NCBI GenBank assembly: GCA_963668465.1
Contig: OY764542.1
Coordinates: forward strand, 1,844,363 to 1,908,362
Source: Dehalococcoidia bacterium
Lineage (GTDB): Bacteria; Chloroflexota; Dehalococcoidia; Lucifugimonadales; Australimonadaceae
Direction of reading: 5' to 3'
Length of the DNA stretch: 64,000 nucleotides
The notes under the pieces are model-generated. The model had not been told where the DNA came from, made no database searches, and worked only from the letters and a program-made list of their open reading frames with translations. The translations under genes were made by a program, and so were the position numbers. This document shows positions 1 to 64,000 of this stretch, piece by piece; position 1 is the first letter of the stretch; the number at the start of each line of letters is the position of its first letter.

Positions 1-1
1 G

Positions 2-544
2 GGAAAGAAGATCAGCGAACTGAGCCGCGGCCTCGGCCAGCTGGTGCAGTTCGCCGCAACCATCCTGCATGAGCCCGCCTTCATCGTCCTCGATGAACCG
101 TTCTCCGGCCTCGACCCCGTAAACGTTCGCGTGATGAAGAACGCCGTCTCCCGCCTGCGGAGCGAGGGCGCGGCCATCATGTTCTCCACCCACCAGATGA
201 CGGACGTAGAGGAGTTGTGCGACCGCGTCATCATGATCGACGGCGGCGCCGTCGTGCTCGACGGCCCGCTCACCGACATCAAGCGGCGGTTCACGGGGAA
301 TGACCTGTTCATCGCGACCGATCTGGACCCGGAAGGCGCGGACGGCGTACTCGCATCACGGCGGGACGGTGCGGGCTACGCACTCCGGCTCGCCGATGGC
401 AGCGCCCCGGAGGACGTGCTGCGCTCGCTCCTGGGACGCGGAGCCAAGATAGACCGCTTCGAATTGGCGACGCCCAGCCTGGAAGAGATCTTCCTGCGCG
501 TGGTCGGGCGTGAGCAGGCGGAGGCAGAGCGCGATGAGGAGTAA
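2..544 (+). CDS. ABC transporter ATP-binding protein, C-terminal part (5' end outside window)
   Basis: The frame is open from the window edge. The translation carries Walker B 'FIVLDEPFSGLDP' and H-loop 'FSTHQM'. The stop overlaps the start of a permease gene. Confidence 0.85.
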   Translation, partial: GKKISELSRGLGQLVQFAATILHEPAFIVLDEPFSGLDPVNVRVMKNAVSRLRSEGAAIMFSTHQMTDVEELCDRVIMIDGGAVVLDGPLTDIKRRFTGNDLFIATDLDPEGADGVLASRRDGAGYALRLADGSAPEDVLRSLLGRGAKIDRFELATPSLEEIFLRVVGREQAEAERDEE

Positions 545-1796
545 GACGTGGCTCGTCGCGCGGCACGAGTTCGCCGTCACCATCGGCCGTCTCGGCTTCC
601 GCATCTTCGCCGCCGCCGTGCCGGTGCTCGCGCTGCTGGCACTCATCGGCATCGGTGTCTTCGACGCGGTGCGGGGAGGGGACGAACCGTCCGGCAGCGC
701 GGGGAAGCCGTCCGCCGTGGTGACGCGTGTGGGTTACGTCGACTTCAGCGCCGACGAGGACGGCCAGCCCCTGTTCGCGTCTTTCCGCGAACAGGACGGC
801 GTCGTGTTCGTTCCCTACGCGGACGAGAACGCCGGAAGCACGGCATTGCAGTCGGGAGAGGTCGACGCTCTCTACGTGTTCCCTCGCGATTTCCTGGAGT
901 CCGGTTCGGTCGTGCGGGTACGCATGGAGGACAGCGGCGGAGGCGCGAGCGCCGACGCGTTGCGCCGGTTCGTGCTGAGCAACCTCGTCGGCGAAGATGT
1001 GCGCGAGCAGCAGTTGGAGCGCGTCATCAGGCCATATACCGTCGCCACGGTCGAGCTGTCCGACTCCGGCGCTCCCGTGGTGGATGACGAGTTCGACAGC
1101 GGGGAGTTCCTGTTCTCCTTCGGCGCGGGGATGCTGCTGGTGGTCTCGGTGCTGACCGCCGCCGGATACCTGCTACAGGGGCTGAGCGAGGAGAAGGAGA
1201 ACCGCATCATGGAGGTGCTGCTCTCCTCGCTCAAACCGGAGCAGTTGATGTTCGGCAAGCTGGTCGGACTCGGCGGGGCGGGGCTGCTGCAGATGGCCGT
1301 CTGGACGGCGGCGCTCGTCGCCTTCCTGCTGGCGCTGGACCGTATCGTGGACGTGCCCGTGGAGTTGAGCGCGCCGTCCGTTGAGACGCTCGGCGTGGCG
1401 CTGGCGTACTTCCTGCTGGGCTATGCGTTCCTCGGCACGGTCCAGGCAGCGCTTGGCGTCGTCACGACGAACCTGAAGGAAGCCAACAACATCGCGGTGT
1501 TCGTCGTCCTGCCCGCCGTCTCGCCTATGTGGTTCCTCACGGTGCTGATTGAGCACCCGGACGGCGTGCTCGCCCGGGTGCTGGGCTTCGTGCCGTTCAC
1601 TGCTCCGCTCACCGGACTGATCCGGTTCGGCGTGGGCGGGACGAGCCTGGGAGAGGTCGCGCTGAGTCTCGGCGTACTTGCGGCGTTCGCGGTGCTGTCC
1701 GTGTTGCTCACGGCGCGCCTCTTCCGCGCCTACCTGCTCATGTACGGACAGCGCCCGGGCGTGTGGCACGTCCTCCGAACGCTGTGGAGCGGCTGA
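510..1796 (+). CDS. ABC-2 type transporter permease (NatB-like)
   Basis: A 428-aa ORF overlapping the ATPase stop. It has a long extracytoplasmic N-terminal part followed by several hydrophobic helices (for example LLVVSVLTAAGYLL and AVWTAALVAFLLAL). The start could instead be ATG 534. Confidence 0.7.
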   Translation: MSRRRQSAMRSKTWLVARHEFAVTIGRLGFRIFAAAVPVLALLALIGIGVFDAVRGGDEPSGSAGKPSAVVTRVGYVDFSADEDGQPLFASFREQDGVVFVPYADENAGSTALQSGEVDALYVFPRDFLESGSVVRVRMEDSGGGASADALRRFVLSNLVGEDVREQQLERVIRPYTVATVELSDSGAPVVDDEFDSGEFLFSFGAGMLLVVSVLTAAGYLLQGLSEEKENRIMEVLLSSLKPEQLMFGKLVGLGGAGLLQMAVWTAALVAFLLALDRIVDVPVELSAPSVETLGVALAYFLLGYAFLGTVQAALGVVTTNLKEANNIAVFVVLPAVSPMWFLTVLIEHPDGVLARVLGFVPFTAPLTGLIRFGVGGTSLGEVALSLGVLAAFAVLSVLLTARLFRAYLLMYGQRPGVWHVLRTLWSG

Positions 1797-1799
1797 GCC

Positions 1800-2258
1800 C
1801 TAACGGGCGGCAGCTTCCTCGAACGTGAATCGGTTGTTGCCCGACCCGACACGCTCCGAGAGGAAGCGCTTACCGTCCAGCGGCTCCATCAGGTCCACGT
1901 AGATCTCCAGCCGGTTCCCGTCCGGGTCGTTGAAGTAGACGCTCTTCGTCATGCCGTGGTCGGTCAGGCTCGCGATCTCAACGTTGTTGTCCAGCAGCCG
2001 CTGGTGCAGCTCCTGCAACTCGTGCATGCCGCCGTTCACGATCAGCGCGACGTGTCCCAGGCCCACGTTCCCGCGCGTGTGTTCGCCGTTCACGCTGAAC
2101 AGCCCGATGTCGTGGTGCTGGGTGCCGAACGACATGAACGCCGCCCCTTCCGTACGCCGGACCGTCTCCATGCCGAGCGCGTCGCGGTAGAACGCTTCCG
2201 CCGCATCGACATCAGTAACACGCAGGACCACATGGCCGACTCTTCCTATCCTTGCCAT
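1800..2258 (-). CDS. VOC/glyoxalase-family (extradiol dioxygenase-like) protein
   Basis: A 152-aa ORF. 'GHVVLRVTDVDAAEAFYRDALGM' and 'SVYFNDPDGNRLEIY' are typical paired beta-alpha-beta-beta-beta VOC modules. Confidence 0.8.
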   Translation of the reverse strand: MARIGRVGHVVLRVTDVDAAEAFYRDALGMETVRRTEGAAFMSFGTQHHDIGLFSVNGEHTRGNVGLGHVALIVNGGMHELQELHQRLLDNNVEIASLTDHGMTKSVYFNDPDGNRLEIYVDLMEPLDGKRFLSERVGSGNNRFTFEEAAAR

Positions 2259-2385
2259 ATCACCCTCCTCGCGACCTTCACGTTGCCCCTAGTGTAAACC
2301 CCTCTGTCCAGTGGCGTGCCCCTTGACCGCAGTGCAAGGCGCGCATACCTTGGCCGCGATCGGTCAGGAGGAAGGAGAAGGCGCA

Positions 2386-3387
2386 ATGACCACCGCTGAG
2401 AAGATGAAACTGGAGATATCAGTCGGCTACGCCTCGATGACGTACGAGATAGTGCGCCCCTTAATGGAAGGGCGCGTGCAGATCGAGGGCGTCGAACTGG
2501 TGCCGGTGGAGGAGTTGGGCCCCACGCCCACGGGCGACTCCCGGATGAAGACCGGTGACTTCGGCCTGTGCGATCTCAACATGGGCTACTGGCTCGCCGC
2601 CATAGACCAGGGGTGGGACATCACCGGCCTGCCCATCTTCGTGAAGCGCAAGAGCGCACACTGGTACATGGTCGTCCGGAACGACCGCGGCATCGGCGGA
2701 CCGAAGGACCTGGAAGGCAAGCGCATCGCCACACGCTCCTTCCGTTCCGCCATCGTCACGTGGTGCCGGGGGCTGCTCAAGAACCGCCACGGCGTCGACA
2801 CCTCCACCTTCAAGTGGCTCGTCACCGACGCCGAGGACTACTTCCCCATCTACGACAAGTCCGCGGTCGTGGAGACGGTGCAGGACGGCAAGGTGAGCGT
2901 GAAGGACCACCTCCAGCGTCTGCTCGACGGCGAGGTGGACGCCTTTCTCGGCGACATCTCGGACCCCGAGCTGTTCGGCTGGGTCGCCAGCGACTCCCGC
3001 ATCCGCCGCCTATTCCCCGACTACATGGACGAGGACCTCCGCCTCTGGAGGGACGAGAGCATCTTCACGCCCGTGCACATGATGGTGCTGAGCGGCAAGC
3101 TCGACCGGGAAGACCCCACGCTCGCTCCGCGCATCTACGACGCCTTCGAGCGCTCCAAGGCCACGGCGTACTTCGACCTGCTGCGCGACCGGGGCAGCTT
3201 TTCCGTCATCTACCTGCGCGAGTACGTGGAGGAGCAGTTCAAGAAGTGGGGCGACCCGTTCGTCTACGGCATCGAGGCCAACCGGCGGATGCTGGACTGG
3301 TATATCGACATCAGCCACCAGCAGGGCATCATGGCCAAGCGGTACGGCATCGACGAGGTCTTCTCGAAGACCATCCTGGACACCTAG
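2386..3387 (+). CDS. NMT1/PhnD-fold protein, 4,5-dihydroxyphthalate-decarboxylase-like
   Basis: RBS AGGAGGAAGGAG precedes ATG 2386. The N-terminus 'MKLEISVGYASMTYEIVRPLMEGRVQIEGVEL' resembles this family. The assignment is from memory only. Confidence 0.5.
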   Translation: MTTAEKMKLEISVGYASMTYEIVRPLMEGRVQIEGVELVPVEELGPTPTGDSRMKTGDFGLCDLNMGYWLAAIDQGWDITGLPIFVKRKSAHWYMVVRNDRGIGGPKDLEGKRIATRSFRSAIVTWCRGLLKNRHGVDTSTFKWLVTDAEDYFPIYDKSAVVETVQDGKVSVKDHLQRLLDGEVDAFLGDISDPELFGWVASDSRIRRLFPDYMDEDLRLWRDESIFTPVHMMVLSGKLDREDPTLAPRIYDAFERSKATAYFDLLRDRGSFSVIYLREYVEEQFKKWGDPFVYGIEANRRMLDWYIDISHQQGIMAKRYGIDEVFSKTILDT

Positions 3388-3521
3388 GCCGCCCTTGCTC
3401 CCATCCGTTCGTTGTCCGGCACGGCTCGCACGCTCTACCATGCCCCTGTTAACCGGTGAGTGTGCGAGCCGTTCGCCGTAGGAGAGACTCTTCCCTCATG
3501 CGTGGTACGGAATGAGGCCCA

Positions 3522-5318
3522 ATGAAACCGTTCTTCGATAGTGCCTCGCCCGGCAACCCGCAGCAACGCCTGAACCCACGCATCAGACCCAACCAGAAAT
3601 GGCTTCCGATGCGCTTGTTCCGGCTCGGCAGCGTCCCATTCCTGGCATTGGTGGCCGCGGCCGCGCTTGTTCTGCTCACGCCTTCGCCCGCTCCAGCGGA
3701 GATCACCGAGGGAAGGCTCAGCGTCGGCTCAGGCGGCAGCACGCTCATCATTGCCGTATTCGCCGATACGAGCGACGCGCAGAACGGCGTGCCCTCGGGC
3801 GTGGCATCGAGCGGCTCGATCACCGCGGGCGACGCTGCCTACATCAGCAACGGAGCGAACCCACGCAACACGTTCGCCAACAGGAGCCTCCACGTCTCCA
3901 ACCAGACCGCTGCCTATGACGCCGTGCTCATCACCGCCACGGTCACAGGCGTTGATGACGGCGCGTGCGCGGAGGCGACGGTCACCAACGAACGTTCCGG
4001 CGAGTCCGTGGCAGTCCTGCTCGCGCCCACGAGCGAGGCTCTGATCGACGGCGCGCGCACTTACCAGGGCGTGATGACCGTCGCCGGCTGGGACGCCGGG
4101 AACGCCAACGGTCCCAACTGCGGAAACTACACAGCAGGCACAAACGCCCTCGCCGCGCTGCGCGCCCGCGACGGCGATAACCTCTCGGTGGCTGTCGAAG
4201 GCGTGTCCTCGGCCATCAAACTGTCCGTGGATGGCGAAGGGCCGGTGTTCCGTGTCTTCAGCCCCCAGCCGGGCAGCAACCTGCCGTCGGCGGTCGTCAA
4301 TTTCTCATTCGACGTCCGCGACGATGGCGCCGGGCTCCGCCACGACGGGGAGTTCGCGGCCTCCGGCAACGGCGACTCGCAGCCGGTGAATGTGGACGGA
4401 GACCAATTCACCTCGAATGAACCCCGTTCCACGGCGGATGGGGGCGCAGCCGACATCCATGCCTCCTTCAGCCGCGCGGGCGGAGATGCCACTGACGTGA
4501 CGTCCTACGGAACGAGCCTCTGGAAAGTGATCGAGACCGGCACGGCCTACGATCTCTCCGTCGACGTGAATGTCGGAGGCAGTGGGTCGTTCGACCTCAA
4601 GTTCGAGGCCACTGACCGCGCCGGCAACACGACGACCGAGAACGCTGCGGACGTTGCGGTTGTCCTACCTACGGCAACCCCCACGCCGCCACCCGGCAGC
4701 ACACCCACTCCCTCCCGGTCCGGCGAAGGGCCCACTGCCACTCCTACTCCAATGCCGGGCACCGTTACGCCTACCCCTACTCCAGGGCAGGCGTTTCCCA
4801 CCCCTACCCCCACTCCGATGCCGGGAACGGGCGGCTCCACCCCGGAACCATCACACGACAACGTGCCTACCGCGACTCCCACTCCGATGCCGGGGTCTGG
4901 CGGCCCTACCCCACAACCATCAACCGACGATGGGCCCACTGCCACTCCTACTCCGATGCCAGGGTCTGGCGGCCCCACCCCACAACCATCAACCGACAAC
5001 GTGCCTACCGCGACTCCCACGCCAAGGCCAGGGGAAGGGGCATCGGGCGAACAGTCTCCTACCGCGCACCTGCCTACCGCCACACCGACGCCCAGGCCCG
5101 GGGGTGAGACACCCAGCGCCCAACCTCCTGGTTCGAACGTACCCACTCCTACGCCCACTCCCAGGCCGGGGGATACATCTCCCCAGTCTCCGGGAGGGAA
5201 CGTACCAACTCCCACTCCCACGCCAAGTACGCCGCCCGACCCTCAGGCCTGGTTGGAAGCCTGGATACGGGCATGGCAAGCATGGCTGGCGCTGCTACTG
5301 GCAGGATTCTTCCAGTAG
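3522..5318 (+). CDS. Secreted/cell-surface protein, paralogue A (signal peptide, Ig-like region, Pro/Thr-rich repeat linker, Trp-rich C-terminal helix)
   Basis: Signal-like 'FLALVAAAALVLLTPSPAPA'. There is a long PT-rich linker with 23-aa (69-nt) tandem units 'PTATPTPMPGSGGPTPQPSTD'. The C-terminus is 'AWLEAWIRAWQAWLALLLAGFFQ'. The start may be ATG 3609. Confidence 0.7.
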   Translation: MKPFFDSASPGNPQQRLNPRIRPNQKWLPMRLFRLGSVPFLALVAAAALVLLTPSPAPAEITEGRLSVGSGGSTLIIAVFADTSDAQNGVPSGVASSGSITAGDAAYISNGANPRNTFANRSLHVSNQTAAYDAVLITATVTGVDDGACAEATVTNERSGESVAVLLAPTSEALIDGARTYQGVMTVAGWDAGNANGPNCGNYTAGTNALAALRARDGDNLSVAVEGVSSAIKLSVDGEGPVFRVFSPQPGSNLPSAVVNFSFDVRDDGAGLRHDGEFAASGNGDSQPVNVDGDQFTSNEPRSTADGGAADIHASFSRAGGDATDVTSYGTSLWKVIETGTAYDLSVDVNVGGSGSFDLKFEATDRAGNTTTENAADVAVVLPTATPTPPPGSTPTPSRSGEGPTATPTPMPGTVTPTPTPGQAFPTPTPTPMPGTGGSTPEPSHDNVPTATPTPMPGSGGPTPQPSTDDGPTATPTPMPGSGGPTPQPSTDNVPTATPTPRPGEGASGEQSPTAHLPTATPTPRPGGETPSAQPPGSNVPTPTPTPRPGDTSPQSPGGNVPTPTPTPSTPPDPQAWLEAWIRAWQAWLALLLAGFFQ

Positions 5319-5386
5319 CGCCGCGCACACAAGGCGCCCCCCCGATGGGTCACGCTCGCCCAGGCAAACGAGCTTGGAGGACGCTC

Positions 5387-5564
5387 TGGTAAAATGATGA
5401 TGTCTATGTTCCGGAATCTCCTATCGCATTTGGCCAAGAAGCCCGCCGCGCCTCCGGCGAGCGAACTGTCCGCGCTCTCAGCCCATTCAATCAACGGAGG
5501 TAGATGCGGGGACCGCACTTCTGCGTGGCCCAAAATGGCTCATAATGGCTCACTTTTTCGATAG
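5387..5564 (+). pseudogene. Relic copy of the DEAD-box helicase promoter (TGGTAAAAT) and first ~25 codons
   Basis: 5381-5480 aligns by eye with 6985-7085. 'MFRNLLSHLAKKPAAPPASE' matches the helicase 'MFRSLVSRFLKKPAAPPASE'. The frame then decays and stops at 5564. Confidence 0.6.
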
Positions 5565-6921
5565 TCCCTCTCCTGGCAACACCCAGCCTCGCGTGCGCCC
5601 ACGCGCCAACCTAGTCCCCAGGCGGCCTTCGGCACGCCTGTTCCGGCTCGGTAGCGTGCCATTCCTTGCCTTGCTGGCCGCTGCCGCGCTCGTCCTGCTC
5701 ACGCCGTCGCCCGCTCCGGCGAACTTCACCGAGGGCAGACTCAGCATCGGCTCCGGCAGCAGCGCGTTGGTCGTCGCCGTCTTCGCCGACATCGCGAACG
5801 CGCAGGACGGCGTCCCGTCGGGCGTGGCGTCGAGCGGTTCGATAACCGCAGGCGACGCGGCCTACATAGGCAACGGCGCAGACCCGCACAACACGTTCTC
5901 TGACAGCAGCCTCTACGTCTCCAACCAAGCCGACGCCTACAACGCCGTACTCATCACCGCCACCGTCGCAGGCGTTGAAGACGGCGCGTGTGCTGAGGCG
6001 ACCGTCTTCAACAGGGGCTCCCGCGAGTCCGTAACCGTCCTGCTCGCGCCCACGAGCGAGGCCCCGGTCGACGGCTCGCGCACCTACCAGGGCATCGTCG
6101 AGCTGGCCGAGAGGGACACGGAGAACGCCGACGGCCCTGCTTGTGGCGATTACGCCACTGGCACGGACGCTCTCGCCGTGCTGCGGTCAGTGGACCGCGA
6201 CAGGCTCGCCATCAACGTGCGGGGCGTATCCTCGTCCATCGAACTGGTCGTGGACGGCGAGGGGCCCGAGGTCAGCGTCTTCCACCCCCAACCGGACAGC
6301 TATCTCCGCTCAGTTGTCGTGACCTTCTCGTTCGATGTGCGCGACGACGGGGCCGGACTCCGCCACGACGGGGAGTTCGAGGCATCCGGAGACGGCGACC
6401 CGCGTCCGGTGAATGTGGATGGCGATCAACTCACCTCGGGCGAACCGCGCTCCACGCCGGGCGGAGGCGCAGCCGACATCCATGCCTACCTCAGCCGCGA
6501 GGGCGGCAGCGCCTCCGACATCACACCGTACGGAACGAGCCGCTGGGAGGTCATCGAGACAGGCTCGGCCTACTCGCTGTCCGTCGACGTGAACGTCGGA
6601 GGCAGCGGTACGTTCAACCTCGAGTTCGAAGCCACCGACCGCGCTGGCAACACGACAGTCGTGGACGCCGCGGACGCTGCGGTCCCCCCTCCGGGCTCCA
6701 CACCTACTCCGACACCGGATAGCAGTACGCCAACCCCCACCCCCATACCACTCCCCACGCCGGAACCAACGGCAACGCCGACGCCTACACCCACGCCGAC
6801 CGCGACTCCGACACCTACAGCCACACCGGGCCCGGATCCCGGCTTCCTCGCCTGGCTGGAGTCCTGGATACAAGCATGGCACACATGGCTGGCGCGGCTG
6901 CAGGCGGGGTTCTTCGGGTAG
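5545..6921 (+). CDS. Secreted/cell-surface protein, paralogue B
   Basis: Collinear with paralogue A over about 370 aa. It has a shorter PT linker and the C-terminus 'FLAWLESWIQAWHTWLARLQAGFFG'. Confidence 0.7.
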   Translation: MAHFFDSPSPGNTQPRVRPRANLVPRRPSARLFRLGSVPFLALLAAAALVLLTPSPAPANFTEGRLSIGSGSSALVVAVFADIANAQDGVPSGVASSGSITAGDAAYIGNGADPHNTFSDSSLYVSNQADAYNAVLITATVAGVEDGACAEATVFNRGSRESVTVLLAPTSEAPVDGSRTYQGIVELAERDTENADGPACGDYATGTDALAVLRSVDRDRLAINVRGVSSSIELVVDGEGPEVSVFHPQPDSYLRSVVVTFSFDVRDDGAGLRHDGEFEASGDGDPRPVNVDGDQLTSGEPRSTPGGGAADIHAYLSREGGSASDITPYGTSRWEVIETGSAYSLSVDVNVGGSGTFNLEFEATDRAGNTTVVDAADAAVPPPGSTPTPTPDSSTPTPTPIPLPTPEPTATPTPTPTPTATPTPTATPGPDPGFLAWLESWIQAWHTWLARLQAGFFG

Positions 6922-6992
6922 CGCCGCCAACGAACGACGGCCCTTATGAACGAACCGCGCACGCGTAGGCGGGCTGGTTCGAGACAACGCTC

Positions 6993-7001
6993 TGATAGAA
7001 T
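6993..7001 (+). promoter_or_regulatory. Extended -10 promoter element TGATAGAAT of the helicase gene
   Basis: A TGnTAnAAT motif, conserved as TGGTAAAAT at 5387-5395 in the duplicated copy. No clear -35 element. Confidence 0.4.
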
Positions 7002-7011
7002 GGATGTGAAT

Positions 7012-8478
7012 ATGTTCCGAAGTCTCGTATCACGCTTCCTCAAGAAGCCTGCGGCGCCTCCGGCGAGTGAACCATCCCCGCAGTCAGCGGGCACGCTCTC
7101 CGCGGACGCTGGCGGGGCTCGCAGGTCTCGAAGGCGCAGGCCGCCGAAGGCGGCGGACACGCCCGAGCAGCGCCCAGCCGCATGGCAGCCTCAGCGCGCC
7201 GCTGCGCTCGCCGAGCCCCCATCCGATGCCACATCAGACAAGCCCCGCCGCCGCCGTGGCGGCAGAGGACGACGCACTGAAGAAGGCGCAGCCACGCCGG
7301 AACGCAGGCGCGAGCCCGCTCCTGCACCGCAGGAGCCATCTCCGCGCGAACTGCCGTTCGGCCCTGTGCTCGTCTCCGCGCCGATCAAGCGCGCGCTGGA
7401 CGAGATGCGCTACGAGTCGCCCACGCCCATCCAGGAGCTCGTCATCGAGCCGCTGTTGAACGGTGAGGACGTCGTGGGGCAGGCGCAGACCGGCACCGGC
7501 AAGACCGCCGGGTTCGGCATCCCCATCGCTGAGCTGGTGGACGCGCGCGAGCCGTTCGTGCAGGCAATCGTTCTCGTGCCGACGCGCGAACTGGCGCGGC
7601 AGGTCACCGACGAAGTCACAGAGATCTGCCGGTACCGCGGCACGATGGTCGTGCCCGTCTACGGCGGAGCGCGCCTCGGGCCGCAGATAACGGCCCTGCA
7701 GGACGGCGCGCAGGTCGTTGTCGGGACGCCCGGGCGCGTGATCGACCTGCTGGACCGCGGGGTGCTCCGCCTGGACCGCGCGCGGATGGTGGTGCTGGAC
7801 GAGGCCGACCAGATGCTGGACATCGGCTTCCTGCCGGACGTTCGCCGTATCCTGCGCTCCACGCCGCGCTCGCGGCAGACGGCGCTCTTCACCGCAACCA
7901 TCCCCACCATGATCAAGCGGCTCATCTACTCCTATCTCAAGGAACCGCAGACGTTCCGTGTCGGCCAGGAGTCGGAGCCCGTGGAGCAGGTGACCCAGCG
8001 CTACTGCGAGGTCGCCAGCCGCGACAAGCTCACCGCGCTCCTGAACGTGCTCGACGAGGACGAGCAGACGCTCGTGTTTCGCCGTACGCAGGGCGACGTC
8101 GACTGGCTCGTGAGGACGCTGGAGCGGCGCAAGGTGAAGGCTGCCGCCATCCACGGCGGGCTGCCGCAGGGCGAGCGCAACGCTGTCATGCAGCAGTTCC
8201 GCAGCGGCGCGCTAAGACTGCTCGTCTCCACCAACCTCACCTCCCGCGGCATCGACGTGCCCAGCGTCGAGAACGTCATCAACTACGACATCCCAGAGAC
8301 CGTCGAGGAGTACGTGCACCGCATCGGGCGCACGGCACGGATGGGACGCGAGGGCACTGCTCTTACGTTCGTAAGCGAATGGGACCTGGACTTCTTCGAC
8401 GCCATCAAGGCCCACGTGGGCGACGACCTCCAACCGCTCGAACTGGGGCTGTACAAGCACCAGGAAGCGAGCGCGTAG
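7012..8478 (+). CDS. DEAD-box ATP-dependent RNA helicase with Arg-rich N-terminal extension
   Basis: Q motif 'YESPTPIQ', motif I 'AQTGTGKT', 'VLDEADQM' and motif VI 'HRIGRTAR'. The start is uncertain (6946, 7000 or 7012). 7012 was chosen because the putative -10 box covers 7000. Confidence 0.85.
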   Translation: MFRSLVSRFLKKPAAPPASEPSPQSAGTLSADAGGARRSRRRRPPKAADTPEQRPAAWQPQRAAALAEPPSDATSDKPRRRRGGRGRRTEEGAATPERRREPAPAPQEPSPRELPFGPVLVSAPIKRALDEMRYESPTPIQELVIEPLLNGEDVVGQAQTGTGKTAGFGIPIAELVDAREPFVQAIVLVPTRELARQVTDEVTEICRYRGTMVVPVYGGARLGPQITALQDGAQVVVGTPGRVIDLLDRGVLRLDRARMVVLDEADQMLDIGFLPDVRRILRSTPRSRQTALFTATIPTMIKRLIYSYLKEPQTFRVGQESEPVEQVTQRYCEVASRDKLTALLNVLDEDEQTLVFRRTQGDVDWLVRTLERRKVKAAAIHGGLPQGERNAVMQQFRSGALRLLVSTNLTSRGIDVPSVENVINYDIPETVEEYVHRIGRTARMGREGTALTFVSEWDLDFFDAIKAHVGDDLQPLELGLYKHQEASA

Positions 8479-8487
8479 GCGGGTCTG

Positions 8488-10194
8488 ATGCGCGCGACCG
8501 ATTTCCTCTCACGCACCTTAAGACAGGACCCCAGCGAGGCGGAGACGGTGAGCCACCGGCTCATGCTCCGCGCAGGCATGATGCTGCAGGCCGCCGCCGG
8601 CGTGTACTCCTACCTGCCGCTGGCGCTGCGCTCCATCCAGAAGATCGAACGCATCGTCAGGGAGGAGATGAACGCGGCAGGCGGGCAGGAAGTGCTCATG
8701 CCCACGCTGCAGACCCTCGAAACGTGGGAGCAGTCGGGGAGGGCCGCCGCGTTCGGCGGCAACCTCTTCCGCCTCTTCGACCGGCGCGAACGCCCGTTGG
8801 TGCTCGCGCCGACGCACGAGGAGGTCGTGACGGCCATCGCGGGAGCGCACGTCGAGTCTTACAGGGACCTGCCGCTCACCATCTACCAGATACAGACGAA
8901 GTTCCGTGACGAGCCGCGACCCCGCGCGGGGCTGCTCCGCGGGCGTGAGTTCACCATGAAGGACGCCTACTCCTTCGACACCGATCAGGAGGGACTGGAC
9001 GTCACCTACCAGCGGATGCGTGTGGCGTACCGCAACATATTCCGCCGCTGCGGGCTGCCGACGATCGAGGTCGAGGCCGACAGCGGTGCCATCGGCGGCA
9101 AGGACTCCCATGAATTCATCATGCCCGCGCCGAGCGGCGAGGACGTCATCCTCTACTGCGAAGAGTCCGGCTATGCCGCGAACGTCGAGCGCGCAACGTC
9201 GGTCATCGCCCCGGCGCAGGAAGACGAACCGCGTCCGCTGGAACTCGTGGACACGCCCGGCATCACCACCATCGCAGACCTCGCGGTCTATCTCGGCATC
9301 GCGGAGTCGCAGACGCTCAAGGCCGTCTTCTACCAGGCGGACGCGGAGACCGTGCTCGTGACGATTCGGGGCGACATCGAGGTCAACGAGGTGAAGCTGA
9401 AGAACCACCTCCACTGCCTGGACCTGCGCCTCGCCAACGCCGATGAGGTCGCCGCGGCGGGGCTGACGCCGGGCTCGACCTCGCCCATCGGGCTGTCGGG
9501 GATCCGGCGCATCGCGGACAACTCCATCCAGCAGGGAACGAACTTCGCCGCTGGAGCGAACCAGCCGGACAAGCACTACCAGAACGTGAACTATCCCCGC
9601 GACTTCCAGATCGACGAGACCGTGGACATCGCGACCGCCCGAGAGGGCGACGGCAGCCCGGACGGCCAGGGCACGCTCAAGGCCGTGCGCGGCATCGAGG
9701 TGGGGCACGTCTTCAAGCTCGGAACGTTCTTCTCGAACGCGCTCGGTGTCGACTATCTGGACGAGAGCGGCACGCTCAAACCACCGGTGATGGGTTGCTA
9801 CGGTATCGGCGTCACCCGAGTGCTCGCCGCCGCCATCGAGCAGAACCACGACGACAAGGGCATCATCTTTCCCGCGCCCATCGCGCCGTTCCAGGCGCAC
9901 CTCCTCGCCCTCAACGCCTCCGACCCCGACGTGATCGCCGCCGCTGACGCGCTGTACGAGGAGCTCACCTCGGCAGGCTGCGAAGTGCTGTACGACGACC
10001 GCACCGAGTCGGCGGGCGTGAAGTTCAACGACGCCGACCTCCTCGGCCTGCCCGTTCGCATCGTCGTCAGCCCGCGCAACCTCAAGCAGGGCGTCGTCGA
10101 GATCAAGCGCCGCCGGGCGGACGAGGCCTCGCAGGTCCCTGCGGACGGGGTCGTTCCAGCGGTGCGTGAAGTGCTCGCACTGGACGAACTGTAG
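8488..10194 (+). CDS. proS: Prolyl-tRNA synthetase (bacterial type)
   Basis: A 568-aa ORF with class II motifs '[25 protein letters not shown]' and 'GCYGIGVTR', plus an insertion/editing domain. Confidence 0.9.
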
Positions 10195-10226
10195 GCGCTC
10201 CGCTCTCACCTCGTGTTGCTCTCTGA

Positions 10227-10255
10227 TTGAGTGCCTCTCTCGTACGCCGTATACT
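10227..10255 (+). promoter_or_regulatory. Candidate promoter TTGAGT-17-TATACT for pdxST
   Basis: The hexamers are read directly from the sequence, 18 nt upstream of the GGGGAGG RBS/ATG 10274. Confidence 0.4.
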
Positions 10256-10273
10256 GATGCGGGGAGGTACGAC

Positions 10274-11182
10274 ATGAGTACCAACGGAACCGACAACGGC
10301 AAAGAGACCAGCACGTTCTTGGTGAAGGCGGGCCTTGCGCAGATGCTCAAGGGCGGCGTCATCATGGACGTGGTGACCGACGAGCAGGCGAAGATAGCCG
10401 AGGACGCCGGAGCGTGCTCCGTGATGGCGCTGGAGCGCGTCCCCGCGGACATCCGAGCGGACGGTGGTGTCGCCCGCATGTCCGACCCCGCGATGATCGA
10501 GGCGATCATGCGCGCCGTGACCATCCCCGTGATGGCGAAGGTGCGCATCGGCCACTTCATCGAGGCGAAGATACTCGAGGCCATCGGCATCGACTACATC
10601 GACGAGTCCGAGGTGCTGACGCCCGCGGACGAGGAGCACCACGTCTGGAAGCACGACTTCAAGGTGCCGTTCGTCTGCGGCTGCCGCGACCTCGGCGAGG
10701 CGCTGCGCCGCATCGGCGAGGGCGCCGCGATGATCCGCACCAAGGGCGAGGCCGGCACCGGCGACGTCGTCGAGGCCGTCCGTCACATGCGGACGGTGAT
10801 GAAGCAGATCCGCCGCGTGCAACTGATGGGCGACGACGAACTCACCGCATGCGCGAAGGAGATCGGCGCTTCGCTCGACCTGTTGCGCGAGACGAAGCGT
10901 CTCGGCCGGCTGCCGGTGGTGAACTTCGCCGCGGGCGGCGTAGCCACCCCTGCCGACGCCGCGCTGATGATGCACCTAGGCGCGGACGGCGTGTTCGTCG
11001 GCTCGGGCATCTTCAAGTCAGGCGACCCCTCGGAGCGGGGCAAGGCCATCGTCAAGGCCGTCACCCACTACGACGACCCTGAGGCTATCGCAGAGGCGTC
11101 CAAGGGCCTCGGCGAGCCGATGGTCGGCATCAGCGCGCGCTCCCTCGCGCCCGGGCAGGAGCTCGCGACCCGCGGCTGGTAG
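10274..11182 (+). CDS. pdxS: Pyridoxal 5'-phosphate synthase, lyase subunit
   Basis: '[15 protein letters not shown]' and '[14 protein letters not shown]'. RBS GGGGAGG lies upstream. The ORF-track start at 10166 was rejected. Confidence 0.9.
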
Positions 11183-11200
11183 GCCGAACTCCACGACGAG

Positions 11201-11797
11201 GTGACCGCAACGACAACCGTCGGCGTACTTGCGCTCCAAGGCGACTTCCAGGAGCACTGCGTAGCGCTCCGAGGTCTGGGTGCGTCCGCCGTCGAAGTGC
11301 GCAGGGCGGATGAACTCGACGCCGTAGACGCGCTCATCATCCCCGGCGGGGAAAGCACCTCCATGGCGAAGCTCATGGACGCCTACGAGATGCGCGCGCC
11401 GTTGCAGGCGTTCCCTCGCAGTGGGCGTCCTCTCTGGGGCACCTGTGCCGGACTCATCCTCATGGCCTCCCGCCTGGAGGAAGACCGCCCGAAACCCCTG
11501 GGGTTGATGGACGCCACCGTTCGGCGGAACGGGTTCGGCAGGCAGATCGACTCGTTCGAGACGGAACTGGCCATCGCCGGCATCCCTGGCGAACCCGTAC
11601 ACGCTGTGTTCATCCGCGCTCCGGTCATCATCGAAACAGGGCCCGGCGTGGAAACCCTCGCCGCGTTAGAGGACGGCACCCCTGTCGTCGTGCGGCAGGG
11701 GAACCTGCTGGCTTCCGCTTTCCATCCAGAATTGACCCGGGATGCGCGGATGCACCGCTACTTCCTGGACATGCTTCCGGTGGGAGCGCCCCCATGA
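11201..11797 (+). CDS. pdxT: Pyridoxal 5'-phosphate synthase, glutaminase subunit
   Basis: GTG start. 'GVLALQGDF', 'IPGGESTSM', catalytic 'WGTCAG' and 'FHPELT'. Confidence 0.9.
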   Translation: MTATTTVGVLALQGDFQEHCVALRGLGASAVEVRRADELDAVDALIIPGGESTSMAKLMDAYEMRAPLQAFPRSGRPLWGTCAGLILMASRLEEDRPKPLGLMDATVRRNGFGRQIDSFETELAIAGIPGEPVHAVFIRAPVIIETGPGVETLAALEDGTPVVVRQGNLLASAFHPELTRDARMHRYFLDMLPVGAPP

Positions 11798-12705
11798 TCC
11801 GCGGGTTCCGCATGACCGACGCGCCTTGTCTTCTGCTGCAGGGCCGCCTGAACAGCAGAGACCTTGTTTACACGCGGGCGTCGCTCGGACACGGGACCCG
11901 GAAGCTCACGAGAGTAGCGGCGGCCTGCTACAGCATGTCCAACGGCCCTCGCCAGAAGGTATTCGGCTCGTTCGAGAATGGGTGGCTGGAGTCCCTTGTC
12001 GTCGTGCAGACGCGGAAGGCGGCTACCGCCTGGGAGGTCTGCGGATTCTTCACTTCCGCCCGGGGATACTCCCAAGGGGACGAACTACTGCTGGCGGCAG
12101 CATCGGCGTTAGGAGGGTCGGGCGCGGAGCGCGTTTTCCTGCGCTGCGCGGCAAAGGGCCCCGCCTGCGGCCCCGCCCAGAGGGCAGGCTTCCACTACGC
12201 CTTCTCTGAAGAGTTGTTCATCGGCAGGCTGCGGACTGCGCAGGGAACGCCGATGCACTTCCGTCCTGTACGCGACGGTGACATGCATGACATGTTCCGC
12301 CTGCAGATGGCAACTGCACCCGTCGCCGCCAGGCCAGCCATCGGCCTGACTTTCAGAGAATGGGAATCCTCCAGAGAACCCTCGCCGGGGAGGACCAGAG
12401 AGTACGTGTGCGATACTGAGCGCGGGCTCAGCGCGTGGGCGCGCCTGGACACCACAAGCGATTCCATCACCGTGGAGGCCACCCTGCACCCGGACCTGCC
12501 CGGACTTGCACCGATGCTGTTGGAAGGCATCGCACGGATCGTCGGCCGCGACTCTCCGGCGCGCTGGATCGTGCCGGTGTACCAGCCGTACCTCGCAACC
12601 GCGCTTATGGGCCGTGGCTGGCAGTCGGACAGCACCTACGAAGTCTCGATCAAGCCGGTCGCGCGGCAAGTGCACCAGCCGTTCATGACTCCCATACAGG
12701 CATAA
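11794..12705 (+). CDS. Hypothetical protein, possible tandem GNAT-like acetyltransferase
   Basis: ATGA overlap with the pdxT stop. Two halves begin 'IRGFRMTDAP' and 'FRPVRDGDMHDM', with a 'RAGFHY'-type tail. The similarity is weak. Confidence 0.4.
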   Translation: MIRGFRMTDAPCLLLQGRLNSRDLVYTRASLGHGTRKLTRVAAACYSMSNGPRQKVFGSFENGWLESLVVVQTRKAATAWEVCGFFTSARGYSQGDELLLAAASALGGSGAERVFLRCAAKGPACGPAQRAGFHYAFSEELFIGRLRTAQGTPMHFRPVRDGDMHDMFRLQMATAPVAARPAIGLTFREWESSREPSPGRTREYVCDTERGLSAWARLDTTSDSITVEATLHPDLPGLAPMLLEGIARIVGRDSPARWIVPVYQPYLATALMGRGWQSDSTYEVSIKPVARQVHQPFMTPIQA

Positions 12706-12714
12706 TCAGCTCAT

Positions 12715-14343
12715 ATGACGACATCTCCACACACAACGGCCGAAGCCACCGACAGGGAACGGCGGGACCTCTTCGACGTGCTGCCGCCATCGATCCGCAA
12801 AGCGATCGAGAGCCAGCCTGATCCTGAGGACCTGCTCGAAGTGGTGCTCGACCTTGGCAGGCCGCCGCAGGCCCGGTTCGCCGGCAGGGACGTCAACCTG
12901 GGCTGCGCCGACATCTCCCGCGAGGACCTGGACCACGTCACTGCACGCCTCGGCGATTTCGGCGACGACAATCGAGCAGGCATCGAACGAACATTGCACC
13001 GGATATCCGCCATCCGGAATCGCCGCGGCGAGGTGATCGGCCTGACGTGCCGGGTGGGGCGTGCGGTGCACGGAAGCGCCCGCGTCATCGAGGACCTCGC
13101 GCTCTCCGGCAAGAGCATCCTCCTCGTCGGGAGGCCGGGTGTCGGAAAGACCACCATCCTGCGGGAACTCGCCCGGGTCCTCGCAGACGCAAGCAAGCGC
13201 GTCATCATCGTGGACACGTCCAACGAGATCGCGGGCGACGGCGACATCCCCCATCCCGCCATCGGCAGGGCACGCCGGATGCAGGTCGCCACGCCGTCGC
13301 GTCAGCACGCCGTGATGATCGAGGCCGTGGAGAACCACATGCCGCAGGTCATCATCGTTGACGAGATGGGCACCGAACTGGAGGCCATCGCCGCACGGAC
13401 CATCGCCGAGCGGGGAGTGCAACTTGTCGCGACGGCCCACGGCAACACGCTGGAGAACCTGCTCGTCAACCCGACGCTCTCCGACCTCGTCGGAGGCGTG
13501 CAGACGGTTACGCTGGGGGACGAGGAGGCACGACGACGACGCACCCAGAAGACCATCCTCGAGCGGAAGGCCCCGCCCACCTTCGACGTGCTGGTCGAGA
13601 TCCAGAGCTGGAACAGTGTGGCCGTCCACGCTGACGTCGCGAGGACCGTGGATGCAGTGCTGCGCGGCAGAAGCGTCACGCCTGAGACGCGGGAACTGGA
13701 CGAGTCCGGCACGGTGCGCAAGAGTTTCCAGCGGGCGGCGGCTCCCCCGGAGTTCGAGGTTGCCCCGTTCATCTATGGCCAGGAACGAGAGCACCGCTAT
13801 GGACAGGAGCGGGAACATCGCCCCCGAAGGTACGAACACATCTCGTACGAACAGGAGTTCACGCCCCCTCCTCCCGCGAAACCGGCGGTGCGCATCCATC
13901 CCTTCGGCGTCAGCCGTGAGCGGCTCCAGCAGTCGGCGGGAGGCGCCGGGCTCGCGGTGAAGGTGGCAGACAGCCTCAGCGACGCGGATGTGGTGCTGAC
14001 GACCAAGGCACATTACCGACGCCGCGCCAGCGTGCTCGTAGCCGCTGAAGAGCAGGGCGTGCCCGTGTACGTGTTGCGGCGCAACACACCCGGACAGATA
14101 GTTGGGTTCATCGAGCAACTCGCAGAGCCGGAAGACGACGGGAGCACGCGTCAGAACGGAGCGGCAGAGGCGGAGGAGGGCGTGCAGCGCATCCTCGCAG
14201 GCGAGGCCAGCACTATCGAGTTGCGCCCGCAGTCGTCGTTCGTCCGGCGCATCCAGCACCGCATCGCGGAGCAGGCCCAGCTTCGCTCCCACAGCGTGGG
14301 ACGGGAGCCCCGGCGGCGCGTCACCATCCGCCGCACTCAGTAG
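12715..14343 (+). CDS. AAA ATPase with C-terminal R3H domain (Ycf45/SpoIIIAA-like)
   Basis: P-loop 'GRPGVGKTT', Walker B 'IIVDEMG', 'ATAHG', and a C-terminal 'HSVGREPRRRVTI' R3H-like motif. Confidence 0.75.
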   Translation: MTTSPHTTAEATDRERRDLFDVLPPSIRKAIESQPDPEDLLEVVLDLGRPPQARFAGRDVNLGCADISREDLDHVTARLGDFGDDNRAGIERTLHRISAIRNRRGEVIGLTCRVGRAVHGSARVIEDLALSGKSILLVGRPGVGKTTILRELARVLADASKRVIIVDTSNEIAGDGDIPHPAIGRARRMQVATPSRQHAVMIEAVENHMPQVIIVDEMGTELEAIAARTIAERGVQLVATAHGNTLENLLVNPTLSDLVGGVQTVTLGDEEARRRRTQKTILERKAPPTFDVLVEIQSWNSVAVHADVARTVDAVLRGRSVTPETRELDESGTVRKSFQRAAAPPEFEVAPFIYGQEREHRYGQEREHRPRRYEHISYEQEFTPPPPAKPAVRIHPFGVSRERLQQSAGGAGLAVKVADSLSDADVVLTTKAHYRRRASVLVAAEEQGVPVYVLRRNTPGQIVGFIEQLAEPEDDGSTRQNGAAEAEEGVQRILAGEASTIELRPQSSFVRRIQHRIAEQAQLRSHSVGREPRRRVTIRRTQ

Positions 14344-14385
14344 CAGGGGCCGCGTGCTATCATCCGCGTTCCGCAGGAGACTCGC

Positions 14386-15060
14386 GTGAGTGGTTTGTTC
14401 ATATCGTTCGAGGGTGGCGAAGGCTCCGGCAAGACCACCCAGTCCGACATGCTTGTGGCGCGCCTCGAAGCCGAGTGCAGCCGTCGCGTCGTGCGCTTGC
14501 ACGAACCAGGCGGCACACCCCTGGGCGAACACATCCGCGGTTGGGTGAAAGACCAGAACGCCCCTCTGATGCTGCAGGCCGAACTGCTACTGTTCGCAGC
14601 CTCGCGCGCGGAACTCGTACAGCGCGTCATCCGCCCCGAACTGAACCAGGATGCGATCGTGATTGTCGACCGTTACGCGGACTCGACGACCGTGTACCAG
14701 GGCAATGCTCGCGGGCTCCCGCTCGATGAGGTGAAAGCTGCAAACGCCATCGCGACCGGCGGCGTGTGGCCGGACCTCACGTTCCTGCTCGATATCCCGC
14801 CGGACGCCAGCCTGCGCCGCGTCGGAGTCCAGACGTCGTTCGACATGGAGGGCCGCGTGGTGCCCATAGCGCGCGCGGAGGACTCCAGTTTCCGGCGCTT
14901 CGAGGAGCTCAGCACACCGTTCCACCGGAAGGTGCGCGACGGCTACCTGCAGCTGGCGAAGGCCGAGCCCGGGCGATGGGTCGTGCTCGACGCGGGCCAG
15001 CCGGTGGAAACCGTCCACGCGCAGGTGTGGGAGCGGGTGCAGGGACTGCTGGCGACGTGA
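14386..15060 (+). CDS. tmk: Thymidylate kinase
   Basis: GTG start, P-loop 'FEGGEGSGKTTQ' and 'VDRYADST'. Confidence 0.9.
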   Translation: MSGLFISFEGGEGSGKTTQSDMLVARLEAECSRRVVRLHEPGGTPLGEHIRGWVKDQNAPLMLQAELLLFAASRAELVQRVIRPELNQDAIVIVDRYADSTTVYQGNARGLPLDEVKAANAIATGGVWPDLTFLLDIPPDASLRRVGVQTSFDMEGRVVPIARAEDSSFRRFEELSTPFHRKVRDGYLQLAKAEPGRWVVLDAGQPVETVHAQVWERVQGLLAT

Positions 15061-15070
15061 GCGATCCTGC

Positions 15071-15100
15071 TTGACAGGAGAAGGGGACGTCGTCTAGTCT
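15071..15100 (+). promoter_or_regulatory. Candidate rRNA promoter (TTGACA at 15071, TAGTCT-like -10)
   Basis: A perfect -35 hexamer lies about 155 nt upstream of the 16S gene. The -10 element is weak. Confidence 0.4.
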
Positions 15101-15228
15101 AGTCAGGTTCCCCCTCGTGGGGAGCGTGCGGCACCTTAACAAGTGAATAGTGGAAGGAAAGCGCCGCGTGCCCCTTTGGGGGTACGCACCCTGTCAAGGA
15201 AAAAACGAGTCTCATCAGAGACTCGAAA

Positions 15229-16733
<1,505 letters not shown>

Positions 16734-16975
16734 GGGAGTCCCCTTTATTGGGAACCCCAGGTCGGTCCGCCGGAGAGACCGGCCCGCGCTGGACGATCGG
16801 TAGAGCTTCTGCTCCCTCGTCCCGGCAACGGCGGCCTCGCTCCCCTCCTCGCGAGGGTCCGGCGGCAACCAAAGTCTTTCCTTCCACTATTCACGGGTTA
16901 AGGCACCTAAGAGTAGAGAGACCAGCCCCGTGGCTGGTCTCTCTCATTCTCGGGCGATATACTCGCTCAGCGCGT

Positions 16976-17052
16976 GGGCCACTAGCTCAGTCGGTTAGAG
17001 CGCAGTCCTGATAAGACTGAGGTCCCTGGTTCGATTCCAGGGTGGCCCACCA
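16976..17052 (+). tRNA. tRNA-Ile (anticodon GAU), encoded CCA
   Basis: The cloverleaf was folded by hand. Acceptor gggccac/gtggccc, anticodon loop ctGATaa, T-loop ttcgatt, discriminator A. Confidence 0.9.
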
Positions 17053-17071
17053 ATCCTTCGAACCTCAAAGC

Positions 17072-17101
17072 AAGAGGGGAGGCCGTACGGCCTCCCCTCT
17101 T
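17072..17101. terminator. Bidirectional hairpin terminator between tRNA-Ile and katG
   Basis: A 13-bp perfect stem aagaggggaggcc/ggcctcccctctt with loop gtac. Confidence 0.7.
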
Positions 17102-17127
17102 CATGTCTAACGCGTTTCGGGCTGCGA

Positions 17128-19425
<2,298 letters not shown>

Positions 19426-19458
19426 TCACAGGCAGTACTACCTCTTGCCAGGAGCGGC

Positions 19459-20724
19459 ATGCAGGCCACCATCAAGTCCGTTGTCGAACGTTACAGCGTA
19501 GCGCTGCAATACCGGGACTTCCGCTGGATCTGGCTTGGCAGCGTGGGCGGACAGTCGGCCTACTGGGCCCTCATCGTCGCGCGCGGCATCTTTGTTCTCC
19601 AAGAGACCGGCTCCTCGACGCAGGTGGGAATCACGACGTTCGTAGCGATGGCGCCCCGCTTCATCCTGCCGCCGCTGACGGGCTATCTTGCCGACCGTTT
19701 CGACCGCCGTACCGTGCTTGCCACGGCTTACGCCTTCCAGCTCTCGCACGCCGTCGTGCTGGCCGCGCTCGCCCTGACGGGCATGCTGGAGGTATGGCAC
19801 GTCATCGTGCTCGCGTTGCTCAACGGCAGCTTCCGGACGTTCCAGATGACGGCGACGCAGACGCTCATCCCGAACGTGGTGCCGCGGGAACACTGGCTGA
19901 ACGCCATGGCGATGAACCAGGTGTCGCAGCAGGGTTCGCGGCTGTTCGGGCCGGGGCTCATCGCTCCCGCGCTGCTGCTGTTCGACGTGAGCATCGCGTT
20001 CCTCGTGAGCACGTCCTTCTACCTCATCGGTATCGCAGCCATCCTCTCGATACGCACCCGCTCGACCGGCGAACTGACCCGCGGTTCGCGGATAGGAGAG
20101 AGCCTCTGGGTTGCGATGCGCTATGCGTGGACTGACCCGCAGCTCCGGGCGCTCTTCATCCTGCTGGCGCTGCACTGCTCGATGACGATGTCGTTCGAGT
20201 CCATGCTGCCCGTACTGGCGCGGGACGTGCTGGGCGAAGCCAACGTCAGCGTCAGCTACCTGATGATGGGCGTCGGAGCGGGAGCACTGGTCGGGGTGAT
20301 CGGCATCGCAGGTCTGCGGAGCGCGTCGGGCCGGGGGATGTTGCTGTTGATAACGGGCGCCGTGAGCGGGGCCTCCATGCTGCTGCTGGCGGTATCAGGC
20401 AACACAACGCTGGCTTTGCTTGGCACTGCGGCGATGGGCGGCTCCCAGGCGGCATTCATGGCGATAGGCGGCGCGATGGTCCAGTCCCTGGCGCCGGACG
20501 GCATGCGAGGCAGGATCTCAGGGTTGAACCAGATCAACATCGGGGGAACGATGGCGGTGATGAACCTGGTCAACGGCTTCGCGGCAGACAGGTTCGGCGC
20601 CCCGAACGTGCTCCTGGTTATGGGGCTGGGGTTCAGCGTCGTAGTGGCTGTCAGCCTTGCCCAGGGAACGCTGCGGGGCATCTACCGGGGCTCAATCGCT
20701 GTCCCTGCCAGAGCGGCGGCGTAG
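19459..20724 (+). CDS. MFS transporter
   Basis: A 421-aa ORF, hydrophobic throughout, with about 12 helices and a 'GYLADRFDRR' motif between TM2 and TM3. Confidence 0.8.
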   Translation: MQATIKSVVERYSVALQYRDFRWIWLGSVGGQSAYWALIVARGIFVLQETGSSTQVGITTFVAMAPRFILPPLTGYLADRFDRRTVLATAYAFQLSHAVVLAALALTGMLEVWHVIVLALLNGSFRTFQMTATQTLIPNVVPREHWLNAMAMNQVSQQGSRLFGPGLIAPALLLFDVSIAFLVSTSFYLIGIAAILSIRTRSTGELTRGSRIGESLWVAMRYAWTDPQLRALFILLALHCSMTMSFESMLPVLARDVLGEANVSVSYLMMGVGAGALVGVIGIAGLRSASGRGMLLLITGAVSGASMLLLAVSGNTTLALLGTAAMGGSQAAFMAIGGAMVQSLAPDGMRGRISGLNQINIGGTMAVMNLVNGFAADRFGAPNVLLVMGLGFSVVVAVSLAQGTLRGIYRGSIAVPARAAA

Positions 20725-20769
20725 GACAAGTCCTGCGCTACCCTATGCAGCACACCGTCCCGCGGCCGG

Positions 20770-22938
20770 TTACTCGATTGGGCCGAGCGTTATCCCTGCC
20801 ACGTCCGGCTGACCGAGCGCGTTCATCCTGAAACCCTCCACGCGCGGCCGTATGAGCACGTAATCCTTGACATGGAAGAGCGGGAAGATGCCCGCTTCAT
20901 CTATGAGCAACTGCTCCGCCTCGCCGTACATGCGCAGCCGTGTCTCGCGGTCCCGCTCGGTGCGTGCCGCCTCTATCAGGCTGTCGAACCGCTCGTTCAC
21001 GTACTTGCCTTCGAGGACGTGAGATCTCAACAACAGGTCGAGGAAGTTCTCCGGGTCCGGATAGTCCGCAACCCAGCCACTGTGCCAAAGGTTCCCCACG
21101 ACGTTCTCAAGCGAGTAGTAGTAGACGTCCGTTTCGAACAGCTCCACTTCCACTTCGATACCCAACACCTCTTCCCATGCCGCAATGATGAACTGGACCT
21201 GCTCCGTCGGCTCTCCGTCCCTGTCGACGGCGCTGAACACGACCTGCGGGAAATCGTCGGCGTACTTCGAACCGGCGAGCAACTGCCGGGCTGCTTCCGG
21301 GTCGTACGGGATGCCCCGCAGTGATTCCGAGTAGCCGGGCAGACCCGGCGGCAAGAGGCCCTCGGCAAGTTCCACGTTCCCGTCGTAGATGACCTCGATG
21401 AGCCGCTGGCGATCGAGCGCCATAACGAACGCGAGGCGCACGTTGGGGTCATCGAACGGCGGCTGCGCTCCGTCGACCCCCACGTAATACGTGGTGAGCT
21501 GGGGGAATTCGAGGAGTTGGCCGCTCAATGTTTCGCTCTCTTCTATGGAATCCAGCGCGCCGGTGCCGACCTGTATGCCGTCCCAGGCATCAGTGAGGTA
21601 CATAGCAAGTCCGCTGACGCCGGGCAGGGCTGCCTGGGGCGAGATCACGTACTCCAGCGATGCCGGCCTGTGATAGTCATCGAACCGTTGAAGGATGACC
21701 ACCTCGTCCTCTTCCCACCGGGCCAGCTGGTAGGGGCCAGAACCGTTGATGTCGTCGCTCATCCACCAATCGAACCCGAGGGGCTCGACGGTGCGCCGGT
21801 CGATGATTGCGCCTGAGGGGTACGTCAGTTTCGCCAGGAAGTACTCCTTCGGCTCGTCTATCGTGATACGTATGGTGCGCTCGTCCAGCACCTCAATGCC
21901 GGACACCTCCTCCGCCTCACCGTCCAGTTTCTCTGTGATCCCCACTATGTCGCCGAGGTACAGAGGTGCCGTCTCGCTGTGGAGAGCGGCATCCGCGGCG
22001 CGCTCTATCGAGTATTTGAAGTCTTCCGCGGTGATGGGAGTCCCGTCATGGAAAGTGATGCCATCACGCAGCGTGAACGTGTAAACCACGCCCGCAGCAT
22101 CTATCGTCCAACTCTCGGCGAGGTCGGGCTCGATCTCGAAATCGCTCGTTATGCGAACGAGCCCGCTGAACAGGCTCGTCACGAAGAAGTGCGAGGTCGT
22201 CTCCCTGGCGATGGCAGGATCGAGCGTGGTGGGCTCTCCGAGAGGCATGGTGAAGGCGCTATCGCGCGGGATGCCGTAGGGCGCAGGAGCAAATGTCCTG
22301 AAACTCGACATCAGGGTTTCCAAAGTCTCCTGCTGCCGCTCGACCTCAGTCTCGGGTGCTATGAGCACCAGCAGGTACAGGAGCTCACTGCGCTGCGATA
22401 CCTGCACGCGCCGCACGTCGACGCCGCCCTCCACGTCGTAGAGGATGTCCGCGCGCTCAGCCTGCGTGCCGTCGTCCAGCGTCACGGGGCCGCTGCGCTC
22501 TACTCGCGGGTTCCCTTCCTCTGGTGTCAGGAGCGGAATGACGGCTTCCATCTGTTCGCTCAGGGATCCGTCGGCTGCCTGCTCCGCGAACAGCAGCACC
22601 CGCGAGATGCCCTCGCTGTCCTGCAACACCAACCAAGCGCCCTCACCTCCGGTCGGCGTTATCGACCACTGCGCCGGGTAGTGGAGCGATACTCCCAACT
22701 CCTGGCTCACGAAGGGAACGAAACCCTCGGGTACGGGGTCGGGCGCAGGCGTTGGTGTGGCCGTCGGCTCCGGAGTCGGAGTCGGTGTGGCCGTTGGCGC
22801 CGGGGTCGAGGTCGGCGTGGGCGTCAGGGTCGCGGTCGGCTCAGGTTCTCCCGAGCATGCAGCCGCTATCGCGACCAGCAGCAGAAGAACAGGCGCAAGG
22901 ACACGTTTCAACACGAGGGCCATCTCCAGGGGAATCAA
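20770..22938 (-). CDS. Lipoprotein: ABC transporter substrate-binding protein (family 5, peptide/nickel type) with extra N-terminal domain
   Basis: Lipobox 'IAAAC', a PT-rich linker, an unassigned domain of about 200 aa, then an SBP_bac_5-like region. No permease genes are adjacent. Confidence 0.7.
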   Translation of the reverse strand: MIPLEMALVLKRVLAPVLLLLVAIAAACSGEPEPTATLTPTPTSTPAPTATPTPTPEPTATPTPAPDPVPEGFVPFVSQELGVSLHYPAQWSITPTGGEGAWLVLQDSEGISRVLLFAEQAADGSLSEQMEAVIPLLTPEEGNPRVERSGPVTLDDGTQAERADILYDVEGGVDVRRVQVSQRSELLYLLVLIAPETEVERQQETLETLMSSFRTFAPAPYGIPRDSAFTMPLGEPTTLDPAIARETTSHFFVTSLFSGLVRITSDFEIEPDLAESWTIDAAGVVYTFTLRDGITFHDGTPITAEDFKYSIERAADAALHSETAPLYLGDIVGITEKLDGEAEEVSGIEVLDERTIRITIDEPKEYFLAKLTYPSGAIIDRRTVEPLGFDWWMSDDINGSGPYQLARWEEDEVVILQRFDDYHRPASLEYVISPQAALPGVSGLAMYLTDAWDGIQVGTGALDSIEESETLSGQLLEFPQLTTYYVGVDGAQPPFDDPNVRLAFVMALDRQRLIEVIYDGNVELAEGLLPPGLPGYSESLRGIPYDPEAARQLLAGSKYADDFPQVVFSAVDRDGEPTEQVQFIIAAWEEVLGIEVEVELFETDVYYYSLENVVGNLWHSGWVADYPDPENFLDLLLRSHVLEGKYVNERFDSLIEAARTERDRETRLRMYGEAEQLLIDEAGIFPLFHVKDYVLIRPRVEGFRMNALGQPDVAGITLGPIE

Positions 22939-23030
22939 CGTCGAGCAGTACTCCTCCCTACGAAGAGCACCTATCGAATTCTAACCCTGTAATGGCGATA
23001 TCCGCCACCCATGGGAATGGGTTGGCGACC

Positions 23031-24132
23031 TTATTCGCCCTCTACGCTGGAGAGCAGGTATGCACGCATGAACCCTTCCAACTCGCCGCCCAACACGAGG
23101 TCAGGGTTCGTGGACTCATAGCCGGAGCGGTGGTCCTTAACCATCTTGTACGGGTGGAGCACGTAGCTCCTGATCTGGCTCCCCCACCCCGCGGAGACAT
23201 GCTCGCCCTTGAGCGCGGCCCGCTCCTCAGCGCGCCTGCGCATCTCAACTTCCATGAGCCGGGCACGGAGAATCTTCATCGCTACTTCACGGTTCTGAAG
23301 TTGCGAGCGTTCGTTCTGACAGGAGACGACGATGCCGGACGGTAAGTGCCGGATTCGGACGGCGGTGGAGTTCTTCTGCACATGCTGGCCGCCTGCGCCG
23401 CTCGCCTTGAAGACATCCATCTCGATGTCGTCCGGGTTGATCTGCAGGGCCACGTTGTCTTCCGCTTCCGGCAGCACTTCCACGAGCGCGAACGAGGTGT
23501 GGCGCGCGTGTGCGGCGTCGAACGGCGAGAGGCGCACGAGCCGGTGTACGCCGCGCTCCGCCTTCGCGTATCCGTACGCATAGTCGCCTGCGACTTCCAG
23601 CGTCACGCTCTTGACTCCCGCTTCCTCGCCCGAGGAGAGGTCGAGCACCTGCGCCTTGAAGCCGCTCTGCGCCGCCCATCGCGTGTACATGCGCAGGAGC
23701 ATCTCGGTCCAGTCCTGAGCGTCGGTGCCGCCCTCGCGGGCATGGATGGCGACTATCGCGTTGCGGTCGTCGTACTCGCCGGAGAGCACCAGCAGCAGCT
23801 CACGCCGCTCGGCCTCGGCGAAGATCGCCGCGCTCTCCTCCGCGAGCTCCTCTGCCAGCGAAGCGTCGTCCGCCTCGATGGCCATGCTCAGGAGTTCGAT
23901 GGTCGAGCCCACGCGGGACTCGAAGCCGCGCCAGCCGTCGATGCTGGAGCGCAGGCGCGAGAGCCGCTGCATCACGGCCTGCGCGTGCTCCGGGTCGTTC
24001 CAGAAATCAGGAGCGGCTGCCTGCCCCTCTAGTCGCTCGAGTTCCGCTTGCTGGCCGGGGAGGTCAAAGCCGCACCATGATGCCGGCTATATGCCCGGCG
24101 AGGTCGGTGAGGCGTTGTCGCAGTTCTTCCAT
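23031..24132 (-). CDS. prfB: Peptide chain release factor 2, with programmed +1 frameshift (CTT TGA C at 24069-24063)
   Basis: ATG 24132 gives 22 codons (MEELRQRLTDLAGHIAGIMVRL), then an in-frame TGA. The +1 frame continues 'DLPGQQAELERLEGQAAAPDFWND' into the ORF ending at 23031. It carries 'SPF' and 'GGQ' motifs. Confidence 0.9.
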
Positions 24133-24244
24133 GGCAGGTCCATCCCTCCCGCAAGCCATCTGATTCGCTCATCATTCTACCATCCGGGCGGGGCTAACCT
24201 GCGATGGACGAGGCGGCCTGCCTGTGCTACGCTCGCTCTACGGC

Positions 24245-24321
24245 CGGGGTGTGGCGCAGTCCGGAAGCGCACCTGCATGGGGTGCAGGGGGCCGTTGGTT
24301 CAAATCCAATCACCCCGACCA
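24245..24321 (+). tRNA. tRNA-Pro (anticodon GGG), encoded CCA
   Basis: Hand-folded. Acceptor cggggtg/caccccg, anticodon stem cctgc/gcagg, loop atGGGgt, T-loop ttcaaat. Confidence 0.85.
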
Positions 24322-24348
24322 TTTCCAACCCAACGTCTGGAGCGGTCT

Positions 24349-24777
24349 ATGACTACGTCTGGCAGCGGCAAGCCTACGTGGGTGCTGGAACACTTCGAGC
24401 GCTACATCGCGACCGACGGCGAAGACGGCCACATGTGGCGGGGAACGCCCACGCTCCTGCTCACGACAACTGGCCGCAAGTCCGGCAGGGAGATCACGAC
24501 ACCGCTCATCTACGGCACGCACGAGGGCAACTGCATCGTCGTGGCCTCGCGCGGTGGCGCGCCGGACCACCCACAGTGGTACTACAACCTGAGCGCAAAC
24601 CCGTCTGTTCGCGTGCAGGTGGCCGCCGACAAGTTCGAAGCCGTCGCACGCACCGCAGGCCCCGATGAGAAGCCCGCCCTGTGGAAGCTCATGGCGGGCA
24701 TCTACCCTCCCTACGACGAATACCAGGCGAAGACCGAGCGGGAGATTCCCGTCGTTGTCCTGGAACGGGCTGGATAA
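24349..24777 (+). CDS. Deazaflavin(F420)-dependent nitroreductase-family oxidoreductase (DDN/DUF385-like)
   Basis: 'LLLTTTGRKSGREITTPLIY', 'GGAPDHPQWYYNL' and 'REIPVVVLE'. Only the 3' part of ORF 23725..24777 is real, because the upstream part crosses tRNA-Pro. Confidence 0.8.
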   Translation: MTTSGSGKPTWVLEHFERYIATDGEDGHMWRGTPTLLLTTTGRKSGREITTPLIYGTHEGNCIVVASRGGAPDHPQWYYNLSANPSVRVQVAADKFEAVARTAGPDEKPALWKLMAGIYPPYDEYQAKTEREIPVVVLERAG

Positions 24778-24804
24778 CCCTCCCACAAGACTTCGAGCAA
24801 ACAG

Positions 24805-24833
24805 AGAGGCCGGTATGCGAAATACCGGCCTCT
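24805..24833. terminator. Bidirectional hairpin terminator
   Basis: agaggccggtat/ataccggcctct 12-bp stem with a 5-nt loop and a T-rich tail, between convergent genes. Confidence 0.65.
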
Positions 24834-24876
24834 TCTTTGGTGTTGCCTCGGTTGATGCTGATCGTGAGGATTCGGG

Positions 24877-25188
24877 TCAGGCCGCGAGCGGCATCGTCTG
24901 CATCCTGCGGAGCGCTCGGTGCACGGTGCGAACGCTGATGCCGAACCGATTCGCCACTTCGAAGGCCTGCAGGTTTTCGTACTGGCAGGCCCACGCTATC
25001 TCCTCGTCCCGTTCCCGCAGTTTGTAGGCCTGGTACCACGCCGGGTCATCGAACCTGCAACGCGGAAGCGGGCACTCCAGGCACGACATCGACGCCTCGC
25101 AGCCGGTGTCGGCGTATCGAATCTGTTCCGGCAGCCCATCCATAGCTGGTTCGTAGCGCCTGTCTCTCGGGTTCGTGTAGATGCTCAT
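24877..25188 (-). CDS. Small Cys-rich HTH DNA-binding protein
   Basis: RBS AGGAGG. It has a 'CEASMSCLECPLPRC' cysteine cluster and a C-terminal HTH 'EVANRFGISVRTVHRAL'. Confidence 0.6.
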   Translation of the reverse strand: MSIYTNPRDRRYEPAMDGLPEQIRYADTGCEASMSCLECPLPRCRFDDPAWYQAYKLRERDEEIAWACQYENLQAFEVANRFGISVRTVHRALRRMQTMPLAA

Positions 25189-25268
25189 CGCCTCTCCTCC
25201 TTCTGGTCATTCCGCCTCATAACGGCAATCCATGCGTTCTCGATTCCGTACTGTCCAGGCAACACTCT

Positions 25269-26579
25269 TCAGGACGCGATAGCCATGGGGAACGCCATCT
25301 GCTGCTCCCCCCCTTGCTCCGCATCCGCACTCGCCAACATCGATACCCCCTCCAGGAATCCATCGTTCTGTCCCTCGACCGCTACGGTGAATCCGCGTCC
25401 CTCGCCGACTCGTAGCACGGCCCACTCCACCTCGCGGCGCAGCGCCCGGTACTCCGGCGAACCGTCCGGTGCATAGAACGCCATCTTCCCTGTGAGGGCT
25501 GCCGCCATAACGGCGAACGATTCCTTTTCTCGCTGCCAAGCCGTATCGGGGACCCACTGCATGTGGGCCGGCTCCAGGTTCTGCTCCAACAGACTCCTTA
25601 CCTGGCCATCATTACGAGACGTACGCACCCTCACGAGCACGTCCTCGCACGGCCACGTCTTCTCGACGAACCGCTTCAGCCCTGCCACGAGCGTTGCCTC
25701 GTCTGCAGCCTCAGCCCACTTGTGGTCGAGGACACGCAACGCACCCGCAGTGCGCGATGCCACGGTGACGACAGCCGTCGCGGGGGCATCGACCGTACCC
25801 GCCGCTCGCGTGGCGACGATGGATGTCACCAGCCTGTCAGCCACGGCGAGCCTTCGCGGTCCGCCTTCCCCGAACAGGGCGCGCAGACGCTCACGCGGAA
25901 ACGCCGGAGCGCCTGCGGAGATGGGGCGGAGCGCGTACGCCGTCTGAAAGTCCGGGTGCAGGTCGCCGAGCCTCTGGCGTTCGACCTCGACCCGTTCCGC
26001 GTAGCCCGGCAGCTCTGCTTCCACGCGTTCCAGTGATACGCGGAAGTGCCTGCGGTCGCCGCCTGCTGCGGCAACTTCCTTGTTGGCGAGTTTCACCCGC
26101 TCGAATGGGGTCTGGCCGTTCCAGGGGCGCCCGTAGAGGACGAGCGTCGCACCGGAGCCGTTCGCCATCTCCTGCAGGCGCACCATCTCGGTGGGTCGGA
26201 GGAGGTGGGCCTCGACGACCTGGATCAGATCGAAGTGCCCGCGTACGTGCTCCAGGTCCTCGGGCGTTGCGTACAGCACCTGCGCGCGTCCCAACCGCAC
26301 ACACGCGCTCTCGTCCGACCACAACCCCTTCAGCGAACCCGAGCGCAGGTGGCTGACGAGCCGGCCTTTCACGTCCGGTTGCCCGCCCGGAACGACGCGG
26401 AGCAGAACCCCTCCCGCGTTCACGTTCACGCTCATCACCAGCATCTCCAACTGGGAGGCCAGCTCGTTCACGCCTGCCCCGATCGGCATCTCGACCGTGA
26501 ACGCCGAGCCCTGCTGCTGCAATACGTCCGATGTAACCGCTGTCGCTATCTCACGCTGATATGTCGTTGGCGTCTTCAT
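25269..26579 (-). CDS. Terminase-large-subunit-like protein (ATPase-like N-terminal half, RNase-H-like C-terminal half; catalytic motifs apparently degenerate)
   Basis: The motif order looks like TerL: 'YQREI', 'MPIGAGVNE' at the Walker A position (no Lys), 'FDLIQVVEAH' at Walker B, 'TLVLYGRPWNG', and 'NDGFLEGVSML' near the C-terminus. This is pattern recognition only, with no profile search. Confidence 0.35.
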   Translation of the reverse strand: MKTPTTYQREIATAVTSDVLQQQGSAFTVEMPIGAGVNELASQLEMLVMSVNVNAGGVLLRVVPGGQPDVKGRLVSHLRSGSLKGLWSDESACVRLGRAQVLYATPEDLEHVRGHFDLIQVVEAHLLRPTEMVRLQEMANGSGATLVLYGRPWNGQTPFERVKLANKEVAAAGGDRRHFRVSLERVEAELPGYAERVEVERQRLGDLHPDFQTAYALRPISAGAPAFPRERLRALFGEGGPRRLAVADRLVTSIVATRAAGTVDAPATAVVTVASRTAGALRVLDHKWAEAADEATLVAGLKRFVEKTWPCEDVLVRVRTSRNDGQVRSLLEQNLEPAHMQWVPDTAWQREKESFAVMAAALTGKMAFYAPDGSPEYRALRREVEWAVLRVGEGRGFTVAVEGQNDGFLEGVSMLASADAEQGGEQQMAFPMAIAS

Positions 26580-26594
26580 CTCAATGCTCCCGGC

Positions 26595-26670
26595 AGAACG
26601 TATGTACTACGCTGCGGGCATATTAGAACGCCTGTTCTATGCTGTCAACACCGTTTAGAACGCATGTTTC
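26595..26670 (-). promoter_or_regulatory. Promoter TTGACA-17-TAATAT (minus strand: -35 at 26648-26643, -10 at 26625-26620) with three GAAC-N4-GTTC operator boxes
   Basis: The boxes are AGAACGTATGTACT (26595-26608), TAGAACGCCTGTTCTA (26624-26639, a perfect 16-nt palindrome filling the spacer) and AGAACGCATGTTTC (26657-26670). Confidence 0.7.
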
Positions 26671-26756
26671 CCACTGTTTCCCAGCCTCTCTGTCGCGGTT
26701 GCCGTTCAGCCCCACAAGGCGTAGGTTGTCCGGCGCACATCGCACGGGAGCAGGTA

Positions 26757-27572
26757 GTGACGCTCGAGGGCAAGGTCGTTGTGATAACCGGCGCAGCGAG
26801 GGGCATGGGGCGCGCCTACACGCACGGCTTCCTCGACGAGGGCTGCCGCGTCGTTTGCGGCGATCTCTCCTGGGTCGGCGACGGCGCCGAGGAGACGCGT
26901 GCCGTCGTGGAAGCGGCAGGGGGACTGGCGCTCGAACTCGACATCACACGCGACGACCACATCGTGGCTGCGTTCGCGGCAACGATGGAGCGCTTCGGGA
27001 CCGTGGACGTGCTGCTGAACAACGCAGGGATGCGTCAGCGGCACGTCATCCCACCGCACGGCATCGGCAAGGTGCTGGATGTGCCGCCGGAGGACTGGCG
27101 GCGCATGTTCGACGTCAACGTCTTCGGCACGCTCGCGATGATCCGCACGTTCGTTCAGCCGATGCTGGAGAAGCGTGCGGGAAGCATCATCAACGTCTCC
27201 ACGACAGGGACCGACCCGCGCTGGTACCGGCCGCACAGCCGGGAGCAGCCCTACATGGCATCCAAGTCCGCACTCACGAACCTCTCGCTCTACCTCGCGA
27301 ACGAGATCGCTGAGTACAACGTCGCGGTCAACGTGCTCTTTCCGCCGCATGCCGCCACCACCGGCACTCGGGAGCAGGACATCATCCGCAAGGAGCACGG
27401 CATCATGGCGGCGGGCGCGATACCGCTGAAGCCTGAGGCGGTCGTGCCCCTTGCCAAGTTCTTCGCCGCGCAGACCGCCTCGACCGGCGTCACCGGCAAG
27501 GTCATCTACGCCGCCGACTGGAACCTCGAGCACGGCCTCGGCGGGCCGGACGCGTGGCTATCCGAGGGTTGA
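26757..27572 (+). CDS. Short-chain dehydrogenase/reductase
   Basis: GTG start after GGGAG, and 'VVVITGAARGMGRA'. The upstream part of ORF 26046..27572 is antisense to the previous gene. Confidence 0.8.
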   Translation: MTLEGKVVVITGAARGMGRAYTHGFLDEGCRVVCGDLSWVGDGAEETRAVVEAAGGLALELDITRDDHIVAAFAATMERFGTVDVLLNNAGMRQRHVIPPHGIGKVLDVPPEDWRRMFDVNVFGTLAMIRTFVQPMLEKRAGSIINVSTTGTDPRWYRPHSREQPYMASKSALTNLSLYLANEIAEYNVAVNVLFPPHAATTGTREQDIIRKEHGIMAAGAIPLKPEAVVPLAKFFAAQTASTGVTGKVIYAADWNLEHGLGGPDAWLSEG

Positions 27573-27582
27573 GGAGCACATC

Positions 27583-28659
27583 ATGGGCTGGACGATCCAC
27601 CATCCGAACGGGCTGCTGTACCACGACCCTGCGCAGGCGTTCCAGGGCTATACGCTCGTCTCGATGTCGGGCGGCAAGGACGCCTTCCTCATCGACATGG
27701 AGGGACGCGTCTGCCATCGCTGGCACCGGGAAGAGGGCATCTCCTACGGGTTCCTGTTGGAGAATGGCAACCTGCTCAGCCGGACGCGCGCCAGCGGCGG
27801 GTTCATCCCACCCTCCGATCAGCCCACCGGCGTCCTGGAACTGGACTGGGACGGCAACATTGTGTGGGAGTACTGGGACCCCTTCGTGCACCACGACTTC
27901 GAGCGGTTGCCGGACGGGAACACGCTCCTGGTGCTCTACGACCTCATGCCGCAGGACGCAGCGCGCCGGGTGCGCGGAGGGCGCGGGAGCATCGAGGAGC
28001 AGATGTACGGTGAACTGGTGCGTGAGGTGGATGCGGCGGGGGCAACCGTGCGGGAGTGGAGCATGTGGGAGGGGCTCGATCCCGAGCAGGACGCCATCTG
28101 CCCTCTGGAAGAGCGCCACCAGTGGCTGCACCAGAACGCGCTGAACCTCACGCCGGATGGCGACCTGCTGGTCAGCTTCCGGCAGATAGACACGGTGGGC
28201 ATCGTCAGCCGCGAGACCGGGCAGTACACGTGGAAGTGGGGGCCGGGCGAGATATCGCACCAGCACCACCCGACGTTCCTGCCCAACGGCCGTGTCCTGC
28301 TGTTCGACAACGGCCCGCATCGTGGCGGGGCGACGTACTCGCGTGTCCTCGAGGTGGAGCCTGAGAGCGGGCGCATCGCGTGGCAGTACACAGGGTCTCC
28401 GCTCATCTCGTTCTACAGCTACCACATCAGCGGCGCTGAGCGGCAGCCGAATGGCAACACGCTGATCTGCGAGGGCGCGCCGGGGCGGCTGTTCGAGGTG
28501 ACGCCCGGCGGGGAAGTCGTGTGGGAGTACGTGAACCCGCACGTCATACCGGAGGGGGCGCCGACAGGCTCGGGCGGGCCGAACTCCGTCTTCCGCGGGC
28601 ACCGCTACACGCCGGACCACCCGGCGCTCGCGGGGAAGGACCTGACGCCGCTCGACTAG
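27583..28659 (+). CDS. Arylsulfotransferase (ASST)-like beta-propeller protein
   Basis: RBS GAGGAG. It has repeated 'G..lw.y' blades, 'HHDFERLPDGNTLL' and 'HQHHPTFLPNGRVLLFDNG'. Confidence 0.6.
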   Translation: MGWTIHHPNGLLYHDPAQAFQGYTLVSMSGGKDAFLIDMEGRVCHRWHREEGISYGFLLENGNLLSRTRASGGFIPPSDQPTGVLELDWDGNIVWEYWDPFVHHDFERLPDGNTLLVLYDLMPQDAARRVRGGRGSIEEQMYGELVREVDAAGATVREWSMWEGLDPEQDAICPLEERHQWLHQNALNLTPDGDLLVSFRQIDTVGIVSRETGQYTWKWGPGEISHQHHPTFLPNGRVLLFDNGPHRGGATYSRVLEVEPESGRIAWQYTGSPLISFYSYHISGAERQPNGNTLICEGAPGRLFEVTPGGEVVWEYVNPHVIPEGAPTGSGGPNSVFRGHRYTPDHPALAGKDLTPLD

Positions 28660-28660
28660 C

Positions 28661-29938
28661 TCAGGCCATGGCGGCCATGAGCTCAGGGACGCGGGGGTTC
28701 TCCTTGAAGGGTTTGTCCGATTCGAGGAGCGCGGACCACGAGCGCACGCCGAAGTGTTCGCCGGTGGACGCGGCGAGCGGTTCGACGCCGTCGGCGAGAG
28801 CCTTGGCGTCGCGGAGCAGGCGGCGGCGCATCGTGATGATGGGGATGTCGCTCGTGCCTAGGTGCTCGCGTGTGCGATCCGCGAGCGCGCCCATACCTTC
28901 CACGACGGCGGTGTCCTGTTCGCGGACGCCGACGATGCCACTGAGCAGGTCCGTGTGGCGCTGGAGGTAGCGGTCCTGCATGAAGTGGTTGGCCATCGTG
29001 GCGCGCAGGCGTCCGGTTTCGGGGTCGATGGTCGCGATGTGGGGCATAGGGCCGTGCTGGACGTTGTCGCGCTCGCGCTGCGTGATCTCCTCGGTAGGCG
29101 ACCAGATGATGCACCAGACCTGCGTCTGCACGTCGTTGATGGGCACCCACATGTGGCCGTGCGCGCGGCGGAGTTCGAGGTCGGTGGGGATCATGGTGAT
29201 ATAGGGCATGAGCCACTGGTTGATGCGCCAATAGTCTTTGGCAGGGTCGCTGGTCGTGCGCTGCGCGGCGAGCATCATGCCGTACTCGGTGGTGTCCACG
29301 ACCCAGCGGGGCGAGGTGTCGTAGAGGAGGAGGTCGCTGTCCTGGCGGGAGATGGAGGGGTCACGGAAGAGCGAGCCCCGGTGGAGGAAGCCGACGTGGC
29401 TGGAGTCGATGTCGCCCTCCAGCGCCTGCACCCAGTTGCACTCCTGGTTGTAGCGGACGACGTTCCGCATCTCCGGAGTGATGCCGGCCCATTCGATATG
29501 CGGCAGGCCGGGCATCACTTCCTGCGGCCCCATGTAGGCCCAGAGGATTCCTGCCATCTCGCGGACGGGGTAGGACTTCGCGCTTATCTTGTTCTTGAAG
29601 TTGGAGCGGGCGGGCTCGGAGGGCATCTCCATGCACGCGCCGGTGCTGTCGAATTTCCAGCCGTGGTAGATGCAGCGGAGGCCGTCGCCCTCGTTCTTGC
29701 CGAAGTAGAGCGGGGTGCCGCGGTGGGGGCAGAAGTTCTCGAACATGACGTATCGCCCCTCGCCGTCACGGAAGACGATGAGCTTCTCGCCGAGCAGTTC
29801 GACCTCGACGGGGTCGCCCGCGATGGGCTCCACCTTCGACGCCTCGATGAAGGGCACCCAGAAGCGCCTGAGCAGGTCGCCCATCATCGTGCCGGGGCCG
29901 ACCTGCCCCAGGGTCGTGTTGTCCTGCAAGCTCAGCAT
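28661..29938 (-). CDS. Rieske [2Fe-2S] aromatic-ring-hydroxylating oxygenase, alpha subunit-like
   Basis: RBS GGAGG precedes ATG 29938. The Rieske motif is 'CPHRG...CIYHGWKF'. The track ORF extended to 30484 was rejected. Confidence 0.85.
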   Translation of the reverse strand: MLSLQDNTTLGQVGPGTMMGDLLRRFWVPFIEASKVEPIAGDPVEVELLGEKLIVFRDGEGRYVMFENFCPHRGTPLYFGKNEGDGLRCIYHGWKFDSTGACMEMPSEPARSNFKNKISAKSYPVREMAGILWAYMGPQEVMPGLPHIEWAGITPEMRNVVRYNQECNWVQALEGDIDSSHVGFLHRGSLFRDPSISRQDSDLLLYDTSPRWVVDTTEYGMMLAAQRTTSDPAKDYWRINQWLMPYITMIPTDLELRRAHGHMWVPINDVQTQVWCIIWSPTEEITQRERDNVQHGPMPHIATIDPETGRLRATMANHFMQDRYLQRHTDLLSGIVGVREQDTAVVEGMGALADRTREHLGTSDIPIITMRRRLLRDAKALADGVEPLAASTGEHFGVRSWSALLESDKPFKENPRVPELMAAMA

Positions 29939-29958
29939 GACCGCTGCCTCCTTCCGCT

Positions 29959-29997
29959 TCACCCCCATCCTTCCCTTCCCCCATCGAGGGGGAAGGG
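29959..29997 (+). repeat. GC-rich hairpin repeat, family 1 (core ccttccccc-atcga-gggggaagg)
   Basis: Near-identical copies lie at 31912-31952 and 33262-33301, all intergenic and in the same orientation. Confidence 0.8.
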
Positions 29998-30026
29998 AAC
30001 AGGGGGCACGATACGAACCCTGCCGG

Positions 30027-30401
30027 TTACTCGTCAAGGTCAGGGTCTTCCTCCTGTTCTTCCTCGTCGTCTTCGTCGTCTTCCTGGTCTTCCTCCTCCC
30101 AGTCGTCCTCGTCTCCCTTCCCGTTTCCGCCCCATTCGTCTTCGAGGCCTTCCTCCTGCACGCGGGAGAGGAGCATCTGGCGGGCGGGACACCCGCAGCG
30201 CTTGTTGATGAGCAGGTGCTTCTCGGCGTGGGCGTGGACGATGGCCTGGACGATGCGCGCCGGGTCCGGGAGGCGGTAGTCGTCGGCGCACCCTTCGAGG
30301 TAGGCGGCATATGGACCGTCGTCGAGGATGGGCACCCGGGCGGCGTAGGCGGCATCCCTGAAGTAGTCCTCATAGGCGGGCAGCGTCCCGCGCCTCTCCA
30401 T
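30027..30401 (-). CDS. Hypothetical protein with poly-acidic C-terminal tail
   Basis: RBS AAGGAGG. A 124-aa ORF whose last ~45 aa are almost all D/E ('DEDDWEEEDQEDDEDDEEEQEEDPDLDE'). Confidence 0.6.
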   Translation of the reverse strand: MERRGTLPAYEDYFRDAAYAARVPILDDGPYAAYLEGCADDYRLPDPARIVQAIVHAHAEKHLLINKRCGCPARQMLLSRVQEEGLEDEWGGNGKGDEDDWEEEDQEDDEDDEEEQEEDPDLDE

Positions 30402-30410
30402 CGCCTCCTT

Positions 30411-30506
30411 TCACTGCTCGACGTAGGCTTCCGCGGCGGGCATGAGGTCGAGCTGGGCCCTGATGCAGGCGTGGTAGCGTGCAATGGAGCGGACGGCGGA
30501 CCTCAT
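30411..30506 (-). CDS. Candidate 31-aa micro-ORF (MRSAVRSIARYHACIRAQLDLMPAAEAYVEQ)
   Basis: Its ATG overlaps the upstream gene's TGA as ATGA. Its stop is followed at once by the AAGGAGG RBS of the next gene. It is below the ORF-track size cutoff. Confidence 0.35.
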   Translation of the reverse strand: MRSAVRSIARYHACIRAQLDLMPAAEAYVEQ

Positions 30507-30904
30507 CGCTGGTACCTCAACAGGGCGGTAGCGGTCTGGAGGGTTTCCAGATCGTGGCGGATCTCGCGGACGTCGCCGACCTTAAGCGCGGTGGAGAGGG
30601 TGATGCGGACGGCCATGGCCCTGACCCTGGGGTTGGGGTCCTCCAGGAGTTCAGCGAGGATGTTGATGCTCTTGAGGACGAGGCCCTGGAGTTCGACGCG
30701 CGCCAGGGACTCGGCGTCCTTGCGGACACGTTCGAGTTCGCCGCGGAAGACGGGGTCGTGCATCCACCTGTGGAGGGTGGTGCGGTTGATGCGAGCGGCC
30801 TTCGCGCCGGCAGTGAGCGAGTCGGTGGCGGCGATATAGGGAAGCGCAAGGGTCTGCTTGGGTGAGAGGGCGACTTTTCTGTTTTCTGTTGCTTTCTGCT
30901 GCAT
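30503..30904 (-). CDS. HTH protein, phage terminase-small-subunit-like N-terminus
   Basis: ATG 30904 has GGAG upstream. 'LSPKQTLALPYIAATDSLTAGAKAARINRTTLHRWMHDPVFRGEL' resembles the TerS/HTH_23 pattern. The assignment is from memory only. Confidence 0.45.
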   Translation of the reverse strand: MQQKATENRKVALSPKQTLALPYIAATDSLTAGAKAARINRTTLHRWMHDPVFRGELERVRKDAESLARVELQGLVLKSINILAELLEDPNPRVRAMAVRITLSTALKVGDVREIRHDLETLQTATALLRYQR

Positions 30905-30983
30905 CAGGCGTACTCCACTCGTGAGATCGGCCTCTCCCCTGCAACAATCGGGCTGCGCTCCGCCTCGGCGATCCGTACAGACC

Positions 30984-31031
30984 GCAACACCAAAGCAACG
31001 GAGATGCAACGGAAATGCAACGATCTGCAAC
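30984..31031 (-). repeat. Five phased direct repeats of GCAAC (TTGC on the minus strand)
   Basis: GCAAC starts at 30984, 30995, 31006, 31017 and 31027 (spacing 11, 11, 11, 10), which is 80-127 nt upstream of ATG 30904. Confidence 0.75.
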
Positions 31032-31205
31032 AGGGCCTTCCGCGGGCGCAGGGGCAGGGGTTGGTGGCCGTCATGAACAGGGTACGCATGGGCGGTTCGT
31101 TCGCACAACGGGCAGATGTCACATCTCAGATAATCAACAAGGATGAACAGGATGGTGAGGTGCCATGCGGGGGGCAGGGTCGCGAGGTTCCTGCCTCTGC
31201 TGGAT

Positions 31206-31232
31206 GGTTCGACAGGCTCACCATGAGCGGGC
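31206..31232 (+). repeat. Repeat family 3 (ggttcgacaggctcaccatgagcgggc)
   Basis: An identical core is at 32701-32727 (+), and its reverse complement is at 58045-58070. Confidence 0.8.
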
Positions 31233-31318
31233 TGTCCCGAGAGATGCTTCGAATTTGCTGCTCTCCGCTCAGCATGACAGGCACTCTCATCCCCCGCCCT
31301 TGCTGCAAGGGATGAGCC

Positions 31319-31900
31319 TCAGCAGGAGAGCGCGATGAGCAGGCTGTTGCGGGTCTCCGCGCTCATGGGATGGATGAGTTCGCGGCGTTCCAGGTGAGTC
31401 CGGAGCGCGCCGTCCAGGAAGGCGAGGACGCCTTCGTGCAGGTTGCGGTCGGCGGCGGCGCGCACCTCGGGTTGGAAGGGGTACGCCTTCTGTTTCATAG
31501 GGTCGAGCTTGTCCGCGACCAAGACGACCTGCCCCACCGGTGCCAGGTCCGGGTGTGCGGTGGTGTGCCAGTGGACGCCCTCCAGCACCTCGGGGTCGCG
31601 TATCGCGCCGTCCTCGCGGAGCCACGCCGCACCGACCGGGCCGTGGAGCAGGATGGGGGCGGCGCGTTCGACGGCGTTGACCGGGATACCGAGGCGCTCA
31701 GCCTCCTCGATGAGCATCCGTCCGGGGATGTGGCGGGCTACGTCGTGGGCAGCGGCGGTGAGGTCGGCGATCATGGGATCGACGGCATGGGCCGTGGCGA
31801 GTTCGCGGGCTATGCCGCGGACGCGCTCGACGTGCGCGCGCAGGCCGTCCGGCAGGGCGTCGAGGCGGGCGGTGAGGGTTGGGGGGAGGTCAGCAGTCAT
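31319..31900 (-). CDS. HD-domain phosphohydrolase (YqeK-like)
   Basis: 'HVERV' and 'AAAHDVARH' form the H...HD motif, with 'LLHGPVGA'. Confidence 0.6.
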   Translation of the reverse strand: MTADLPPTLTARLDALPDGLRAHVERVRGIARELATAHAVDPMIADLTAAAHDVARHIPGRMLIEEAERLGIPVNAVERAAPILLHGPVGAAWLREDGAIRDPEVLEGVHWHTTAHPDLAPVGQVVLVADKLDPMKQKAYPFQPEVRAAADRNLHEGVLAFLDGALRTHLERRELIHPMSAETRNSLLIALSC

Positions 31901-31911
31901 GGCGGTCCTTC

Positions 31912-31952
31912 TTCACCCCCATCCTAACCTTCCCCCGTCAAGGCGGAAGGGA
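31912..31952 (+). repeat. GC-rich hairpin repeat, family 1
   Basis: 'ttcacccccatcctaaccttcccccgtcaaggcggaaggga', between the HD and HIT genes. Confidence 0.75.
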
Positions 31953-31957
31953 CCGAG

Positions 31958-32305
31958 TTAGCCCATGGGGCCGAGGCGGCGTCCGGCGAGGATGTGGAGG
32001 TGGAAGTGGGGGACCTCCTGGCCGGAGTCCGGGCCCTGGTTGGCGACGAGGCGGTAGCCGGCGCCGGTAACGCCGAGTTCGCGGGCTATGCCGGGGGCGG
32101 CTTCGAGGCAGTGCGCGGCAGCGCCGACGAGAGCGCCGTCCGCTTCGGCGAGAGCCTCGACGTGCTCGTGGGGGATGACGAGGATGTGCGTGGGGGCCTT
32201 GGGAGCGATGTCGCGTATGGCGAAGACCGTGCCATCGTCGAAGAGCTTCTCGGCGGGGATGTCGCCCTGCGCGATCTTGCAGAAGATGCAGTTGGGGTCA
32301 GCCAT
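31958..32305 (-). CDS. HIT-family nucleotide hydrolase (HinT-like)
   Basis: 'CIFCKI' and the histidine triad 'HFHLHIL'. Confidence 0.85.
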   Translation of the reverse strand: MADPNCIFCKIAQGDIPAEKLFDDGTVFAIRDIAPKAPTHILVIPHEHVEALAEADGALVGAAAHCLEAAPGIARELGVTGAGYRLVANQGPDSGQEVPHFHLHILAGRRLGPMG

Positions 32306-32380
32306 GGTGCCTCCGCGCGGCGGGCACCTGGGATGAGGGGCGCGCCGCCCGGTTACGCTCGGAAACGGTCAGCGGTGGGG

Positions 32381-32620
32381 TTAGTCGCCGACGGCGAGGC
32401 AGGTGACGGTGCGGACGATGCCGCCGATGGTGTGGACGCTGCCGGTGACGGTGTCGCCGACGGAGCTGAGATCGTCGGCCTGGACGACGCAGATGATGTC
32501 GTAGGGGCCGGTGACGACGTCGACGGACGTAACGCCTTCGACCGCGTGGAGGGCGCTGACGACGTCCTTGGTCTTGCCGACGGTGGTCTCGATGAGCACG
32601 AATGCTTTGGTGGCGGCCAT
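32381..32620 (-). CDS. Stand-alone Lrp/AsnC ligand-binding (RAM) domain protein
   Basis: RBS AAGGAG precedes ATG 32620. 'KAFVLIETTVGKTKDVVSAL'. The N-terminal 'MVSLSNH' extension in the track is encoded by repeat family 3. Confidence 0.65.
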   Translation of the reverse strand: MAATKAFVLIETTVGKTKDVVSALHAVEGVTSVDVVTGPYDIICVVQADDLSSVGDTVTGSVHTIGGIVRTVTCLAVGD

Positions 32621-32753
32621 GTATGTCTCCTTATGAGGTGCGCGCCGGTGAGCGGCAAAGGGATGATAGCAGTTGGGCAGTGCGCCGCAAGGTGGAAGGT
32701 GGTTCGACAGGCTCACCATGAGCGGGCTTCCAACCTCGGCAGGGTGCGGTTTG

Positions 32754-33158
32754 TCAGACCTCGGTTGCGACGCCGTTCATGACCGCGCCGAACTCTTCCG
32801 CGAGCCGCTCTCCGATGGGATGAGGGGCGTCGGCGGCGCTGAAGACGCCGGGGAGGTGGTAGAAGATGTTCCGCGCCATGTGATTCGTGTTGATGAAATA
32901 CACTGGCTTGTCCAGTGCGATCGCCATGCCGATCTCGACCAGTGAACCAGCGTAGAGCAGGTTCGGGTCCACGTTGACGAAGAGCAGGGCGTCCGCGTCC
33001 TTCACGCCATCCATGTCGTCTTTGGCTTCCACCGGCCCGCCGAAGGCCTTCGCCATCGTCCAGTCGTGGGTTATCTCATGGCCTGCGGCCTCGATGCAGC
33101 TTTGGGCCAGGCGCACCCGCTCCTTGTCCTCGAACTTTCCGGCAACGTAGAACTTCAT
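32754..33158 (-). CDS. Nucleoside 2-deoxyribosyltransferase-like protein
   Basis: RBS GGAGG precedes ATG 33158. It has a 'MKFYVAGKF' N-terminus and 'SLVEIGMAIALDKPV'. Confidence 0.5.
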   Translation of the reverse strand: MKFYVAGKFEDKERVRLAQSCIEAAGHEITHDWTMAKAFGGPVEAKDDMDGVKDADALLFVNVDPNLLYAGSLVEIGMAIALDKPVYFINTNHMARNIFYHLPGVFSAADAPHPIGERLAEEFGAVMNGVATEV

Positions 33159-33261
33159 CGGGCCTCCGTGGGGCGTAACGCGAGCGCCAGTAACGCGCCC
33201 GTTCATTCTATTCGGTGGGGTGGGTGTCCGGGGAAGGGGCGCGTGTCACTGATTCCGGGCC

Positions 33262-33301
33262 TCACCCCCTTCCTAACCTTCCCCCATCGAGGGGGAAGGG
33301 A
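33262..33301 (+). repeat. GC-rich hairpin repeat, family 1
   Basis: 'tcacccccttcctaaccttcccccatcgagggggaaggga'. Confidence 0.8.
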
Positions 33302-33334
33302 TCAGGCACCTCCCCCTTCCTCCTCCCTCCCAGT

Positions 33335-33375
33335 ACCCTCACCCTAGCCCTCTCCCTTTGTAGGGAGAGGGGATC
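33335..33375 (-). repeat. GC-rich hairpin repeat, family 2 (core ccctctccc-N6-gggagaggg plus ggtgagggt arm)
   Basis: Reverse-orientation copy of the elements at 55616-55658 and 56768-56811. Confidence 0.75.
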
Positions 33376-33381
33376 AAGGGG

Positions 33382-34338
33382 TCACGCCGATGTCGCCAGG
33401 CTGGAGAGCAGGGCGAGCGTGCGTTCGCGAGAGGCGGCGGCGTCCGGTCCGGCGGCAACGATGGAGACGATGATCTCGCTCGCGCCGAAGTCGAAGAGTT
33501 CGGTGACGCGCTCGGAGACGCGCTCCTCGCTGCCGGAGAGGACGACGGACTCGACCATGCCGTCGCTCCAGCCTTCGAGCTGCGCGGCCTCGGGGTAGCC
33601 AGCCTCGGCGAACATCGCCTGGTAGAAGGGCATGCGCGGGTAGTTGGCAAGCTGCTCACGAGCGGCGGCGCGGACCTCGTCGGGGTCGTCGTGGACGCAC
33701 ATCGGCGCGTGGACGATGAGCGGCGGGCACGGACGTCCCGCGCGCTCGGCCCCGCGCTGCAGCGCCGGGAGGGCGACGTCGCGCAGGTAGACGCCGGGCG
33801 ACACCCAGCTGATCGCGCCGTCGGCGACTTCGCCGCACAGTTCGTACGACTTCGGGCGCAACGCGGAGGCCATCACGGGCACGTCCGGCACGGGCGCGGG
33901 GAGGCTGACGTTCGCGCGGTAGATGCTGCCCTCGAACTCGACGGCACCGGTGTGCAGCAGCGTGCGCGTGACGGTGAGGTACTCGCGGAGCGCGGTGAGC
34001 GGCGTGCGGTAGTCGGCACCGAAAACGGTGGTCATGGGGCGGATGTGGCTGGGCCCGATGCCGAACCGGAACCGGTTGCCCGAGAGCTGGGCCGCGACCT
34101 GCACCTGCTGCGCCGCGGCGACGGGATGCCGCCCCCACGTCGGAACGATGCAGGTGCCGAGCAGGATGCGCTCCGTGCGGGCTCCGGCGGCGGCCATGAG
34201 CGTGATGCCGTCCAGGCTCGCACCGCCGACGGTGAGCCAGGCGGCGTCGATGCCGCGTTCCTCGCTGTCCTCGATACGTGCGAGCACCGCGTTGCTGTCG
34301 CCGCCCATGACGGCAAGGCCGATGGTTCCTGCGCCCAT
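33382..34338 (-). CDS. Luciferase-like monooxygenase (LLM) family, F420-dependent-type oxidoreductase
   Basis: A 318-aa ORF with 'GIDAAWL', 'LGTCIVP' and 'RFRFGIGPSH', typical of LLM TIM barrels. Confidence 0.7.
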   Translation of the reverse strand: MGAGTIGLAVMGGDSNAVLARIEDSEERGIDAAWLTVGGASLDGITLMAAAGARTERILLGTCIVPTWGRHPVAAAQQVQVAAQLSGNRFRFGIGPSHIRPMTTVFGADYRTPLTALREYLTVTRTLLHTGAVEFEGSIYRANVSLPAPVPDVPVMASALRPKSYELCGEVADGAISWVSPGVYLRDVALPALQRGAERAGRPCPPLIVHAPMCVHDDPDEVRAAAREQLANYPRMPFYQAMFAEAGYPEAAQLEGWSDGMVESVVLSGSEERVSERVTELFDFGASEIIVSIVAAGPDAAASRERTLALLSSLATSA

Positions 34339-34396
34339 GCGTGTTCCTCCGTTCAGTCGAATGTTGTGCGGGGGAGAGTGTAACCGCTCGCGCGGA

Positions 34397-35209
34397 CTAC
34401 GAGGAGCGCCGGCGGAGCCTGCGCCAGCCCATGGAGGCGACGAGCATGGCTACCGCGACGAGCACGATGGCCCCCCCGCCCGGGATGTCCTGGTAGAAGG
34501 CGATCGTGAGGCCGGTAACCGCGCTGAACATCCCCACGAGCGACGCGACGATGAAGGCGGTGCGCAGGCTGTTGGTGACGCCCTGCCCTACGAGGACGGG
34601 TATGACGATGAGCGCGCCGACGAGCAGGACGCCCATGATCCGCATGGCGAGGGTGATGGTGGCCGCGGCGAGCACCGCCAGGCCGAGGTTGACCCAGTCC
34701 ACCTTGATGCCGGAGACGCGGGCGAGCGCGTCGTCGAACGAGGCCTGCGCGAGTTCCGTGAAGAATGCGGTTACGCCGATAACGACGAAGACCGCCAGTC
34801 CTGCCAGGAGCCAGAGGTCCACCTCCGTGATGGTGAGGATGGAGCCGAACAGGAACCCGAGCAGGTCCACGTTGAATCCCTGCGCGGCGCTGATGACGAC
34901 GACCGCCGCGGCGAGCGAGGAGTAGAGCGCGACCGCGAGGACGGCGTCGCCGGGGAGCCTGCCGCGCGAGCGCAGCACTTCCATGACAACCGCGGCGATG
35001 GTGACGGCGATGAACGTGGTGAGTGTCGGGTAGACGTTTATCGCGAAGCCGACAGCAACGCCGAACAGGGCGACATGCGCGAGCGTGTCGGAGAGCAGGG
35101 AGAAGCGGCGCAGCACGAGGAACGTGCCGAGCACGGGCGCGAGGCCGCCGACGAGGAGGCCCCCGATAAGCGCCCGGATCATGAACTCGTATTGCAGTAT
35201 GGCAGGCAT
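34397..35209 (-). CDS. znuB: Metal (zinc-type) ABC transporter permease
   Basis: The start at ATG 35209 'MPAILQYEFMIRAL' lies 5 nt downstream of the ATPase stop (35214). The protein is hydrophobic throughout. The track start at 35350 was rejected. Confidence 0.8.
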   Translation of the reverse strand: MPAILQYEFMIRALIGGLLVGGLAPVLGTFLVLRRFSLLSDTLAHVALFGVAVGFAINVYPTLTTFIAVTIAAVVMEVLRSRGRLPGDAVLAVALYSSLAAAVVVISAAQGFNVDLLGFLFGSILTITEVDLWLLAGLAVFVVIGVTAFFTELAQASFDDALARVSGIKVDWVNLGLAVLAAATITLAMRIMGVLLVGALIVIPVLVGQGVTNSLRTAFIVASLVGMFSAVTGLTIAFYQDIPGGGAIVLVAVAMLVASMGWRRLRRRSS

Positions 35210-35213
35210 GGGA

Positions 35214-36041
35214 TCAGTGCCGGTGTACGTGCGGCGTGACCTGGTCGAACTCGTCGTGGCGGACAGCCTCTTCGCCGTGCGCGTGGTGGTCGTGATGCCG
35301 GCCGTGGTGCAGCACTTCCACGGGGAAGCCGTACAGCTGCACGAGGTCATCCTCGGTCAATTCGTGCGGCGGGCAGTGGCAGAGCAGCGTGCAGTTCATG
35401 CATGCAACGGTCCCGGCCTCGCGCATGACCGCGCCCATGTCGTGGGAGATGATGAGGATAGTGACCCCTTGCGCGCGAAGCTGGCGGAGCAGCATGTACA
35501 GCTCTTCCCCGCCCTGGACGTCCACGCCAGCTATCGGCTCGTCCATCACGAGCAGGTCCGGCTTGCGGATGAGGGCGCGGGCGATGAGAGCCCGCTGCTG
35601 CTGGCCGGTGGAGAGCTCGCCGATGCGCTGGCGCTTGAAGTCCGCCATGTCGACCATCTGCAGCGCGCCGTCCACGTCCGCGCCGTTCCCCCGGCGCCAG
35701 AAATCGAACGGCGAGAAGCCGGAATACCGTCCGTGCGCGACCACCTCGCTGACCGTGATGGGGAACATCGCATGGATGCCGGTGGCGACCTGCGGGACGT
35801 AGCCGATGCGGCGCCAGTCCTTGAACTGCTCGATATCGGTGCCGAACACGCGCACCTTTCCGCTGTCCGGCTTGATCAGTCCGAGGATGATCTTGAGGAG
35901 CGTGCTCTTGCCGCTGCCGTTGGGACCGACGATCGCGGTGAAATCGCCTTGCTCGATGCGCAGCGTCACGCCGTGCACCGCGGGAGCGCCCGCGTAGGTG
36001 AAGGAGACGTCTTCGAGTTCAACTGCCGGTGTGTCGTCCAT
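35214..36041 (-). CDS. znuC: Metal (zinc-type) ABC transporter ATP-binding protein with His-rich C-terminal tail
   Basis: 'GPNGSGKST', 'LSTGQQQR', 'LLVMDEP' and the tail 'HHGRHHDHHAHGEE...HVHRH'. Confidence 0.85.
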   Translation of the reverse strand: MDDTPAVELEDVSFTYAGAPAVHGVTLRIEQGDFTAIVGPNGSGKSTLLKIILGLIKPDSGKVRVFGTDIEQFKDWRRIGYVPQVATGIHAMFPITVSEVVAHGRYSGFSPFDFWRRGNGADVDGALQMVDMADFKRQRIGELSTGQQQRALIARALIRKPDLLVMDEPIAGVDVQGGEELYMLLRQLRAQGVTILIISHDMGAVMREAGTVACMNCTLLCHCPPHELTEDDLVQLYGFPVEVLHHGRHHDHHAHGEEAVRHDEFDQVTPHVHRH

Positions 36042-36127
36042 ATCCGTTCTCCTTCAGTAGCCCCGGCAGGATGAGGCGGGGTCGCGCCGGGAGGATGGCG
36101 CGTCCCCGCCTGCAGGTGCCTGTTCGG

Positions 36128-37330
36128 TTACGAGCAGTCCATCGCAGCGCGGAGGCTGTTCAGGTTGTCGCGCATCATGCCGAAGTAGTCGCCGTACTCG
36201 GCCAGTTCGTCCAGGGTTATGCCGTCCATCGGGTGGATCTGGTAGATGCCTGCGCCGGTCTCGTCGGCGAGCACCTGCTCGTTGGAGCCGGAGAGCACAG
36301 GCTCAACCAGCACGGCTTCGATGCCGAGGTCCTTGATGCGGTCTGCGATGCCGGCGAGACGCTGGGGAGAAGGATCGAAGCCGGGCGAGAGGCCGGAGAC
36401 GCTCACCTGCTCCAGGTCGTAGGCCAGCGCGAGGTAGCCGTAGGCCGAGTGCGACGTGACGAACTCGCGGTGGGTGCAGGAGCTGAGGCCTGCCTCGAAC
36501 TCGGCATGTAGCGCCCGGAGTTCGGACGAGAGTGTCGCGAGGTTCGCCCGGTAGACGTCGGCGCCGACGGGGTCGGCCTCGATCAGCGCGTCAGCGATGC
36601 GCTCTGCCTGGGTGATAGCGCGCAGCGGGTCGAGCCAGAAGTGAGGGTCGAGCTCGCCGTGGCCGTGGTCGCCCTCCTCGTCGCCATGGTCCTCACCCTC
36701 CTCCTCGTCGTGGTCTTCGCCTTCCTCTTCCTCCTCGTCGCCGTGGTCTTCACCTTCCTCTTCCTCTTCCTCATCGCCGTGGTGGTCCTCTTCCTCTTCC
36801 TCCTCTTCTTCCTCGTCACCGTGGTCTTCGCCCTCGTCCTCGTCTTCGTCGCCGTGATCCTCACCCTCCTCCTCGTCGTGGTCTTCCCCTTCCTCCGCCT
36901 CGTGGTCCTCGAACTCGAGCGCTGCATCGGCATCGGCGGCCTCGACGACGATGCCGGAGACGTCATCGCCCAGGGATTCGAGCGCGCGCTCCAGCCACGG
37001 CTCCAGTTCGACGCCGTTCATCGCGATGATGTCGGCCTCACCGATCATGACGAGGTCCCTTGCCGTGAGCTCGAAGGTGTGGCCTTCCGCGCCGGGCGGC
37101 ACGAGGGGCGTCACTTCCACACGGTCGCCGCCGACACGCTCGGCGAAGTACTGCATCGGGTAGATGCTCGCGACCACGAGCAGCGGCTCTGAGGCGGTGA
37201 CCGGTGTGTTCGTGGGCGGAGCACTGACGGGCGTGTTCGTGGGCTCGGGGTCCCCCGAGCAGGCAACGATCGCCATGGCCAGGACTCCGGCGGTGAGCAG
37301 CTTGTACGACGTACTGAGATTAAGTCTCAT
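36128..37330 (-). CDS. znuA: Metal (zinc-type) ABC transporter substrate-binding lipoprotein with about 90-aa acidic/His loop
   Basis: Lipobox 'IVAC' and a TroA/ZnuA-like fold. The loop 36640-36910 encodes repeats of 'GEDHGDEEEEE'. Confidence 0.8.
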   Translation of the reverse strand: MRLNLSTSYKLLTAGVLAMAIVACSGDPEPTNTPVSAPPTNTPVTASEPLLVVASIYPMQYFAERVGGDRVEVTPLVPPGAEGHTFELTARDLVMIGEADIIAMNGVELEPWLERALESLGDDVSGIVVEAADADAALEFEDHEAEEGEDHDEEEGEDHGDEDEDEGEDHGDEEEEEEEEEDHHGDEEEEEEGEDHGDEEEEEGEDHDEEEGEDHGDEEGDHGHGELDPHFWLDPLRAITQAERIADALIEADPVGADVYRANLATLSSELRALHAEFEAGLSSCTHREFVTSHSAYGYLALAYDLEQVSVSGLSPGFDPSPQRLAGIADRIKDLGIEAVLVEPVLSGSNEQVLADETGAGIYQIHPMDGITLDELAEYGDYFGMMRDNLNSLRAAMDCS

Positions 37331-37362
37331 CTAATGGTCCTCCATCAACTATCCGTTGGGTT

Positions 37363-37863
37363 TCAGTGTGCGTGCACGTGGGTCCCGTGCATGTGGATGT
37401 CCTCGCCGCCATCGCCGCTTGCCCGGCAGGCTGCGCAGCGGTGGTACAGCTCCAGCCGGTGTCCGATGAGTTCGCTTCCCACGTGGGCCTTCATGGCGCG
37501 GAGCATGCGTTCGACCGAGGGGTGGCGGAATTCGTCTATGCGTCCGCAGGCGACGCAGACGAGGTGATGGTGGTGGTGTGCGTCGTCCAGCGAATAGCGG
37601 GGCGAGCCATCCGGCATGGCGGTCTTGCAGAGGATTCCGACCTCAACGAGCAGGCGCAGCGTGCGGTAGATGGTCGCGCGGCCCAGGCTGGGCAGCTCTG
37701 CGACGATCTCCTCGGCGCTGAACGAGTCCGTCCGGCGAGCGAGCATCGCAGCAAGTTGGCGGCGCGGCCAGGTCATCCGGCTGCCGTGCTCCTCCAACGC
37801 TGCGAGGATGTTGGACTCCGTCTGAGTGGCCGCATTCGCCGTTTTGGCAGTGAGCGTCGTCAT
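37363..37863 (-). CDS. Fur-family metalloregulator (Zur-like) with His-rich C-terminal tail
   Basis: 'GRATIYRTL' HTH, 'HHHHHLVCVACG', 'CAAC' and the tail 'HMHGTHVHAH'. It heads the znuACB genes. Confidence 0.75.
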   Translation of the reverse strand: MTTLTAKTANAATQTESNILAALEEHGSRMTWPRRQLAAMLARRTDSFSAEEIVAELPSLGRATIYRTLRLLVEVGILCKTAMPDGSPRYSLDDAHHHHHLVCVACGRIDEFRHPSVERMLRAMKAHVGSELIGHRLELYHRCAACRASGDGGEDIHMHGTHVHAH

Positions 37864-37899
37864 GGCTAGCACAGTAACGGGGCCTGCACACGTTGTCAA

Positions 37900-37955
37900 T
37901 ACTTTGTATCAATAGCAGCAGCAACTGATACTTCACTACGAGTGAATTGATACAC
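37900..37955 (-). promoter_or_regulatory. AT-rich promoter/operator region with GTATCAAT / ACTGATAC / ATTGATAC repeats (candidate Zur box)
   Basis: GTATCAAT at 37906-37913 is the inverted partner of ATTGATAC at 37946-37953. A third half-site is at 37924-37931. The patch is conspicuously AT-rich in a GC-rich genome. Confidence 0.4.
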
Positions 37956-37996
37956 ACCGGGGGTGCATCCGAAGCCCGCTGCGGGGCCAGCAGCGG

Positions 37997-38629
37997 CTAA
38001 AAGTCCTGGCGCCCCTCGAACGCCCGCGTTAGCGTGAGGTCGTCGGCATATTCGAGGTCGCCGCCGACGGGGAGGCCACGCGCGAGGCGAGTCACGCGAG
38101 GCCCGAGCGGTACCAGCAGCTGGTGCAGGTACATCGCGGTAGCCTCGCCCTCGACTGTGGGGTTCGTGGCGATGACGACCTCGCTGACCGGCTCCTCGCC
38201 GATGCGGCGCAGGAGTTCCCGTATGCGCAAGTCGTCCGGTCCGACGTTGCCCATGGGGTCTATGAGCCCGTGCAGGACGTGGTAGAGGCCGCGGAATACG
38301 CCGGTGCGCTCCAGCGCGAGCACGTCCAGCGGCTCCTGTACGACGCAGAGGCGCGTCTGGTCGCGGGCCGGGTCGGAGCAGATGCCGCACACGTCGAGTT
38401 CGGTGATGTTCTGGCAGCGGGAGCAGAAGCCGAGCGAGTCCTTGACCGCGCCGATGGCGTCGGCCAATTGGCGCGCCTCACGCTCCGGCATGCGGATGAG
38501 GTAGTAGGCGAGCCGTTGGGCGGACTTGGGGCCGATGCCGGGCAGTTTGTGGAGCTGTTCGATGAGCCGGGCGACGGGTGGCGCGAGCGCAGGGCCGCCG
38601 CCATAGCCGCCCTGGGGGGACGAGGTCAT
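37997..38629 (-). CDS. recR: Recombination protein RecR
   Basis: Zn finger 'CSRCQNITELDVCGIC' and the Toprim region 'LCVVQEPLDV'. Confidence 0.9.
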   Translation of the reverse strand: MTSSPQGGYGGGPALAPPVARLIEQLHKLPGIGPKSAQRLAYYLIRMPEREARQLADAIGAVKDSLGFCSRCQNITELDVCGICSDPARDQTRLCVVQEPLDVLALERTGVFRGLYHVLHGLIDPMGNVGPDDLRIRELLRRIGEEPVSEVVIATNPTVEGEATAMYLHQLLVPLGPRVTRLARGLPVGGDLEYADDLTLTRAFEGRQDF

Positions 38630-38634
38630 GTGCG

Positions 38635-38937
38635 CTACATCCCCGGTATCTTCAGTCCGCCGGTGAGCGCGCCGAGCCGCTCTGCCGCGAGCGCCTGGGA
38701 CTTCGCAAGCGCCTCATTCACCGCCGCGAGCACCATGTCCTGCAGCAGCTCGACGTCGTCCGGATCCACGGCGCCGGGGTCGATGGTGACGGACTGGATA
38801 GTCTGCTTGCCCGTGGCGACGGCCTTAACGGCCCCTCCGCCGGCAGAAGCCTCGACGGTCTCGTTCTCCAGGTCCTCCTGCGCCTTCATGAGGCGCGCCT
38901 GGAGCTGCTGGGCCTGCTTGATCATGTTCCTATTCAT
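38635..38937 (-). CDS. ybaB: Nucleoid-associated protein YbaB/EbfC
   Basis: 'MIKQAQQLQARLMKAQEDL...GGGAVKAVATG'. The start at ATG 38937 overlaps the dnaX stop. Confidence 0.85.
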   Translation of the reverse strand: MNRNMIKQAQQLQARLMKAQEDLENETVEASAGGGAVKAVATGKQTIQSVTIDPGAVDPDDVELLQDMVLAAVNEALAKSQALAAERLGALTGGLKIPGM

Positions 38938-41149
38938 CGTTCCATTCCTTGGGCGGTACGTTGGGGTCATCGGGCGAGGCGGGGACAATGGCAGGTTCAG
39001 GTTCGAAGACGTGCGTCGCGCCGTTCGGGACCGCGTCGGAAACCGGAGCGGGAGCGTCGCCGCCATATAGCGCCGGAGCAGGCGCTGGAAGCATTTCGCC
39101 GACGTCAGGAATCGGCGCGGATGCGGCGATGGCATCGCTCACGTACGGAGTCGAGACCGGAGCGAATGCCGGCGGGGGCGCTTCGCTCACTTCCGGAACC
39201 GGTGCAGGCACCGAAGGCGCATCACTCGCGTACGGCGACGGGGCCGGAACAGGCGCGGACTGCGGCGCTTCGCTCACTTCCGGAATCGGTGCAGGCGCCG
39301 AAAGCGCATCACCCGCGTACGGCGACGGGGCCGGAGCAGGCGCGGACTGCGGCGCTTCGCTCACTTCCGGAACCGGTGCTGGCGCTGGTGGCATATCACT
39401 CGCGTACGGCGACGGAGCCGGAACAGGCGCGGACTGCGGCGCTTCGCTCACTTCCGGAACCGGTGCTGGCGCTGGCGTACCACCCGCATACGGCGACGGG
39501 GCCGGAGCGGGCGCGGACTGCGGCGCTTCGTTCACGACCTGCCCGCCGTAGCCGACCGCGGCGCGGATGAGGTGTCCGCCTCCCGCGTCGCCGGAGCGTT
39601 CGCCGTTGGAACGCTGCTCGCCTGTGCGGACGATAACGGTGAGGGCCTGGTCAAGCGCTTCCTGCAGCACGGCCTCCACTGCCATGCGGCGGCGCGGGTC
39701 CTCCAGTTCGCTCATCAAGCGCTCGCTGTTCGACTGGTGTGGGAAAGTGACGATGAGTTCGGAACCCCGGATCTCCCTGTGCGCCGAACTGCGGAGCAAC
39801 GCGGCAATCTCAAACTTGTCCTTCGGCACACGGGCGAGTGACTTGAGGATCGTCGGCCATAGGGCGGTGAGGCGTTGGTCGATGGGCGCCGACGGGTCCA
39901 GGGGCGGAGGAGGAGCGGCAGGCGGCGGAGGCCGCCGGTTGGCGGGCTGCGGGACAGCGGGCGCTGCCGGACGGGGAGGCTGAGGGGCCGCCGCCGGGGG
40001 TTGGGCCGGGCGGGGCGCGGCGGCCGCAGGCGCCGGGGCCGGAGCGGCGGGAGCAGGCGCGGCAGTCTCGGTCGGCAAGCCGAGTTCGACCGCGGCGAGC
40101 TCCAGCGGGAGCGGCGACGGCTGGTCGAACCGGAATGAAACGTGGCCGAACAGCCGCAGCGCGCGCATGATCTGCTCCAGCGGCACGCTGTTCGCGACGA
40201 ACGAGAGCTGCGATTCGGTGTCCTTGGAGAGGTCCAGCGCAGATGTCGCGCCGCTCTTGATGAGGAGTGCAGCGCGCAGGAGTTCAACCGTCATGCGGTG
40301 GAGCGGACGCAGGTCCACCCCCTCGTTCGCAACGCCGTTGATGACTTCGAGCGCCTGTCCCGTATTGCCGGTGAGCAGGTGCTTGACGAGCGCCAGAGCG
40401 CTCTCCTCCCCGCTGATGCCGAGCAATTCCCGCGCCTGCTCGACGGTAACGCGCGAGCCGAACGACGTGATGAGCTGATCAAGCAGGTTCGTTCCGTCGC
40501 GCAGGCTGCCGCCGGACGCGCGCCCGATGAGGCGCAGCACCTCCGGCGAGACCTCCACGCCTTCCTCCTGTGCGATGCCCGCGAGCCGCTCCGTCATGTC
40601 CTGCATGGCGATGCGGTGGAAATCGAACCGCTGGCACCGGGAGATGATAGTGGGCGGGAGGCGTTCAGGCTCAGTGGTGGCGAGGACGAACACGCTGTGG
40701 GGAGGAGGCTCCTCCAGCGTCTTGAGGAACGCGTTGAAGGCGTCGTTGGTGAGCGCGTGCGCCTCGTCGATGATGTAGACCTTGTTCCTGCCGACCGTGG
40801 GGGCGAAGCGCACCTTCTCCCGCAGGTCGCGGATCTCGTCGATCCCGCGGTTGCTGGCGGCATCGACCTCGATGAGGTCGATGAAGCTGCCGTTGTCGAT
40901 GGCGCGGCAGTTGTCGCACGCGCCGCACGGGTCGCCGATGGTCGGCGGACGCATGGTGCAGTTGAGCGACTTCGCCAGCACGCGTGCGGTGCTGGTCTTG
41001 CCGGTGCCGCGCGGACCGCAGAAGAGGTAGGCATGGGCCGTCCGTCCGTGCGCGACGGCCTGGGTGAGCGTCTGGGTGATGGGGCCCTGCCCGACGATGT
41101 CGGAGAAGCGCGGGGGCCGCCACTTCCTGTAGAGCACTTCTCCTGCCAT
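38930..41149 (-). CDS. dnaX: DNA polymerase III subunit gamma/tau with repetitive Pro/Ala-rich C-terminal region
   Basis: 'GPRGTGKTS' and 'IIDEAHALT'. Zn module 'CGACDNC'. 87-nt tandem repeats lie at about 39090-39540. Confidence 0.9.
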   Translation of the reverse strand: MAGEVLYRKWRPPRFSDIVGQGPITQTLTQAVAHGRTAHAYLFCGPRGTGKTSTARVLAKSLNCTMRPPTIGDPCGACDNCRAIDNGSFIDLIEVDAASNRGIDEIRDLREKVRFAPTVGRNKVYIIDEAHALTNDAFNAFLKTLEEPPPHSVFVLATTEPERLPPTIISRCQRFDFHRIAMQDMTERLAGIAQEEGVEVSPEVLRLIGRASGGSLRDGTNLLDQLITSFGSRVTVEQARELLGISGEESALALVKHLLTGNTGQALEVINGVANEGVDLRPLHRMTVELLRAALLIKSGATSALDLSKDTESQLSFVANSVPLEQIMRALRLFGHVSFRFDQPSPLPLELAAVELGLPTETAAPAPAAPAPAPAAAAPRPAQPPAAAPQPPRPAAPAVPQPANRRPPPPAAPPPPLDPSAPIDQRLTALWPTILKSLARVPKDKFEIAALLRSSAHREIRGSELIVTFPHQSNSERLMSELEDPRRRMAVEAVLQEALDQALTVIVRTGEQRSNGERSGDAGGGHLIRAAVGYGGQVVNEAPQSAPAPAPSPYAGGTPAPAPVPEVSEAPQSAPVPAPSPYASDMPPAPAPVPEVSEAPQSAPAPAPSPYAGDALSAPAPIPEVSEAPQSAPVPAPSPYASDAPSVPAPVPEVSEAPPPAFAPVSTPYVSDAIAASAPIPDVGEMLPAPAPALYGGDAPAPVSDAVPNGATHVFEPEPAIVPASPDDPNVPPKEWNDE

Positions 41150-41688
41150 CAGGCCGCTCCCGCTCCGTTCCAGGAGGGGAACAGCGCGCTCAACGCCTGC
41201 TGCTCTATCGCGCGCATCGCTGCTTCTTCCTCCGGCTCCGCATGGTCGTGTCCGAGCAGGTGCAGGATGCCGTGCACGACGAGCAGCGCAGCCTCCCGCT
41301 CCACCGGCACATTGTGCTCGCGCGCCTGCCGTTCTGCCATCGGGTAGGAGAGCACCACTTCGCCCAGGCTCGATTCTTCGTCCGGGAGCGCCGGGAACCC
41401 GTTCTCCAGGGGAGGTTCGCCTGCGGGGAGCGCGGTGTCCTCCGCAGGCGCGCCGTACTCGCCGAACGAGAGGACGTCGGTCACCTCGTCGAAGCCGCGG
41501 AAGCGCAGGTTCAGGTCGTGGAGCGTCTCGTCGTCGGCAACGACGACGCTCGCGCCAGAGCGTCCGTCCGGGTCTGCCAGTGCAAGCGCTGCAGAGGCGG
41601 CGCGGCGCACCGAGGCAGCGGGCGCCGCTCCCTTGAAGAGCGGGAACACGCGAACGTCAACGCGCCGTTTCTGGGGTCGTGTGGCCAT
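41149..41688 (-). CDS. ybeY: rRNA maturation endoribonuclease YbeY
   Basis: RBS GGAGG precedes ATG 41688. 'HGILHLLGHDH'. The stop overlaps the dnaX ATG by 1 nt (TGATG). Confidence 0.85.
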   Translation of the reverse strand: MATRPQKRRVDVRVFPLFKGAAPAASVRRAASAALALADPDGRSGASVVVADDETLHDLNLRFRGFDEVTDVLSFGEYGAPAEDTALPAGEPPLENGFPALPDEESSLGEVVLSYPMAERQAREHNVPVEREAALLVVHGILHLLGHDHAEPEEEAAMRAIEQQALSALFPSWNGAGAA

Positions 41689-41856
41689 GCCGTTCCGCCT
41701 CCCCGGAACCAGCGGATGGTAACAGGGCGCAATGCCGTGCGGCACCCGGTGATCGGCAGAGAATCGGCATCTCTCGACCCGGTCTGTGCGGCGCGGGTAT
41801 GATGCAGCACGGTCCGGCGGCGCGCCGGGCGCAACCACACCGCAGGGGAGCACACC

Positions 41857-42384
41857 ATGGAAGCCCACGAGTTGATCGCGGACGGCCTCGGCCGAGTCAA
41901 CCAGCTGCTGCACCGCGCGCTGACCGGCGCGCCCGCAGAGATGCTGAACCGGATGCCGAACGGCCATTCGAACTCGATGGCCTGGCTCGCGTGGCACCTC
42001 ACGCGCATCCAGGACGACCATTTCGCCAGCCTCGCGGACGAGCCGCAACTCTGGACGAGCGAAGGGTGGCACGAACGCTTCGGGATGCCCGCGGACGACT
42101 CCATCACCGGCGGAGGCCACACGCTCGAAGAGGCCGCAGCCGTACAGGTGGACTCGGCGGACGTGCTGCTGGGCTACAACGACGCGGTGTACGAGCGTTC
42201 GAAACGCTACCTTGCGGGCGTTACCGAGGCTGACTTGGACTGCGAGCTGAACGAGCCGCAGTACACGCCACTCCCCACCCTTGGGGTACGCCTCGTCAGC
42301 ATCGTCTCGGACAACACGCAGCACGCAGGACAGGCCATGTACCTGCGTGGCTACTTCGACGGGTTCGGATGGCAGCGGCGCTAA
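41857..42384 (+). CDS. DinB-fold metalloenzyme-like protein
   Basis: A four-helix DinB_2-like pattern with 'WLAWHLTRIQDDH' and 'NTQHAGQAMYLRG'. Confidence 0.7.
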   Translation: MEAHELIADGLGRVNQLLHRALTGAPAEMLNRMPNGHSNSMAWLAWHLTRIQDDHFASLADEPQLWTSEGWHERFGMPADDSITGGGHTLEEAAAVQVDSADVLLGYNDAVYERSKRYLAGVTEADLDCELNEPQYTPLPTLGVRLVSIVSDNTQHAGQAMYLRGYFDGFGWQRR

Positions 42385-42408
42385 GCCGCGCCGCACGAAA
42401 GGACACTC

Positions 42409-42924
42409 ATGAACGCAGTTGACCTCTACTTCGACGCCCTGAACCGGGCGGACGGCTACACGCGCCGCGCCCTGGAAGGCCTGACCTACGACGAGCTGCG
42501 CCACCAGCCAGGAGGCGAAGGCAGCAACCCCATCGGCTGGATCGTCTGGCACATGACGTGGGTGCGCGACTTCATCACCGCAGGCGTGACCGGCGAGCGG
42601 CCGCTGTGGGAGACGGAAGGCTGGGCGGAGCGGTTCGGCATGGAGGCGCCCCCTCCCCGCTTCACGCCGGAGAATGTGCACACGTTCGACCCGAAGGACA
42701 TTGAGACGCTCACCGGCTACTTCGAGGCCGTCGCCGAGAAGACGGCAGCCGTCGTTCGCGGCTTCACGCCTGAAGACCTGGACCGCCTCCTGCCCTCGGC
42801 GTCGCCGGACAGGCCGCCGCAGTCCGTGGGCCAGCGGCTCGGAGCCATCCTGAACGACAACATCCAGCACGTCGGTCAGGTGACGTATTTCCGCGGCGTC
42901 CTCCGCGAACAGGGGTGGTTCTAA
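42409..42924 (+). CDS. DinB-fold protein (paralogue)
   Basis: 'WIVWHMTWVRD' and 'NIQHVGQVTYFRG'. Confidence 0.7.
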   Translation: MNAVDLYFDALNRADGYTRRALEGLTYDELRHQPGGEGSNPIGWIVWHMTWVRDFITAGVTGERPLWETEGWAERFGMEAPPPRFTPENVHTFDPKDIETLTGYFEAVAEKTAAVVRGFTPEDLDRLLPSASPDRPPQSVGQRLGAILNDNIQHVGQVTYFRGVLREQGWF

Positions 42925-42926
42925 GC

Positions 42927-43739
42927 ATGACCGAGAGCCTTCCCGAAGAGACGGCCATCCCGCAGTTCAGCCTCGACGCCTTCTCCCTCGCAGGACGCAC
43001 GGCGATCGTGTCAGGCGGCAGCGACGGCATCGGCCGGATGATTGCGCACGGCTTCGCGGACGCGGGCGCGAATGTTGTCGTCGCGGCGCGCGGGCCGGAG
43101 AAGATCGAGAGCGTCGTCGCGGAGATAGAGGACAAGGGGCACGCGGCCCTCGGCGTTCCCACCGACGTGACCGACCCGGACGCCGTGCGCGCGCTCGTCG
43201 AACGCGCCATCGAACGCTTCGGCCAGGTCGACATCCTGATGAACGTCGTCGGCGGCTCGCAGGGGCCGACGTTCAAGCGCGGGCCGCTCCTGGAGCTGAC
43301 CAAGCACGACTTCAACGAGGCGTTCAACATCAACGTCACGAGCGCGTTCCTCTGCAGCCAGGCCGTCGTGCCGCACATGCTGGAGCGCGGAGGCGGCGTC
43401 ATCATCAACATGGCGTCCATCGGCGCTCGGGACTACCGCCTGCCGGAGCCCGGCATGAGCGTCTACAACATGACCAAGGCGTCGGTGATGCACCTCACGC
43501 GCAGCATGGCGAAGGAGTGGGCGCCCACGATACGGGTGAACTGCATCAACGCCGGACACTTCATCACGCCGCGCCGCGCCCGGACGGAGCACCCGGACCG
43601 GCGGGCGCGCAGCCTCGCCGAGATCGAGATCGACCGGTTCGGCAGACCTGAGGACATCGCAGGAGCGGCGGTCTTCATCGCCTCGGACGCCGGTGCCTTC
43701 TTCAACGGCTCCTACCTGGACCTGCACGGCGGCACCTAA
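42927..43739 (+). CDS. Short-chain dehydrogenase/reductase
   Basis: 'AIVSGGSDGIGR' and 'YNMTKASV' (YxxxK). Confidence 0.8.
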   Translation: MTESLPEETAIPQFSLDAFSLAGRTAIVSGGSDGIGRMIAHGFADAGANVVVAARGPEKIESVVAEIEDKGHAALGVPTDVTDPDAVRALVERAIERFGQVDILMNVVGGSQGPTFKRGPLLELTKHDFNEAFNINVTSAFLCSQAVVPHMLERGGGVIINMASIGARDYRLPEPGMSVYNMTKASVMHLTRSMAKEWAPTIRVNCINAGHFITPRRARTEHPDRRARSLAEIEIDRFGRPEDIAGAAVFIASDAGAFFNGSYLDLHGGT

Positions 43740-43769
43740 GAACAAGATTCGGACAAAAGGGGAGGGTTC

Positions 43770-44555
43770 ATGGACCTGTCGCGTTTCTCCATGGAAGGGC
43801 GCACCGTCATCATCACCGGCGGCAGCGGCGGTATCGGACGAGGCTGCGTGCGCGCATTCGCGCAGGCGGGAGCGAACGTCGTCGTGGCGTCAGTGCCCGC
43901 GGACACCATCCCTCCGGCGGTCGAAGAGGCTGAGTCCCTCGGCGCGCAGGCGCTGGGCATCACCGTGAACGTCGCCGAGCCCGACGAGATCGACGCCATG
44001 GTCCAACAGACGCTCGATCGCTTCGGCCGCATCGACGCCCTCGTGAACGTCGCCGGCGGCTCCTACAGCCGCAACCCGGACATGCCCCAGTACAGCCGCG
44101 CTTCGCTGCTCGAGATCAGCGGCGAAGACTTCGTCGGCGCGTACATCGGCAACGTCATGACCACGTTCCTCGTCTCCAGGGCCGTCGTGCCGCACATGAA
44201 AGCGGTCGGCAAGGGCGCCATCGTCAACATCGGCTCCACGTCGGGGCTCGACCGCCACCCGAACGCACCCGACATCGCGGCCTACGGCACAGCCAAGGCT
44301 GCGGTGCACAGCCTCACGTTCCACATGGCGCATCAGTGGAAGCCGGAGGTGCGCGTGAACTGCATCGCTCCTGGCACCATCAACACGCCCCGCCCGGCAG
44401 GCACGGTGCGCCCCGAGATGTCGAGCGCCGGGGAGCGCATCGCCGTCGGCAGAGTGGGCGTCGGCGACGACATCGGCAGCGTCGCGCTCTTCCTCTGCTC
44501 CGACGCGGCGGGTTTCGTGGACGGCATCGTCGTTCCGGTGCACGGCGGCGAATAA
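43770..44555 (+). CDS. Short-chain dehydrogenase/reductase
   Basis: 'VIITGGSGGIGRG' and 'YGTAKAAV'. Confidence 0.8.
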   Translation: MDLSRFSMEGRTVIITGGSGGIGRGCVRAFAQAGANVVVASVPADTIPPAVEEAESLGAQALGITVNVAEPDEIDAMVQQTLDRFGRIDALVNVAGGSYSRNPDMPQYSRASLLEISGEDFVGAYIGNVMTTFLVSRAVVPHMKAVGKGAIVNIGSTSGLDRHPNAPDIAAYGTAKAAVHSLTFHMAHQWKPEVRVNCIAPGTINTPRPAGTVRPEMSSAGERIAVGRVGVGDDIGSVALFLCSDAAGFVDGIVVPVHGGE

Positions 44556-44598
44556 CCCGCAGGCGTCCCGCAGCGCTCGCGCGTCGTAAACTGGCTGC

Positions 44599-45417
44599 GT
44601 GACAGCGCAGGCGTACCACGACGGCCTCAAACGTCCTCCTCCGGGGGGGCGCCCCCGCGCCTACAAGACGGACGGGCTCGTCCTGCGGGCCTACCGCATG
44701 CGCGACGCCGACCGCCTCGTGACGGTGCTGACGCCGTCGCTGGGCAAGCTCAAGCTCACCGTGCGCGGCGCGCGAAAGCTCACGAGCAAGCTCGGCGGTC
44801 ACCTGGACGTACTGAACCGCGCCCACCTCGCCATCGCCATCGGGCACACCTTCGACGTCGTCACCGGCGCGGAGTCGGCGGAGTCGTTCGCCGAGGTGAA
44901 GGCCGACCTTTCACGCCTGGCCGAGGCGCTCTACCTTATGGAACTGGCCGACCTGCTCATGCCGGAGGCTGCGCCGCATCCTGCCGCATACCAGCTCCTG
45001 CTCAACGCCCTGCGCGCGCTCGAAGCCGGGCGAAGTCCCGCCTCGGTGGCCCGCCACACGGAACTCGGCCTGCTGGGCGACACGGGCTACATGCCGGAAC
45101 TGCACTCCTGCATCATGTGCCGCCGCGAGATCGAACCCGAGCACCACCGCTACGTCGCCGCGATGGGTGGCGTCGTCTGCGACGAGTGCCCCGCGCCGGC
45201 GTCGAGCGTCCTCCCGCTCTCCGTAGACTCGCTCAAGGTGCTGCGGCACTTCGCCGAGCGTGGCGTCGCAGAGGCTTCGCAGGTCGCGCTGAGCGGCGCC
45301 GTGCGTGACGAACTGGAGACGGCGCTGGGGGCGTCTGTGCGCTACGTGCTGGAGCGCGAGCCGCACACGGCGGGGTTCGTGGAGCGCGTCGAGCACCTGC
45401 GCGAGCGGGGCGCGTAG
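44599..45417 (+). CDS. recO: DNA repair protein RecO
   Basis: GTG start. OB-fold N-terminus 'GLVLRAYRMRDADRLVTVLTPSLGKL'. Zn motif 'CIMC...CDEC'. Confidence 0.8.
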   Translation: MTAQAYHDGLKRPPPGGRPRAYKTDGLVLRAYRMRDADRLVTVLTPSLGKLKLTVRGARKLTSKLGGHLDVLNRAHLAIAIGHTFDVVTGAESAESFAEVKADLSRLAEALYLMELADLLMPEAAPHPAAYQLLLNALRALEAGRSPASVARHTELGLLGDTGYMPELHSCIMCRREIEPEHHRYVAAMGGVVCDECPAPASSVLPLSVDSLKVLRHFAERGVAEASQVALSGAVRDELETALGASVRYVLEREPHTAGFVERVEHLRERGA

Positions 45418-45422
45418 GCGCC

Positions 45423-45821
45423 CTAAACGATGACGACCGGCTCCTCCGCCACCGTCCCGTCGAAGATGGTGTAGAGCCGCACGGCCGGCGACTGCTTGTC
45501 CATCAGTGAGACGAGCAGGTAGTACGGGTCTGGCCAGTTCGCGGCGAGGCGCACGTCGGTGTCGGACGGGTAGGCGGGGCTGTGCGTGTGCGAGTGGTAG
45601 ATCACCTGCATCTCCCAGCCGTTGTCGTCCAATTCGCGGAGCACCATGTTGAGCTCCCGCCCGTCCATGCTGTAGCGGTACGGGCTCTTCTCCGTGTTCG
45701 TGATGCGGTAGTGCTGCAGCACGATCCCGCCCGCACCGGCGAGTATCCCGCAGCACTCGTTGGGGTCTTCCTCCAGCGCATGCTGCACCATGGCGTCGCG
45801 AATCTCGGCGGGTATCTCCAT
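45423..45821 (-). CDS. JAMM/MPN+ metalloprotease-family protein
   Basis: 'ECCGIL' and the JAMM motif 'HSHTHSPAYPSDTD'. Confidence 0.8.
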   Translation of the reverse strand: MEIPAEIRDAMVQHALEEDPNECCGILAGAGGIVLQHYRITNTEKSPYRYSMDGRELNMVLRELDDNGWEMQVIYHSHTHSPAYPSDTDVRLAANWPDPYYLLVSLMDKQSPAVRLYTIFDGTVAEEPVVIV

Positions 45822-45928
45822 CGTCGTCTCTTCTCCGAAGCTGTGGCTGTCCGAAGCCCGATTATACGGCGCACGGCTCCGCGCCCCGAGGCTCGGTATA
45901 CTATGACAGAGGTTTCAGGAGGCTGGCC

Positions 45929-46180
45929 ATGCCGAACGGCATCACGGTGAAGATGGACAATGGCGGGACGCGCGTCGAGGTGCGCTCCCAGAACCAGGCG
46001 GGGCTGCTCTACGCGGTCCCGGCGGAGGCCAGTTGGGTGGCGACCCCAGACCAACTGCACGCGCACGCCCTCGCCGGCTTCTTCACTGACCTCATGAAGA
46101 TGGAATCGCAAGAGGTCTCCCGGCTGATGGAGAAGTGGGGGCTCTACTTCAGGCCCCTGGAGTTGGAGCAGCAGGAATAG
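45929..46180 (+). CDS. Hypothetical small protein (83 aa)
   Basis: RBS AGGAGG lies 7 nt upstream. Codon usage is GC3-rich. No recognisable motif. Confidence 0.5.
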   Translation: MPNGITVKMDNGGTRVEVRSQNQAGLLYAVPAEASWVATPDQLHAHALAGFFTDLMKMESQEVSRLMEKWGLYFRPLELEQQE

Positions 46181-46312
46181 GGCTTCCCGCCGCACCGGGC
46201 TCGTGCAAGGGCAGCTCGCAGAGGCCTGAACGACACGCGAGCTTTGCCGGTTCACTCGTGGTGCGGTAAGCTAGATTCAGGGGAGATTGCGCCCCTTGGA
46301 GCTAACGAGTCG

Positions 46313-48163
46313 ATGGGCAATCGCTGGATCGGCAACACTTTCATCTACCTGATCATCTTTGTGGCGGTCATCGCCGTCTTCTTCATGCTGTTCTCGCCCG
46401 GGCAGGACGGCGAGGAGAGCGACCTCACCTCGATCCTGGCGTTGGCGCAGACCGGACAGATATCGAGCATCGTCGTCGACGGCGACCGCATCGTTGCCAC
46501 CTCGCGAAATGCCAACCAGCAGCTCGTCGCCGCCAAGGAGCCGGGCACCAGCATCTTCGAGATACTCCAGTCCGCGGAGATAGACCCCGTGGCGAGCGGG
46601 ATCCAGGTTGAAGTGCAGCGCAGCGGAGGGCTCGGCAGCCTGTTCGGGATACTGCTGCAGTTCCTGCCGCTCATATTCTTCGGCGCAATCCTGCTCTTCA
46701 TGATGCGCCAGGCGCAGGGGAGCAACAATCAGGCGCTGGGGTTCGGGAAGAGCCGAGCGCGCATGAACACCGGCAACCGTCCGACAGTGATGTTCTCTGA
46801 CGTTGCAGGTGTGGAGGAGTCCAAGACCGAGCTGCAGGAGGTCGTGGAGTTCCTCAAGTACCCGGAGCGCTTCCTCGCGCTCGGGGCCCACATCCCAAAG
46901 GGGGTGCTGATGGTCGGCCCGCCCGGCATCGGCAAGACCCTGCTGAGCAAGGCCGTTGCGGGAGAGGCCGGCGTGCCATTCTTCTCCATCAGCGGCTCCG
47001 AGTTCGTGGAGATGTTCGTCGGGGTGGGAGCATCCCGCGTACGCGACCTATTCGACCAGGCGAAGCGCAACGCGCCGTCCATCGTCTTCGTCGACGAGAT
47101 CGACGCCGTGGGACGGCACCGTGGCGCGGGACTGGGCGGAGGCCACGACGAGCGAGAGCAGACGCTGAACCAGATCCTCGTCGAGATGGACGGCTTCGAG
47201 ACGAGCACCAACGTCATCGTCATCGCCGCGACCAACCGACCCGACATCCTGGACCCGGCGCTCCTGCGGCCCGGACGCTTCGACCGCCGCGTGGTCCTGG
47301 ACCTGCCAGACATCAACGGACGCGTCGCCATCCTGGAAGTGCACTGCAAGGGCAAGCCGCTGGGAGACGACGTTAACCTCGAGCGCCTCGCCCGCCAGAC
47401 GCCGGGGTTCAGCGGCGCCGACCTGGCGAACCTCGTCAACGAGGCCGCCATCCTCGCAGCGCGGCGGGACCAGAAGACCGTCGCCATGTCCGACATGCTG
47501 GAGTCCATCGACCGCGTGACGATGGGGCCGGAGCGCCGCACGCGGGTCATCTCCCAGAAGGAGAAGGAGATCGTGGCCTACCACGAGGGCGGACACGCGC
47601 TCGTGGGGCACCTGCTGGAGCACGGAGACCCCGTGCAGAAGATATCCATCGTCTCGCGCGGCATGGCCGCGGGCTACACCAAGTCCCTCCCCGAAGAGGA
47701 CAGGATGTTCTACTCCCGCCCGCAGCTCATCGACCGCATCACGATGGCGCTGGGCGGTCGCGTCGCTGAGGAGATTACGTTCAACGAGGTCACCACCGGC
47801 GCGAGCAACGACCTGGAGCAGGTGACGCAGATAGCGCGAGCGATGGTCACGCGCTACGGGATGAGCGAGAGCCTGCTGCCCCGCACGTTCGGCAAGCGCG
47901 AGGAGATGGTCTTCCTCGGGCGTGAGATCTCCGAGATGCGGGACTACTCGGAAAAGGTCGCGCAGGAGATCGACGAGGAGGTGCAGTCCATCGTTGTGGA
48001 CGCGTACCACTCTGCCAAGCGGCTCCTGCTGGAGAACTACCCCAAGCTCGTCCAGATCGCGCGTTACCTCATGCTCAACGAGAGCATCGAGGGTCCGGAC
48101 CTGGAGCAGCTCTTCGCCTCCGACGCGCCTCCGCTGGACGGCGCAGTCCCCGCCCACGCCTGA
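46313..48163 (+). CDS. ftsH: ATP-dependent zinc metalloprotease FtsH
   Basis: Two N-terminal TM helices, 'GPPGIGKT', 'FVDEIDA' and 'HEGGHAL'. Confidence 0.9.
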
Positions 48164-48192
48164 GCGCGCCTCGCGTCGTCTAACTCTCGCCC

Positions 48193-48220
48193 GTAGGGGC
48201 GGTTCGCGAACCGCCCCTAC
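48193..48220. terminator. Perfect 28-nt palindrome gtaggggcggttcg/cgaaccgcccctac between convergent genes
   Basis: Read directly from the sequence. It lies between the ftsH stop and the hydrolase stop. Confidence 0.6.
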
Positions 48221-48259
48221 CCCGCGCACGCTTATAGCAGCGCTTCTACCTGCCTCGCC

Positions 48260-49183
48260 TCACAGCCCGAGGCGCTCGTCGAAGTAGTCCACCAGGTACG
48301 CCTCGTAGTGGTCGGTGTAGTCTTCCCACCCCTGGCTGTGCTCACAGCCCTCGTAGACGGTCATCCGAGGTGGCGCCTGCACCTGGGCTCGTATCTGTAT
48401 CAGGTGTTCGAGCGGAACGCGCTCGTCGGTGGAGCAGTGGACGAGGCCAAGCGAGTAGTCGTAGAGGGCAACTGAGTCGACGGGTCGCACCTCGCTGATG
48501 TCCAGCCTCTTGGCGACGCGAGCGACGAACAGGATCCCCGGCCGCAGCGCGGTAGCGCTCCAGCGCGCCGCTCTCGTGCGGTCGGCGACCTCCTGGATCA
48601 GCAGGTCGGACACGCTGGTGAACGCCGAATCGGAGAACAGGCCCACCACCGCAGGTTCGTCCACCGCCGTCAACAGCGCGATGGCGCCCCCGAAAGAGTC
48701 GCCGTACAGCAGCACGCGACCCGGCTCCGCACCGCGGTGGGTCAGCACGTAGTCGATCGCGCCCCGCAGGTCGTCCTGCTCGTGGATGCCCGCGCCCATC
48801 TGGGCAGGGTCGGACTCGCCATGCCCGCGCAGGTCGAAGGCGAGCACTGAGTATCCCCCGTCCACCAGCGCCTTGGAGAGCCCCAGCGACGAGTCCCGCG
48901 TGCTGTCCAGCCCGTGGATCTTGACGACGGTGCCCTTCGCGTCCTTTGCGGGCATCCACCAGCCGCGCAGGGTGAGCTCCGGCCAGTCGCGCGGCGAGAA
49001 CTCGACCTCCTCGTAGGAGAGCCCGTACTCCTCGGGGAACTCCTCGATCTCGTTCCGTTCCGCAACGAGCGCGGTGTTGACGATGTAGAACGAGACGAGC
49101 AGGTAGAGCAGCCCAAGAGCAGCGACGACGGCAACGGCGAGCAGGGCTCTGCCGCGCGGGGAGGTGGGGAGGGCGGGTCGCAT
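48260..49183 (-). CDS. Membrane-anchored alpha/beta hydrolase
   Basis: N-terminal TM helix, nucleophile elbow 'GDSFGG' and 'HG' oxyanion region 'KIHGLD'. Confidence 0.75.
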   Translation of the reverse strand: MRPALPTSPRGRALLAVAVVAALGLLYLLVSFYIVNTALVAERNEIEEFPEEYGLSYEEVEFSPRDWPELTLRGWWMPAKDAKGTVVKIHGLDSTRDSSLGLSKALVDGGYSVLAFDLRGHGESDPAQMGAGIHEQDDLRGAIDYVLTHRGAEPGRVLLYGDSFGGAIALLTAVDEPAVVGLFSDSAFTSVSDLLIQEVADRTRAARWSATALRPGILFVARVAKRLDISEVRPVDSVALYDYSLGLVHCSTDERVPLEHLIQIRAQVQAPPRMTVYEGCEHSQGWEDYTDHYEAYLVDYFDERLGL

Positions 49184-49255
49184 AATGCAGGCTATTCTAG
49201 GTCAACCACTCCCCAAAGCGTCACGGATTCGGTACGCTGGTTTGCAGAGAAGCCG

Positions 49256-50368
49256 ATGAACCGAGCAACACGCGCCATCACCTCCTTCGGGCTCGCCATC
49301 GGCCTGCTGGCTGCGTGCGCCTCCCCAACCCCCACACCAACACCAACCGCCACTCCTGTGCCGACTCCCACCCCGACCGCCACCGCAACGCCGTTCCCAC
49401 TGCCCACGCCCATACCCCTGAGCGAACTCCCGCCGGTCACGCTACCCGCCGACGAGTCGCCGCACACCTACCTGGTCGAGTGGTGGTATTTCAACGCGCA
49501 CTTCACGTCGGAGGAGCAGGAGCGCTACGCCCTGCACGACGTCGTCTTCCGCATCCGCGAGCCGTCCACCGGCGTCGCGGCCCACGTCCGGCACATCGGG
49601 CTTGGCGGTGGGGCCACAGGCTACGCCGATGCCGAACTCTTCGAGATTGCCGCTCCCGTCGAGACCACGCCGGGAGACTTCGACCTCGCGGTGGGGGGCA
49701 CGCTCATGTCCGGCGTCGGCGGCGAGTCCTATACGCTGCGCGCCGAGGCAGGTGGCTACGCTTACGACCTCGCCCTCCACTCAACGACTGAACCGCTGTT
49801 GCACCAGGGTGGGCTCGTCGACTTCGACTACGCGGGCGTGACCTACTACTACACGCGCCCGCGCCTCGCCCTGAGCGGGACCCTTACGCTCCCAGACGGC
49901 TCGACCACGAGTGTTACTGGCATGGCGTGGCTCGACAAGCAGTGGGGCGATTTCCAGCCCGTCGCCGTCGAGTGGGACTGGGCCAGCATCCAGCTGGACG
50001 ACGGCACCGACCTCATGATCTCCAGCCTCTACGACCGCGAGGGCCCGCTCATCGAGCGCTACGCAACGCTCCGAAGGCCGGGCCAGCCCGCACGGACGCT
50101 CCTCGCAGACGAGGTCTCGTTCACCCCCGGCGAGCCGGTCTGGCGCAGCCCCGTCACCGAGACGGCCTACCGCACGCACTGGAACGTGGAAGTGCCCGCC
50201 GAGGGGCTCTCTCTGGCGCTGCGCCCGCTCGAGGAGGAGTCCGAGTACCGCAGCGGGACGATCGGCGTCACCTACTGGGAGGCGGGCGTCGACGTGCTCG
50301 ACCCGTCCGGCGAGGTCATCGGCCAGGGATTCGTCGAACTCAACTGGGCGCGAGGCCGCGAGCGCTGA
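49256..50368 (+). CDS. Lipoprotein with AttH/CrtC-like (hydroxyneurosporene-synthase-like) lipocalin domain
   Basis: Lipobox 'LAAC' and a PT linker. 'EWWYFNAHF' and 'WLDKQWGDF' are typical of the family. From memory only. Confidence 0.55.
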   Translation: MNRATRAITSFGLAIGLLAACASPTPTPTPTATPVPTPTPTATATPFPLPTPIPLSELPPVTLPADESPHTYLVEWWYFNAHFTSEEQERYALHDVVFRIREPSTGVAAHVRHIGLGGGATGYADAELFEIAAPVETTPGDFDLAVGGTLMSGVGGESYTLRAEAGGYAYDLALHSTTEPLLHQGGLVDFDYAGVTYYYTRPRLALSGTLTLPDGSTTSVTGMAWLDKQWGDFQPVAVEWDWASIQLDDGTDLMISSLYDREGPLIERYATLRRPGQPARTLLADEVSFTPGEPVWRSPVTETAYRTHWNVEVPAEGLSLALRPLEEESEYRSGTIGVTYWEAGVDVLDPSGEVIGQGFVELNWARGRER

Positions 50369-50391
50369 AGTCCTGCGCATTGGGGCGTTTT

Positions 50392-50421
50392 CCGGTGTAG
50401 GGGCGCCCCTTGTGGGTGCCC
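50392..50421 (+). repeat. Repeat family 5 (ccggtgtaggggcNcccttgtgggtgccc)
   Basis: A second copy is at 58181-58210. Confidence 0.75.
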
Positions 50422-50427
50422 TTCGGG

Positions 50428-50775
50428 CTACCCCCGCCTACGCGGTTTCCGCCCCTTCGAAGCGCCCGCACTCTCCTCCAACGACGCGAGCAGCGCCAGC
50501 CCCTCCTGCGTCGGAGCGTACGCGTACACGGCATACGCAGCGGTCACCCGCTCCACGAACCCGCCATCCAGCAGGCCGCGCAGCGCGGTCTCGCCGAGGT
50601 ACGGAGGCAGCCGCAGCAGGTGGTCGGACACCGGCGCGTTGCGCGCGGCGTACTGCTCAGCCACGAGGCGTAGCAGGCGCAGCGGATAGGTGCGCACCTC
50701 GTCGGCGAGGTTGCGCAGCGGGCCCGTCGCCGCGAGTACGTCCTCGGCTGCGCGGACGCGCTCTTTCTGCGTCAT
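50428..50775 (-). CDS. Hypothetical protein, translationally coupled to pyrD
   Basis: Its ATG at 50775 overlaps the pyrD TGA as ATGA. It has a basic C-terminal tail 'KGRKPRRRG'. Confidence 0.5.
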   Translation of the reverse strand: MTQKERVRAAEDVLAATGPLRNLADEVRTYPLRLLRLVAEQYAARNAPVSDHLLRLPPYLGETALRGLLDGGFVERVTAAYAVYAYAPTQEGLALLASLEESAGASKGRKPRRRG

Positions 50776-51725
50776 CGCCACCCCTCCGGCGGCTGTGTCC
50801 GCAGGCCGCTGCATATCTCCTCGACGAGCCCCGGCCCTTGGAACACGAGCGCGGTGTACAGCTGCACGGTGTCGGCTCCGGCCTCCAGCGCCGCGCGGGC
50901 GTCGTCCGCGGAGGCGATGCCCCCGCAGGCGTTCAGTCCCACCTCGCTCCCCAGTTCGGCGCGTATGTCGGGCAGCATCGCCAGCATGTTTCCCAGTATC
51001 GCACGCCCGCTCAGCCCGCCGCGTCCGGTCGCGAGACGCTCGTCCTCCACGGGGATCGTGTTCGCCGCCGTCACCGCGTCCACGCCCGCTTCACGGCACA
51101 CGCGAACGAGCGCAAGTATCTGCTCGCGCTCCGCGTCGTTCGTCCACGGAGGTATCTTCACGAAGAGCGGCTTCAGCCGCACCGCATTGAGCCCGCTCAG
51201 CAGGCCCCGTAACGCTTCCGGTTCGTGGAAGCGGCGCAGCCCCGCCGTGTTCGGTGAGCTGATGTTCACCTCGACGCCGTCCACGAGCGGCTGCAGCCGC
51301 TCGGCGCACTCTGCGGTCTCCTCTTCGTCGAGCGCGGCGATGCTCACGAGCACGCGGGCGGGCATCCGGCGCAGTCGCTCCAGTCGCCCCAGCGCGGCGT
51401 CCATGCCGTCGCCGGGGAACCCGAGCGCGTTGATCGCGGACTCCTCTTTGGCGAGCCGCAGCACGCGCGGTTTCGGGTTGCCGGGCCGCGGCAGCGCCGT
51501 CACGGTGCCGCCGACCACGTACCCGAACCCGAGCGCGGCGAGGCTGTCGAGGCTGGCGCAGTGCTTGTCGAGTCCCGCCGCGAGCCCCACCGGATTGCGG
51601 AGTGCGATGCCGCCCACCGAAGCGGGCAGGCTCACCTCGCCGGACGACGGCCCGAGCATGCGCCACACTGGGCGCACGCCAAGCGCACGCGTGCCTGCGT
51701 TGATGGCGGTTTCCGGAGGGAGCAT
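50772..51725 (-). CDS. pyrD: Dihydroorotate dehydrogenase (class 2-like)
   Basis: 'NPVGLAAGLDK', 'GNPKPRVLRL...SAINALGF' and 'GGIASADDA'. Confidence 0.85.
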   Translation of the reverse strand: MLPPETAINAGTRALGVRPVWRMLGPSSGEVSLPASVGGIALRNPVGLAAGLDKHCASLDSLAALGFGYVVGGTVTALPRPGNPKPRVLRLAKEESAINALGFPGDGMDAALGRLERLRRMPARVLVSIAALDEEETAECAERLQPLVDGVEVNISSPNTAGLRRFHEPEALRGLLSGLNAVRLKPLFVKIPPWTNDAEREQILALVRVCREAGVDAVTAANTIPVEDERLATGRGGLSGRAILGNMLAMLPDIRAELGSEVGLNACGGIASADDARAALEAGADTVQLYTALVFQGPGLVEEICSGLRTQPPEGWR

Positions 51726-51815
51726 GAACAGCAGCGGCCTGACGACACGGCGGTAAGCGGCTCCCCAGAGGAGCCGACGAACGCGCTTGCGTAAGGAACC
51801 GAACAGTGCTGTGAC

Positions 51816-52613
51816 CTAGAACTTGACCTTGCTGATCTTGTAGCGGCGCGCGCCCTTGGGAGTCTGGACGCTCACCTGGGCGCCCTCGCCCCGGCCCGCG
51901 ATGGCAGCGCCGACAGGCGAAGAGACGGATATCTTGAAGGAGATCGGGTCTGCCTCCATCGTGTCGACGATTGTGTAGGTAACGTCCTTGCCGCTGTCCA
52001 GGTCGTGCAGGGTAACGGCAGCGCCGACGCCGACGCCGGAGCCGACTCTCCTGTCGATGATCTCGGCTCGGCGTATCTCCTCTTCGAGGTCGCGGATGCG
52101 GGCTTCGATCTTGCCCTGCTCCTCGCGGGCCGCGTCGAGCGGCGCGTTCTCGCGGAAGTCCTTGTCCGCGGCAGCGATCCGGATGGCCTCAACGATCTCG
52201 GGGCGCTGCCCCTTCAGGTCCGCCAGTTCCTTCTTGCGCGCTTCCAGTCCGCTCTCCGTCATCTCCATCGTCTGGAACGCCAGGCGAGTCGATGCAACGG
52301 CGGTTCCGCCTCTGATGCTCGGCCTCGGGATCTTCACGTGCGTGGAGAGGTTCTCCGTGTGGAGCCCCTTCTTGCTGAGGTACGTGAGGAACTCCTTCAC
52401 CGGGCGCAGGCGGGCGTGAACGTCGCCGCCGTTGGCGACCTCCCGCTCGGCGTACCCCGCGACGTGTGGAGCTCTCAGTTGGTCGACGGAGCGTTCCGAC
52501 CCGCTCTGATCGCGCATGGCGCGCGCGAAGCGGTGGAGCTCCTGGTGTGCGTAAGAATCGAGTTTGTGTGCGCGTTCCGACAGATAGCGCGTGAGCGCAT
52601 TACCGATATCCAA
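51816..52613 (-). CDS. greA: Transcription elongation factor GreA with about 115-aa N-terminal extension (integrase SAM-like/core-binding-like)
   Basis: The canonical GreA runs from MEMTESG (ATG 52268) to 51816. The frame stays open upstream to TTG 52613, which is preceded by GGGAGAGGGG. No SD precedes ATG 52268. Confidence 0.7.
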   Translation of the reverse strand: MDIGNALTRYLSERAHKLDSYAHQELHRFARAMRDQSGSERSVDQLRAPHVAGYAEREVANGGDVHARLRPVKEFLTYLSKKGLHTENLSTHVKIPRPSIRGGTAVASTRLAFQTMEMTESGLEARKKELADLKGQRPEIVEAIRIAAADKDFRENAPLDAAREEQGKIEARIRDLEEEIRRAEIIDRRVGSGVGVGAAVTLHDLDSGKDVTYTIVDTMEADPISFKISVSSPVGAAIAGRGEGAQVSVQTPKGARRYKISKVKF

Positions 52614-52750
52614 GGTTGGACCCCTCTCCCTGCACCTGTTCCCGCGGCAGCAGCGGTACGGCACTCCTGCGATTCTACGGGCGGCCAAGAGGAGCGTCAA
52701 CGTAACGGGGGTGCGGAGCAAACATCTCCTTCTGGTGCTTCCGTACCCGT

Positions 52751-52780
52751 TTGACGCTTGCGCGCCCCTCCCGCTACCAT
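52751..52780 (+). promoter_or_regulatory. Candidate ileS promoter TTGACG-18-TACCAT
   Basis: The hexamers are read directly, about 20 nt upstream of the T-box leader. Confidence 0.35.
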
Positions 52781-52799
52781 CGAACGACAGGCTGCGACG

Positions 52800-53082
52800 G
52801 AGACGAGTACGCAGGCCACCGCGCGCAGAGCGAGCCGGGTACGGTGCGAGCCGGTGCGCGCGACCTGCCGAACATCCCTCCCGAGCCGCCGCCCGAACAT
52901 TCCCCGCACGGGGAACCAGTAGGCGCGGACGGGCAGTCCGCCCGTTACAGCGGCAGCCTTCCGCCCGCATCCGTGCGCGGCGTGAGGTGATGAGTGCCCG
53001 TGCGCCAGGAGGCGCATCGGGAATGGTGGTGGTACCACGGCAACGTCCGTCCGCCGGTGAGCGGATGGGCGTTTTCTTTTTG
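52800..53082 (+). promoter_or_regulatory. T-box riboswitch leader (Ile) with intrinsic terminator
   Basis: T-box sequence 'aatggtggtggtaccacgg' at 53022-53040. Terminator stem gtccgtccgc/gcggatgggc (53045-53070) is followed by gttttcttttt. Upstream are AGTA (52806), AGAG and GGTGCGAG. An AUC triplet sits at 52874-52876 in 'GAACAUCC'. Confidence 0.7.
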
Positions 53083-53096
53083 CAGAACGGAGGAGC

Positions 53097-56000
53097 ATGA
53101 CTGGCAACGCGAAGAAACGGTATGAACCCGTCTCCAGCAAGGTGGACTTCCCGCAGCTGGAGACCTCGGTCCTCGAAGCATGGCGCGAGGCCGACCTGAC
53201 GCACCGCGTCGACCGCGAGCGCGCGGACGCCCCGCTGTTCGTCTTCTACGAAGGCCCGCCGACGGCGAACGGCAGCCCCGGCATCCACCACGTCCTCTCG
53301 CGCTCGTTCAAGGACGTCATCCTCCGCTACAAGACCATGCGCGGCTTCCGGCCCCTGCGCCGCGGCGGATGGGACACCCACGGCCTGCCCGTCGAGCTGG
53401 AGATCGAGAAGGAGCTCGGCCTCTCCAGTAAGCAGGAGATCGAGGAGTTCGGCATCGAGGAGTTCAACCGACGCTGCCGCGAGAGCGTCTTCCGCTACGT
53501 CGGCGAATGGGAGGCCATGACCGACCGCGCCGGCGTCTGGCTGGACATGGAGAACGCCTACGTCACCTACCACAACTCCTACATCGAATCAGCATGGTGG
53601 GTGTTCAAACGCCTCTGGGACAAGGGCCTCGTCTACGAAGGCTACAAGGTGACGCCCCACTGTCCCCGCTGCGTCACGAGCCTCAGCTCCCACGAGGTCG
53701 CCCTCGGCTACCAGGAGGACACGCCCGACCCCAGCATCTACATCCGCTTCCCCGCGAAGGAAGCGCAGTCCATGTCTTACGGCGCGTCGTCCTCTGCTCT
53801 GGCGGCTCTCGGCTACGACGGCGAACGATGGACCGCGCCCCGCCCCGCCTTCATCGCCTGGACGACCACCCCATGGACGCTCACCGCGAACTGCGCGCTC
53901 GCTGTCGGCCCTGAAGTGACTTACGTCCTGTCGGAGAACGACGACGGCGAACGCGCCATCGTCGCCGAAGCCCTCGCGGCGTCCGTCCTCGGCGACGGCT
54001 GGCGCGAGGTCGCACGCTGCACCGGCGCCGACCTCGTCGGCATCGAATACGACGCCCCTTACGGCGCGTTTCTCTCCCAGCGAGGCCACGCCCACCGCGT
54101 GCTCCCCGCCGACTACGTATCGACCGCCGACGGCACCGGCATCGTGCACAGCGCGGTCGCCTACGGAGCCGAAGACGCCGAGCTCGGCAGGGCGCACGGC
54201 ATCGAGACCGTCCACACGGTCGACGTCCACGGCGTGCTCGCCGACGGCTTCCCGGCGGTGGAACGTTCGTGAAGGACGGCGACAAGCAGCTCATCCGCGA
54301 CCTCGACGAGCGCGGCCTGCTCTTCCACGACGCCTCGCCCTACAAGCACACCTACCCCTTCTGCTGGCGCTGCGGCACGCCCCTCCTCTACTACGCCAAG
54401 ACGTCCTGGTACATCCGCACGACCGCGATGAAGGACGAGATGCTCGCGGGCAATCGGGGCATCGAGTGGGTGCCGGAGCACATAAAGGAGGGCCGCTTCG
54501 GTGAGTGGCTGCGCAACAACGTCGACTGGTCGGTCTCGCGCGAGCGCTACTGGGGCACGCCCATCCCCATCTGGCGCTGCGCCGAAGACCCGCAGCACAT
54601 CGTCGTCGCGGGCTCGACCGCCGACCTCGCGGAGCGCGTCACCGACGAGACGCGCGGCCTGCTCGACGGCCTCGACCTGCACCGCCCGTACGTCGACCGC
54701 GTCACGCTCCGCTGCGACGAACCCGGCTGCGGCGGCACGATGCAGCGCGTCACGGAGGTCGCCGACGCCTGGTACGACTCCGGCGCGATGCCGTTCGCGC
54801 AGTGGGCATACCCCGTCACCGTGCCGGGGCCTCACGGCGAGGAGGTCACGCTCAACAGCGTGGACGACCTCATCGCCAGCCCGCTCTTCCCGGCCAACTA
54901 CATCACCGAGGCCGTCGACCAGACGCGAGGCTGGTTCTACAGCCTGCTCGCCCTCTCCACGCTCATCACCGGCAAGCCCTCCTACGAGAGTTGCCTCGTC
55001 CTCGGCCTCATCCTGGACGGCAAGGGCGAGAAGATGTCCAAGTCCAAGGGCAACGTCGTCGACCCCTGGACCGTGATGAACGAGCACGGCGCGGACGCCC
55101 TGCGCTGGTACCTCTTCACCGCCGCGCCCGCGGGCGACGCACGCCGCTTCTCGCCGGACCTCGTGAAAGAGACGCTCCGCCAGTTCCTCCTCACGCTCTG
55201 GAACACCTACAGCTTCTACGTCACCTACGCCAACATCGACGGCTTCGACCCCGACGCCCACGCCGAGTATTGGAAGGACGGCCGCGTGGGAGAGCCGACG
55301 CTCGCCGCGCCCCCGCCCAACGAGCTCGACCGCTGGATCGTCTCCGAGCTGAACGGCCTCGTCGCGCAGGTCGCCGACGACCTCGACTCACTCAACCCCA
55401 CCGGCGCGGGACGCCGCATCCAGGAGTTCGTGAACCTCCTCTCCAACTGGTACGTCCGCCGCAGCCGCCGCCGCTTCTGGAAGGCGGAGAACGACGACGA
55501 CAAGACGTGGGCATACGTGACGCTCTACTCCTGCCTGCTCACGCTCGACAAGCTCATCGCCCCGATGACCCCATTCGTCGCCGACGCCATCTTCGGCAAC
55601 CTCGCGCCTGCGAAGGATTCCCCCTCTCCCTCGATGGGAGAGGGCAGGGGTGAGGGTGGCTCCGGCGAGCCCCGCAGCGTCCACCTCGAAACGTACCCGG
55701 ACACCGATCCCGCCCTCACCGACGACACCCTCGACCGCGCGGTGCGCCTCGCCATGCGCATCGCCAGCCTCGGGCGCAACGCGCGCAGCAGGAGCGGCGT
55801 CAAGGTGCGCCAGCCTCTCGCCCGCGTCCTCGTCAGCCCCCGCGCCGGGGACGAGGAGCTGCTGCCGCTCATCGAGTCGCAGGTGCTCGACGAACTGAAC
55901 GTCAAGGCGATGGAGGTCGCGGAGCCAGAGTCCTTCGCCACGTTCTCCCTCAAGCCCAACCTCCCCGTGCTCGGCCCGAAGCTCGGCGCGAGCATGGGCG

Positions 56001-56506
56001 CGGCCCGGCAGGCCATCGCCGACGCGGACGCCGCTGCGGTCGCCGCCGCCATCCGCTCCGGCCGGTACGGCGGCATCGAGATCGGCGGCTTCACGTTCGA
56101 TCCGGGCGACTTCCTCATCGAAGTGGAAGACAAGCCCGGCGTCACCGCCGCGTCCGAGGGCCCGCTGCTCGTCGGCATCGACACAACGCTCACCCCGGAA
56201 CTGGAGGCAGAAGGCACGGCCCGCGAGTTCGTCCACCGCGTCCAGAACATGCGCAAGTCCGCCGGTTTCGAGATCGAGGAGCGCATCGTCACTTACGTCG
56301 TTCCCGCCCCTCCTTCCGTCGTTCCTGCGAAGGCAGGAACCTCGCCCCCGTCCCTCCCCGACGCCCTCACCGCGCAGGAGGCCTACATCCGCCAGGAAAC
56401 CCTCAGCGACGCCCTCCACGCCGCCATCCCGCCGCCCGGCACCTACACCGAGGAGCACGACATAGACGGCGCAACACTCACCGTGGGCGTCGCTCGGGCG
56501 GGATGA
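53097..56506 (+). CDS. ileS: Isoleucyl-tRNA synthetase, interrupted by a 1-nt frameshift near 54252-54256
   Basis: ORF 53097..54272 ('PTANGSPGIHHVLSR') and ORF 54269..56506 ('KMSKS') are the two halves of IleRS. Shifting the frame by -1 at 'ttcccggcggtgg' gives a continuous '...ADGFPGGGTFVKDGDKQ...'. Confidence 0.85.
55616..55658 (+). repeat. Hairpin repeat family 2, in frame inside ileS (encodes SPSPSMGEGRGEGG)
   Basis: About 90% identical by eye to the intergenic copy at 56768-56811. Confidence 0.75.
56318..56346 (+). repeat. Hairpin repeat family 4 (gtcgttcctgcgaaggcaggaac+ctcgcc), in frame inside ileS (encodes VVPAKAGTSP)
   Basis: 29 nt identical to the 5' part of the tandem-array unit at 57915. 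Confidence 0.75.
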
Positions 56507-56767
56507 CCAAGGTCCTCCGCTGTGCCGACGCAGGCAGGGCGTTGCCCCCTGTGTGGTAGCCTCCCGCTGCCAACTCAATCTGAGACCTTGCGGTAGCCGA
56601 AGGGGCGCCACTGGCGAGTTCCTGAAGGGGAGTGCAGAGGGGTTCACCCCTGTGCCGGGGGCGTGGGGGTGTCCCCCACAAGCGTTTGGGCGGGTGGGTG
56701 GGAAGAACTACGCTCCGCCTCGCGGGCTTACGCAAGGGTCTCCGTAAGGAGCACCCATGACCACTCG

Positions 56768-56811
56768 GATTGCCCCCTCTCCCTTGATGGGAGAGGGTTG
56801 GGGTGAGGGTG
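56768..56811 (+). repeat. Hairpin repeat family 2, intergenic copy
   Basis: 'gattgccccctctcccttgatgggagagggttggggtgagggtg'. Confidence 0.75.
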
Positions 56812-56884
56812 AAACGTCCGCCCTCCCCGACGCCCCCGCCAGGCAGGAGACGCTGGGCATCGCACGTTTGGAAAGGAGCTCCCT

Positions 56885-57844
56885 ATGACCACCATCGTCA
56901 CCGGCGGCCTCGGCTTCATCGGCTCGCACACCGTCCGAGCCTTCGCCGAGGCCGGAGAGCAGGTCGTCGCCACTTCGTACGAGAACCACCGCGTGCCCTC
57001 GTTCCTGGAGCCGCACGTCGGCAAGACCGTCACCATCGAGCAGTGCGACCTCGACGAGCCGGGCTCGATCGAGGCCGTCGCCCGCAAGCACGGCGCGGAT
57101 GGCATCGTCCACCTCGCCCTACACCGGCGCGCCTCCGCCGATCCAGGCGAGGACCTCCGCATCAACATGGACAAGCTCTCCCACCTCTTCGACGGTGCGA
57201 CTGCCGCAGGCGTGCGCCGCTTCTGCTGGGGGTCCAACGGCGCGATGTTCGCGGAGCTCCCGGAAGGGCCGTTCCACGAGGAGACGCCGGTCCTGCTCAC
57301 CGGAGGCGTGAAGCCCGGCGCGTTCAAGAAGGCGTGGGAAGTGCTGGTCCACAACTACGCCAACAACTACGGGGGCGACATGGAGGTCGTCTCCATGCGC
57401 ATCAGCGGCGTCTTCGGCCCCACCTACCGCTCCATGCTCAACCTGCCGAGCCGCCTCTGCCACGCCGCGTCCCGGGGCCACGAACCGGACTTCTCCGAGC
57501 GCTTCGGCGGCGTCCCGTTCGCCGGGGATACCTTCGACATCACCTACGCGCCCGACGTCGCCGAGGCGATCCGCTCCCTCCAACAGGCGCCCTCGCTCGC
57601 GCACACCGTCTACAACATAGGCCGGGCCGAACCCGTCACCGCCGCCGACCTCCTCGACGCCGTCCGCGCCGCCAAACCCGGCTTCGACGCAACCCTCCAG
57701 GAAGGCCGCAGCCCCCGCTACCGCCCCAACGCCTGCCTCGACAACGAGCGCATCACCGCCGAGACCGGCTGGCGCCCCGCCCACACCATCCCCGCCGCCA
57801 TCGCCGACTACATCGCCTGGCTCGACTCCGGCGAAGACTTCTAG
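56885..57844 (+). CDS. NAD-dependent epimerase/dehydratase family protein
   Basis: RBS AAAGGAG and 'IVTGGLGFIGSH'. Confidence 0.75.
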   Translation: MTTIVTGGLGFIGSHTVRAFAEAGEQVVATSYENHRVPSFLEPHVGKTVTIEQCDLDEPGSIEAVARKHGADGIVHLALHRRASADPGEDLRINMDKLSHLFDGATAAGVRRFCWGSNGAMFAELPEGPFHEETPVLLTGGVKPGAFKKAWEVLVHNYANNYGGDMEVVSMRISGVFGPTYRSMLNLPSRLCHAASRGHEPDFSERFGGVPFAGDTFDITYAPDVAEAIRSLQQAPSLAHTVYNIGRAEPVTAADLLDAVRAAKPGFDATLQEGRSPRYRPNACLDNERITAETGWRPAHTIPAAIADYIAWLDSGEDF

Positions 57845-57867
57845 GCGCCGCCGCCCGCCTTACTCCC

Positions 57868-58053
57868 GTCGTTCCTGCGAAGGCAGGAACCTAGCCTGAG
57901 TGTGACCCGCTCATGTCGTTCCTGCGAAGGCAGGAACCTCGCCTGAGTGTGACCCGCTCATGTCGTTCCTGCGAAGGCAGGAACGACGCCTGAGTGTGAC
58001 CCGCTCATGTCGTTCTTGCGAAGGCAGGAACTTCGCCTGAGTGACCCGCTCAT
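57868..58053 (+). repeat. Tandem array, 4 units of 47 nt (hairpin gttcctgc-gaa-ggcaggaac plus gcctgagtgtgacccgctcat)
   Basis: Units start at 57868, 57915, 57962 and 58009. They differ mainly in 3 nt after the hairpin, and the last unit is 45 nt. The array runs into a family-3 repeat at 58045-58070. Confidence 0.85.
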
Positions 58054-58180
58054 GGTGAGCCTGTCGAACCACCCCCACCGCCCCCTTCTCCGTCATTCCC
58101 TCCCTCCCCGTCATTACCGCGAACGCGGGAATCCAGCGTGCCCGACAGGGCACACGGGGCAGGGAGGCGAGGGGCGGTGT

Positions 58181-58210
58181 CCGGTGTAGGGGCATCCCTT
58201 GTGGGTGCCC
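58181..58210 (+). repeat. Repeat family 5
   Basis: 'ccggtgtaggggcatcccttgtgggtgccc', matching 50392-50421. Confidence 0.75.
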
Positions 58211-58454
58211 AAAGCGTACCCCCTCGTCCTACATCCCGTGCTTGAACAACACGAACCGCTCATCGATCTCGAATCCCACCGACTCCCATCCCCCCAACCC
58301 CACTACTGACACCCGCCCCTTACCCCATCGCCCCCGCATCCGCTACGCTGGACGCATGACCGTCGCACAGGCAACACCTATAAGTTGCGTCTATGGCTCA
58401 CAGCCCCAGCCATCAACAGGATCTATGGCTCCGGCGCAAACTTTTGAAAACACT

Positions 58455-58614
58455 GGCACTCTTGAGATTCTTGATGCTCCGAGACCCCGGGAACAGGCCA
58501 CGGCCAAGGAAAAGCTCCGATCAAGGATCTCAAGGATGCCAAACGGCGCTGCCGGTTCACTCCTGAGAGACGGATCAAGGATGCCAGACTCGACGCCCTT
58601 TGGCACTCTTGATC
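58455..58614 (+). other. AT-richer region with two long imperfect inverted repeats (candidate structured RNA or operator cluster)
   Basis: The arms 58455-58475 and 58520-58540 pair over 21 positions (1 mismatch, 2 G-U). The arms 58573-58586 and 58601-58614 pair over 14 positions. All four arms share the motif TCAAGGAT/ACTCTTGA. Confidence 0.4.
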
Positions 58615-58723
58615 AACGCCGCCCCCACAGGGCGGTCGCTCGCGCATCCGGGCGCGATGGTTTACCCTTACCGACTGCGGCGCGGCGCGCGCCCACAGCA
58701 CTAGATATCAGCGGAGGTGGACG

Positions 58724-59668
58724 GTGACAGTCCTTATCACAGGCGGCATGGGTTTCATCGGCCTGCACACGGCCAGGGCGTTCGTCGACGCAGGCGAAGA
58801 CGTCGTCATCACGTATTACCAGACCTGGCGCGAGCCCTCGTTCATCAAGGACGAGTACGGCAAGAGCGTCATCGTCGAGAAGGCGGACGTCTCGGAGCCG
58901 AGCGTCATCGAGGAAGTGGCGAAGAAGCACAAGGCGGAGCACATCGTGCACCTCGCCGTCCCCGGCGTCATGGCCCTCGGCCCCTACGACGACTACCGCG
59001 TCAACATGAACGGCCTCATCGGCGTGCTGGAGGCGGCCCGAAACGCGGAGGTCAAGCGCCTCTCCCTCGCCAGCTCCATCGCCGTCTACCACAGCATCCC
59101 CAACGGCCCTTACCGCGAGACCGACCGGCTCCCCGTCGAGTCCTCGAACCCCACCGAGACGTTCAAGAAGGCATGGGAGATCCTCGCCTTCCACTACGCG
59201 GGACGCACCGGCCTGGACGTCGTCTCCATGCGTATCGGCGGCATCTGGGGACCGCTCTACCACTCCATGATGAACCTCCCCAGCAGGCTCGCCCACGCCG
59301 CCGTCAACGGCACGGAGCCGGACTACTCCCGCGGCGTCCCCTTCGCCGAGGACACCGGCGACGTCTGCTACGTGAAGGACTGCGCGCAGGGCATCAGGCG
59401 CGTGCAGCTCACGGAGGACCTGCCGAACCGCATCTATAACGTCAGCTCCGGCATCGCCGTCTCCAACCAGCGCCTCGTCGACGCCGTGAAGGCCGTCAAG
59501 CCGGACGCTAACCTGGCGCTGCAGGACGGCAAGGGCCCTGCCTACAAGGAAGAGAACTACCTGGACATGAGCCGCGCCCGCGACGAGATCGGCTTCGAGA
59601 ACGCTTACACGCCCGAGTCCGCCATGGCCGACTACATCGCCTGGCTGGAAGAAGGCAACGAGAAGTAG
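58724..59668 (+). CDS. NAD-dependent epimerase/dehydratase family protein (paralogue)
   Basis: GTG start after GGAGGTGG. 'LITGGMGFIGLH'. Confidence 0.75.
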   Translation: MTVLITGGMGFIGLHTARAFVDAGEDVVITYYQTWREPSFIKDEYGKSVIVEKADVSEPSVIEEVAKKHKAEHIVHLAVPGVMALGPYDDYRVNMNGLIGVLEAARNAEVKRLSLASSIAVYHSIPNGPYRETDRLPVESSNPTETFKKAWEILAFHYAGRTGLDVVSMRIGGIWGPLYHSMMNLPSRLAHAAVNGTEPDYSRGVPFAEDTGDVCYVKDCAQGIRRVQLTEDLPNRIYNVSSGIAVSNQRLVDAVKAVKPDANLALQDGKGPAYKEENYLDMSRARDEIGFENAYTPESAMADYIAWLEEGNEK

Positions 59669-59670
59669 CC

Positions 59671-60480
59671 ATGCCTGCCCCCACCATCGGCATCGTTGGA
59701 TGCGGCGCGATAGGCAAGGCCATCCTGCGCGCCGCTGACGACGGCACACTCGGCGGCATGGAGGTCGCTGGCGTCGCGAGCCGCACGGAGGCCAGCGCCC
59801 AGGAGTTTCTCGGCACGCTCCGCACGCCCCCGCCCTACATGAGCACGGGCGAACTGATCGAGCAGGCCGATCTGCTCGTCGAGGCCGCGGGCGCGACCAT
59901 CGTGCCCGGCCTCGTCGAAGCCGCCTTCGCGGCCGGCAAGGGCGCGATGGTCATCAGCGTCGGCGCGCTCATCGCCCACCCGGAACTGCTGGACAAGGCG
60001 CGGGAGACCGGCTGCCGCCTGCTCATGCCCTCCGGCGCCATCATCGGCTTGGACGGCATCAAGTCCGCCTCCGTGGGCCGCATAGACCGCGTCGTCATGG
60101 AGTCCCGCAAGGGCCCTGCGGCGCTGGACGGCGCGCCTCACGTCGTCAGGAACGGCATCGACCTCTGGGCGATGGAAGAGGAAGAGGTCATCTTCGAAGG
60201 CTCGGCGCGCGAGGCCTGCATCGGCTTTCCCGCCAACCTCAACGTCTCCGCGGCGGTCAGCTTCGCCGGCATCGGGCCCGACCAGACGACCGTCAAGATG
60301 ATCGCGACTCCCGGCCTCCAGCGGAACTGCCACGACATCGAGGTCGAAGGCGAGTTCGGGCTGATGCGCCTCCACCTGGAGAACATCCCCGGCGAGAACC
60401 CGAAGACCGGGCGGCTCACCGCCATGTCCATCATCCGCACGCTCCAGCAGGAAGCCGACCCCGTCCGGCTGGGCACGTAA
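59671..60480 (+). CDS. nadX: L-aspartate dehydrogenase-like protein
   Basis: '[12 protein letters not shown]', '[10 protein letters not shown]' and '[11 protein letters not shown]', typical of the NadX/DUF108 family. Confidence 0.75.
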
Positions 60481-60494
60481 CGCAAGGAGGACCC

Positions 60495-61220
60495 GTGCCC
60501 CGCATCGACGGCAGACGCAACGACGAGCTGCGCCCCACGAAGATCACCCTCGGCTTCCAGGAGTTCGCGGAAGGCTCCGTGCTCGTGGAGACCGGCATGA
60601 CGCGCGTCGTCTGCGCCGCCTCCATCGAGGAGAAGGCCCCCTTCTTCCTGCGCGGCCAGGGCAAGGGCTGGGTCACCGCCGAGTACGGAATGCTCCCACG
60701 CTCCACGCTCACCCGCACCTCCCGCGAACGCTCCTCCGGCAGCGGCCGCACCCACGAGATACAGCGCCTCATCGGCCGCTCCCTCCGCTCCGTCACCCAG
60801 CTCGAGAGGCTCGGCGAGCGCACCATCACCATCGACTGCGACGTGCTGCAGGCCGACGGCGGCACGCGCACCGCAGCCATCACCGGCGCCTACGTCGCGC
60901 TCTACCAGGCCCTGCTCAGCCTCGTGCGGCACGGCGTGATGCTCCGCGTGCCGCTCGCGGGCAGCGTCGCGGCCACGAGCGTGGGCCTCGTCGGCGGCGA
61001 GACGATGCTCGACCTCTGCTACGAGGAGGACTCCCGCGCAGCCGTCGACCTGAACGTCGTGATGACGAACGGCGGCGAGTTCGTGGAGGTGCAGGGCACC
61101 GGCGAGGAGCACCCCTTCTCCCGTGCAACGCTCGACGAGATGCTGGACCTCGCGGCAGGCGGCATCCGCGAACTCTCGGCGGCGCAGGAAGAGGCCGTAC
61201 AGCGGCTCACCACCGGCTGA
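60495..61220 (+). CDS. rph: Ribonuclease PH
   Basis: GTG start. '[12 protein letters not shown]', '[14 protein letters not shown]' and '[14 protein letters not shown]'. Confidence 0.9.
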
Positions 61221-61310
61221 ACGTGGCGCTGCACTCTTGAAGACCAATCCAACCGGCCCCGCACGCCGTATCATGTTTAAGGAAGGGATGTACTCATACC
61301 TGTTGCTGCT

Positions 61311-62531
61311 ATGTCTGATGTAGAGAAGCCCCGATTGCGACCAGCCCAGCTGCTACTGATGGCGATCGCCACAGCCGCGCTCGCCGTCGGTGTATTGGCC
61401 GCGTGCACCAGCACCGCCGCCCCCACGCCAACCCCAACCTCGGAGGGGCCGGCTCCCACCGCTACTCCGGACCCATTTCGCCCGCTTCCGACCCCAACCG
61501 TCGACCCCATCCAGCGGCAGGCGGACCTGCTCACGGCAGCATTCTTCATCGCCGACACCGTGGAGAGGACTATGCCTGCTGTCGTACAAGTGCTCGCCAC
61601 GGTGGAGGAGACCAACGTCTTCGGCCAGACGACGCCAGGCGTCGCCCAGGGCTCCGGCGTCTTCTTCCACGAGGACGGCTACCTGCTGACCAACGACCAC
61701 GTCATCGACGGCGCGGTCGAGGTGGAGGTGGTGCTCTCCAACCGCCAGCGGCTGCCCGCTGAGATCATCGGCACCGACAGGGCGACCGACCTCGCCGTGC
61801 TCAAGGTGGACCCTGACGAGGTGGAGGACCTCGTGATCCTGCGCCTCGGCGACGTGGACAGGCTCCGCATCGGCGAGTGGCTCGTGGCGATCGGCAGCCC
61901 GCTCGGGTTCCAGGGTTCCGTCACTGTAGGTGTCCTGAGCGCCAAGGGACGGTCGCTTGGCACGGGCGACGAACGACTGGACAACCTCCTGCAGACGGAC
62001 GCCGTCATCAACCCCGGCAACAGTGGCGGCCCCCTCCTCAACCTGGGCGGCGAGGTCGTCGGCATCAACACCCGCGTCATCCGCGAATCTTTGAGCGGCG
62101 GCGTCTCCATCGACGGCATGGGCTTCGCGATCAGCGCCGACACCGCCATCCCCGTCGCGCAGCACCTCATCGAGTTCGGACGAGTGGTGCGCCCGCGCAT
62201 GGGCATCACCGTGCAGGACGTCACGCCCACAGCCGTCGCGGAGCGTGGCCTGACGGTAGACGAGGGCGCACTCGTCATCTCCGTCGCCGATGACAGTCCG
62301 GCATCGCGGGCGGGTATAGAGGTGGACGACGTCATCGTGCAGGTGGACGGCGTCCCCATCATCGGCACGAGCCAACTGGTGCTGATGCTCCTCACCGACT
62401 ACCGTGTCGGGGACACCATCAGCGTCGAGGTCGTACGCGCAGCGGTGCGCTTCACCTTCGAGCTCACGCTGGAAGAGGTCGACTTCGGGGAGGAAGAGTC
62501 CGAGGACGAGAACGGCGAGGACGGACCCTAG
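61311..62531 (+). CDS. HtrA/DegP-family serine protease lipoprotein with PDZ domain
   Basis: Lipobox 'LAAC' and a PT linker. 'TNDHVI' and 'NPGNSGGPLLN'. The C-terminal PDZ domain has an acidic tail. Confidence 0.85.
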   Translation: MSDVEKPRLRPAQLLLMAIATAALAVGVLAACTSTAAPTPTPTSEGPAPTATPDPFRPLPTPTVDPIQRQADLLTAAFFIADTVERTMPAVVQVLATVEETNVFGQTTPGVAQGSGVFFHEDGYLLTNDHVIDGAVEVEVVLSNRQRLPAEIIGTDRATDLAVLKVDPDEVEDLVILRLGDVDRLRIGEWLVAIGSPLGFQGSVTVGVLSAKGRSLGTGDERLDNLLQTDAVINPGNSGGPLLNLGGEVVGINTRVIRESLSGGVSIDGMGFAISADTAIPVAQHLIEFGRVVRPRMGITVQDVTPTAVAERGLTVDEGALVISVADDSPASRAGIEVDDVIVQVDGVPIIGTSQLVLMLLTDYRVGDTISVEVVRAAVRFTFELTLEEVDFGEEESEDENGEDGP

Positions 62532-62950
62532 GCGTTCCTCGCGAATATCCGGTCCGGCCTGAGGAGCACGGCGACACGCCCCTCCTCCAGCATCACCCGG
62601 TCGTACTCGTCCCAGTCCGGATGCTCCTTCCCTGCCGCCACGCGGTAGACCTCCCGCAGCCGGAGCCGGAGCCCATCCGCGTCCGAGTTGTCCGGCCCCA
62701 GCACCTCGGCCCTGCCGTCGAGCACCGCGAACCCCCGGTTGCCGGGTTTGACGAGCATGATCGCGCAGCGCGGATCGCGCGCCAGGTTGTAAGCCTTCGC
62801 GTTACGGGAGCGAGTCGTGAAGGCGAGCCCGCCGTCCATCTTCCCGACGGTGACGAGGCTCTGCTGCGGCATCCCATCGCGCCGGAACGTCGTGAATACG
62901 ACGACGTTGTTCTGCGCCAGCAGTCCGTCCAGGTCGTCAAGGGTCGCCAT
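62528..62950 (-). CDS. PPOX-class (pyridoxamine 5'-phosphate oxidase-like) F420-dependent-type protein
   Basis: A 140-aa ORF. 'VVFTTFRRDGMPQQSLVTV' and 'DPRCAIMLV' are typical of the split-barrel fold. Confidence 0.65.
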   Translation of the reverse strand: MATLDDLDGLLAQNNVVVFTTFRRDGMPQQSLVTVGKMDGGLAFTTRSRNAKAYNLARDPRCAIMLVKPGNRGFAVLDGRAEVLGPDNSDADGLRLRLREVYRVAAGKEHPDWDEYDRVMLEEGRVAVLLRPDRIFARNA

Positions 62951-63093
62951 CGAGCATCCTCCGAAGGTGGGGTGGGGCGCTCACGATAGAAGCCCCGGCA
63001 GCTACTGTCAAAGCGCCGCGCGGTTTCCCTCAAGGCCGCACGCGGCTACCATGCGAGGACAGCGGTCTCCACCGGGCCGCGTGGAGACGCCCC

Positions 63094-64000
63094 TTGGAAC
63101 CCCAGACCCCCGCCTCCGGCACACCGCGCCAACCGCGCATCTTCTACGGCTGGTACCTCGTTGCCGGAAGCATCCTCACGAACACCGTCCTGTCAGCGGC
63201 CTACTTCCAGGGGATGAGCGCCTTCGCCGTCTCCATCGAGGGGCACTTCGGCTGGTCGCGCTCCGTGGTCGGCGGGGCGATGTCCATGCGGCAGATGGAG
63301 TCCGGCATCACCAGCCCGCTCGTGGGCATCCTGCTGGACAAGGTGAAGCCACGCACGCTCCTCTTCTGGAGCGCCATCATCACCGGCCTCGGCATGGTCG
63401 GCCTGGGGTTGATCAACGGCATCCTCACGTTCTACCTCGCGATCTTCGTCATCTCCATCGGCACGTCGGGGATGAGCCACGCCGTGACGTGGCCGGTGCT
63501 CATCGCGCGCTGGTTCCGGCGCAAGCTGGGCACCGCGACGGGATGGGCGGTGATGGGGCCCATCTTCGGGTCGCCGTTCGTCATCCTGAACACCTCGCTC
63601 GAGGAGACATTCGGCTGGCGGAACATCATCATCGCCTACGGCGTTATCGTCCTCGTGTTCCTGACGCTCATCAGCGCCATCGCCCGCGAGCGGCCGGAGC
63701 CCTACGGCCTGCGCCCCGATGGCGACCCGCCGGAGCGCGACGCACAGGGCGTCGCCGTAAGAACGCTCTCCCCGCCCTGGGGCATGACCGCTCGCGCGGC
63801 GGCCCGCACCAAGGAGTTCTGGCTGTTCATGGGCTACCTCTCCGGCATGTTCATGGTGAACTCCGCGTTCCAGGTGCACCAGATCTTCTACTTCGTGGAG
63901 GACACGGGCCTGACCAAGAGCGAGGCGGCGGTGACGTTCACCCTCGTCTTCCTGCTCAGCGGCATCGGCCGCCTGGGAGCAGGGTACATGCTGGACAAGG
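63094..64000 (+). CDS. MFS transporter (3' end outside window; start uncertain)
   Basis: An open frame (63136 phase) reads 'RIFYGWYLVAGSILTNTVL...GILLDKVKPR...'. It is missing from the ORF track because it has no stop in the window. A TTG at 63094 with GGAGA upstream is the best start seen. Confidence 0.7.
   Translation, partial: MEPQTPASGTPRQPRIFYGWYLVAGSILTNTVLSAAYFQGMSAFAVSIEGHFGWSRSVVGGAMSMRQMESGITSPLVGILLDKVKPRTLLFWSAIITGLGMVGLGLINGILTFYLAIFVISIGTSGMSHAVTWPVLIARWFRRKLGTATGWAVMGPIFGSPFVILNTSLEETFGWRNIIIAYGVIVLVFLTLISAIARERPEPYGLRPDGDPPERDAQGVAVRTLSPPWGMTARAAARTKEFWLFMGYLSGMFMVNSAFQVHQIFYFVEDTGLTKSEAAVTFTLVFLLSGIGRLGAGYMLDK

Follow-up and report, generated by a model that had tools for sequence, protein, structure and literature searches.

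Why should a bacterial chromosome keep a gene which resembles the large terminase (TerL) of a tailed phage, in a place where the other phage genes are missing? Large terminases are hallmark virus enzymes, and finding one is normally read as the sign of a prophage. The case we describe comes from a Dehalococcoidia bacterium; deep-ocean waters and sponges harbour SAR202/Dehalococcoidia in large numbers. Our window, by which we mean the whole stretch of 64,000 nt which was analysed, contains two neighbouring genes whose open reading frames are found exactly as given by the initial annotation. The features of the module are the following:

25269..26579, minus strand: TerL-like gene, a putative pseudoenzyme of 436 aa, ATPase-like in about residues 1-240 and RNase H-like in about residues 249-425
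26463..26489, minus strand: degenerate P-loop MPIGAGVNE, residues 31-39, which aligns to ARQxGKNE of the intact relatives
25272..25304, minus strand: C-terminal tail of the TerL-like protein, residues 426-436, ending in A-x-A-S, pLDDT below 50
25189..25268, minus strand: intergenic spacer of 80 nt, of near-constant length and conserved sequence, in which a strong Shine-Dalgarno AAGGAGGAG precedes the partner gene
24877..25188, minus strand: partner gene, 103 aa, downstream of the TerL-like gene, product ending in ...PLAA
25057-25101, minus strand: N-terminal Cys4 block of the partner, residues 30-44, C30-x5-C36-x2-C39-x4-C44
24895-25044, minus strand: C-terminal three-helix HTH of the partner, residues 49-98, confidently modelled
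24805..24833, no strand: GC-rich hairpin of 12-13 bp, which separates the module from the convergent F420H2-quinone reductase gene as a bidirectional terminator

Direct family searches do not reveal what the larger protein is: it has no match in Pfam, PHROGs, NCBIfam or PADLOC, and neither a sequence search of the PDB nor tblastn on 50,697 phage genomes found one. The relationship with TerL came to light through structure and a clade profile only. The AF2 model (pLDDT 81, pTM 0.70) was compared with the PDB by Foldseek and its best 28 matches are all large terminases, among them Sf6 gp2 (E=5e-14) and D6E TerL (TM 0.63–0.69). In BFVD it has 303 matches; the best 50 of these 303 are essentially all TerLs, with Bacillus phage BCD7 TerL at E=8e-22. 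The order of motifs which had been associated with phage TerL is thus confirmed, and the fold is that of a terminase, not the non-terminase fold which had been named beforehand as the outcome that would speak against the idea. As modelled, the 436-aa product has the two-domain TerL fold, an ASCE ATPase followed by an RNase H-like nuclease. The clade profile search collects 818 relatives, and its distant members have intact motifs and match Pfam Terminase_6C and the PHROG TerL families. An intact Dehalococcoidia relative matches annotated TerLs of cultured phages with E=1e-39, and the mixed profile reaches the solved nuclease domains of P74-26/G20c with VDATG and GHDD aligned. Through the clade profile and the intact relatives the family is therefore homologous in sequence to bona fide TerLs.

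Does such a protein still work as an enzyme? We tabulated the catalytic columns of 82 sequences of the degenerate clade and 79 intact ones. All catalytic residues are present in the 79 intact relatives. The Walker A Lys is found in 79/79 of them vs 0/82 of the degenerate clade (Val37 in the window protein); the string MPIGAGVNE with no Lys/Thr, which had been pointed out at this position, is there as described. The Arg-Gln pair of the intact P-loop has become Leu/Ile-Gly, the Walker B Asp column contains Val, Leu, Ala or Ile in 82/82, with the next acidic residue (Asp/Glu) retained, and Arg stands in for the motif III Thr in 72/82. In the nuclease half the changes are Asp to Val (78/82), Asp to Arg (69/82) and Asp-Asp to Glu-Gly (75–81/82); the second and third of these motif columns (VDATG, GHDD) are anchored to the solved P74-26/G20c domains. 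The initial annotation had also reported the loss of nuclease Asp residues, which stands; the residues it named in their place, Ala, Thr or Arg, do not, since the window protein has Val255, Arg317 and Gly407, the latter just after Asn405-Asp406. The alignment which it proposed thus shows a loss throughout the clade of residues kept in the intact relatives, and the replacement residues are themselves conserved among the 82 members. The Tyr-Gln pair upstream of the P-loop, which we take to be the adenine-contacting Q motif, is retained, so that nucleotide binding may persist. On these alignments the protein appears to be a pseudoenzyme with all ATPase and nuclease catalytic residues replaced; the loss of canonical residues argues against both activities, short of proof.

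It could still be thought that this is the working terminase of a prophage or gene-transfer agent (GTA) with its other genes elsewhere and with non-canonical catalytic residues. The full fold, the Tyr-Gln pair and the single acidic residue which Walker B and the third nuclease motif each keep would agree with it, and GTAs may be split over several loci. We consider it very improbable: the Walker A Lys, Arg-Gln, Walker B Asp, motif III Thr and three metal Asp are lost together in 82/82 sequences, and Arg sits at two of the lost catalytic sites. No second member of the TerL family is found in the complete chromosomes of the genome scan. Capsid, portal, tail and integrase genes are absent within ±6 kb of the module as searched with Pfam; a portal homologue is absent from the 64-kb window and from the 30 other loci, and the other genes of the related intact cassettes from the whole window. 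The neighbours are cellular genes and do not form a head-morphogenesis cluster. The statement that no structural or integrase genes lie nearby is therefore upheld over these distances, and the alternative that intact residues would be found within an ordinary prophage is not the case: the residues are lost and no prophage surrounds them. A TerS-like ORF of 133 aa at 30506-30904, 4 kb upstream, was considered as part of the module and rejected; it lies near only 2/30 other loci, at 95–99% identity.

The module is found in 37 Dehalococcoidia genomes, one copy in each, from marine and sponge-associated Chloroflexota. Synteny and phylogenetic profiling had been suggested as a check: the position is fixed among housekeeping genes, single-copy, in about 30 Dehalococcoidia/SAR202 genomes. 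We have compared 31 loci, the window and L001-L030, with 36–83% identity to the window protein. The TerL-like ORF is intact in 30/31 copies. In L029 an apparent natural fusion of both proteins is due to a frameshift inside the locus; read in the proper frame, the sequence ends in ...APAALAS and stop. An apparent duplication (P0007/P0010) on one 2.85-Mb contig was rejected as a circular-overlap artefact: this contig has one copy at each end, and both copies have the same neighbours. The dN/dS is 0.16–0.19 for the TerL-like gene and about 0.09 for its partner: both genes are under purifying selection, and the pair forms a host locus which is inherited vertically, in conserved synteny and under selection. 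A prophage fragment in decay and devoid of function, as the phage ancestry and the L029 frameshift could indicate, would not keep 30/31 ORFs intact at 36–83% identity with dN/dS of 0.1–0.2, nor conserve promoter, operators, spacer, partner and C-termini in fixed synteny. These data on selection and conservation effectively refute it, and we leave it only a negligible chance.

The TerL-like gene is always followed by a partner of the 103-aa type, which combines an HTH with an invariant Cys4 block. The downstream protein with a C-x5-C-x2-C-x4-C cluster and an HTH is thus as first described, and it is a predicted DNA-binding protein. Its family is less clear. In Pfam it reaches Mor with E=0.028 and 14.9 bits (cut-off 24.9) and Sigma70_r4_2 with E=0.0035; with PHROG 836 it gives E=0.013 (E=4.6e-6 for the L031 orthologue), and in the fold search Mu Mor (1rr7) is among the best matches with a Foldseek E=0.16. 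These scores are all below the family thresholds and membership in the Mor/C late activators was rejected; the neighbours in the fold search are generic HTH proteins, all with E>0.1. It is not a TerS either: no TerS family appears among its Pfam/PHROG matches, the HTH is C-terminal, and the gene lies downstream of TerL, or far away from it in several viral contigs. A WhiB-like identity was discarded too, as there is no Whib match in Pfam/NCBIfam and the spacing is C-x5-C-x2-C-x4-C, not C-x(n)-C-x2-C-x5-C. With PADLOC the TerL-like protein has no match and the partner has one only at the HTH level (mad1, E=4e-4 over 19 residues).

The partner might be the real effector, a second-tier SOS activator similar to Mor/C, with the TerL-like protein as its chaperone, co-factor or anti-activator. 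It is indeed the more constrained of the two genes, it shows weak but repeated similarity to sigma region 4 and the late activators of phages, and a homologue is found apart from TerL in several viral contigs. Such similarities remain under the thresholds, however, no target promoters are known, and it would not be explained why a dead TerL of 436 aa should retain the complete fold and numerous invariant positions. We regard this possibility as unlikely.

How is the pair controlled? The region upstream of the TerL-like gene contains the following elements:

26658..26669, minus strand: distal operator-like box AAACATGCGTTC (gene strand), at about -90 relative to the start codon, differing from GAAC-N4-GTTC at one position
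26643..26648, minus strand: -35 hexamer TTGACA, perfect in 31/31 loci of the degenerate clade
26626..26637, minus strand: central operator tAGAACaggcGTTCTa, a perfect GAAC-N4-GTTC in the 17-nt spacer of the promoter, its right arm abutting the -10
26620..26625, minus strand: -10 hexamer TAATAT; TAnTAT in 30/31 loci, TAAACT in L027
26596..26607, minus strand: proximal operator-like box GTACATACGTTC, one mismatch, located past the -10 at about -28 relative to the start codon

The promoter TTGACA-17-TAATAT (26648..26620) has a 10/12 match to the sigma-70 consensus. The central box is present in 31/31 loci, with fixed arms and an N4 core which drifts, and the two boxes with one mismatch flank it at 30–32 bp to either side. 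The distal box is found in 30/31 loci (it is absent from L020 by the one-mismatch criterion) and is a perfect GAAC-N4-GTTC in 10; the proximal box is found in 26/31, being missing in the L002/L018/L020/L023 subclade and having two mismatches in L003. An arrangement kept in 31 loci is not due to chance matches, and the description of the module as tightly repressed and under SOS-type control agrees with what the promoter contains. The perfect 14-mer of the central operator occurs elsewhere in 555 kb of lineage DNA only upstream of the related intact cassettes, and no other box of this type in a promoter context was found in the 64-kb window. The 80-nt spacer between the genes was also considered as a structured RNA and rejected (-4 kcal/mol, no covariation).

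Firmicutes and Actinobacteria have GAAC-N4-GTTC as their LexA box, and the motif is reported for Dehalococcoides in a passage of PMC4951493 which cites Fernandez de Henestrosa 2002. The identity of the motif points to LexA as the probable repressor of the operon. The boxes could instead be operators of the module's own Cys4-HTH protein, by autoregulation, or of another phage-type repressor, and then the module would lie outside the SOS regulon. An HTH partner accompanies every cassette which bears the operator, intact or degenerate, a palindrome suits any dimeric HTH protein, and the motif could not be checked at core SOS genes, as lexA, recA and other SOS genes are absent from the 555 kb searched. 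On the other hand, the motif is exactly the LexA box of Gram-positives and, in that passage, of Dehalococcoides, which is in the same class; the boxes cover the spacer and the transcription start as fits repression; and in viral contigs L075, L079 and L118 the box precedes TerL, while the available sequence lacks a partner gene. No repressor gene is linked to the module, and the upstream neighbours differ among loci. We give such a regulator outside the SOS response a rather small chance.

Where does the module come from? The closest relatives of both proteins are found in TerL-HTH-portal mini-cassettes in the chromosomes of other Dehalococcoidia (L031-L033, L035, L037) and in IMG/VR viral contigs. 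Identity with the cassette proteins is about 25–35% for TerL and about 50% for the partner. The cassettes have the same gene order, TerL and then Cys4-HTH, and a promoter with a GAAC-N4-GTTC-type box overlapping the -10. They differ from the module by keeping the catalytic residues, the portal gene and a conserved upstream ORF of 92 aa; their promoter lies 0.5–1.3 kb upstream, before small ORFs, whereas that of the module is directly upstream of the gene. The pairing of TerL with the Cys4-HTH protein is ancestral and already existed with a catalytically intact TerL, and the pair descends from cassettes which already carried this design of promoter and operator. Since the intact relatives are cassettes with a shared promoter design, the pair can be read as the domesticated remnant of a damage-inducible phage DNA-packaging operon, kept by the host as a two-gene locus. 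We give this explanation about an even chance.

The observations suggest that a viral motor protein has been re-used for a non-enzymatic job in the host, and we infer that it acts by binding, without catalysis, after SOS induction. LexA would bind one to three boxes cooperatively, about three helical turns apart, and keep the operon off until DNA is damaged. A TerL-like protein unable to hydrolyse ATP or cut DNA would act stoichiometrically, by binding, and the HTH partner would supply DNA targeting or transcriptional control. Both proteins have conserved Ala-rich C-termini (A-x-A-S; ...LAA), and A433, A435 and S436 of the TerL-like protein are invariant in 30/30 loci; similar ends are found in 7–18% of background ORFs in this Ala-rich genome. 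From this pattern of residues, both ends may be ssrA-like degrons for rapid clearance, for which the control of the SOS protein RecN by ClpXP is a precedent (PMC10165496). Binding might be directed at related phage elements, either at their packaging machinery or at their DNA: this is the least certain step and we hold it to be somewhat doubtful. Related elements with a shared operator would be co-induced with the module, and, given such a target, the dead subunit could poison or regulate the phage packaging motor.

In its most specific form, which we put forward tentatively as the less probable part of the proposal, the host would encode an SOS-triggered poison subunit. Once damage or prophage induction had relieved LexA repression, expression of the dead terminase would coincide with that of packaging genes in related phages. 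The dead protein would enter or cap their pentameric motor or portal and stall packaging, before its degron-like tail led to its removal. For the Cys4-HTH partner, the binding sites would be those which the phage itself uses in regulation or packaging. If true, this would amount to a novel kind of anti-phage or anti-induction defence, built from a pseudoenzyme. Some observations count against the domesticated-operon explanation. The module behaves as a stable core gene, with fixed synteny and moderate dN/dS, unlike a fast-moving defence gene. The genome scan matched 14 complete chromosomes, 12 with the degenerate module and 2 with the intact cassette: none has both. OZ220673.1, OZ242210.1, OZ242348.1 and OY282355.1 are among the 12. 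The module's own HTH protein as an alternative binder of the palindrome and the absence of an SOS gene in the 555 kb which could show the motif also count against it.

The vertical inheritance typical of core genes, the purifying selection and the SOS-type control of the promoter would also suit a scaffold of the DNA-damage response acting on host DNA, in which the dead TerL would bind DNA ends or junctions and the HTH protein would recruit it there. The clade is fixed for the pseudoenzyme state, its replacement residues being conserved, and the TerL fold joins a DNA translocase domain with a DNA-binding domain like RNase H/RuvC. No repair gene is linked in any locus examined, however, and by descent the module is tied to packaging partners (portal, phage regulator) rather than to repair. 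We find this scaffold improbable. Its logic has a parallel in the imuA-imuB(-dnaE2) operon. The latter is controlled by a LexA box and uses catalytically dead relatives of RecA and Y-family polymerases as adaptors. This operon is an earlier example of pseudoenzymes in the SOS regulon; the folds are unrelated, with no homology, and imuA-imuB has a linked catalytic partner, DnaE2, while the module has none.

If the domesticated-operon reading holds, the TerL fold joins the viral proteins which have been exapted by cells, and an uncultured lineage gains a candidate member of its SOS regulon. Our literature search found no paper describing a dead TerL exapted by cells in this way, in agreement with the initial annotation, which had called it undescribed. 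The series from viral contig to chromosomal TerL-HTH-portal cassette to the pair of dead TerL and HTH offers a route to study the change from motor to pseudoenzyme. In these genomes matches to the TerL fold should not be counted as prophages.

Among known systems, phage satellites (SaPI Ppi) and GTAs have proteins derived from terminase or aimed at it, some of them linked to SOS. To our knowledge the known packaging-interference proteins are not dead TerL homologues, and in GTAs the terminases are active and the head/tail clusters complete. The partner resembles Mu Mor/C and sigma-70 region 4 in its small size and its C-terminal three-helix HTH of comparable geometry, with weak profile and fold similarity; it differs from Mor/C by the N-terminal Cys4 block C-x5-C-x2-C-x4-C and by scores below the cut-offs. 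The closest tailed-phage TerLs are those of the lineage of Bacillus phages BCD7 and vB_BboS-125 by sequence, and D6E TerL and Sf6 gp2 by structure. The module protein has in common with them the two-domain architecture, the order of motifs and, via the intact Dehalococcoidia relatives, profile homology; the YQ pair upstream of the P-loop, the NELxxQLE helix after it, YG and DGSxE are non-catalytic motifs common to both. It differs from phage TerL by being chromosomal, syntenic and single-copy, without an adjacent portal or capsid gene, by its replaced catalytic residues, by a promoter of its own loaded with operators directly upstream, and by its new invariant A-x-A-S tail, in contrast with the R-x-A-R-G-type tail of the intact relatives.

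The module is one compact transcription unit of two ORFs, which lie where the initial annotation had placed them:

26648–26620, minus strand: sigma-70-type promoter TTGACA-17-TAATAT, heading the unit
25269–26579, minus strand: TerL-like gene, 436-aa ORF
24877–25188, minus strand: partner gene, 103-aa ORF
24805–24833: GC-rich hairpin of 12–13 bp, common to the module and the convergent downstream gene

An SD-like GGGAG stands ahead of the first ATG of the TerL-like gene, and the partner gene is preceded by an 80-nt spacer with AAGGAGGAG. This spacer (25189–25268, minus strand) is conserved in length and sequence in most loci (GTGTTGCCTGGA...GAGAACGCATGGATAGCCGTTATGA...). It contains a half-operator-like AGAACGCATGGAT; we looked for RNA structure in it and found no support.

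The 436-aa protein has no match in Pfam, PHROGs, NCBIfam, PADLOC, PDB sequences or a tblastn of phage genomes. A word-indexed search gave 45 clusters, every one of them from Chloroflexota metagenome bins and lacking any Pfam domain. Their alignment yielded a usable AlphaFold2 model (pLDDT 81, pTM 0.70), whose best PDB matches are large terminases without exception: Sf6 gp2 (E=5e-14), D6E TerL (full-length, TM 0.63–0.69), HK97 and T4 gp17. In a viral structure library there were 303 matches at E<=0.001; the best 50 are essentially all terminases, headed by Bacillus phage BCD7 TerL (E=8e-22). An exhaustive profile search found 818 relatives. The near ones (33–52% identity) resemble the query; the far ones (23–29% identity, 450–510 aa) show the canonical motifs of TerL, and of ten that were scanned, three match Pfam Terminase_6C. 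One intact relative, encoded on a Dehalococcoidia chromosome, aligns across 95% of its length with the protein annotated as TerL in Bacillus phage vB_BboS-125 (30% identity, E=1e-39). A mixed profile extends the match to the nuclease domains of P74-26/G20c, whose structures are solved; VDATG and GHDD fall on the motifs seen in the crystals. Fold and homology are independent lines and agree on TerL, as had been proposed from the sequence.

The catalytic residues of TerL are absent. We tabulated the motif columns for 82 members of the window's clade and 79 intact relatives.

Catalytic motifs in intact relatives and in the window's clade
Walker A: intact A-R-Q-x-G-K-N-E (Arg 79/79, Gln 78/79, Lys 79/79); window's clade M-P-L/I-G-A-G-V-N-E (Lys 0/82)
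Walker B: intact L-L-E-V-D-E-A-Q-D (of 79, Asp 75 and Asn 4, Glu 79); window's clade Val/Leu/Ala/Ile in the Asp column, Asp/Glu in the next
Motif III: intact Y-G-T; window's clade Y-G-R (72/82)
Nuclease Asp 1 (AGxDxAG): intact Asp 77/79; window's clade Val 78/82
Nuclease Asp 2 (VDATG): intact Asp 71/79; window's clade Arg 69/82
Nuclease Asp-Asp (GHDD): intact D-D 71/79; window's clade Glu-Gly

The sequence MPIGAGVNE, quoted earlier for Walker A, occupies residues 31–39. The degenerate active sites first described thus stand in substance; the residues in the Asp columns, read then as Ala, Thr or Arg, are Val, Arg and Gly. The replacements are themselves conserved. Both clades share a YQ pair N-terminal to the P-loop, the NELxxQLE helix C-terminal to it, R73-L74, YG and DGSxE. 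Such a pattern is not what a decaying gene would show: it is a pseudoenzyme signature, in which the fold and probably also the interaction surfaces have been kept.

Scanning a single genome from each species gave 37 loci, all in Dehalococcoidia/SAR202. Loci L003–L030 belong to the degenerate clade, with L001 and L002 obtained before the scan; L031–L039 are intact TerLs. Twelve complete chromosomes have exactly one degenerate copy. Both genes are under purifying selection: at unsaturated pairwise distances the TerL-like gene has a dN/dS of 0.16–0.19 and the partner one of about 0.09. The neighbours are cellular and syntenic over the full range of divergence, with HIT, HD, Rieske/LigXa and arylsulfotransferase genes on one flank and F420H2-quinone reductase, tRNA-Pro, prfB and SBP_bac_5 on the other. 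When the portal and the remaining genes of related cassettes served as tblastn queries, none was found in the 64-kb window, which bears out the absence of nearby phage genes noticed at first, nor in any degenerate-clade locus. Single copies, dN/dS, synteny and lack of cassette genes indicate that the locus is neither a prophage nor debris; a functionless remnant is poorly supported.

Some local features may be added. The TerL-like gene of L029 (6001–7303) has an internal frameshift, either an assembly error or a recent pseudogene. A 2.85-Mb contig (ena:ERZ21830300:ctg717501l) has one and the same locus near each end, L121 at 27–37 kb and L122 at 2,838–2,847 kb, with proteins about 81–82% identical: rather than a gene duplication, this is more probably a circular overlap merging two strains. 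In the window prfB (23031–24132, minus strand) has a classic CTT TGA C programmed +1 frameshift site at 24063–24069, which is why the N-terminus is missing from the mechanical ORF (314 aa). The tRNA-Pro(GGG) (24245–24321, plus strand) has prfB on one side and the F420H2-quinone reductase gene on the other, and is about 550 bp away from the module end; no integrase or repeat marks it as an integration site. A 133-aa ORF (30506–30904, minus strand) matches PHROG 2538 'terminase small subunit' (E=1.3e-5) and weakly Pfam HTH_Tnp_1_2. It is near the module in only two of 30 other loci, with 95–99% amino acid identity against about 81% for the flanking genes, so it looks recently mobile and we rejected it as a component.

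The pairing with the Cys4-HTH partner is fixed: it is present in all 31 loci, at a near-constant 72–84 nt from the TerL-like gene in 28 of the 30 intact ones. The Cys cluster and HTH first reported are there, as C30-x5-C36-x2-C39-x4-C44 followed by residues 49–98, confidently modelled as a three-helix HTH. The Cys4 part falls outside the model, as expected for a metal site. The stretch D-T-G-C-E-x-S-x-S-C-L-x-C-P-L-P-x-C-(K/R)-F-D-D-P-x-W-Y is highly conserved, its four Cys invariant. We found no TerS, WhiB or HNH signature; resemblances to sigma region 4 and to the Mor/C-type late activators of phage Mu turn up repeatedly, all below family thresholds. A rival reading is a regulatory pair with the HTH protein as effector. 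The last residues of the TerL-like protein, in the low-confidence tail of its model, are an invariant A-x-A-S, and the partner ends in LAA, AAA, QAA, QVA or AAS in 30 of 30 loci (background ORFs 7–18%). Judged by sequence, these Ala-rich C-termini may be ssrA-like degrons, for which the SOS protein RecN under ClpXP control is a precedent (PMC10165496).

The promoter is conserved and loaded with operators. The window has three copies of AGAACGyaTGTwC, 30 and 32 bp apart: a perfect GAAC-N4-GTTC within the promoter spacer, and copies with one mismatch 5' of the -35 and 3' of the -10. The -35 is a perfect TTGACA in 31 of 31 loci. The arms of the central box are constant (ATTC in one subclade) while its 4-bp core drifts; flanking boxes occur near -90 in 30 of the 31 and near -28 in 26. 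Elsewhere in the 555 kb of lineage DNA examined, the perfect 14-mer AGAAC-N4-GTTCT is found only 5' of two intact cassettes. In Firmicutes and Actinobacteria GAAC-N4-GTTC is the box that LexA recognises, and it has been reported for Dehalococcoides ethenogenes, which belongs to this class too (PMC4951493, with reference to Fernandez de Henestrosa et al. 2002). From this match and the conservation of the boxes we infer that LexA represses the module, occupying cooperatively sites about three helical turns apart. The palindrome could instead be bound by the module's own HTH protein: such autoregulation is a possible alternative. A search of the 555 kb found neither lexA nor recA.

The module has its ancestry in a packaging operon. 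Intact TerLs of other Dehalococcoidia chromosomes are followed by a homologue of the partner (about 50% identity, E=1e-27), and in L031–L033 (about 4800–9000) and L035 (about 3200–8020) by an SPP1-type portal after it. These mini-cassettes consist of a promoter with a LexA-type box, small ORFs, intact TerL, Cys4-HTH and portal. They are directly bordered by host genes (relA/spoT, rpsT, MFS), show no capsid or tail genes in the sequence examined around them, and are under purifying selection (dN/dS about 0.1). Intact cassettes and module have a common promoter design: -35, GAAC-N4-GTTC-type box and overlapping -10. The mini-cassettes could be a domestication intermediate or part of a dispersed particle-forming system; residual enzymatic activity of the module within a dispersed element is poorly supported. 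In L033 the intact TerL has a premature stop at about 7290, just past GHDD. A conserved ORF of about 92 aa adjoins intact TerLs upstream (L031 5699–5977, L035 4114–4389, L037 about 5814–5948); its C-terminal helix (RINGLxFLVxGxVxxQ) is hydrophobic, it matches no family, and none of the degenerate-clade loci has it. Intact relatives are also encoded on 431 viral contigs of IMG/VR: there the portal normally comes directly after TerL, and the Cys4-HTH gene either separates the two, in a minority of contigs, or is found at a distance of several kb. The most economical history would have three stages: a Chloroflexota phage lineage with its packaging operon under damage-box control; chromosomal TerL-HTH-portal cassettes derived from it; and loss of portal and upstream ORFs, with the promoter moved next to TerL and all catalytic residues replaced, leaving two genes.

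We propose that LexA repression would be lifted on DNA damage. The TerL-like protein, to judge from its motifs, would have no ATPase or nuclease activity and so would act by binding, and proteolysis would clear both proteins fast. Most speculatively, the target that we favour, though with real doubt, is the packaging machinery of related phage elements, which may be interfered with or controlled: these elements have the same operator and should be induced together with the module, and a coordinated ring motor could plausibly be poisoned by a dead subunit. Against this, the locus behaves as a stable core gene, and module and intact cassette occur together in none of the 14 complete chromosomes matched by the scan. 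A rival is a scaffold working on host DNA, like imuA-imuB, a LexA-controlled cassette of catalytically dead homologues.

We found no description of a dead, exapted or pseudo-terminase in the full-text literature searched, including a 2022 review of mobile-element recruitment; the locus is of relevance for phage, SOS-response and pseudoenzyme research. The comparison to be made is with TerL, from which the 436-aa protein descends and like which it would work. Four features that define an active terminase are lacking: Walker A, Walker B with motif III, the nuclease acidic residues and the context of a morphogenesis cluster. We have therefore filed the protein as a pseudoenzyme derivative of TerL, not as a terminase.

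Follow-up and report, generated by a model that had tools for sequence, protein, structure and literature searches.

Several LexA boxes can share one promoter, as at B. subtilis lexA and E. coli recN. In the study of D. ethenogenes LexA, the Dehalococcoides protein is said to bind exactly GAAC-N4-GTTC. Phage genes that bacteria have kept and that are switched by DNA damage include PBSX of B. subtilis, the R and F pyocins, and the Rhodobacter gene transfer agent. In PBSX, a sigma-like positive factor is encoded beside the terminase genes. SAR202 and other Dehalococcoidia are abundant, uncultured bacteria of the ocean and of sponges, and to our knowledge gene regulation in these organisms is essentially unstudied.

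Chloroflexi are described, with reference to the D. ethenogenes study, as using a variation of the operator of Firmicutes and Actinobacteria (PMC4951493). The lexA promoters of Verrucomicrobia carry tandem strong and degenerate sites (PMC4951493). Host LexA can also act as a phage repressor. In the Bacillus thuringiensis tectivirus GIL01, it directly represses phage promoters, the late promoter included (PMC4551915, PMC6182141). The terminase of the Gifsy-1 prophage moonlights as a tRNase under oxidative stress (PMC11610961).

Here we describe a two-gene operon in a 64 kb stretch of Dehalococcoidia DNA (the window), whose promoter is overlaid by three boxes that are probably operators of LexA and whose genes appear to derive from a phage.

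Results

We identified a minus-strand promoter, TTGACA-17-TAATAT at 26648-26620, overlaid by three boxes of the GAAC-N4-GTTC type (Table 1). A promoter scan of 24700-26900 returned this promoter alone (10/12 matches, 17-nt spacer). Along the minus strand the order is GAAACATGCGTTCT, AAACGGTG, TTGACA, GCA, TAGAACAGGCGTTCTA and ATAT, the -10 element TAATAT being made up of the terminal TA of box 2 and the ATAT that follows it. The -10 is followed by GCCCGCAGCGT, AGTACATACGTTCT, GCCGGGAGCATTGAG and ATG 26579. Box 2 is a perfect instance of the 14-bp inverted repeat with a GAAC-N4-GTTC core that characterizes LexA operators, and the last base of its 14-bp core is also the first T of the -10. With transcription assumed to start 7 nt past the -10, box 1 would lie at about -57 to -44 and box 3 at about +6 to +19. 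A reading of this DNA made from the sequence alone had proposed the promoter and its three boxes, with centres about 30 and 32 bp apart. Every element that it listed is present on the minus strand, and the centres are 32 bp (box 1 to box 2) and 30 bp (box 2 to box 3) apart. Box 2 within the spacer and box 3 in the region that would be transcribed early are placed as expected for a repressor that blocks transcription, and the three positions together (spacer, 5' of the -35, early transcribed region) fit repression.

Table 1. Features of the triple-box promoter and of the operon it precedes
Feature	Coordinates	Strand	Basis or description
Box 1, GAAACATGCGTTCT	26670-26657	minus	5' of -35; one core mismatch
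-35, TTGACA	26648-26643	minus	sequence and promoter scan
Box 2, TAGAACAGGCGTTCTA	26639-26624		perfect 16-bp palindrome; fills the 17-nt spacer
-10, TAATAT	26625-26620	minus	sequence and promoter scan
Box 3, AGTACATACGTTCT	26608-26595	minus	early transcribed region; one core mismatch
Ribosome-binding site, GGAG	26590-26587	minus	7 nt before ATG 26579
Terminase-large-subunit-derived protein, 436 aa	25269..26579	minus	fold, distant homologues, motif alignment
Intergenic spacer, 80 nt	25189..25268	minus	unusually conserved; invariant GTGTTGCCTGGA
Cys4-HTH protein, 103 aa	24877..25188	minus	four invariant Cys, then sigma-region-4/Mor-like HTH
Bidirectional terminator hairpin	24804..24834	both	closes the operon

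The exact GAAC-N4-GTTC core occurs three times in the 64 kb window. The other two occurrences, at 7348 and 13849, were rejected as operators, both being inside long ORFs. Boxes with a perfect core, from the window and from the orthologous promoters, were used to build a position weight matrix, which at 10 bits or more finds only the three boxes in the 64 kb, at 27.1 (box 2), 17.1 and 15.0 bits; since the matrix was built from these very sites, the scan says no more than that the window holds nothing else like them. In 2 of 300 first-order Markov simulations, three core sites with at most one mismatch fell within 90 bp of each other.

A genome scan with the 436-aa protein returned 36 loci, all from metagenome-assembled genomes of Dehalococcoidia or SAR202. 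We took as orthologues the loci L001-L027, with 50-83% protein identity, and the deeper L117 and L118, with 36-38% (n=29, 36-83% overall). The TTGACA promoter with boxes 1 and 2 is found in 26 of the 27 loci L001-L027 as well as in L117 and L118. Box 3, at no more than one mismatch, is found in 23 of the 27 and again in L117 and L118; at that threshold it was not found in L001, L016, L018 or L021. L018 is also the only locus of L001-L027 whose box 1 falls below the one-mismatch cut-off. Conservation upstream of orthologues was one of the checks that the earlier reading had proposed, and the three boxes have mostly been kept. In L001-L027 they precede the ATG by about 90, 58 and 28 nt, and across the orthologues they are spaced by 32-33 and 29-33 bp. 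L117 and L118 retain all three; in L118 the core is perfect in boxes 2 and 3 and departs at one position in box 1.

The alignment of 28 promoters shows where the constraint lies. The -35 is TTGACA in 28/28, and also in L117 and L118, and the -10 has the form TAnTAT in 27/28. The half-sites of box 2 are near-invariant, and its core is perfect in 24 of the 27 orthologues, with one mismatch in each of L016, L018 and L021. The right half of box 1, GTTCT, is unchanged in 28/28, and its left half is weak and changes from promoter to promoter (GAAAC, GGAAC, CGCAC and others). The better half-site of box 3 swaps side by clade (AGTAC..GTTCT versus AGAAC..GTGCG). The N4 spacers and the DNA between the boxes vary among the aligned promoters, so that in the 27 genome loci and in L117 and L118 conserved half-sites flank a free spacer. 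GGAG is present in most aligned orthologues and absent from several of the more divergent ones. Synonymous sites are close to saturation between these genomes (dS 0.46-1.4), a distance at which intergenic sequence free of constraint would be scrambled. Apart from these promoters, the 27 orthologous loci contain the strict 14-mer with at most one mismatch only twice (in L013 and L027), and in the nine distant loci nearly all of its matches are promoters of homologous phage-like clusters. Conservation among the orthologues shows that the boxes are functional, and on this comparative evidence the triple-box promoter is real and deeply conserved in SAR202/Dehalococcoidia.

The first gene of the operon encodes a 436-aa protein with no match in Pfam, PHROG or PADLOC. 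In a collection of 5.8 billion proteins it has 45 relatives, and every one with a named source is from Chloroflexi. Its identity rests on distant homologues and a predicted fold only. The AlphaFold2 model (pLDDT 85) was compared with the PDB using Foldseek, and ranks 1-30 are all terminase entries. The best is Sf6 gp2 (E 5e-13), and further top matches include D6E TerL (TM 0.59), HK97 and T4 gp17. The predicted fold thus has the two domains of a terminase large subunit (TerL), an N-terminal ASCE ATPase and a C-terminal RNase H-like nuclease. Homologues from the distant loci L028-L036 are 26-35% identical to the 436-aa protein, and those of the L028 and L034 type match Terminase_6C and terminase-large PHROGs.

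Alignment with the L028 and L034 proteins shows that catalytic residues have been lost in the clade of the window protein. Walker A has changed from ARQGGKNE to PIGAGVNE, without the arginine and lysine, and Walker B from DEAQD to VEAHL, without the aspartate. The nuclease motifs GIDVAG, VVVDATG and HDD have become SIVATR, VRVRTSR and NDG; the assignment of the nuclease residues comes from the alignment and not from a superposition. The Walker A lysine is also missing in the clade of P0042, P0043 and P0045. The protein therefore lacks, as far as the aligned residues tell, the Walker A lysine and Walker B Asp-Glu pair of a TerL and its acidic nuclease residues. With the lysine of Walker A, the aspartate of Walker B and two aspartates of the nuclease gone, it is a predicted dead terminase, and the loss of catalytic residues points to a terminase-derived pseudo-enzyme. 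The gene is not a pseudogene, as every orthologue that was read has an intact ORF. Its dN/dS is 0.15-0.32 (0.15-0.19 when only close relatives are considered); the adjacent prfB gives 0.05-0.07.

The second gene, which we call Cys4-HTH, directly follows the terminase-like gene in 32 of the 36 genome loci, and in L117 and L118 it is likewise called directly after that gene. The cysteines of the window protein are spaced C-x6-C-x2-C-x4-C within the motif Y-x-D-[TSD]-G-C-x6-C-L-x-C-P-L-P-x-C-x-[FY]-D-[DE]-P, and several residues of the HTH are also invariant. The C-terminal three-helix HTH bears a weak likeness to sigma region 4, Mu Mor and phage late activators. When the model of this protein was searched by fold, it matched nothing but generic HTH structures, all at E above 0.1, and the cysteine region was modelled at low confidence. 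Conserved GGCAAC/GTTGCC elements are putative binding sites for it. WhiB proteins combine the motif C-x(n)-C-x2-C-x5-C with a G[VI]WGG turn. In the Cys4-HTH protein the cysteines are followed by [FY]D[DE]P without a WGG turn, and it has no Whib match in Pfam. The dN/dS of the gene is 0.08-0.27 (0.08-0.16 against close relatives), and both genes of the operon are under purifying selection.

The spacer between the two genes shows no covariation among orthologues that would mark an RNA element, and an Rfam search returned tRNA only. The terminator hairpin sits between the Cys4-HTH gene and a convergent F420H2_quin_red-family gene. The operon is bounded by the triple-box promoter and the hairpin at 24804-24834, with two genes inside.

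On one side the module is flanked by an arylsulfotransferase-like gene and a short-chain dehydrogenase (SDR) gene, and on the other by the F420H2_quin_red-family gene, prfB and a gene for a peptide-binding protein. A tRNA-Pro gene is also present in the window. The flanking genes are largely shared across most orthologous loci and the module is syntenic, adjoining prfB. Judged by its genomic context, it is chromosomal and vertically inherited. Complete chromosomes in which it is present include OZ220673.1, OZ242210.1, OZ242348.1 and OY282355.1. No homologues of portal, capsid or L028-type small proteins were found in the 64 kb window or in L001-L027, and the capsid, portal and tail genes that a gene transfer agent or defective prophage would retain are absent from the window and from the 21 kb around each orthologue (genomes of 2.4-3.7 Mb). 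A portal or small-terminase neighbourhood, as expected of a working TerL gene, is absent from the module and present in L028-L030 and the viral loci. In a search for prophage boundaries, the 3' end of the tRNA-Pro gene had no repeat longer than 13 nt, and thus no att-like repeat of the tRNA was found. A terminase-small-like ORF lies at 30503-30910, 4 kb from the module. Two apparent copies in one genome, P0007 and P0010, were rejected as true paralogues; they lie near opposite ends of a single contig with matching gene neighbourhoods, and the duplication is probably assembly-end redundancy.

Among the neighbouring genes examined none is repressor-like, all being metabolic or housekeeping. The divergent neighbour is the short-chain dehydrogenase or arylsulfotransferase-like gene, where a switch of the CI type would have an adjacent repressor gene. 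The protein that binds the boxes, which all these genomes must maintain, is therefore either encoded elsewhere in the genome or is the operon's own HTH protein. Queries with E. coli, B. subtilis and M. tuberculosis sequences detected no lexA in the window or among 116 loci, no recA in the window or among the 36 genome loci, and no uvrA, uvrB, ruvB or dinB in the window or among the same 116.

Relatives of the 436-aa protein that have intact terminase motifs lie in phage-like clusters with portal and protease-capsid genes. In L028-L030 the terminase homologue is followed by an SPP1-type portal gene. A scan of IMG/VR yielded 80 contigs with terminases 39-64% identical to the L028 protein. The contigs are all partial, and the absence of a gene from them is thus weak evidence. 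L113, for example, has a ParB-like gene, TerL, a portal gene and a protease-major-capsid fusion, and upstream of its packaging genes are two promoters, TTGACAcccTGAACACGTGTTCTATAAT and TTGACTgtgaAGCACGGTTGTTCTATCAT, of the same design as the promoter in the window. The shared design is TTGACA-N3-4-box-TAnnnT, in which the -10 begins on the last T of the box. We found it in about 15 viral loci and in L028-L036, often with two promoters per locus, positioned 5' of packaging genes, before Cys4-HTH or portal genes, or by a gene for an acidic protein. Boxes are present in 5 of the 8 viral loci that have a Cys4-HTH gene versus about 10 of the 72 that do not. In L037, L038, L039, L043 and L046, a promoter with the box in its spacer lies about 20-130 bp 5' of the Cys4-HTH gene, and in L048, L056 and L077 the gene is present with no box in a promoter context. 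With packaging loci using the same promoter design, the module looks like the stump of such an operon, left by a prophage and since domesticated, which would have kept its promoter and added the flanking boxes.

Discussion

We consider it probable that the three boxes are operators of LexA, the SOS repressor of the host. The motif is the LexA operator of Firmicutes and Actinobacteria, of which Chloroflexi are reported to use a variant, and this makes repression by LexA the best explanation. The sequence-only reading had assigned GAAC-N4-GTTC to LexA of Firmicutes and Actinobacteria, and the motif does match. It had also assigned the motif to LexA of Dehalococcoidia; for Chloroflexi a variation of the operator is reported (PMC4951493). 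Direct repression of phage promoters by host LexA has a precedent in GIL01. Two observations on the loci themselves point the same way. The Cys4-HTH protein falls to 40-46% identity with no accompanying change in the sequence of the boxes, and about 10 box-bearing viral loci, in partial contigs, are without the Cys4-HTH gene. Against LexA are the lack of any other such site in the 64 kb window, the presence in the operon of a gene for a DNA-binding protein, and the enrichment of viral boxes where that gene occurs. Additionally, LexA of Bacillus and Mycobacterium prefers the flanks CGAAC/GTTCG, whereas the boxes here read AGAAC/GTTCT.

If LexA is the binder, control could work as follows. LexA dimers on the perfect central box, which fills the spacer between the -35 and -10, would block RNA polymerase. 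The weaker flanking boxes, about three helical turns away and on the same face of the helix, could add cooperative or roadblock repression, and the net effect would be tight repression of a near-consensus promoter of the sigma-70 type. On DNA damage, RecA would stimulate LexA self-cleavage and the strong promoter would fire. LexA binding and the induction of the operon by damage are what we infer. The two products, a non-catalytic protein with a terminase fold and a metal-binding HTH protein, may then act jointly; we can only speculate that they serve as a second-tier regulator or interfere with the packaging of related phages.

The operon could instead repress itself, with dimers of the Cys4-HTH protein binding the three palindromes and being released by a change in redox state or metal at the four-cysteine site rather than through RecA. 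The Cys4-HTH gene belongs to the operon in nearly all the genome loci, the deep L117 and L118 included, and the five viral loci with a box promoter just 5' of this gene, the higher frequency of boxes in viral loci that carry it, and the invariance of the four cysteines and several HTH residues are all consistent with such a circuit. However, the viral loci that have boxes and no Cys4-HTH gene, such as L113, do not fit it, allowing for the partial contigs, and neither do the three that have the gene without a box. The HTH also resembles, weakly, sigma region 4, Mor and late activators and not repressors, and it would be by chance that the box is identical to an established LexA operator. We regard autorepression as unlikely. 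Some other chromosomal repressor with GAAC/GTTC half-sites, a LexA paralogue or an unrelated dimer, would place the operon under a control unrelated to DNA damage. The absence of a binder gene adjoining the module and the departure of the AGAAC/GTTCT flanks from the classical CGAAC/GTTCG would both suit it, but we know of no other widespread regulator with a GAAC-N4-GTTC operator. LexA is the more parsimonious choice in view of the module's descent from a phage and of the D. ethenogenes precedent cited in PMC4951493, and a different repressor seems to us decidedly improbable.

Box 1 is about 80 bp from the start of the divergent short-chain dehydrogenase gene (26751), which raises the question of whether the boxes serve that gene. 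However, in L010, L012-L015, L025, L027, L117 and L118 no short-chain dehydrogenase gene was detected adjoining the module, and the boxes persist there at the same distance from the ATG. A functionless cluster of three cores would arise by chance in about 0.7% of simulated 64 kb windows, but conservation at 29 orthologous promoters rules this out. That the boxes belong to the dehydrogenase gene or are a chance cluster is therefore hardly credible.

The earlier reading had described a two-gene module that is not a classical SOS gene. The module is indeed not an SOS gene, but its phage origin, a predicted dead TerL together with a Cys4-HTH protein, had gone unrecognised. With that origin recognised, the story would be one of SOS-type control inherited from a prophage packaging operon. 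We found no description of a dead-terminase/Cys4-HTH module in the literature searched. What appears to be new is SOS-type control retained on an enzymatically dead phage packaging pair that is conserved in a major uncultured marine lineage.

Whether the pair forms a device is a matter for conjecture. It would be a host-domesticated, damage-triggered system and would stand for a new class of modules, anti-phage or regulatory, under SOS control, which we think rather doubtful. The pseudo-terminase, unable to hydrolyse ATP or to cleave DNA, may have kept its surfaces for the portal, the small terminase or DNA and may poison the packaging of related Dehalococcoidia phages, in which case the trigger may be the firing of the SOS response on prophage induction, infection or DNA damage. 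Alternatively, it may be a cofactor or sensor for the Cys4-HTH protein, which would drive a second-tier response. Were either the case, such a device would be conserved at one chromosomal site across SAR202.

Binding by LexA would give a first picture of SOS control in SAR202/Dehalococcoidia. The region's only strongly conserved site would then control a phage-derived pair and not a repair gene. A LexA-dependent packaging promoter of a prophage would have been kept while the terminase lost its enzymatic residues, an example of the domestication of phage genes with their regulation retained. The occurrence of the same promoter design in many proviral contigs suggests that Dehalococcoidia phages may depend directly on host LexA, by analogy with GIL01.

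Among the known systems, the TerL proteins (Sf6 gp2, D6E, HK97 and T4 gp17) have the same ASCE ATPase and RNase H-like fold as that predicted for the 436-aa protein, which is however without the catalytic motifs and without an adjacent portal gene. The Gifsy-1 terminase is a precedent for the use of a prophage terminase by the host under stress; that enzyme is active and prophage-borne (PMC11610961), whereas the nuclease and ATPase residues are lost here. PBSX, the pyocins and the gene transfer agent have retained complete structural gene sets along with active terminases, and the module, judged by the window and L001-L027, has neither. The lambda operators OR1-OR3 and CI offer a likeness in that three graded dyad operators lie over one promoter, suggesting cooperative repression. 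However, there is no adjacent repressor gene here, the boxes are 30-33 bp apart and not adjacent, and the motif is that of a global regulator of the host. The module lacks the marks of a functional terminase and of a CI-type switch and, within the window and the 21 kb around each orthologue, those of a recognisable gene transfer agent. With the LexA operators of Firmicutes, Actinobacteria and Dehalococcoides the promoter shares the 14-bp dyad core, the overlap of operator and promoter, and the presence of more than one box. It differs from them in having A/T flanks (AGAAC..GTTCT) in place of C/G, three boxes set about three helical turns from one another around a consensus promoter, and a target that is not a repair gene. 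As proposed here, GIL01 has boxes for host LexA on the promoters of the phage itself, the late structural promoter P3 among them, and a small phage-encoded DNA-binding or accessory protein in its switch. GIL01 is a complete inducible phage, whereas here there are two phage-derived genes, one of them predicted dead, that are inherited vertically with no virion genes nearby. By analogy, the element would work like a multi-operator SOS promoter and like the LexA-dependent control of phage genes in GIL01.

Conserved elements of the terminase-like operon

The spacer separating the pseudo-terminase gene from the Cys4-HTH gene of the terminase-like operon is far better conserved than synonymous sites. 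Directly past the stop codon it carries GTGTTGCCTGGA, which is invariant, with the core GTTGCC. We looked for RNA covariation in this spacer and found none. The reverse complement of the core, GGCAAC, recurs within GGACGGCAACCG, a conserved sequence that lies upstream of the SOS-type palindrome designated box 1. The GTTGCC/GGCAAC element is possibly a second site of protein binding, with the Cys4-HTH protein as one candidate.

At its other end the operon converges on an F420H2_quin_red-family gene, from which the Cys4-HTH gene is separated by a perfect terminator hairpin. An att-like repeat was sought for the nearby tRNA-Pro(GGG) and not found.

Features in and around the terminase-like operon
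Feature	Position	Strand	Remark
tRNA-Pro(GGG)	24245-24321		close to terminator hairpin
Terminator hairpin	24804-24834	both	bidirectional
Spacer between operon genes	25189-25268	-	80 nt; conserved
GGACGGCAACCG	about 26697-26708	-	upstream of box 1
Terminase-small-like ORF	30503-30910	-	135 aa; phrog_2538 (terminase small subunit family), E 1.3e-5

A terminase-small-like ORF near the operon

On the strand of the operon, 4 kb upstream, there is an ORF that resembles terminase small subunits, with a second, weaker match to Pfam HTH_Tnp_1_2. The intervening genes encode a Rieske oxygenase, an arylsulfotransferase-like protein and a dehydrogenase. The ORF is kept at three orthologous loci (L003, L006 and L009), and no SOS-type box was found upstream of it in the window. 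The ORF is possibly a second remnant left stranded from the packaging module ancestral to the operon.

The whole locus was also observed in two slightly different copies (L120 and L122), with the same gene context, near opposite ends of the ENA contig ctg717501l ('complete', 2,854,006 bp). Assembly-end redundancy, with two strains contributing, seems likelier than a duplication as the source of the pair.

Phage-like relatives

In loci L033, L035-L039 and L043, a conserved GACAAAA(T/C)NCTG element begins 21-22 nt upstream of the box and overlaps the -35 region. In the phage-like relative L113 (6884-6990), from a viral contig, a GC-rich hairpin and T-run follow about 30 nt past the first promoter with a box in its spacer; this promoter may therefore yield a short SOS-controlled transcript that is not an mRNA.

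A compact phage-like cluster occupies positions 8337-14788 of the distant locus L028, and L029 and L030 have such a cluster too. In L028 it is flanked by relA/rpsT on one side and a transporter gene on the other, and encodes, in order, a membrane protein, a small coiled protein, a small TM protein, TerL, Cys4-HTH, an SPP1-type portal, DUF6941 and an acidic protein. A search with one capsid query found no capsid homologue in this cluster. Box promoters are located at 8819 and 14225, and the alignment shows intact Walker and nuclease motifs in TerL. The cluster may represent an intermediate stage of domestication.

Follow-up and report, generated by a model that had tools for sequence, protein, structure and literature searches.

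The window, that is, the whole stretch of DNA analysed here, covers 64,000 nt from a Dehalococcoidia bacterium (GCA_963668465.1, contig OY764542.1, positions 1,844,363-1,908,362 of the forward strand; G+C content of the genome, 66.6%). It contains ileS, the gene for isoleucyl-tRNA synthetase (IleRS), whose 3' part carries, at two sites, copies of two short hairpin repeats, referred to here as family 2 and family 4. The gene and its leader comprise the following features.

52785 to 53057, plus strand: T-box-like leader 5' of ileS (Rfam RF00230; 45.6 bits, E = 6.8e-08, under the gathering score of 93)
53097 to 54272, plus strand: N-terminal part of ileS, 391 codons, ended by a frameshift (ORF list; Pfam tRNA-synt_1 profile positions 2-184)
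54251 to 54253, plus strand: C run shortened by a 1-nt deletion, which breaks ileS in two (CCC in the window versus CCCC or CCCGGG in five relatives)
54269 to 56506, plus strand: C-terminal part of ileS, 745 codons, holding both insertion sites (ORF list; Pfam; identical to database protein P0001)

The open reading frame (ORF) at 54269-56506 is assigned to IleRS by its Pfam domains (tRNA-synt_1, Anticodon_1, and DUF5915). Its frame runs through both repeat elements without a stop codon, as ...DSPSPSMGEGRGEGGSG... and ...VVPAKAGTSP..., and the segments that they would contribute to IleRS are SPSPSMGEGRGEGG at site 1 and VVPAKAGTSP at site 2. A previous reading of this DNA, made from the sequence only, held that two repeat families occur within ileS without breaking its frame. 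This is true of the ORF, which stays open through both elements, but ileS itself is split in this assembly by a 1-nt frameshift at 54251-54253, 5' of both inserts, that has no connection with the repeats. At this C run, L001, a relative of the window, has one C more, and in five relatives the region reads TTCCCCGGCGG or TTCCCGGGCGG, giving the peptide FPGGGTFVKD. From this comparison, the deletion is probably an assembly error.

Repeat elements in and after ileS

The two sites are composed as follows.

55607 to 55616, plus strand: site 1, 10-nt remnant of family 4, a CGTC REP (CCTGCGAAGG; in the window, this 10-mer is confined to family 4 copies and site 1)
55620 to 55658, plus strand: site 1, family 2 element with a 9-bp stem, a 5-nt loop, and the tail GGGGTGAGGGTG, read as PSPSMGEGRGEG (sequence, fold, absence from orthologues)
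56297 to 56317, plus strand: site 2, CGTC REP half-copy and C-rich spacer (GTCGTTCCCGCCCCTCCTTCC), read as VVPAPPS (sequence; same layout at other loci)
56317 to 56346, plus strand: site 2, full family 4 unit with the CGTC tag, 8-bp stem GTTCCTGC, loop GAAG, and tail CTCGCC, read as VVPAKAGTSP (sequence, fold)

Family 2 is an untagged 9-bp hairpin followed by a G-rich tail, GGGGTGAGGG. At site 1, the hairpin CCCTCTCCC-TCGAT-GGGAGAGGG occupies positions 55622-55644, with the tail extending to 55658, and the RNA fold of the element has an energy of -24.2 kcal/mol. A family 2 element in frame had been reported at 55616-55658; the element is there, but it spans 55620-55658 and is preceded by the family 4 remnant; L001 has a full family 4 unit that aligns with this remnant. 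A TGA codon occurs in one of the forward frames of family 2, and ileS never uses that frame. Further copies in the window lie at 56775-56811 and, in a weaker form, on the minus strand near 33334-33371. The GGATT 5' flank and TYGAT loop of the site 1 copy are common, among the sampled copies, only to the copy in a small ORF 1.15 kb downstream.

At site 2, the family 4 core GTCGTTCCTGCGAAGGCAGGAAC lies at 56318-56340, and the RNA fold of the full unit has an energy of -16.4 kcal/mol (z = -3.55). The in-frame unit encoding VVPAKAGTSP had been correctly recognized at 56318-56346, but the insert is longer, with the 21-nt half-copy at 56297-56317 in front. The same half-plus-full layout is found at the intergenic loci L004, L020, L109, and L120 and again in the window, at 58090-58137. 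Both families recur no more than 1.6 kb downstream, where the window contains four more features of interest.

56501 to 56743, plus strand: 243-nt insertion particular to the window, at the ileS stop codon (not in L001)
56757 to 56888, plus strand: 43-codon ORF with a second family 2 copy at 56773-56811 (comparison of relatives; DNA aligned with the ileS tail of L123)
57868 to 58054, plus strand: tandem array of family 4, four units, period 47 nt (TRF score 325, 94% matches; family D8/D9)
58090 to 58137, plus strand: ATT-type CGTC REP (CGTCATTACCGCGAACGCGGGAATCCAG) with a half-copy before it (sequence; regex match 58109-58132)

A further dispersed repeat, about 110 nt long, makes up the 3' part of the 243-nt insertion: window positions 56627-56742 match L101, L071 (twice), L121 (twice), L069, and L094 at 81-93% identity. 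The small ORF that follows is kept in L001, L002, L122, and L123 and missing from L121. By its alignment, it is a degraded tandem copy of the ileS 3' end together with the start of the epimerase gene. The family 2 copy near 56775-56811 is a paralogue produced when this segment of ileS was duplicated and does not count as an independent intergenic copy. The near-identical copy previously placed in noncoding DNA at 56768-56811 is present but sits in this ORF. The family 4 array reported at 57868-58053 holds up, with units at 57868, 57915, 57962, and 58009, the last with one mismatch. It is not a CRISPR array, as successive 47-nt units are alike over their full length, at 94% identity, and there are no unique spacers. 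A difference in the number of array units between the window (four) and L001 (three) was dropped from consideration, as that stretch of L001 is N-masked. In this lineage, family 4 is accompanied by a GTAG-tagged hairpin, GTAGGGGCRYCCCTYGTGGGYGCCC, as in the window (58186-58210) and, with four copies, in L028.

A chance likeness of GC-rich, low-complexity coding DNA to intergenic repeats might be suspected, given the base composition of this genome and the low-complexity peptides. Against it stand the identity of the family 4 core to its other copies (23/23) and that of the family 2 copies (37/40), neither of which had a single match in 100 dinucleotide-preserving shuffles, as well as the absence of these segments from orthologues. 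The similarity thus exceeds chance, as had been claimed, and the chance explanation, with a negligible probability, is rejected.

Orthologues, close relatives, and loop position

In a MAFFT alignment of 60 IleRS sequences, the site 1 insert is lacking in P0011-P0017 and P0019-P0044, and most of these also lack the site 2 insert. The family 2 element of site 1 is missing from L124 and P0011-P0060, both insert peptides are missing from about 50 orthologues, and in the solved IleRS structure (PDB 8c8v), site 1 aligns with a gap of 19 residues. In the DNA of the close relative L124, both sites are empty. The two peptides are thus, by comparison of orthologues, lineage-specific insertions present only within a small clade, and the sequence-only reading was right in taking them for dispersed hairpin repeats inserted into ileS.

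Within that clade, at least ten IleRS sequences have inserts at both sites, and six relatives carry differing repeat mosaics at the same two places, from 4 to about 110 residues in length. Intact hairpin elements are seen in L001, L002, L121, L122, and L123, differing in family, frame, and number. The window and L001 share about 93% DNA identity, and their repeat content diverges by 286 nt at site 1 and by 42 nt at site 2. Such differing mosaics at the same sites in six relatives show that both sites are permissive and turn over fast. In this essential aminoacyl-tRNA synthetase, two loops accept from 0 to about 110 added residues, varying between close strains.

In the AlphaFold2 (AF2) model, residues 451-465 (site 1) form a coil with a pLDDT below 50; site 2 is a coil (pLDDT 65-73) between E673-679 and H696-702. 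Site 1 is thus predicted to be the loop that follows the final helix of the anticodon-binding bundle, and site 2 the loop that connects a strand to a helix in the C-terminal DUF5915 domain. The suggested surface-loop position agrees with this model, which is a prediction.

Assembly artefact, with repeats wrongly collapsed or joined into ileS of a metagenome-assembled genome (MAG), is a very improbable explanation and is also rejected. The window does contain one likely assembly error, the frameshift at the C run, and the family 4 array of L001 is partly N-masked. However, the same two codon positions are filled in assemblies that were made independently, come from different samples, and are stored in different archives (scaffolds and contigs of ENA as well as an NCBI assembly), and the reading frame is kept in all of them. 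It is also improbable, though less so, that the inserts have been co-opted as loop peptides with a selected function in IleRS, such as a new interaction surface, which would explain their clade-wide retention at the same loops. The filling of both sites in at least ten sequences and the still perfect hairpins are in line with such a role. However, content, length, frame, and family all vary among close relatives; P0024, whose site 1 is empty, nests within the insert-bearing clade, and the insert of P0010 is down to 4 residues. In addition, the segments are predicted to be disordered, and similar inserts occur in unrelated proteins.

Relation to known repeats and dispersal

In-frame REP insertion has been described mainly in Proteobacteria, including the Rickettsia palindromic elements (RPEs). 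To our knowledge, CGTC REPs have not been linked to a transposase of their own in any organism. Family 4 fits the CGTC-tagged REP superfamily, in particular the family CGTC-1 (Di Nocera, De Gregorio & Rocco 2013, BMC Genomics 14:522, PMC3733652), by its CGTC tag, 8-bp stem, and 4-nt loop. In the window, CGTC followed by GTTCCTGC is found at 56317 and 57867; among 137 Chloroflexota copies of family 4, the tag is CGTC in 127 and TGTC in 8. The stem of GTTCCTGC-GAAG-GCAGGAAC is perfect, and the loops in the same 137 copies are GGAG (84 copies) and GAAG (53 copies). As with CGTC-1, the copies are dispersed and mostly intergenic, at times form mosaics with other repeats, and include some in-frame intragenic units.

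There are also differences. The stems of CGTC REPs "almost invariably" have A-T pairs at positions 1 and 2, and their 3-nt tail is mostly CCA (PMC3733652). Family 4 starts instead with G-C and then T-A, the A-T start being present in the neighbouring ATT-type copy at 58109-58132, and its tail is mostly CTC(GCC): CTC is found in 85/137 Chloroflexota copies and CCA in 17/137, versus CCA in 23/28 copies from other phyla. The host differs as well. CGTC repeats have been reported in five other phyla, with only GTAG-23 listed for Chloroflexi (PMC3733652), and in-frame REP insertion now extends to this phylum, in which the 2013 survey had no CGTC-tagged repeats.

A CGTC REP in frame is already known in an isoleucyl-tRNA synthetase, that of E. 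litoralis (ELI_13550, VTPAEAGVSPGHEQIPASAGMT); the GlyRS beta subunit of the same organism contains exactly the peptide VVPAKAGTS (PMC3733652). The E. litoralis IleRS insert is at residues 467-488 of 965, a position different from both loops used here. The likeness to Rickettsia palindromic elements that had been pointed out is borne out and is even closer than supposed: RPE-4 and RPE-6 of R. conorii have been assigned to the superfamily that family 4 fits (PMC3733652). Both systems place palindromic repeats in frame in several unrelated housekeeping genes and leave the genes intact. RPE-1, of about 150 bp, encodes one conserved peptide (Ogata et al. 2000, summarised in PMC10969869, PMC3733652). 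Compared with such RPEs (about 100-150 bp, one peptide, Rickettsia), the Chloroflexota units are of 23-45 nt and form mixed mosaics, and the host has a free-standing, high-GC genome of 3.2 Mb instead of a reduced, AT-rich, intracellular one. The expectation that the inserts would be noteworthy in this lineage is fair, but they are not new in kind: this is a known phenomenon in a new lineage, not a new kind of system.

With the RAYT-mobilised GTAG REPs and REPINs and the E. coli BIMEs, these repeats share short hairpins and mosaics clustered 3' of genes. They differ from GTAG REPs in lacking the GTAG tag, family 2 having variable flanks and family 4 the tag CGTC. The GGGGWSAS motif reported for the TIR repeats that flank TIRYT tyrosine-transposase genes (PMC3733652) is matched by the family 2 tail, GGGGTGAG, a resemblance confined to 8 nt.

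A genome scan with family 4 found at least 118 loci, and most of the matches listed are from Dehalococcoidia or Chloroflexota MAGs. In sampled loci totalling about 1 Mb, all chosen for containing family 4, a crude GC3-GC2 heuristic places 17/187 copies within coding sequences; by the same crude GC3 heuristic, 154/165 family 4 copies in these family 4-selected loci are noncoding. In these Dehalococcoidia, the two families often appear joined as mosaics. In-frame copies verified by Pfam are present in CTP synthase, whose N-terminal domain is broken into two Pfam stretches, in an MFS transporter, and in an E2 acyltransferase. They are also found, in two genomes, in a conserved unannotated protein that has no Pfam match. 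For annotation, such repeats account for odd low-complexity segments in conserved proteins and for spurious small ORFs in these MAGs. Rfam has no family for the repeats, the sole hit being a subthreshold miRNA model (E = 0.48), and a search of the protein database with the concatenated repeat peptide gave no match.

Origin and turnover of the inserts

The most probable explanation, to which we assign a probability of about 0.8, is that both segments are REP-class short GC-rich stem-loop repeats that have become fixed inside ileS. What the repeats are, their restriction to one lineage, their place in loops, their turnover between strains, and their presence in other host genes are established parts of this explanation. 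For the mode of origin of new copies, we infer that mosaics entered two indel-tolerant IleRS loops in the ancestor of a small clade. Further insertions and deletions, tandem duplications of the slippage type, and copying from one nearby repeat to another would then have changed their content. Persistence might depend on a net insert length divisible by three, on frames that contain no stop codon, and on the placing of Pro/Gly/Ala/Ser-rich peptides in a disordered surface coil. Judged by the low confidence of the model at these segments, the inserts themselves would be neutral.

A screen for the HUH motif of RAYT among 623 GC3-supported ORFs of the sampled loci, a small and biased set, gave seven candidates, none of them convincing on inspection. 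In a six-way alignment of syntenic loci, there was no clean solo filled/empty pair or target-site duplication outside ileS and the spacer downstream of it. Flanking direct repeats, such as the target-site duplications of a MITE, were not evident at the ileS sites when compared with the empty sites of L124. No transposase, target-site duplication, or clean filled/empty pair came to light in this material, and transposition is thus a putative route. The changes that can be traced are duplications, deletions, and apparent local copying.

It is accordingly possible, if somewhat less than even odds, that the ileS copies arise and are replaced locally, with no transposase, by microhomology-mediated tandem duplication, replication slippage at hairpins, or ectopic gene conversion over a few hundred bases. 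The small ORF, a tandem copy of the ileS tail with a family 2 element at its start, would be one product of such events, and L122 has one more copy of this segment. L001 has tandem units at both sites, three of 117 nt at site 1 and three of the 21-nt type at site 2, and the closest sampled relative of the site 1 copy, in flank and loop, is the one in the small ORF. However, local events leave unexplained how two unrelated families first came to occupy two sites, as well as the at least 118 dispersed loci in many genomes and the in-frame copies in unlinked genes. This alternative concerns the mechanism and is partly compatible with the fixation of REP-class repeats favoured here.

Beyond that fixation, it seems unlikely, although conceivable, that REP mosaics in this Dehalococcoidia clade give rise, time and again, to hypervariable loops on the surface of essential enzymes, IleRS and CTP synthase among them, with units added preferentially at an existing unit or a CGTC-like sequence. 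The strain differences could help show how CGTC REPs spread; if loops were indeed generated in this way, genomes that are 93% identical and hundreds of repeat bases apart would provide a natural system for CGTC REP propagation. The empty site 2 of L124 reads TA-CGTC-GCTCC, which is near to the 5' end of family 4 itself.

Hairpin repeats within the ileS reading frame

The isoleucyl-tRNA synthetase (IleRS) gene of the window (G+C content, 66.6%) contains members of two repeat families: family 2, an untagged 9-bp hairpin with a G-rich tail, and family 4, a CGTC-tagged REP with an 8-bp stem.

Features in and around ileS
52785-53057, + strand: T-box-like leader 5' of ileS (45.6 bits, under the Rfam threshold)
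53097-56506, + strand: ileS, split into two ORFs in this assembly (53097-54272 and 54269-56506, + strand, in the ORF list)
55622-55658: family 2 in ileS, CCCTCTCCC-TCGAT-GGGAGAGGG-CA-GGGGTGAGGGTG; second copy at 56775-56811
56318-56340: family 4 in ileS, GTCGTTCCTGCGAAGGCAGGAAC, by sequence match
56501-56743: 243-nt insertion at the ileS stop, private to the window
56757-56888: 43-codon ORF between ileS and the epimerase gene, its stop overlapping the epimerase ATG; holds the second family 2 copy
57868-58054: tandem array of four family 4 copies (47-nt unit) downstream of ileS

The gene is split because the C run at 54251-54253 is one base short (CCC, versus CCCC or CCCGGG in five relatives, which encode FPGGGTFVKD across this point). 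This 1-nt deletion is probably a homopolymer assembly error and not the mark of a pseudogene, and it has no connection with the hairpin repeats. The public protein P0001 carries the same truncation and equals the 745-residue product of the second ORF.

That 745-codon ORF reads through both elements without interruption, which upholds the sequence-only reading's proposal of two repeat families in frame in ileS. The stems of both in-gene copies are perfect (9 bp in family 2 and 8 bp in family 4). Dinucleotide-preserving shuffles yield 0 matches to either pattern; the proposed likeness to other copies is thus above chance, and a fortuitous resemblance is unlikely. Both ileS elements are members of these families. 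The downstream copies, described earlier as noncoding, do exist, but the family 2 copy at 56775-56811 lies within the 43-codon ORF.

At site 1, which follows the anticodon-binding bundle, family 2 is directly preceded by the 10-mer CCTGCGAAGG (55607-55616). Within the window this 10-mer is otherwise confined to family 4 copies, and it aligns to the full family 4 unit of the relative L001; site 1 therefore combines a family 4 remnant with family 2. The site 2 insert opens with a 21-nt half-copy, GTCGTTCCCGCCCCTCCTTCC, translated as VVPAPPS, and the same half-plus-full layout of family 4 is found in intergenic DNA elsewhere and at window positions 58090-58137.

The closest homologues of this IleRS come from Chloroflexota, Dehalococcoidia, and SAR202 MAGs. 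In an alignment of 60 sequences, site 1 is uninterrupted (LAPxG directly to xxSVHLE) in P0011-P0017 and P0019-P0044, and site 2 (Y(V)xx directly to LxxAL..YIRQETLS) in most of these orthologues. The solved IleRS 8c8v shows a 19-residue gap facing the site 1 peptide, and both sites are empty at the DNA level in the relative L124, so the suggested lineage specificity is borne out by orthologues. Pfam places site 1 within Anticodon_1 and site 2 within DUF5915. In an AlphaFold2 model (66-sequence alignment; mean pLDDT, 81), site 1 (residues 451-465, pLDDT <50) is coil between helices 435-445 and 486-509, and site 2 (pLDDT 65-73) is coil linking strand 673-679 to helix 696-702. The family 2 and family 4 segments are lineage-specific insertions at two permissive loops predicted by this model.

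Turnover of repeat content at the two ileS sites

Content of the two sites in the window and its relatives
Window: site 1, family 4 remnant plus family 2, 17 extra residues; site 2, half-copy plus full family 4, 16 extra residues
L001 (P0002): site 1, three tandem 117-nt units (family 4, family 2, extension); site 2, three 21-nt half-units plus full family 4
L002 (P0006): site 1, family 2, family 4, family 2; site 2, no recognizable repeat
L121 (P0003): site 1, 1.5 family 2 units; site 2, ATT-type CGTC unit plus three family 2 units
L122 (P0005): site 1, family 2 in a second reading frame (PLSLQGERxRVRV); site 2, no recognizable repeat
L123 (P0007): site 1, family 2 in the second frame; site 2, family 2
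L124 (P0011): both sites empty

The repeat content of the two sites turns over rapidly between strains. L001 is syntenic with the window at about 93% DNA identity, and the window is shorter at both sites, by 286 nt at the first and 42 nt at the second. Family 2 is never read in its third forward frame, which contains TGA. A rough NJ tree puts P0024 (site 1 empty) and P0010 (4 residues) within the insert-bearing clade; the pattern calls for repeated gain, loss, or replacement. These two proteins, together with the low-pLDDT coil of the segments, make it unlikely that the inserts are kept for a selected function. An assembly artefact is also an unlikely source of the inserts.

The 43-codon ORF would encode MTTRIAPSPLMGEGWGEGETSALPDAPARQETLGIARLERSSL, with an epimerase-like start (MTTIVT) and an IleRS-like end (...RQETLS...VARxERS), and its frame is kept in five genomes (41-52 codons). 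Its DNA aligns, with an internal deletion, to the stretch of L123 from family 2 at site 2 through the ileS stop and epimerase start, and it is missing from L121, where ileS directly adjoins the epimerase gene. The ORF is a tandem duplicate, now decayed, of the end of ileS and the start of the epimerase gene; its family 2 copy is therefore a paralogue, by tandem duplication, of an ancestral in-gene copy. The GGATT flank and TYGAT loop of the window's site 1 family 2 copy are common only to the small-ORF copy, which points to local copying. Duplication and, apparently, local copying have taken place around ileS.

The 243-nt insertion, absent from L001, alters the IleRS C terminus (GVARAG* in the window versus GVARVVRS* in L001). 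A further dispersed repeat makes up its 3' part (56627-56742, about 110 nt), with matches in L069, L071, L094, L101, and L121 at 81-93% identity. The acetyltransferase gene of L001 (13301-13788), L121, L122, and L123 is absent from the window at 58288-58302.

Relationships and spread of the repeat families

With one genome scanned per species, family 4 was found at no fewer than 118 loci. Among the matches listed, most are from Dehalococcoidia or Chloroflexota MAGs and a minority from Massilia, Herbaspirillum, Luteibacter, and others; 163 aligned copies give the consensus ccCCGTCGTTCCTGCGgAGGCAGGAACCtCGcc, with no conservation outside it. Among the same matches, the CGTC tag is completed by C in 127 of 137 Chloroflexota copies, and 85 of these 137 have a CTC tail, versus a CCA tail in 23 of 28 from other phyla. 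An identical 23-mer with the canonical CCA tail is found in the proteobacteria Massilia, Herbaspirillum, and Luteibacter (loci L010, L014, L017, L023, L056, L058, L064, L072, and L093); the REP core is therefore common to different phyla.

The CGTC-tagged REP superfamily of Di Nocera et al. 2013 (PMC3733652) includes family CGTC-1, built from a tag, an 8-bp stem, a 4-nt loop, and a 3-nt tail; family 4 shares this architecture but lacks the A-T pairs stated for the beginning of the CGTC-1 stem. The superfamily, with no dedicated transposase known, has been reported from five phyla, Chloroflexi not among them, and includes RPE-4 and RPE-6 of Rickettsia conorii (PMC3733652), which lends substance to the earlier comparison with Rickettsia palindromic elements. 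Intragenic units are known in the isoleucyl-tRNA synthetase of E. litoralis and, as VVPAKAGTS..., in GlyRS beta (PMC3733652). In-frame repeats thus have precedent even in this enzyme class; the novelty lies in the lineage and in a pair of recurrent, hypervariable IleRS loops. Family 2 has no tag. Its tail agrees with GGGGWSAS, the motif of TIRs adjoining TIRYT genes (PMC3733652), a resemblance that is only a lead.

A GTAG-tagged hairpin, GTAGGGGCRYCCCTYGTGGGYGCCC, forms a further family alongside family 4 in this lineage (window 58186-58210 and 50394-50424; L028 550-800). In L028, tandem units of 75 nt contain this hairpin and family 4 alternately; at window 50370-50424 the hairpin takes the place of the DUF2177 gene of L001. 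Rfam has no family for this hairpin, family 2, or family 4.

A crude coding test, which requires 450 nt or more of stop-free frame and a GC3-GC2 of 0.30 or more on each side of the copy, assigns 17 of 187 sampled copies to a CDS. Host genes besides ileS also carry repeats. The N-terminal Pfam domain of a CTP synthase is interrupted by a repeat peptide of about 70 residues, and in-frame copies are found in an MFS transporter and an E2 acyltransferase linker. In two genomes, homologous proteins of about 450-540 residues, conserved but unmatched in Pfam, contain different families at one and the same position (L018, about 2453-2488; L050, about 1277-1299), apparently another insertion hot spot. 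In this small sample of non-IleRS proteins, family 4 is translated only as VVPA[EK]AGT or, reversed, VPASAGTT, and its Arg/Cys-rich frames are absent.

The main alternative, that these particular ileS copies arose purely by local recombination, accounts well for turnover at the two sites but not for the dispersal of the repeats. We infer that the inserts are tolerated passengers, which would be filtered by reading frame, lack of stop codons, and loop position and may first have arrived via the same process that spreads CGTC REPs.

Other repeats and genes in the window

29956-30003, 31910-31957, and 33259-33306, - strand: three copies of a related hairpin, CCCTTCCCCC-TCGAT-GGGGGAAGGG tailed by GGATGGGGGTGAAG, that forms a family of its own, one in each of three successive gaps
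33334-33371: family 2 copy beside the third of these
15230-16730: complete 16S rRNA gene, followed by a tRNA at 16976-17049

Rfam matches no 23S or 5S rRNA anywhere in the 64-kb window, which suggests that the rRNA genes are not linked. Long imperfect tandem tracts rich in CTT/CCT/GTC at 36642-36953 and 30013-30151 bear no relation to the hairpin repeats; read on the opposite strand, they would encode an acidic region of low complexity.
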